From NCBI RefSeq assembly GCF_003334255.1, contig NZ_QOWU01000007.1: 64,000 nucleotides of DNA; one strand, given 5' to 3'. The DNA is from Escherichia coli (GTDB lineage: Bacteria > Pseudomonadota > Gammaproteobacteria > Enterobacterales > Enterobacteriaceae). The notes beneath the pieces are model-generated. The model was not told the origin of the DNA and searched no databases. It worked only from the letters and a program-made list of their open reading frames with translations. Made by a program: the position numbers and the translations under genes. Shown piece by piece: positions 1 through 64,000 of the stretch (the stretch's first letter is position 1; each line of letters begins with the position of its first letter).

Positions 1-60
1 TTCGTCCGGTTTGCTATTGAGTTCCTGCCTGGATACTTACCGCGAAAACAGCACGCCTGA
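1..60 (+). CDS. 3' end of an upstream ORF truncated by the window edge (possibly kdgT, not verified)
   Basis: Frame 1 is open from position 1 to a TGA at 58-60 (FVRFAIEFLPGYLPRKQHA*); too short to identify. Confidence 0.3.
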   Translation, partial: FVRFAIEFLPGYLPRKQHA

Positions 61-110
61 CATAAAATAAATATGGTCTAATGGGGAAATTTCTCGTGGA
101 GAGGGAACAG

Positions 111-785
111 ATGCGATATCCGGTTGATGTATACACAGGCAAGATTCAGGCTTATCCCGAAGGCAAACCCAGCGCAATTGCTAAAATCCAGGTTGATGGT
201 GAGTTGATGCTGACGGAGCTGGGGCTGGAAGGTGACGAGCAGGCGGAGAAAAAGGTTCACGGCGGGCCAGACAGAGCGCTGTGTCATTATCCTCGTGAGC
301 ATTATCTCTACTGGGCGCGGGAATTTCCGGAACAGGCGGAGTTGTTTGTTGCGCCTGCGTTTGGTGAAAACCTCTCAACCGACGGCCTGACGGAAAGTAA
401 TGTTTATATGGGCGATATTTTCCGCTGGGGAGAGGCATTAATTCAGGTCAGCCAGCCGCGCTCGCCTTGCTATAAACTCAATTACCATTTTGATATCAGC
501 GATATAGCGCAGTTGATGCAAAACACAGGTAAGGTGGGGTGGTTGTATAGCGTGATAGCGCCAGGGAAAGTGTCTGCGGACGCGCCGCTGGAGTTGGTTT
601 CCCGTGTCAGCGATGTGACCGTGCAGGAGGCTGCCGCCATCGCATGGCATATGCCGTTTGATGACGATCAATATCACCGTTTACTCTCCGCTGCCGGGTT
701 ATCGAAAAGCTGGACGCGGACGATGCAAAAGCGCCGACTGAGCGGCAAGATCGAAGATTTTTCCCGCCGGTTGTGGGGAAAATAA
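111..785 (+). CDS. yiiM: MOSC-domain protein YiiM (6-N-hydroxylaminopurine resistance)
   Basis: ORF 81..785; internal ATG at 111 preceded by GAGGGAA gives 224 aa starting MRYPVDVYTGK, matching YiiM. Confidence 0.85.
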   Translation: MRYPVDVYTGKIQAYPEGKPSAIAKIQVDGELMLTELGLEGDEQAEKKVHGGPDRALCHYPREHYLYWAREFPEQAELFVAPAFGENLSTDGLTESNVYMGDIFRWGEALIQVSQPRSPCYKLNYHFDISDIAQLMQNTGKVGWLYSVIAPGKVSADAPLELVSRVSDVTVQEAAAIAWHMPFDDDQYHRLLSAAGLSKSWTRTMQKRRLSGKIEDFSRRLWGK

Positions 786-795
786 CCCCCGGAGT

Positions 796-880
796 GTAGG
801 CCTGATAAGACGCTATCAGCGTCGCATCAGGCATCCTGCTCAAATGCCGGATGCGGCGTAAACGCCTTATCCTGCCTGCA
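796..880. repeat. REP/BIME element (two inverted REP palindromes)
   Basis: gtaggcctgataagacgc...gcatcaggc and gccggatgcggcgtaaacgccttatcc motifs between convergent yiiM and cpxA. Confidence 0.8.
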
Positions 881-890
881 AATGCGAAGT

Positions 891-2264
891 TTAACTCCGC
901 TTATACAGCGGCAACCAAATCACCAGCCGTAAACCGCCCAGCGGGCTGTCTTCTGCCTTCACCCAGCCACGATGCTGCTGAATGGCGGTTTCAACAATCG
1001 CCAGCCCCAAACCTGTACCGCCAGATTCACGATCGCGTGCTTCATCGGTACGATAGAACGGACGGAAAATCTGTTCGCGATCTTCCGGGCTAACGCCAGG
1101 ACCATCGTCGTCCACCGTAATGGTGATACCGTCTTTATCTACCGCAAAGCCCACTTCAATCTTCGTATGGGAATAACGCAGAGCATTACGAACAATGTTT
1201 TCCAGCGCACTTTCCAGGGCGTTCGGATTGCCGTACAGCGGCCACGGCCCAGGCGGGAAGTTAACTGTCAACGACTTGCCCATTTGCTCGGCTTCGAACG
1301 CCGCGTTATCCAGCACTTCACTCCACAACTGGTTGGCTTTGATGGTTTCGCTAACCAGCGCGTTTTTTTGCTGATTACGTGACATCACCAACAGATCGTT
1401 GATCATGCTGTCCAGACGTTGCGCTTCGGTTTCAATACGCTCCAGTTCCTTGCTTTCACCGCTACGACGGCGCAGTAACGCCGTACCCAGTTGCAGACGC
1501 GTCAGCGGGGTGCGCAGCTCGTGAGAGATATCAGAAAGCAGACGCTGCTGAGAGGTCATCATGCGCTCCAGCGCGGTGACCATCTGGTTAAAACTGGCAC
1601 CTGCGGCAAGGAATTCCTGTGGCCCCGCTTCCAGTTCCGGGTGCTGGCGTAAGTTTCCCTGGGCAACTTCATCGGCAGCGTTTTTCAGCTTACGCGCCGG
1701 TTTTGCCAGACTCCAGGCCAACCACAACAGCAGCGGCGTACTGACCAACATGGTGACAATCAGCAGTAATAGCGGGCGGTCAAACAGTAAGTTAATGAAA
1801 TCGGATTGAGAACTGCTGGCCGGACGAATCAGATAAAGTTGGTAATTATCTTCGCCATCACGCACGGAGAACGGACCGACCAGTTCCACGCGGCCATACT
1901 TTTTCTTCTGCGGATGATCGGCGTTATCGGCCTGACCAATAAAGTTACGAATGATCTGCATTTCGCTGCGTTCAGCGCCGATCACGCGGCCTTCGGTGGT
2001 CACCAATAACAAACGCTGTCCTGGCGGTGCCCACTTATCAATCGCCCGGAACAGACGCCGCCACCACATTAAATCGTTGGGCGGATCGTTCGCCAGCTCC
2101 GCTTCGACATGCTGCTCAATCATCAGCCCCTGACGCTGTTCGCTATCCAGAAGCTCGGTCATCTGGCGTGAATCGAGCTTGGGTAACATCAAAACCAACA
2201 TCAACACCAGCGCCAGCGTCAGCCAGAAGATGGCGAAGATGCGCGCGGTTAAGCTGCCTATCAT
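891..2264 (-). CDS. cpxA: Envelope-stress sensor histidine kinase CpxA
   Basis: 457-aa ORF, MIGSLTARIFAIFWLTLALVL N-terminus, HisKA/HATPase motifs; 4-bp overlap with cpxR. Confidence 0.95.
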   Translation of the reverse strand: MIGSLTARIFAIFWLTLALVLMLVLMLPKLDSRQMTELLDSEQRQGLMIEQHVEAELANDPPNDLMWWRRLFRAIDKWAPPGQRLLLVTTEGRVIGAERSEMQIIRNFIGQADNADHPQKKKYGRVELVGPFSVRDGEDNYQLYLIRPASSSQSDFINLLFDRPLLLLIVTMLVSTPLLLWLAWSLAKPARKLKNAADEVAQGNLRQHPELEAGPQEFLAAGASFNQMVTALERMMTSQQRLLSDISHELRTPLTRLQLGTALLRRRSGESKELERIETEAQRLDSMINDLLVMSRNQQKNALVSETIKANQLWSEVLDNAAFEAEQMGKSLTVNFPPGPWPLYGNPNALESALENIVRNALRYSHTKIEVGFAVDKDGITITVDDDGPGVSPEDREQIFRPFYRTDEARDRESGGTGLGLAIVETAIQQHRGWVKAEDSPLGGLRLVIWLPLYKRS

Positions 2265-2959
2265 GAAGCAGAAACCATCAGATAGCCGCGACCACGCAAG
2301 GTTTTAAACCACGGGTGACCATCTTTACGATCCGGCAGTTTACGACGCAGGTTGGAAATGTGCATATCAATAGCGCGGTCGAAAGGCGTCAGGCGTTTGC
2401 CCAACACTTCCTGGCTTAAATGTTCACGGGAAACCACCTGACCCAGATGCTGTGCCAGCAAATAGAGCAGGGTAAACTCAGTACCGGTTAACTCCAGCGT
2501 TTGCCCGTCGAAGCTGGCTTCCTGACGGCCTGGATTCAGCACTAAGGCATCAACTTCCAGTGTCGGTGAACCGTTGTCGTTGTTTTGCTGTTGCTCGCTC
2601 CAGTGCGAACGGCGCAGGATCGCGCGAATACGTGCCACCAGCTCACGATCATTAAACGGTTTCGGGAGATAGTCATCTGCGCCCAGCTCAAGGCCGAGAA
2701 CGCGATCAAGTTCACTGCCGCGCGCCGTCAACATAATGACAGGCGTCTGGTGTGTCTGGCGAAGTGCTTTTAATGTGTCGATACCATTTTTCTTCGGCAT
2801 CATTACGTCAAGCAAAAGTAAATCAATGCTGTCGTCCAGAAGATCAAGCGCCTGTTCCCCATCGTGGGCAACAATCACGTTGAAGCCTTCCATCTCGAGC
2901 AGCTCCTTTAATAGGGAAGTCAGCTCTCGGTCATCATCAACTAACAGGATTTTATTCAT
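2261..2959 (-). CDS. cpxR: Response regulator CpxR (OmpR family)
   Basis: 232-aa ORF MNKILLVDDDRELTSLLKELLEMEGF, receiver plus winged-helix. Confidence 0.95.
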   Translation of the reverse strand: MNKILLVDDDRELTSLLKELLEMEGFNVIVAHDGEQALDLLDDSIDLLLLDVMMPKKNGIDTLKALRQTHQTPVIMLTARGSELDRVLGLELGADDYLPKPFNDRELVARIRAILRRSHWSEQQQNNDNGSPTLEVDALVLNPGRQEASFDGQTLELTGTEFTLLYLLAQHLGQVVSREHLSQEVLGKRLTPFDRAIDMHISNLRRKLPDRKDGHPWFKTLRGRGYLMVSAS

Positions 2960-3014
2960 TGTTTAAATACCTCCGAGGCAGAAATTACGTCATCAGACGT
3001 CGCTAATCCATGAC

Positions 3015-3029
3015 TTTACGTTGTTTTAC
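3015..3029. promoter_or_regulatory. CpxR-P box (GTAAA-N5-GTAAA) in the cpxR/cpxP divergent promoter region
   Basis: Plus strand reads TTTAC GTTGT TTTAC, i.e. GTAAA N5 GTAAA on the complement, about 80 bp upstream of cpxP. Confidence 0.7.
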
Positions 3030-3108
3030 ACCCCCTGACGCATGTTTGCAGCCTGAATCGTAAACTCTCTATCGTTGAATCGCGACAGAAAGATTTTGGG
3101 AGCAAATG

Positions 3109-3609
3109 ATGCGCATAGTTACCGCTGCCGTCATGGCCTCAACGCTGGCAGTCAGTTCATTAAGCCACGCTGCTGAAGTCGGTTCAGGCGATAACTGGCA
3201 TCCGGGTGAAGAACTTACGCAGCGCAGTACGCAGAGCCATATGTTCGACGGCATAAGTTTAACCGAACATCAGCGTCAGCAGATGCGAGATCTTATGCAA
3301 CAGGCCCGGCACGAACAGCCTCCTGTTAATGTTAGCGAACTGGAGACAATGCATCGCCTTGTCACCGCAGAAAATTTTGATGAAAACGCTGTGCGCGCAC
3401 AGGCAGAAAAAATGGCGAATGAGCAAATTGCTCGTCAGGTTGAGATGGCAAAAGTCCGCAACCAAATGTATCGCCTGTTAACGCCGGAGCAGCAAGCGGT
3501 TTTAAACGAGAAACATCAACAACGAATGGAGCAGTTGCGTGACGTGACGCAATGGCAAAAAAGTTCATCGTTGAAGCTATTGAGTAGTAGCAACTCACGT
3601 TCCCAGTAG
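3109..3609 (+). CDS. cpxP: Periplasmic Cpx pathway inhibitor/adaptor CpxP
   Basis: ORF 3106..3609; second ATG gives 166 aa [21 protein letters not shown] with signal peptide. Confidence 0.92.
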
Positions 3610-3618
3610 TAAACCCTG

Positions 3619-3676
3619 TTTTCCTTGCCATAGACACCATCCCTGTCTTCCCCCACATGCTGTGGGGGTTTTTTTT
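3619..3676 (+). ncRNA. cpxQ: CpxQ sRNA derived from the cpxP 3' UTR, with intrinsic terminator
   Basis: Immediately after the cpxP stop: UUUUCCUUGCCAUAGACACC...CCCCCACAUGCUGUGGGGG hairpin followed by U8, matching the known CpxQ/cpxP terminator as I recall it. Confidence 0.6.
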
Positions 3677-3757
3677 ATCCTCAATTTGCCTGCTGCTTAA
3701 TGCATTGCAGATGATTTGCTTCCGTTATACTAGCGTCAGTTGATAGCGGGAGTATTT

Positions 3758-4660
3758 ATGAATCAATCTTATGGACGGCTGGTCAGTCGGGCGGCGATTG
3801 CTGCGACGGCGATGGCTTCGCTGCTATTGCTGATTAAAATTTTTGCATGGTGGTATACCGGGTCGGTGAGTATTCTCGCCGCGCTGGTGGATTCGCTGGT
3901 GGATATCGGCGCGTCGTTGACGAATTTATTGGTGGTGCGATATTCCCTGCAACCTGCCGACGATAATCACTCGTTTGGTCACGGTAAAGCTGAGTCCCTC
4001 GCGGCGCTGGCGCAAAGTATGTTTATCTCCGGTTCGGCACTATTCCTGTTTTTGACGGGTATTCAACATCTGATATCTCCAACACCGATGACAGATCCAG
4101 GCGTCGGGGTTATCGTGACAATTGTGGCGCTAATTTGTACGATTATCCTTGTCTCGTTTCAGCGTTGGGTGGTGCGGCGGACGCAAAGCCAGGCGGTGCG
4201 GGCTGATATGCTACATTACCAGTCTGATGTTATGATGAACGGCGCAATTCTGCTGGCGCTGGGGTTGTCCTGGTACGGCTGGCATCGCGCCGATGCTCTG
4301 TTTGCATTGGGAATCGGCATCTATATTTTATATAGCGCGTTACGCATGGGATATGAGGCGGTACAGTCATTACTGGATCGCGCATTGCCTGATGAGGAAC
4401 GGCAAGAAATTATTGATATCGTGACTTCCTGGCCGGGTGTTAGCGGCGCTCACGATCTTCGCACGCGGCAGTCAGGGCCGACCCGCTTTATTCAGATTCA
4501 TTTGGAAATGGAAGACTCTCTGCCTTTGGTTCAGGCACATATGGTGGCGGATCAGGTAGAGCAGGCTATTTTACGGCGTTTTCCGGGATCGGATGTAATT
4601 ATCCATCAGGACCCCTGTTCCGTCGTACCCAGGGAGGGTAAACGGTCTATGCTTTCATAA
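3758..4660 (+). CDS. fieF: Cation-diffusion facilitator (Fe/Zn efflux) FieF/YiiP
   Basis: ORF 3740..4660; internal ATG at 3758 gives 300 aa [25 protein letters not shown]. Confidence 0.92.
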
Positions 4661-4840
4661 TCAGTATAAAAGAGAGCCAGACCCGCATTTTGTGTATAAA
4701 ATACCGCCATTTGGCCTGACCTGAATCAATTCAGCAGGAAGTGATTGTTATACTATTTGCACATTCGTTGGATCACTTCGATGTGCAAGAAGACTTCCGG
4801 CAACAGATTTCATTTTGCATTCCAAAGTTCAGAGGTAGTC

Positions 4841-5803
4841 ATGATTAAGAAAATCGGTGTGTTGACAAGCGGCGGTGATGCGCCAGGCATGAACGCCGCA
4901 ATTCGCGGGGTTGTTCGTTCTGCGCTGACAGAAGGTCTGGAAGTAATGGGTATTTATGACGGCTATCTGGGTCTGTATGAAGACCGTATGGTACAGCTAG
5001 ACCGTTACAGCGTGTCTGACATGATCAACCGTGGCGGTACGTTCCTCGGTTCTGCGCGTTTCCCGGAATTCCGCGACGAGAACATCCGCGCCGTGGCTAT
5101 CGAAAACCTGAAAAAACGTGGTATCGACGCGCTGGTGGTTATCGGCGGTGACGGTTCCTACATGGGTGCAATGCGTCTGACCGAAATGGGCTTCCCGTGC
5201 ATCGGTCTGCCGGGCACTATCGACAACGACATCAAAGGCACTGACTACACTATCGGTTTCTTCACTGCGCTGAGCACCGTTGTAGAAGCGATCGACCGTC
5301 TGCGTGACACCTCTTCTTCTCACCAGCGTATTTCCGTGGTGGAAGTGATGGGCCGTTATTGTGGAGATCTGACGTTGGCTGCGGCCATTGCCGGTGGCTG
5401 TGAATTCGTTGTGGTTCCGGAAGTTGAATTCAGCCGTGAAGACCTGGTAAACGAAATCAAAGCGGGTATCGCGAAAGGTAAAAAACACGCGATCGTGGCG
5501 ATTACCGAACATATGTGTGATGTTGACGAACTGGCGCATTTCATCGAGAAAGAAACCGGTCGTGAAACCCGCGCAACTGTGCTGGGCCACATCCAGCGCG
5601 GTGGTTCTCCGGTGCCTTACGACCGTATTCTGGCTTCCCGTATGGGCGCTTACGCTATCGATCTGCTGCTGGCAGGTTACGGCGGTCGTTGTGTAGGTAT
5701 CCAGAACGAACAGCTGGTTCACCACGACATCATCGACGCTATCGAAAACATGAAGCGTCCGTTCAAAGGTGACTGGCTGGACTGCGCGAAAAAACTGTAT
5801 TAA
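4841..5803 (+). CDS. pfkA: 6-phosphofructokinase I
   Basis: ORF 4745..5803; ATG at 4841 gives 320 aa [25 protein letters not shown]. Confidence 0.97.
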
Positions 5804-5858
5804 TGATTTCGGAAAAAGGCAGATTCCTTTACCCTGAAACCGATGACAGAAGCAAAAA

Positions 5859-5960
5859 TGCCTGATGCGCTTCGCTTATCAGGCCTACATGAATTCTGCA
5901 ATTTATTGAATTTGCAAACTTTTGTAGGCCGGATAAGGCGTTCGCGCCGCATCCGGCATG
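5859..5960. repeat. REP/BIME element pair downstream of pfkA
   Basis: gcctgatgcgcttcgcttatcaggcctaca ... tgtaggccggataaggcgttcgcgccgcatccggcatg. Confidence 0.85.
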
Positions 5961-6122
5961 GACAAAGCGCACTTTGTCAGCAATATGAGGCGGATTTCTT
6001 CCGCCTTTTTAATCCCTCAACATATACCCGCAAGTTATAGCCAATCTTTTTTTATTCTTTAATGTTTGGTTAACCTTCTGGCACGCTTTGCTCATCACAA
6101 CACAACATAAGAGAGTCGGGCG

Positions 6123-7112
6123 ATGAACAAGTGGGGCGTAGGGTTAACATTTTTGCTGGCGGCAACCAGCGTTATGGCAAAGGATATTCAGCTTCTTAAC
6201 GTTTCATATGATCCAACGCGCGAATTGTACGAACAGTACAACAAGGCATTCAGCGCCCACTGGAAACAGCAAACTGGTGATAACGTGGTGATTCGTCAGT
6301 CACACGGTGGCTCAGGTAAACAAGCGACGTCGGTAATCAACGGTATTGAAGCTGATGTTGTCACGCTGGCTCTGGCCTATGACGTGGACGCAATTGCGGA
6401 ACGCGGGCGGATTGATAAAGAGTGGATCAAACGTCTGCCGGATAACTCCGCACCGTACACTTCCACCATTGTTTTCCTGGTACGTAAGGGAAATCCGAAG
6501 CAGATCCATGACTGGAACGATCTGATTAAACCGGGTGTTTCGGTGATCACGCCTAATCCGAAAAGCTCTGGTGGCGCGCGCTGGAACTACCTGGCAGCCT
6601 GGGGCTACGCGCTGCATCACAACAACAACGATCAGGCAAAAGCACAGGATTTTGTTCGGGCACTGTATAAAAACGTCGAAGTTCTGGATTCTGGCGCGCG
6701 TGGCTCCACTAACACTTTTGTCGAGCGCGGAATTGGCGATGTACTGATTGCCTGGGAAAACGAAGCTCTGCTGGCAGCGAATGAACTGGGGAAAGATAAA
6801 TTCGAAATCGTCACGCCGAGTGAGTCTATCCTCGCAGAGCCAACCGTGTCGGTGGTCGATAAAGTGGTCGAGAAAAAAGGTACTAAAGAGGTGGCGGAAG
6901 CCTACCTGAAATATCTCTACTCGCCAGAAGGTCAGGAAATTGCCGCGAAAAACTACTACCGTCCGCGCGACGCTGAGGTGGCGAAAAAGTACGAAAATGC
7001 GTTTCCAAAGCTGAAGTTATTCACCATTGATGAAGAGTTCGGCGGCTGGACGAAAGCGCAAAAAGAGCATTTTGCTAACGGCGGTACGTTCGATCAGATC
7101 AGCAAACGCTGA
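6123..7112 (+). CDS. sbp: Periplasmic sulfate-binding protein
   Basis: 329-aa [39 protein letters not shown] with signal peptide. Confidence 0.95.
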
Positions 7113-7218
7113 TTTCCCCAGGATAATTATCAAACCCGGTGGTTTCTCGCGACCGGGTTTTTTATTTGTCACGATTTTGCGTTACCCTTGCATCTCTTTG
7201 AGGTACAGGGAAAAAAAG

Positions 7219-7974
7219 ATGAAAAAAGCGGGTCTTCTTTTTTTGGTGATGATAGTTATCGCCGTTGTGGCTGCCGGTATTGGTTACTGGAAATTAACCG
7301 GTGAAGAGTCGGATACATTACGTAAGATTGTCCTTGAGGAATGTTTGCCCAATCAGCAGCAAAATCAAAATCCTTCGCCATGTGCGGAAGTCAAACCCAA
7401 TGCCGGATACGTGGTTTTAAAAGATCTTAATGGCCCACTGCAATATCTGTTGATGCCAACGTATCGTATTAACGGTACTGAAAGTCCTTTGTTGACCGAT
7501 CCTTCAACGCCGAACTTCTTTTGGTTGGCTTGGCAGGCGCGTGATTTTATGAGCAAAAAATACGGCCAGCCGGTTCCCGATCGCGCGGTTTCTTTGGCGA
7601 TCAACTCCCGCACCGGGCGTACGCAAAACCATTTTCATATTCATATCTCTTGTATTCGTCCTGATGTGCGCAAACAGCTGGATAACAATCTGGCGAACAT
7701 CAGCAGCCGCTGGTTGCCACTGCCAGGTGGTTTGCGCGGGCATGAATACCTGGCGCGTCGGGTAACGGAAAGCGAACTGGTACAACGCAGCCCATTTATG
7801 ATGCTGGCAGAAGAAGTACCTGAGGCGCGGGAACATATGGGACGCTACGGGCTGGCGATGGTACGGCAGAGTGATAACTCATTTGTATTGCTGGCGACAC
7901 AACGAAATCTACTGACGCTTAACCGTGCTTCAGCCGAGGAAATTCAGGATCATCAGTGTGAGATTTTGCGTTAA
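7219..7974 (+). CDS. cdh: CDP-diacylglycerol pyrophosphatase
   Basis: ORF 7027..7974; ATG at 7219 gives 251 aa [24 protein letters not shown]. Confidence 0.9.
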
Positions 7975-7996
7975 GGCGAAGAGTTAAGGAAAGTAA

Positions 7997-8019
7997 GTGC
8001 CGGATATGAAATCCGGCAC
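7997..8019. terminator. Bidirectional hairpin terminator between convergent cdh and tpiA
   Basis: gtgccggat atgaa atccggcac perfect stem-loop. Confidence 0.6.
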
Positions 8020-8028
8020 CTGTCAGAC

Positions 8029-8796
8029 TTAAGCCTGTTTAGCCGCTTCTGCAGCTTTAACGATTACTGCGAAGGCGTCAGCTTTCAGAGAAGCACCACC
8101 AACCAGCGCGCCGTCGATATCCGGCTGAGCAAACAGTTCTGCAGCGTTAGACGCGTTTACAGAGCCGCCGTACTGAATGATCACTTGTTCAGCGATGTTA
8201 GCGTCAACTTTAGCGATGTGGTCACGGATGAATTTGTGAACAGCCTGTGCCTGAGCCGGAGTTGCAGATTTGCCAGTACCGATTGCCCATACAGGTTCGT
8301 AAGCGATAACCGCACCTTCGAATGCCGCAGCACCCTGAGTTTTCAGTACCGCGTCGATCTGACGTGCGCAAACTTCTTCAGTTTTGCCCGCTTCATTTTC
8401 AGCTTCGGTTTCACCGATGCACAGAACCGGAGTCAGGCCCTGCTCTTTCAGCACCGCGAATTTTTTCGCGATCAGTTCGTCAGATTCTTTGTGGTAAGTA
8501 CGACGTTCAGAGTGACCGATGATGATGTACTGTGCGCCGATGTCTTTCAGCATAGCAGCAGAGGTTTCACCGGTGAATGCGCCGGACAGGTTCAGGTCCA
8601 CGTTTTGCGCACCCAGCATGATGTGGCTGCCTTCAGCTTCGCGCTTCGCCATATCGATATACATTTCCGGTGGTGCGATTGCAACCGCACAGCCAGCAAC
8701 ACCTGCCAGCTCTTTACGCAGGTTAGAAACCAGCTCGTGAACCATGTGGCGGCTGCCGTTCAGTTTCCAGTTACCCATCACTAAAGGATGTCGCAT
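8029..8796 (-). CDS. tpiA: Triosephosphate isomerase
   Basis: 255-aa [33 protein letters not shown]. Confidence 0.97.
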
Positions 8797-8903
8797 TTTA
8801 ATTCTCCACGCTTATAAGCGAATAAAGGAAGATGGCCGCCCCGCAGGGCAGCAGGTCTGTGAAACAGTATAGAGATTCATCGGCACAAAGGCTTTGCTTT
8901 TTG

Positions 8904-9503
8904 TCATTTATTCAAACCTTCAAGCGATTCAGATAGCGCCAGCTTAATCGGTTCAACAGCGAAGGTCAGCCCCTTTTCGCCGTTGTCCGCGACAACATAA
9001 CGCAGTGCACCTTCTGTCTCGGTGTAATAACGTTTGTTTTTCCCCGCCGTTAGTAGCGACTGCAGTTTTTTCTGGCTTTGTGTTTTGGTCATTAATGGGG
9101 TGAGTGTGCGGATCACCGCTGCCATGTATTCCTGAGCTTTCGCTTTCGCGGCTTTTTGCTCTGGCCCCTGGATGGGTAGCCAGGTCATTTGAATGCTTTT
9201 GATTTTTAAGGTACCGCGCTCCAGCGCTGTAGAAGCATACAAGTTCTCATTAATTTTACTTGCAGCACGAGTGAGATTGGCTTTGTCGGGACTGCTGTCG
9301 ATGGCACGAAATTCGTTCAGTGGCAGGCTGGGATTCTGGCTGTTAAAGTCTTCTCGAAACTGGCTGATGGAGAGATCGAAAGTAGGGGCTCCAGCCAGCA
9401 GATAAGGCGCGGTCGTTGCCGTATCTGGTGTTTGTGCATGCGCCGCTGTTGTAACGGTTAATGCAGAACATAAGAGAAAAAACAGCGTACACCCTGGCTT
9501 CAT
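8904..9503 (-). CDS. yiiQ: DUF1454-family exported protein YiiQ
   Basis: 199-aa ORF with signal peptide MKPGCTLFFLLCSALTVTTAAHA. Confidence 0.85.
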   Translation of the reverse strand: MKPGCTLFFLLCSALTVTTAAHAQTPDTATTAPYLLAGAPTFDLSISQFREDFNSQNPSLPLNEFRAIDSSPDKANLTRAASKINENLYASTALERGTLKIKSIQMTWLPIQGPEQKAAKAKAQEYMAAVIRTLTPLMTKTQSQKKLQSLLTAGKNKRYYTETEGALRYVVADNGEKGLTFAVEPIKLALSESLEGLNK

Positions 9504-9603
9504 TGACAGTACCTTTTGTTATGACTGGCTCCGATTAAAACGATATCTGTCGCCCTTGTCAAAAGGGTAGAATCCTGGAAAAGACAACCATCAAGGAACT
9601 TAC

Positions 9604-10044
9604 ATGACCATACAGCAATGGTTATTCTCATTTAAAGGGCGTATTGGACGCCGTGATTTCTGGATTTGGATAGGCCTGTGGTTCGCAGGCATGCTGGTGC
9701 TTTTCTCACTGGCGGGTAAGAATCTACTCGATATTCAGACCGCGGCGTTTTGCCTTGTGTGCTTGCTCTGGCCAACAGCGGCAGTAACTGTTAAGCGCTT
9801 GCATGATCGCGGGCGTTCCGGCGCATGGGCATTTCTGATGATTGTGGCGTGGATGCTGCTGGCGGGTAACTGGGCGATTTTACCGGGTGTCTGGCAATGG
9901 GCGGTGGGGCGTTTTGTCCCGACGTTGATTCTGGTGATGATGCTTATCGATCTTGGTGCGTTTGTTGGCACACAAGGCGAAAATAAATATGGTAAAGATA
10001 CTCAGGATGTGAAGTATAAAGCCGACAATAAATCAAGTAATTAA
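9604..10044 (+). CDS. yiiR: DUF805 inner-membrane protein YiiR
   Basis: 146-aa hydrophobic ORF MTIQQWLFSFKGRIGRRDFWIWIGLWFAG. Confidence 0.85.
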   Translation: MTIQQWLFSFKGRIGRRDFWIWIGLWFAGMLVLFSLAGKNLLDIQTAAFCLVCLLWPTAAVTVKRLHDRGRSGAWAFLMIVAWMLLAGNWAILPGVWQWAVGRFVPTLILVMMLIDLGAFVGTQGENKYGKDTQDVKYKADNKSSN

Positions 10045-10255
10045 CCTTTAATATATCTCTTACTGCTATTTTTTTCCGGGATTGTTATTTCCACGATGCA
10101 AATGACAATACCCGGAAAATCCTTCTGAACTCTTCACCTTAAGCAATATCAAAAAAAATGGTAATCCATAAGATCATTACTTGTTTGTTCTTCCCTTAAC
10201 GGCGCATTATTCTTAAGTCGTAATCGACAGAGAGGCGAATATACAGAGGTGCCCT

Positions 10256-10555
10256 ATGAAAGATGTCGTAGATAAATGCAGTACTAAAGGATGTGCGATT
10301 GATATCGGTACGGTGATTGATAACGACAACTGTACCAGTAAGTTTTCGCGCTTTTTTGCCACCCGCGAAGAAGCAGAGTCTTTTATGACCAAACTGAAAG
10401 AGCTTGCCGCCGCTACATCCTCTGCAGATGAAGGGGCCAGCGTGGCCTATAAGATTAAGGATCTGGAGGGGCAAGTTGAGCTTGATGCGGCCTTCACTTT
10501 CTCATGCCAGGCCGAGATGATTATTTTTGAGTTATCACTGCGTTCGTTAGCTTGA
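10256..10555 (+). CDS. yiiS: UPF0381 protein YiiS
   Basis: 99-aa [29 protein letters not shown]. Confidence 0.8.
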
Positions 10556-10581
10556 TGGAGTTGCTTTAGAAGGAGTTAAAC

Positions 10582-11010
10582 ATGGCTTATAAACACATTG
10601 GCGTGGCAATTTCCGGGAATGAAGAAGATGCCTTACTGGTGAATAAAGCCCTGGAGCTCGCCAGACATAATGACGCTCACCTGACGTTAATTCATATTGA
10701 TGATGGCTTAAGCGAGTTGTATCCGGGTATCTACTTCCCTGCAACAGAAGATATTCTTCAATTGTTGAAGAATAAGTCGGATAACAAGCTGTATAAACTG
10801 ACGAAAAATATTCAATGGCCGAAGACAAAACTGCGTATTGAACGCGGAGAAATGCCGGAAACACTGCTGGAAATTATGCAAAAAGAGCAGTGCGACCTCC
10901 TTGTCTGTGGTCATCATCACTCATTTATCAACCGTTTGATGCCGGCATATCGCGGGATGATCAATAAGATGAGTGCGGATTTGCTCATCGTGCCGTTTAT
11001 CGATAAGTAA
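10582..11010 (+). CDS. uspD: Universal stress protein D
   Basis: 142-aa [30 protein letters not shown], UspA fold. Confidence 0.9.
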
Positions 11011-11014
11011 CCGC

Positions 11015-25960: not shown

Positions 25961-27121
25961 ATGACGCGTAAACAGGCCACCATCGCAGTGCGTAGCGGGT
26001 TAAATGACGACGAACAGTATGGTTGCGTTGTCCCACCGATCCATCTTTCCAGCACCTATAACTTTACCGGATTTAATGAACCGCGCGCGCATGATTACTC
26101 GCGTCGCGGCAACCCAACGCGCGATGTGGTTCAGCGTGCGCTGGCAGAACTGGAAGGTGGTGCTGGTGCAGTACTTACTAATACCGGCATGTCCGCGATT
26201 CACCTGGTAACGACCGTCTTTTTGAAACCTGGCGATCTGCTGGTTGCGCCGCACGACTGCTACGGCGGTAGCTATCGCCTGTTCGACAGTCTGGCGAAAC
26301 GCGGTTGCTATCGCGTGTTGTTTGTTGATCAAGGCGATGAACAGGCATTACGGGCAGCGCTGGCAGAAAAACCCAAACTGGTACTGGTAGAAAGCCCAAG
26401 TAATCCATTGTTACGCGTCGTGGATATTGCGAAAATCTGCCATCTGGCAAGGGAAGTCGGGGCGGTGAGCGTGGTGGATAACACCTTCTTAAGCCCGGCA
26501 TTACAAAATCCGCTGGCATTAGGTGCCGATCTGGTGTTGCATTCATGCACGAAATATCTGAACGGTCACTCAGACGTAGTGGCCGGCGTGGTGATTGCTA
26601 AAGACCCGGACGTTGTCACTGAACTGGCCTGGTGGGCAAACAATATTGGCGTGACGGGCGGCGCGTTTGACAGCTATCTGCTGCTACGTGGGTTGCGAAC
26701 GCTGGTGCCGCGTATGGAGCTGGCGCAGCGCAACGCGCAGGCGATTGTGAAATACCTGCAAACCCAGCCGTTGGTGAAAAAACTGTATCACCCGTCGTTG
26801 CCGGAAAATCAGGGGCATGAAATTGCCGCGCGCCAGCAAAAAGGCTTTGGCGCAATGTTGAGTTTTGAACTGGATGGCGATGAGCAGACGCTGCGTCGTT
26901 TCCTGGGCGGGCTGTCGTTGTTTACGCTGGCGGAATCATTAGGGGGAGTGGAAAGTTTAATCTCTCACGCCGCAACCATGACACATGCAGGCATGGCACC
27001 AGAAGCGCGTGCTGCCGCCGGGATCTCCGAGACGCTGCTGCGTATCTCCACCGGTATTGAAGATGGCGAAGATTTAATTGCCGACCTGGAAAATGGCTTC
27101 CGGGCTGCAAACAAGGGGTAA
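25961..27121 (+). CDS. metB: Cystathionine gamma-synthase
   Basis: ORF 25784..27121; ATG at 25961 gives 386 aa MTRKQATIAVRSGLNDDEQYGCVVPPIHLSSTYNF. Confidence 0.97.
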   Translation: MTRKQATIAVRSGLNDDEQYGCVVPPIHLSSTYNFTGFNEPRAHDYSRRGNPTRDVVQRALAELEGGAGAVLTNTGMSAIHLVTTVFLKPGDLLVAPHDCYGGSYRLFDSLAKRGCYRVLFVDQGDEQALRAALAEKPKLVLVESPSNPLLRVVDIAKICHLAREVGAVSVVDNTFLSPALQNPLALGADLVLHSCTKYLNGHSDVVAGVVIAKDPDVVTELAWWANNIGVTGGAFDSYLLLRGLRTLVPRMELAQRNAQAIVKYLQTQPLVKKLYHPSLPENQGHEIAARQQKGFGAMLSFELDGDEQTLRRFLGGLSLFTLAESLGGVESLISHAATMTHAGMAPEARAAAGISETLLRISTGIEDGEDLIADLENGFRAANKG

Positions 27122-27123
27122 AA

Positions 27124-29556
27124 ATGAGTGTGATTGCGCAGGCAGGGGCGAAAGGTCGTCAGCTGCATAAATTTGGTGGCAGTAGTCTGGCTGATGTGAA
27201 GTGTTATTTGCGTGTCGCGGGCATTATGGCGGAGTACTCTCAGCCTGACGATATGATGGTGGTTTCCGCCGCCGGTAGCACCACTAACCAGTTGATTAAC
27301 TGGTTGAAACTAAGCCAGACCGATCGTCTCTCTGCGCATCAGGTTCAACAAACGCTGCGTCGCTATCAGTGCGATCTGATTAGCGGTCTGCTACCCGCTG
27401 AAGAAGCCGATAGCCTCATTAGCGCTTTTGTCAGCGACCTTGAGCGCCTGGCGGCGCTGCTCGACAGCGGTATTAACGACGCAGTGTATGCGGAAGTGGT
27501 GGGCCACGGGGAAGTATGGTCGGCACGTCTGATGTCTGCGGTACTTAATCAACAAGGGCTGCCAGCGGCCTGGCTTGATGCCCGCGAGTTTTTACGCGCT
27601 GAACGCGCCGCACAACCGCAGGTTGATGAAGGGCTTTCTTACCCGTTGCTGCAACAGCTGCTGGTGCAACATCCGGGCAAACGTCTGGTGGTGACCGGAT
27701 TTATCAGCCGCAACAACGCCGGTGAAACGGTGCTGCTGGGGCGTAACGGTTCCGACTATTCCGCGACACAAATCGGTGCGCTGGCGGGTGTTTCTCGCGT
27801 AACCATCTGGAGCGACGTCGCCGGGGTATACAGTGCCGACCCGCGTAAAGTGAAAGATGCCTGCCTGCTGCCGTTGCTGCGTCTGGATGAGGCCAGCGAA
27901 CTGGCGCGCCTGGCGGCTCCCGTTCTTCACGCCCGTACTTTACAGCCGGTTTCTGGCAGCGAAATCGACCTGCAACTGCGCTGTAGCTACACGCCGGATC
28001 AAGGTTCCACGCGCATTGAACGCGTGCTGGCCTCCGGTACTGGTGCGCGTATTGTCACCAGCCACGATGATGTCTGTTTGATTGAGTTTCAGGTGCCCGC
28101 CAGTCAGGATTTCAAACTGGCGCATAAAGAGATCGACCAAATCCTGAAACGCGCGCAGGTACGCCCGCTGGCGGTTGGCGTACATAACGATCGCCAGTTG
28201 CTGCAATTTTGCTACACCTCAGAAGTGGCCGACAGTGCGCTGAAAATCCTCGACGAAGCGGGATTACCTGGCGAACTGCGCCTGCGTCAGGGGCTGGCGC
28301 TGGTGGCGATGGTCGGTGCAGGCGTCACCCGTAACCCGCTGCATTGCCACCGCTTCTGGCAGCAACTGAAAGGCCAGCCGGTCGAATTTACCTGGCAGTC
28401 CGATGACGGCATCAGCCTGGTGGCAGTACTGCGCACCGGCCCGACCGAAAGCCTGATTCAGGGGCTGCATCAGTCCGTCTTCCGCGCAGAAAAACGCATC
28501 GGCCTGGTATTGTTCGGTAAGGGCAATATCGGTTCCCGTTGGCTGGAACTGTTCGCCCGTGAGCAGAGCACGCTTTCGGCACGTACCGGCTTTGAGTTTG
28601 TGCTGGCAGGTGTGGTGGACAGCCGCCGCAGCCTGTTGAGCTATGACGGGCTGGACGCCAGCCGCGCGTTAGCCTTCTTCAACGATGAAGCGGTTGAGCA
28701 GGATGAAGAGTCGTTGTTCCTGTGGATGCGCGCCCATCCGTATGATGATTTAGTGGTGCTGGACGTTACCGCCAGCCAGCAGCTTGCTGATCAGTATCTT
28801 GATTTCGCCAGCCACGGTTTCCACGTTATCAGCGCCAACAAACTGGCGGGAGCCAGCGACAGCAATAAATATCGCCAGATCCACGACGCCTTCGAAAAAA
28901 CCGGGCGTCACTGGCTGTACAATGCCACCGTCGGTGCGGGCTTGCCGATCAACCACACCGTGCGCGATCTGATCGACAGCGGCGATACTATTTTGTCGAT
29001 CAGCGGGATCTTCTCCGGCACGCTCTCCTGGCTGTTCCTGCAATTCGACGGTAGCGTGCCGTTTACCGAGCTGGTGGATCAGGCGTGGCAGCAGGGCTTA
29101 ACCGAACCTGACCCGCGTGACGATCTCTCTGGCAAAGACGTGATGCGCAAGCTGGTGATTCTGGCGCGTGAAGCAGGTTACAACATCGAACCGGATCAGG
29201 TACGTGTGGAATCGCTGGTGCCTGCTCATTGCGAAGGCGGCAGCATCGACCATTTCTTTGAAAATGGCGATGAACTGAACGAGCAGATGGTGCAACGGCT
29301 GGAAGCGGCCCGCGAAATGGGGCTGGTGCTGCGCTACGTGGCGCGTTTCGATGCCAACGGTAAAGCGCGTGTAGGCGTGGAAGCGGTGCGTGAAGATCAT
29401 CCGTTGGCATCACTGCTGCCGTGCGATAACGTCTTTGCCATCGAAAGCCGCTGGTATCGCGATAACCCTCTGGTGATCCGCGGACCTGGCGCTGGGCGCG
29501 ACGTCACCGCCGGGGCGATTCAGTCGGATATCAACCGGCTGGCACAGTTGTTGTAA
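27124..29556 (+). CDS. metL: Bifunctional aspartokinase II / homoserine dehydrogenase II
   Basis: 810-aa ORF immediately after metB, MSVIAQAGAKGRQLHKFGGSSLADVKCYLRVAGIM. Confidence 0.97.
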   Translation: MSVIAQAGAKGRQLHKFGGSSLADVKCYLRVAGIMAEYSQPDDMMVVSAAGSTTNQLINWLKLSQTDRLSAHQVQQTLRRYQCDLISGLLPAEEADSLISAFVSDLERLAALLDSGINDAVYAEVVGHGEVWSARLMSAVLNQQGLPAAWLDAREFLRAERAAQPQVDEGLSYPLLQQLLVQHPGKRLVVTGFISRNNAGETVLLGRNGSDYSATQIGALAGVSRVTIWSDVAGVYSADPRKVKDACLLPLLRLDEASELARLAAPVLHARTLQPVSGSEIDLQLRCSYTPDQGSTRIERVLASGTGARIVTSHDDVCLIEFQVPASQDFKLAHKEIDQILKRAQVRPLAVGVHNDRQLLQFCYTSEVADSALKILDEAGLPGELRLRQGLALVAMVGAGVTRNPLHCHRFWQQLKGQPVEFTWQSDDGISLVAVLRTGPTESLIQGLHQSVFRAEKRIGLVLFGKGNIGSRWLELFAREQSTLSARTGFEFVLAGVVDSRRSLLSYDGLDASRALAFFNDEAVEQDEESLFLWMRAHPYDDLVVLDVTASQQLADQYLDFASHGFHVISANKLAGASDSNKYRQIHDAFEKTGRHWLYNATVGAGLPINHTVRDLIDSGDTILSISGIFSGTLSWLFLQFDGSVPFTELVDQAWQQGLTEPDPRDDLSGKDVMRKLVILAREAGYNIEPDQVRVESLVPAHCEGGSIDHFFENGDELNEQMVQRLEAAREMGLVLRYVARFDANGKARVGVEAVREDHPLASLLPCDNVFAIESRWYRDNPLVIRGPGAGRDVTAGAIQSDINRLAQLL

Positions 29557-29829
29557 TTTCAGAAATTTAATAATGCCCGGTACTCATGTTTTCGGGTTTA
29601 TGGTTTCTAATGAAATATATTGAATTATCATAGGATTAGGCCGGATTAAGCGTTTACGACGAATCCGGCAAGAAGCAATAAGTACATGGTTAGTTTATAT
29701 TTGCAGTCCGGTTTGCTTTGCATACCGGATTTTCTTTTTCTTACCATCCTGAAGTTTTTTCATCTTCCCTGATTTTTCCTCACCATCATTGGTCATTTTT
29801 CGGTTGACGCCCTTCGGCTTTTCCTTCAT

Positions 29830-29865
29830 CTTTACATCTGGACGTCTAAACGGATAGATGTGCAC
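29830..29865. promoter_or_regulatory. Met boxes (MetJ operator) in the metF promoter
   Basis: acatctggacgtctaaacggatagatgtgc contains AGACGTCT-like tandem octamers about 50 bp upstream of metF. Confidence 0.7.
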
Positions 29866-29901
29866 AACACAACATATAACTACAAGCGATTGATGAGGTA
29901 A

Positions 29902-30795
<894 letters not shown>

Positions 30796-30994
30796 ATAGT
30801 GTGGCTTTTGTGAAAATCACACAGTGATCACAAATTTTAAACAGAGCACAAAATGCTGCCTCGAAATGAGGGCGGGAAAATAAGGTTATCAGCCTTGTTT
30901 TCTCCCTCATTACTTGAAGGATATGAAGCTAAAACCCTTTTTTATAAAGCATTTGTCCGAATTCGGACATAATCAAAAAAGCTTAATTAAGATC

Positions 30995-31060
30995 AATTTG
31001 ATCTACATCTCTTTAACCAACAATATGTAAGATCTCAACTATCGCATCCGTGGATTAATT
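30995..31060. promoter_or_regulatory. katG promoter region with probable OxyR binding site
   Basis: gatcaatttgatctacatctctttaaccaacaatatgtaagatctcaactatcg upstream of katG, consistent with the OxyR-activated promoter from memory. Confidence 0.5.
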
Positions 31061-31069
31061 CAATTATAA

Positions 31070-33304
<2,235 letters not shown>

Positions 33305-33396
33305 TCTGACCCCGTTCAGCGGCTGCTTGCTGGCAGTCGCTGAACGTTCTTTACCAGCGTATAGTGGGCGAACGAAAACTACACACTGGATCTCTC

Positions 33397-34302
33397 ATGT
33401 CTGCCGCAGGAAAGAGCAACCCACTGGCAATCAGTGGCCTGGTTGTGCTCACACTTATCTGGAGTTATAGCTGGATTTTCATGAAGCAAGTCACCAGTTA
33501 CATCGGTGCCTTCGACTTTACCGCCTTACGCTGCATTTTCGGCGCTCTCGTTTTATTCATCGTCCTTTTATTACGTGGTCGCGGAATGCGCCCGACACCG
33601 TTTAAATACACCTTAGCCATTGCCCTGTTACAAACCTGCGGGATGGTTGGTCTGGCGCAGTGGGCGTTGGTCAGCGGAGGTGCGGGGAAGGTGGCGATCC
33701 TGAGCTATACCATGCCGTTCTGGGTGGTGATTTTCGCCGCGTTGTTTCTCGGTGAACGCCTGCGACGTGGGCAATATTTCGCGATTCTGATTGCCGCTTT
33801 CGGCTTATTTTTGGTGTTGCAGCCGTGGCAACTCGATTTCTCTTCGATGAAAAGTGCCATGCTGGCAATCCTCTCCGGCGTCAGTTGGGGGGCGAGCGCG
33901 ATTGTTGCTAAACGTCTGTATGCCCGTCATCCGCGCGTGGATTTATTGTCGTTAACATCCTGGCAGATGCTGTATGCGGCGCTGGTGATGAGTGTGGTCG
34001 CTTTACTGGTGCCGCAACGTGAAATTGACTGGCAGCCCACCGTGTTCTGGGCGCTGGCCTACAGTGCGATTCTGGCGACGGCACTGGCGTGGAGCTTATG
34101 GTTGTTTGTATTGAAAAACTTGCCTGCCAGTATTGCCAGCTTAAGCACACTGGCCGTTCCCGTTTGCGGCGTACTCTTTTCCTGGTGGCTGCTCGGCGAG
34201 AATCCGGGGGCCGTTGAAGGTAGCGGTATTGTGCTGATTGTGCTGGCACTGGCGCTGGTGAGCCGTAAGAAAAAAGAAGCCGTCAGTGTAAAAAGGATCT
34301 GA
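33397..34302 (+). CDS. yijE: EamA/DMT-family inner-membrane transporter YijE
   Basis: ORF 33364..34302; ATG at 33397 gives 301 aa [26 protein letters not shown]. Confidence 0.85.
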
Positions 34303-34328
34303 ATTTTTTCTTCATGTGGGGCGATCTC

Positions 34329-34946
34329 TTATTTAACAAAATAACGATAATGCCCCACCATCCGCCAGTTAAACAGCACATCTTCTTCCTGCGCGCCTGC
34401 GCCAATGTTATGTATCACCAGCGGCGTACCGTCGCGGGCGAAGCCATCTGAAACCACCCCAATATGTGCCAGCCCGTTATCCAGTCGCCAGGAGACAATA
34501 TCGCCCGCTTGATAGTCACTGGGGTTCTTGCTGGTGGGGCGTGTTTTATCATGGCGGCTAAACCAGGTTTCCAGATTAGGCACCCGACGGTGATCGATGT
34601 TGCTGTCCGGGCGCTTTAACTTCCATTTTTGCGGGTACTCAGCAAAATTCTTCGCCATATCTTCGTGAACCAGTTTCTGCAAATCGACCTTCTGGCTGCG
34701 CAATGCGCGGATCACCACATCGGAACATACACCGCGTTCTTGCGGAACATCACCGCCAGGATAAGTAAGCTGCACATACGCCGGATCGTAAAATAGCGTG
34801 CTGCCAATTTGCTGTCTGGCACCGTCTGCGATGGCAAGGTTGGTATTGGCCTGGATTTGTACCACGGTTGGTGGAACGGCGGGAGATTTTAAGGAGTGGC
34901 TGGTAAATGCCGTTAGCAGGCTGAGCAGCGCCAGTGAAGCTTTCAT
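34329..34946 (-). CDS. yijF: DUF1287 exported protein YijF
   Basis: 205-aa ORF with signal peptide MKASLALLSLLTAFTSHS. Confidence 0.85.
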   Translation of the reverse strand: MKASLALLSLLTAFTSHSLKSPAVPPTVVQIQANTNLAIADGARQQIGSTLFYDPAYVQLTYPGGDVPQERGVCSDVVIRALRSQKVDLQKLVHEDMAKNFAEYPQKWKLKRPDSNIDHRRVPNLETWFSRHDKTRPTSKNPSDYQAGDIVSWRLDNGLAHIGVVSDGFARDGTPLVIHNIGAGAQEEDVLFNWRMVGHYRYFVK

Positions 34947-35075
34947 CTGGTTCGTCCGTGAAAATAAGAGTCACAGATTCGACCTTCCGGGCTAACGATT
35001 GTTCTGTAGAGAAAATGTCCAGAAGCGGATAAAAAATTCCTGAACAACGTGGGAGTTTCAGATTACTGGCACAGA

Positions 35076-35178
35076 GTGCCGGATGCGGAGTGAACGCCTT
35101 ATCCGGCCTACAAAAGCACGCAAATTCAATATATTGCAGAGATTGCGTAGGCCTGATAAGCGTAGCGCATCAGGCAAT
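35076..35178. repeat. REP/BIME element pair between yijF and gldA
   Basis: gtgccggatgcggagtgaacgccttatccggcctaca ... cgtaggcctgataagcgtagcgcatcaggcaa. Confidence 0.85.
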
Positions 35179-35220
35179 TTTGCGTTCAAACTCCCGGACA
35201 AGCCGGGAGTTTGGAGTAGG

Positions 35221-36324
35221 TTATTCCCACTCTTGCAGGAAACGCTGACCGTACTGGTCGGCTACCAGCAGAGCGGCGTAAACCTGATCTGGCGTCGCGC
35301 CGCCAGGCATGTTGTGAATGGTTTCACCTTCTGCACATGCCGCTTCTGCCACAATTCGCATTTTCGCCGGGACATCTTCTTTAATATCCAGTTGAGCGAG
35401 AGTTATTGGCAAACCTACCGCATGGCTAAGGGCAGCTACGGTTTCGATTTCCTCCACCGGCGCATTTTCCAGAACCAGCTGCGTCAGCGTACCGAATGCC
35501 ACTTTTTCACCGTGATAATAGTGATGCGCGTCCGGGATAGCGGTCAGGCCGTTATGCACTGCGTGCGCCGCAGCCAGACCACCACTTTCAAAACCAACAC
35601 CGCTCAAATAGGTGTTCGCTTCAATCACGCGCTCCAGCGCCGGAGTCACTACATGCTGTTCGGCAGCAAGCATCGCTTTTTCGCCTTCTTCCAGCAGGGT
35701 GTTGTAGCACAGTTCAGCCAGTGCCAGCGCAGCCTGGGTGCACTTGCCGCCCGCCATGGTGGTCGCGCCGCTACGAGAGCAGGCACGCGCTTCAAACCAG
35801 GTTGCCAGCGCATCGCCGATACCCGCCGCTAACAGACGTGCAGGTGCGCCAGCGACGATTTTGGTGTCGACAATGACCATATTCGGGTTATTTGGCAACA
35901 GCAGATAGCGGTCAAACTCACCCTCATCGGTGTAGATAACAGACAATGCGCTGCACGGTGCATCGGTAGAGGCGATAGTCGGTGCGATCGCTACCGGAAC
36001 ACCCATGAAATGTGCCAGTGCTTTGGCAGTATCGAGGGTTTTTCCGCCACCGATACCGAGAATTGCGCCACACTGCGCAGTCTCCGCGATGCCACGCAGA
36101 CGGTCGATCTCATTTTGCGAACATTCACCGCCAAACGGCGCAATTTCTACTACCAGTCCAGCATCTTTAAAGCTTTTCTCGACAGTGGATTGAGCAAAAC
36201 CTAAAACAAATTTGTCACCCACCACTAACCAGCGTTCTGCCAGCGGCTTCAGGTATTCGCCCAGACGATTAATCACATCAGCGCCCTGGATGTATTTACC
36301 CGGTGATTGAATAATGCGGTCCAT
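35221..36324 (-). CDS. gldA: Glycerol dehydrogenase (NAD+)
   Basis: ORF 35221..36363; ATG at 36324 gives 367 aa [28 protein letters not shown]. Confidence 0.95.
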
Positions 36325-36334
36325 AATTGCTCCT

Positions 36335-36997
36335 TTAGAGATGAGTAGTGCCAAATGCGGCATTCCAGTCGTGTTCGAACTTCTCTATAGCTGACTCTAC
36401 CGCAGGGGTGTTGAGCATTTGTTGCGCTACATCTAAGGGCAGGGTGATGGATTCACATCCTGCCAGTAAACAGTCCAGCGCCTGACGCGGCGTTTTAAAG
36501 CTGGCTGCCAGCACCATGCTTTCTGGCGCGTGCATTTCTAACAGCGTTTGCAGCTCCTGAACCGTACGAATGCCGTCTCCGCCCTGGGCATCTACGCGGT
36601 TAACATACGGAGCAACGTATTTTGCCCCTGCCAGTGCGGCTAATAACCCTTGTGCGGCGCTATATACAGCAGTGCCAAGTGTAGTAATACCCTCTTTTTT
36701 CAGTATTTTAATTGCTGCCAGACCTTCGGAAGTCACCGGGATTTTCACCACAATACCCGGAATAGCGTCGCGCAGGCGCTTCGCTTCTTCCACCATCCCC
36801 TGCGCGTCGCGGCTCATGGTCTGAGCAAACAGAATGCCCTCATCACCAATCGCTTTTTGCAGACGCGGCAGCACTTCCCATATGGACTCCTTGCTGGCAG
36901 CGATAATGCTCGGGTTAGTTGTCACCCCGGCAATGGGGAATATGCGTGCCAGACGTTCGACTTCTGCGACGTTAGCGGTGTCCAGATACAGTTCCAT
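36335..36997 (-). CDS. fsaB: Fructose-6-phosphate aldolase 2
   Basis: 220-aa [35 protein letters not shown]. Confidence 0.95.
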
Positions 36998-37008
36998 GAT
37001 GTTTCCTT

Positions 37009-39510
37009 TTACAGTTCCAGTTCATGTTGCAGCAGGCTGGCGATAGCGTCGGCAGAGGCGGCGTTAACCAGCGCGTTACGGAATTCTTCGTGCATGATGC
37101 GGCGAGCGAGGCGCGAGAAAATGCGCATATGCTGATCGCCCGCAGCGTGTTTGTTCAGGGTTAACATAATGATGAATTGCGCTTCATCATCGCCCCAGCG
37201 CACCGGCGCTTGCAGACGCGCCACGCTGATGGTGGATTGCTCAATGTGTTCTGATTTGCTGTGTGGAATGGCAAAACTAAAGCCCAGACCGGTAGAGAAA
37301 ACGGCCTCGCGCGCCCACAAGTCGGCTTCCAGTTTACGCGGATAGCGGCAGCGGCCCGCCAGCAGCAGGTTATCGGTCATGCCTTTGAGCACTTCTTCTT
37401 TGCTGCGCCAGTCGCTTTCCAGTGTGATGCACTCGGCGGTGACCAGCGGTGCGTCTTGTTGGGTCATGCGGAATTGCGCCAGCAGGTGTTCCACTTCCAG
37501 CGAAGTACGGCAGGCCATTGCCTGGTTGAGCAACTTGCGGCACTCACGGCTATCAAGTTGCGCCATCCGAGCTTTCGCCGCCGGAATTGATGGTGCGCTC
37601 ATGCTGAGTTCATCCAGCCCTAAGCCGACCAGCAACGGCAGCACGGAACCTTTCGCTCCCAGCTCACCGCACAGACCAATCCATTTGCCCTGGCGATGCA
37701 CCGCTTGCACGGCGTAATCGAGCGCCCGCAAGAATGCCGGATTCAGGCTGTTGTAGTGACGAGTAACCTTAGCGTTATCGCGATCCACCGCCAGCAGATA
37801 CTGCGTCAGGTCATTACTACCAATACTAAAGAAATCAATCTCTTCGCAGCATTGATCGATGATGAACATCACCGACGGCACTTCCAGCATGATGCCGAGC
37901 TGGATTTTCTCATCAAACGGAATGTGTTCGTTACGTAGTTGCTGTTTGGCTTCCGCCAGTTTTTCTTTCACCCATAAGATCTCTTCCATTGAGGAGATCA
38001 TCGGGATCATGATTTTCAGGCTGCCGTGAGCGGAGGCGCGGAGGATCGACCGTAGCTGCGTGGTAAACAACGACGCGTACTCTTCATAAATACGCACGGC
38101 GCGATAACCGAGGAACGGGTTTGCCTCTGCGGGAATGTTCAGATAATCAACGGGTTTGTCGCCGCCAATGTCCATAGTGCGCACAATAATGCTGCGTCCG
38201 TTGGCGGATTCCAGCGCCTGACAAAAAATGTTGTACAACTCGCTTTCGCCCGGTGCGCTGGTGCGATCCATATAGAGCATTTCAGTGCGGAACAAACCAA
38301 CGCCTTCCGCACCATTGCCGAATGCGGCCTGCGCTTCCACGGAGTGAGCGATGTTAGCGGCAATTTCAATGCGGATACCGTCAGCGGTACGGGCTTGTTG
38401 GGTCAGCCAGACACGCTGTTGCTCACGCAGGGCGTCCTGTACGCGGGCTTCTTGCTGATAATAACGAGCTACGGCTTCCCCTGGCTCAACCACAATCGCC
38501 CCGGCGTTGCCGTCGATATAAATCGTTTGTTGCTGCCACGGAGTAAGGGCATCAATATCCACACCAACCAGCGTTGGAATGTTGAACGAACGGGCAAGGA
38601 TCACCGTATGTGAGGTGGTGCCGCCGCTTTTGAGCAACAATCCTTTGAGGTGATTTTTATCCAGTTCGAGGAACTGGCTGGGGGTCAGTTCATCAGCCAT
38701 ACAAATGGCGGGCTGCGTCAGTTTGCCCGGTGCCGGGAAGCGTTGCTCACCGTAGATTTGCTGGAGTAACTGGAAGCAGACGTCGCGTACGTCCAGGGCA
38801 CGTTCTTGCAGGTAGCTGCTGCTGGAACGGGAAAACTCTTCGCAAAAGTGATTCGCGCTGGCAACAATTGCTTCGGCGCAGCTTAATCCGGCGCTGACGC
38901 CTGCCAGTAAATGTTCGCGCAGGGAAGTATCGCCAGCCAGGGATCGGTGAGCTTCCAGAATCGCGCTGGTAGCACCGTCGCTATCCAGCAGACGAAACTC
39001 AATGTTTTTCAGTACCAGCGTCAGGCCGTTTTCCAGTGCGGATTGCTCGGCGTCAACGCCTTTGGCTGCGGGAAGATTACCCAGCGCATTGAGATCTAAA
39101 GAAGAGATCGGCGTCAGAATGCCGCCTGCACTACCGCTGCACACGGTGCGGGCGCGGATAATTTGCGGATTCAGATTGGTCAGTGAAACCGGCAGTGGTT
39201 CCAGTTCGTCAGATTTAACTTCCGCCAGCGGCGCATCGCAGTGGGGGAATTCATCGCGCAGCCATTGGCTTAAACGCTGGTGCGCTTCCTGTTCGTCGGC
39301 CCCGGAAATCAGTAACTGGCAGTTATCGCCCGCCAGCGTATCGGTGCCAATCAGCGCAAGGGCGCTTTTGGCGTTGCCCTTGCGGTCAGTGCGCAGGTTA
39401 TGCCACTCAATTTGTGATGAAAAAGTATTACACAGCGTTTCAACGTGGCTTGCCGGACGCGCATGTACGCCGTTAGGTAGCTCACAAATAAATTCCACAA
39501 TCAGGGCCAT
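37009..39510 (-). CDS. ptsA: Multiphosphoryl transfer protein PtsA/FrwA (EI-HPr-EIIA fusion)
   Basis: 833-aa [27 protein letters not shown]; PEP-utilizing enzyme region with HPr-like and EIIA domains. Confidence 0.92.
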
Positions 39511-39818
39511 TGCCTCTCTCCCGGTACGGTTTTCTGTTTACAGGATAAGAGCGCACGGCAACGGCCTGCCATGTGACAAATCTGCCAAAAGCTGGACAAA
39601 TGTAATGTAACCGTCAATTTGCGACGCGTCTCACAAGACGCTGTTTTGCGGCATGCTTCCGGTTTATCGCAAGTTATGAGGCGGATCGCATTTTTGTACT
39701 GATATTACAAAAGTCCAGTAAATGGCCTTTTTATCCACTGTTTGCTCCGCCTGCGATTGCCTATTGTTTCCTCCATCAAAAATATGGACATGGGCTTTCG
39801 CAAGCCCGGGAGCAGCTT

Positions 39819-40898
39819 ATGAATGAGTTGGTGCAGATCCTGAAAAATACCCGTCAGCATTTAATGACGGGCGTTTCACACATGATTCCCTTCGTGGTAT
39901 CGGGCGGTATTTTGCTGGCGGTTTCCGTCATGTTGTATGGCAAAGGCGCAGTGCCGGATGCCGTAGCCGATCCAAATCTGAAAAAACTGTTTGATATCGG
40001 CGTTGCGGGCTTGACGCTGATGGTGCCTTTCCTCGCAGCGTACATCGGTTATTCCATTGCAGAGCGTTCTGCGCTGGCTCCGTGCGCTATCGGTGCCTGG
40101 GTTGGTAACAGCTTTGGTGCGGGCTTCTTTGGTGCACTGATCGCCGGGATTATCGGCGGCATCGTGGTGCATTACCTGAAGAAAATTCCGGTGCATAAAG
40201 TTCTGCGCTCGGTGATGCCTATCTTCATTATTCCTATCGTCGGCACACTGATTACCGCAGGCATCATGATGTGGGGCTTGGGCGAGCCTGTAGGGGCGTT
40301 GACCAACAGCCTGACTCAGTGGCTTCAGGGGATGCAGCAGGGCAGCATTGTTATGCTGGCGGTGATCATGGGTCTGATGCTGGCGTTCGATATGGGCGGT
40401 CCGGTTAACAAAGTGGCCTATGCCTTCATGCTGATTTGCGTTGCTCAGGGTGTTTATACCGTGGTGGCCATCGCTGCCGTGGGTATTTGTATCCCGCCGC
40501 TGGGGATGGGGCTGGCGACGCTGATTGGTCGTAAAAATTTCTCCGCAGAAGAGCGCGAAACCGGCAAAGCGGCACTGGTGATGGGCTGTGTTGGCGTTAC
40601 TGAAGGGGCGATTCCTTTCGCCGCTGCCGATCCGCTGCGTGTCATTCCTTCCATCATGGTCGGTTCAGTTTGTGGTGCAGTAACTGCGGCGCTGGTCGGT
40701 GCGCAGTGCTATGCAGGCTGGGGTGGTCTGATTGTGCTGCCGGTGGTTGAAGGCAAGCTGGGTTATATCGCAGCAGTGGCTGTCGGAGCAGTGGTGACGG
40801 CTGTTTGTGTGAACGTGCTGAAAAGTCTGGCGCGTAAAAATGGGTCTTCGACTGATGAAAAAGAAGACGACCTGGATTTGGATTTTGAAATTAATTAA
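39819..40898 (+). CDS. frwC: Fructose-like PTS EIIC component FrwC
   Basis: 359-aa polytopic ORF MNELVQILKNTRQHLMTGVSHMIPFVVSGGILLAV. Confidence 0.92.
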   Translation: MNELVQILKNTRQHLMTGVSHMIPFVVSGGILLAVSVMLYGKGAVPDAVADPNLKKLFDIGVAGLTLMVPFLAAYIGYSIAERSALAPCAIGAWVGNSFGAGFFGALIAGIIGGIVVHYLKKIPVHKVLRSVMPIFIIPIVGTLITAGIMMWGLGEPVGALTNSLTQWLQGMQQGSIVMLAVIMGLMLAFDMGGPVNKVAYAFMLICVAQGVYTVVAIAAVGICIPPLGMGLATLIGRKNFSAEERETGKAALVMGCVGVTEGAIPFAAADPLRVIPSIMVGSVCGAVTAALVGAQCYAGWGGLIVLPVVEGKLGYIAAVAVGAVVTAVCVNVLKSLARKNGSSTDEKEDDLDLDFEIN

Positions 40899-40912
40899 TT
40901 GAGGAACGAGCC

Positions 40913-64000: not shown

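Follow-up and report, generated by a model that had tools for sequence, protein, structure and literature searches.

The cpxR-cpxP-fieF region of Escherichia coli: a CpxR~P box and the 3' UTR-derived small RNA CpxQ in a 64-kb window

Introduction

CpxQ is a textbook case of an RNA regulator excised from the 3' UTR of an mRNA, and the promoter of its parental gene, cpxP, is a standard reporter of Cpx envelope stress. The region analyzed here raises the question of how the DNA on either side of one small coding sequence would supply both a regulated promoter and a second, RNA effector. A preliminary description, made from the raw sequence, had placed a CpxR-P recognition motif upstream of cpxP and a CpxQ-like element downstream of it. 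Herein, we examine both assignments in the window, by which we mean the whole stretch of DNA that was analyzed (64 kb), and weigh them against the explanations that compete with them.

Results

Identity of the locus

The genes on which the analysis depends are as follows.

891-2264, minus strand: cpxA, downstream of cpxR (open reading frame list)
2261-2959, minus strand: cpxR, response regulator coding sequence, divergent from cpxP (open reading frame list and RefSeq annotation of the identical MG1655 sequence)
3109-3609, plus strand: cpxP coding sequence, 166 aa, periplasmic Cpx modulator/adaptor (open reading frame list and RefSeq annotation)
3758-4660, plus strand: fieF (open reading frame list)

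A segment of 1,401 bases around cpxP in E. coli K-12 (NC_000913.3, 4105300-4106700) matches the window exactly, starting at window position 2589. When a 901-bp query over the region of interest was compared with complete E. coli genomes, it was present in 5,426 of 5,426, with at least 99% identity in 5,422, and it was 100% identical to several of them, K-12 MG1655 among these. The annotated genes beneath the 901-bp match are cpxR, cpxP, and fieF, the annotated flanking genes are cpxA, cpxR, cpxP, and fieF, and pfkA also lies within positions 1-6000. On sequence identity, the cpxRA-cpxP locus in the window is the E. coli type example itself and not a relative; it is already known and holds no new biology. 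The cpxP reading frame closes with TAG at 3607-3609, which is followed directly by an in-frame TAA (3610-3612).

A tandem CpxR~P box in the cpxR/cpxP divergent region

Three elements were located in the intergenic region.

3015-3029, minus strand: CpxR~P box, tandem direct repeat GTAAA-ACAAC-GTAAA (perfect match to the published consensus GTAAA-N5-GTAAA)
3035-3039, minus strand: degenerate third half-site GTCAG (two-mismatch match at 3025-3039; 98% conserved in 80 species)
3060-3066, plus strand: GTAAA pentamer (3060-3064) overlapping a possible -10 hexamer, TAAACT (3061-3066), read from the sequence

The plus strand at 3015-3029 reads TTTACGTTGTTTTAC and the minus strand reads GTAAAACAACGTAAA, a perfect GTAAA-N5-GTAAA. 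The preliminary description had reported precisely such a motif on the complement of these positions, and direct reading bears this out; neither strand of the 64-kb window holds a second perfect match. Its placement in the cpxR/cpxP divergent region is equally sound, since the box falls inside the 149-bp intergenic region (2960-3108). The start codons of cpxR and cpxP are 55 and 79 nt away, respectively, which puts the box within about 100 bp upstream of a Cpx-regulated promoter. The reading of the motif as a CpxR-P recognition site is upheld by the CpxR~P consensus of De Wulf et al. (2002), which the E. coli box matches perfectly, in the expected location and without any difference, and by an orthologous site in Yersinia pseudotuberculosis. 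There, DNase I footprinting located a GTAAA-N5-GTAAA repeat ∼55 nt upstream of cpxR, and mutagenesis confirmed it. The E. coli box occupies the same position, ∼55 nt upstream of cpxR, and the DNase I-protected Yersinia sequence gtcagggcatgtaaagctga resembles the minus strand of E. coli 3039-3020, GTCAGGGGGTGTAAAACAAC.

A short motif of this kind could also occur by chance, with CpxR acting elsewhere in the intergenic region. Shuffled versions of the window contained a mean of 0.08 perfect matches, and 8 of 100 shuffles held at least one; a single perfect match per 64 kb is thus only mildly unusual by itself. Conservation gives the chance reading some room as well. In the comparative set described below (80 species), the box is 98.8% identical to the window and sits in a near-invariant block of about 85 bp, in which the flanking sequence is as conserved as the box, so that conservation backs the control region as a whole and not the pentamers specifically. 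What makes the match meaningful is its location, because the expectation for a perfect match in the one 149-bp region where it would be predicted is about 0.08 x 149/64000, or roughly 2e-4. Together with the coincidence in position with the Yersinia site and the published CpxR-P sites in PcpxP, this leaves a chance origin scarcely credible, and we read 3015-3029 as the CpxR~P box.

Three CpxR-P sites have been reported in E. coli PcpxP, one of which extends to +5, and the promoter is a sigma-70 promoter. Beyond the De Wulf et al. consensus, we note here an additional in-phase half-site. The minus strand reads GTCAG-GGGGT-GTAAA-ACAAC-GTAAA, where the degenerate GTCAG (3035-3039) keeps a 10-bp phase with the box, and it may be one of the three reported sites. 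The cpxP transcription start has been placed within 44 bp upstream of the cpxP ATG, and a literature search did not yield its exact coordinate. When 2900-3800 was scanned against the sigma-70 consensus, no strong promoter emerged, which leaves the -10 and -35 of PcpxP not fixed; such a result is expected since the promoter is activator dependent. The hexamer TAAACT (3061-3066) is a possible -10 of the cpxP promoter.

CpxQ at the 3' end of cpxP

Downstream of the cpxP stop codon, the following elements were defined.

3613-3622, plus strand: conserved processing-site context ACCCUG/UUUU, with the slash at the cleavage site (conservation resumes at 3613; annotated 5' end U3619)
3619-3676, plus strand: CpxQ sRNA, 58 nt, UUUUCCUUGCCAUAGACACCAUCCCUGUCUUCCCCCACAUGCUGUGGGGGUUUUUUUU (identical to ncRNA cpxQ, b4716, of NC_000913.3)
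3619-3649, plus strand: invariant, seed-bearing 5' part of CpxQ, 31 nt (same in the window and all 80 loci)
3650-3676, plus strand: rho-independent terminator, stem-loop 3650-3668 and U8 tail 3669-3676 (terminator scan and fold)

In NC_000913.3, the ncRNA cpxQ (b4716, "small regulatory RNA CpxQ") is annotated at 4106330-4106387, which corresponds to window positions 3619-3676 with 58 of 58 bases identical. The RNA begins 9 nt past the cpxP stop codon, in the cpxP 3' UTR and on the same strand, and ends with the last T of the terminator T-run. Its length agrees with the published size of E. coli CpxQ (58 nt), and it is identical in sequence and coordinates, with no difference, to the experimentally studied K-12 CpxQ (Chao & Vogel 2016; Grabowicz et al. 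2016). The match to CpxQ that had been proposed from the letters alone is therefore confirmed base for base (100% identity to b4716). The end coordinate given at that stage, 3676, is the exact annotated 3' end of cpxQ, and the 5' end at 3619 is supplied here. In this respect, the locus serves as a positive control, in which a short regulatory motif and a 3' UTR sRNA were correctly named from raw sequence.

Published oligonucleotides are in agreement with both ends of the RNA. A forward cloning primer starts TTTTC..TTGCCATAGACACCATCCC, which agrees with the CpxQ 5' end, and the plasmid with its +1 at the native CpxQ processing site was built with a primer starting TTTTC. The antisense oligo AAAAAAAACCCCCACAGCATG runs as far as the eighth T of the CpxQ tail. 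The published E. coli CpxQ cloning and in vitro transcription primers agree with 3619-3676, although one C is missing from primer CB127 in the version of the text consulted. Window positions 3614-3638 are matched in full by a Salmonella primer, CCCTGTTTTCCTTGCCATAGACACC, which thus runs across the processing site. When the CpxQ sequence was searched for in full-text literature, only a Salmonella yiiP cloning primer matched. Salmonella CpxQ itself, from two Salmonella enterica subspecies, differs from E. coli CpxQ by one terminator-loop base.

The terminator, which is common to the cpxP mRNA and CpxQ, consists of an 8-bp stem with six G-C pairs (3650-3668) followed by T8 (3669-3676), giving a rho-independent terminator with a long U tail. 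Folding of the 58-nt RNA gave -17.4 kcal/mol (z = -2.8 versus shuffles), with a predicted structure of a small hairpin at 3632-3648 and the terminator hairpin at 3650-3668, followed by U8. Two stem pairs of the terminator change on both sides among the loci (A-U/U-A/C-G and C-G/U-A), with pairing in 94% of cells. The stem covariation score was 0.165 as compared to a shuffled mean of 0.055 and was reached by 0 of 500 shuffles, and registers slid along the stem were only 42-59% paired. The small hairpin at 3632-3648 is invariant in all loci, and covariation neither supports nor refutes it. Thus the strong terminator hairpin that the preliminary description had seen at the end of the cpxP 3' UTR is supported by the terminator scan, the fold, and the compensatory stem changes. 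CpxQ is reported to bind Hfq and to be Hfq dependent and, based on this literature, 3650-3676 is presumed to be the Hfq-binding 3' module of CpxQ.

Conservation of CpxQ across Enterobacteriaceae

The comparative loci were gathered via the CpxP protein, and not via the RNA, and comprise 80 Enterobacteriaceae species from roughly 25 genera with CpxP 71-100% identical. The mean identities to the window over these 80 species were:

cpxP coding sequence: 81%
cpxP third codon positions: 69%
whole CpxQ: 96%
CpxQ nt 1-30 (3619-3648): 100%
terminator stem-loop: 89%
spacer downstream of CpxQ: 46%

Among the loci there are 21 distinct CpxQ variants, and the first 31 nt are common to all of them, with the differences confined to the terminator. 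The conserved part includes the 5' seed sequence CCUUGCCA and a second conserved stretch, AUCCCUGUCU. It has been published that no other part of cpxP is as conserved as the CpxQ region, and these results reproduce that observation. Within E. coli, 4,141 complete genomes matched a 105-nt query around CpxQ with 99% identity or more, and 1,281 matched it with 95-99%.

This pattern bears on whether the 3' UTR element is anything other than the intrinsic terminator of cpxP, with no function in trans. A canonical terminator is indeed present, and PGAP-annotated E. coli genomes list no RNA gene at the CpxQ position. However, a terminator requires just a hairpin and a U-tract, and here all 80 species keep the 31 nt preceding the stem unchanged, whereas the stem and the coding sequence vary. 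The curated K-12 record also annotates cpxQ, and the deletion and overexpression phenotypes published for CpxQ, along with its validated targets, have in effect already refuted a terminator without further function. We consider that explanation practically dismissed, and CpxQ remains our reading of the element.

The invariant 31 nt seem to be more than two short seeds require. Conceivably, the block carries a further constraint, either as an Hfq/RNase E recognition surface for processing precision or through the lowering of CpxP synthesis by CpxQ, although we regard this as improbable. CpxQ has been reported to lower CpxP production via cpxP nt 1-63 (Grabowicz 2016). Pairing of CpxQ 3619-3649 with the cpxP 5' UTR/signal-sequence region (3065-3172) was not above background (-13.9 kcal/mol versus a shuffled mean of -13.7 kcal/mol), so that any action of CpxQ on CpxP synthesis would be indirect or independent of pairing.

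Three minor observations were made in the alignment. The double in-frame stop at 3607-3612 (TAG TAA) is the least conserved stretch of the cpxP-CpxQ junction. In the terminator loop (UGC), the C at 3660 is peculiar to E. coli in this sample, and it is A in all 80 other species, including E. albertii and a further Escherichia sp. Finally, the sequence TTCCGTTATACT at 3720-3731, which contains TATACT, is moderately conserved within the otherwise poorly conserved CpxQ-fieF spacer and may supply the -10 element for a fieF promoter that lies beyond the terminator.

Release of CpxQ from the cpxP mRNA

RNase E, with Hfq, is reported to cut the cpxP mRNA near the stop codon and to release CpxQ, whose natural 5' nucleotide is given as U. 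In the 80 species, conservation returns 6 nt upstream of the mature 5' end, past the variable stop-codon region. Judging from the alignment, the conservation at ACCCUG/UUUU is compatible with a conserved processing site. At position -2 relative to the cut there is a U and not a purine; the RNase E motif, RN/WUU, has a purine at -2.

Some 3' UTR sRNAs, such as DapZ and MicL, have internal promoters, and CpxQ might by analogy be a primary transcript, driven by a promoter of its own within the end of cpxP, instead of a processing product. Against this, no sigma-70-like promoter is found anywhere in 2900-3800, including upstream of 3619, and the mature 5' U is poor for initiation, with the plasmid designed to start at the mature 5' end initiating a few nt upstream instead. 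Furthermore, published constructs with an upstream start also give the 58-nt species after processing, and mutation of the RNase E site abolishes CpxQ. A private promoter for CpxQ is accordingly very improbable, and we retain processing from the cpxP mRNA as the source of the RNA.

CpxQ resembles other RNase E-processed 3' UTR sRNAs, SdhX and SroC, in being cut from an mRNA 3' end, in using the parental terminator, and in its Hfq dependence. It differs from both in that its parental mRNA is monocistronic and the sRNA covers nearly the whole 3' UTR.

Complementarity of the conserved seed to CpxQ targets

CpxQ is known to repress nhaB, skp, agp, ydjN, fimA, and cfa by Hfq-dependent pairing. We examined pairing on K-12 target sequences, with a windowed, site-level scan in place of whole-mRNA duplex energies. 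CpxQ nt 1-14 paired best with cfa at -135..-126 (CGGCAAGGGU, -14.1 kcal/mol). In the comparison of duplex energies with shuffled seeds, just 1 in 300 of the latter equalled the pairing of CpxQ with cfa. In the published cfa work, G residues at -143 to -148 lie upstream of the CpxQ site, and the computed site is just downstream of these residues. The same 14 nt paired with nhaB at +306..+315, where the published coding-sequence site is around nt 312, and at -16..-4, and with the skp Shine-Dalgarno region at -17..-5.

The whole-mRNA duplexes of CpxQ nt 1-31 with nhaB and skp were no better than those of shuffled seeds (135 of 300 and 140 of 300, respectively). For these two targets, whole-mRNA energies are uninformative because long targets offer many chance duplexes, and the site-level agreement is the sole informative pairing result. 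The conserved seed is therefore complementary to validated targets, with significance versus shuffles for cfa only.

As a separate observation, CpxQ nt 1-11 can form an 11-bp duplex, including G:U pairs, with E. coli nhaB -16..-4 in the ribosome-binding region (-15.1 kcal/mol), which is the best site in that mRNA; the CpxQ site in the nhaB translation-initiation region has been published as not conserved in E. coli.

A single transcript for two Cpx effectors

Our explanation of the locus runs as follows. Under inner-membrane or periplasmic stress, CpxR~P would bind the tandem GTAAA repeat at 3015-3029 and neighboring degenerate half-sites, and the bound CpxR~P would activate the sigma-70 cpxP promoter. 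The resulting transcript would stop at the intrinsic terminator (3650-3676), and its translation would yield periplasmic CpxP. RNase E, helped by Hfq, would then cleave at ACCCUG/UUUU, 9 nt past the stop codon, and leave a stable, 58-nt, 5'-monophosphate CpxQ (3619-3676), whose invariant 5' region would pair with the nhaB, skp, and cfa mRNAs and repress them. The Cpx response would in this manner draw two effectors, one a protein and the other an RNA, from a single CpxR-dependent transcript.

Locus identity, the motif, the terminator, the deep conservation, and the target complementarity come from this analysis, and CpxR~P binding, RNase E cleavage, Hfq dependence, and target repression come from the literature. 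No result obtained here contradicts the explanation, and for this K-12 locus we hold it, as a whole, to be very nearly certain.

CpxQ in Rfam and in automated annotation

A scan of the whole window at gathering thresholds and a permissive scan of 2800-3900 found no CpxQ family in Rfam 15. Matches to NsiR1 and anti-hemB near CpxQ were rejected as chance look-alikes of the terminator. The one further match is to RF02628 (Hrs1), at 3604-3676 on the minus strand, antisense to cpxP/CpxQ. It covers the full 74-nt model in both sequence and structure (E = 2.5e-6). As it scores 41.4 bits, where the gathering score is 56.4, and lies on the strand opposite CpxQ, it does not place the RNA in the Hrs1 family.

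The Hrs1 consensus opens with AAAAAAA and then a hairpin, which is what a reverse-complemented terminator looks like. In Erwinia amylovora, hrs1 lies between cpxP and fieF, is co-oriented with both, is Hfq dependent, carries a rho-independent terminator, and has been classed as Erwinia specific. It thus shares with CpxQ the cpxP/fieF spacer locus and the orientation; of the CpxQ sequence, only the cores CCUUGCCA and AUCCCUGUCU are kept in Erwinia. Hrs1 appears to be the Erwinia orthologue of CpxQ, with the Rfam model on the wrong strand. The missing CpxQ family and the apparently strand-flipped Hrs1 family are a minor database by-product of this work, and they account for the lack of a CpxQ label in automated annotation based on Rfam or PGAP.

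Other elements in the window

Four further RNA elements in the window scored above their Rfam gathering scores.

19574-19631, minus strand: ClpQY (hslVU) promoter element
24243-24295, plus strand: L31 ribosomal-protein leader
55696-55805, minus strand: OxyS sRNA
60795-60984, plus strand: cobalamin riboswitch

REP-type repeats were also observed. One, at 799-876 on the minus strand (Rfam naRNA4, 78.6 bits), lies between the open reading frame at 81-785 and cpxA, and two others match Rfam ES036, at 5881-5922 on the minus strand (48.2 bits) and at 25275-25316 on the plus strand (39.6 bits).
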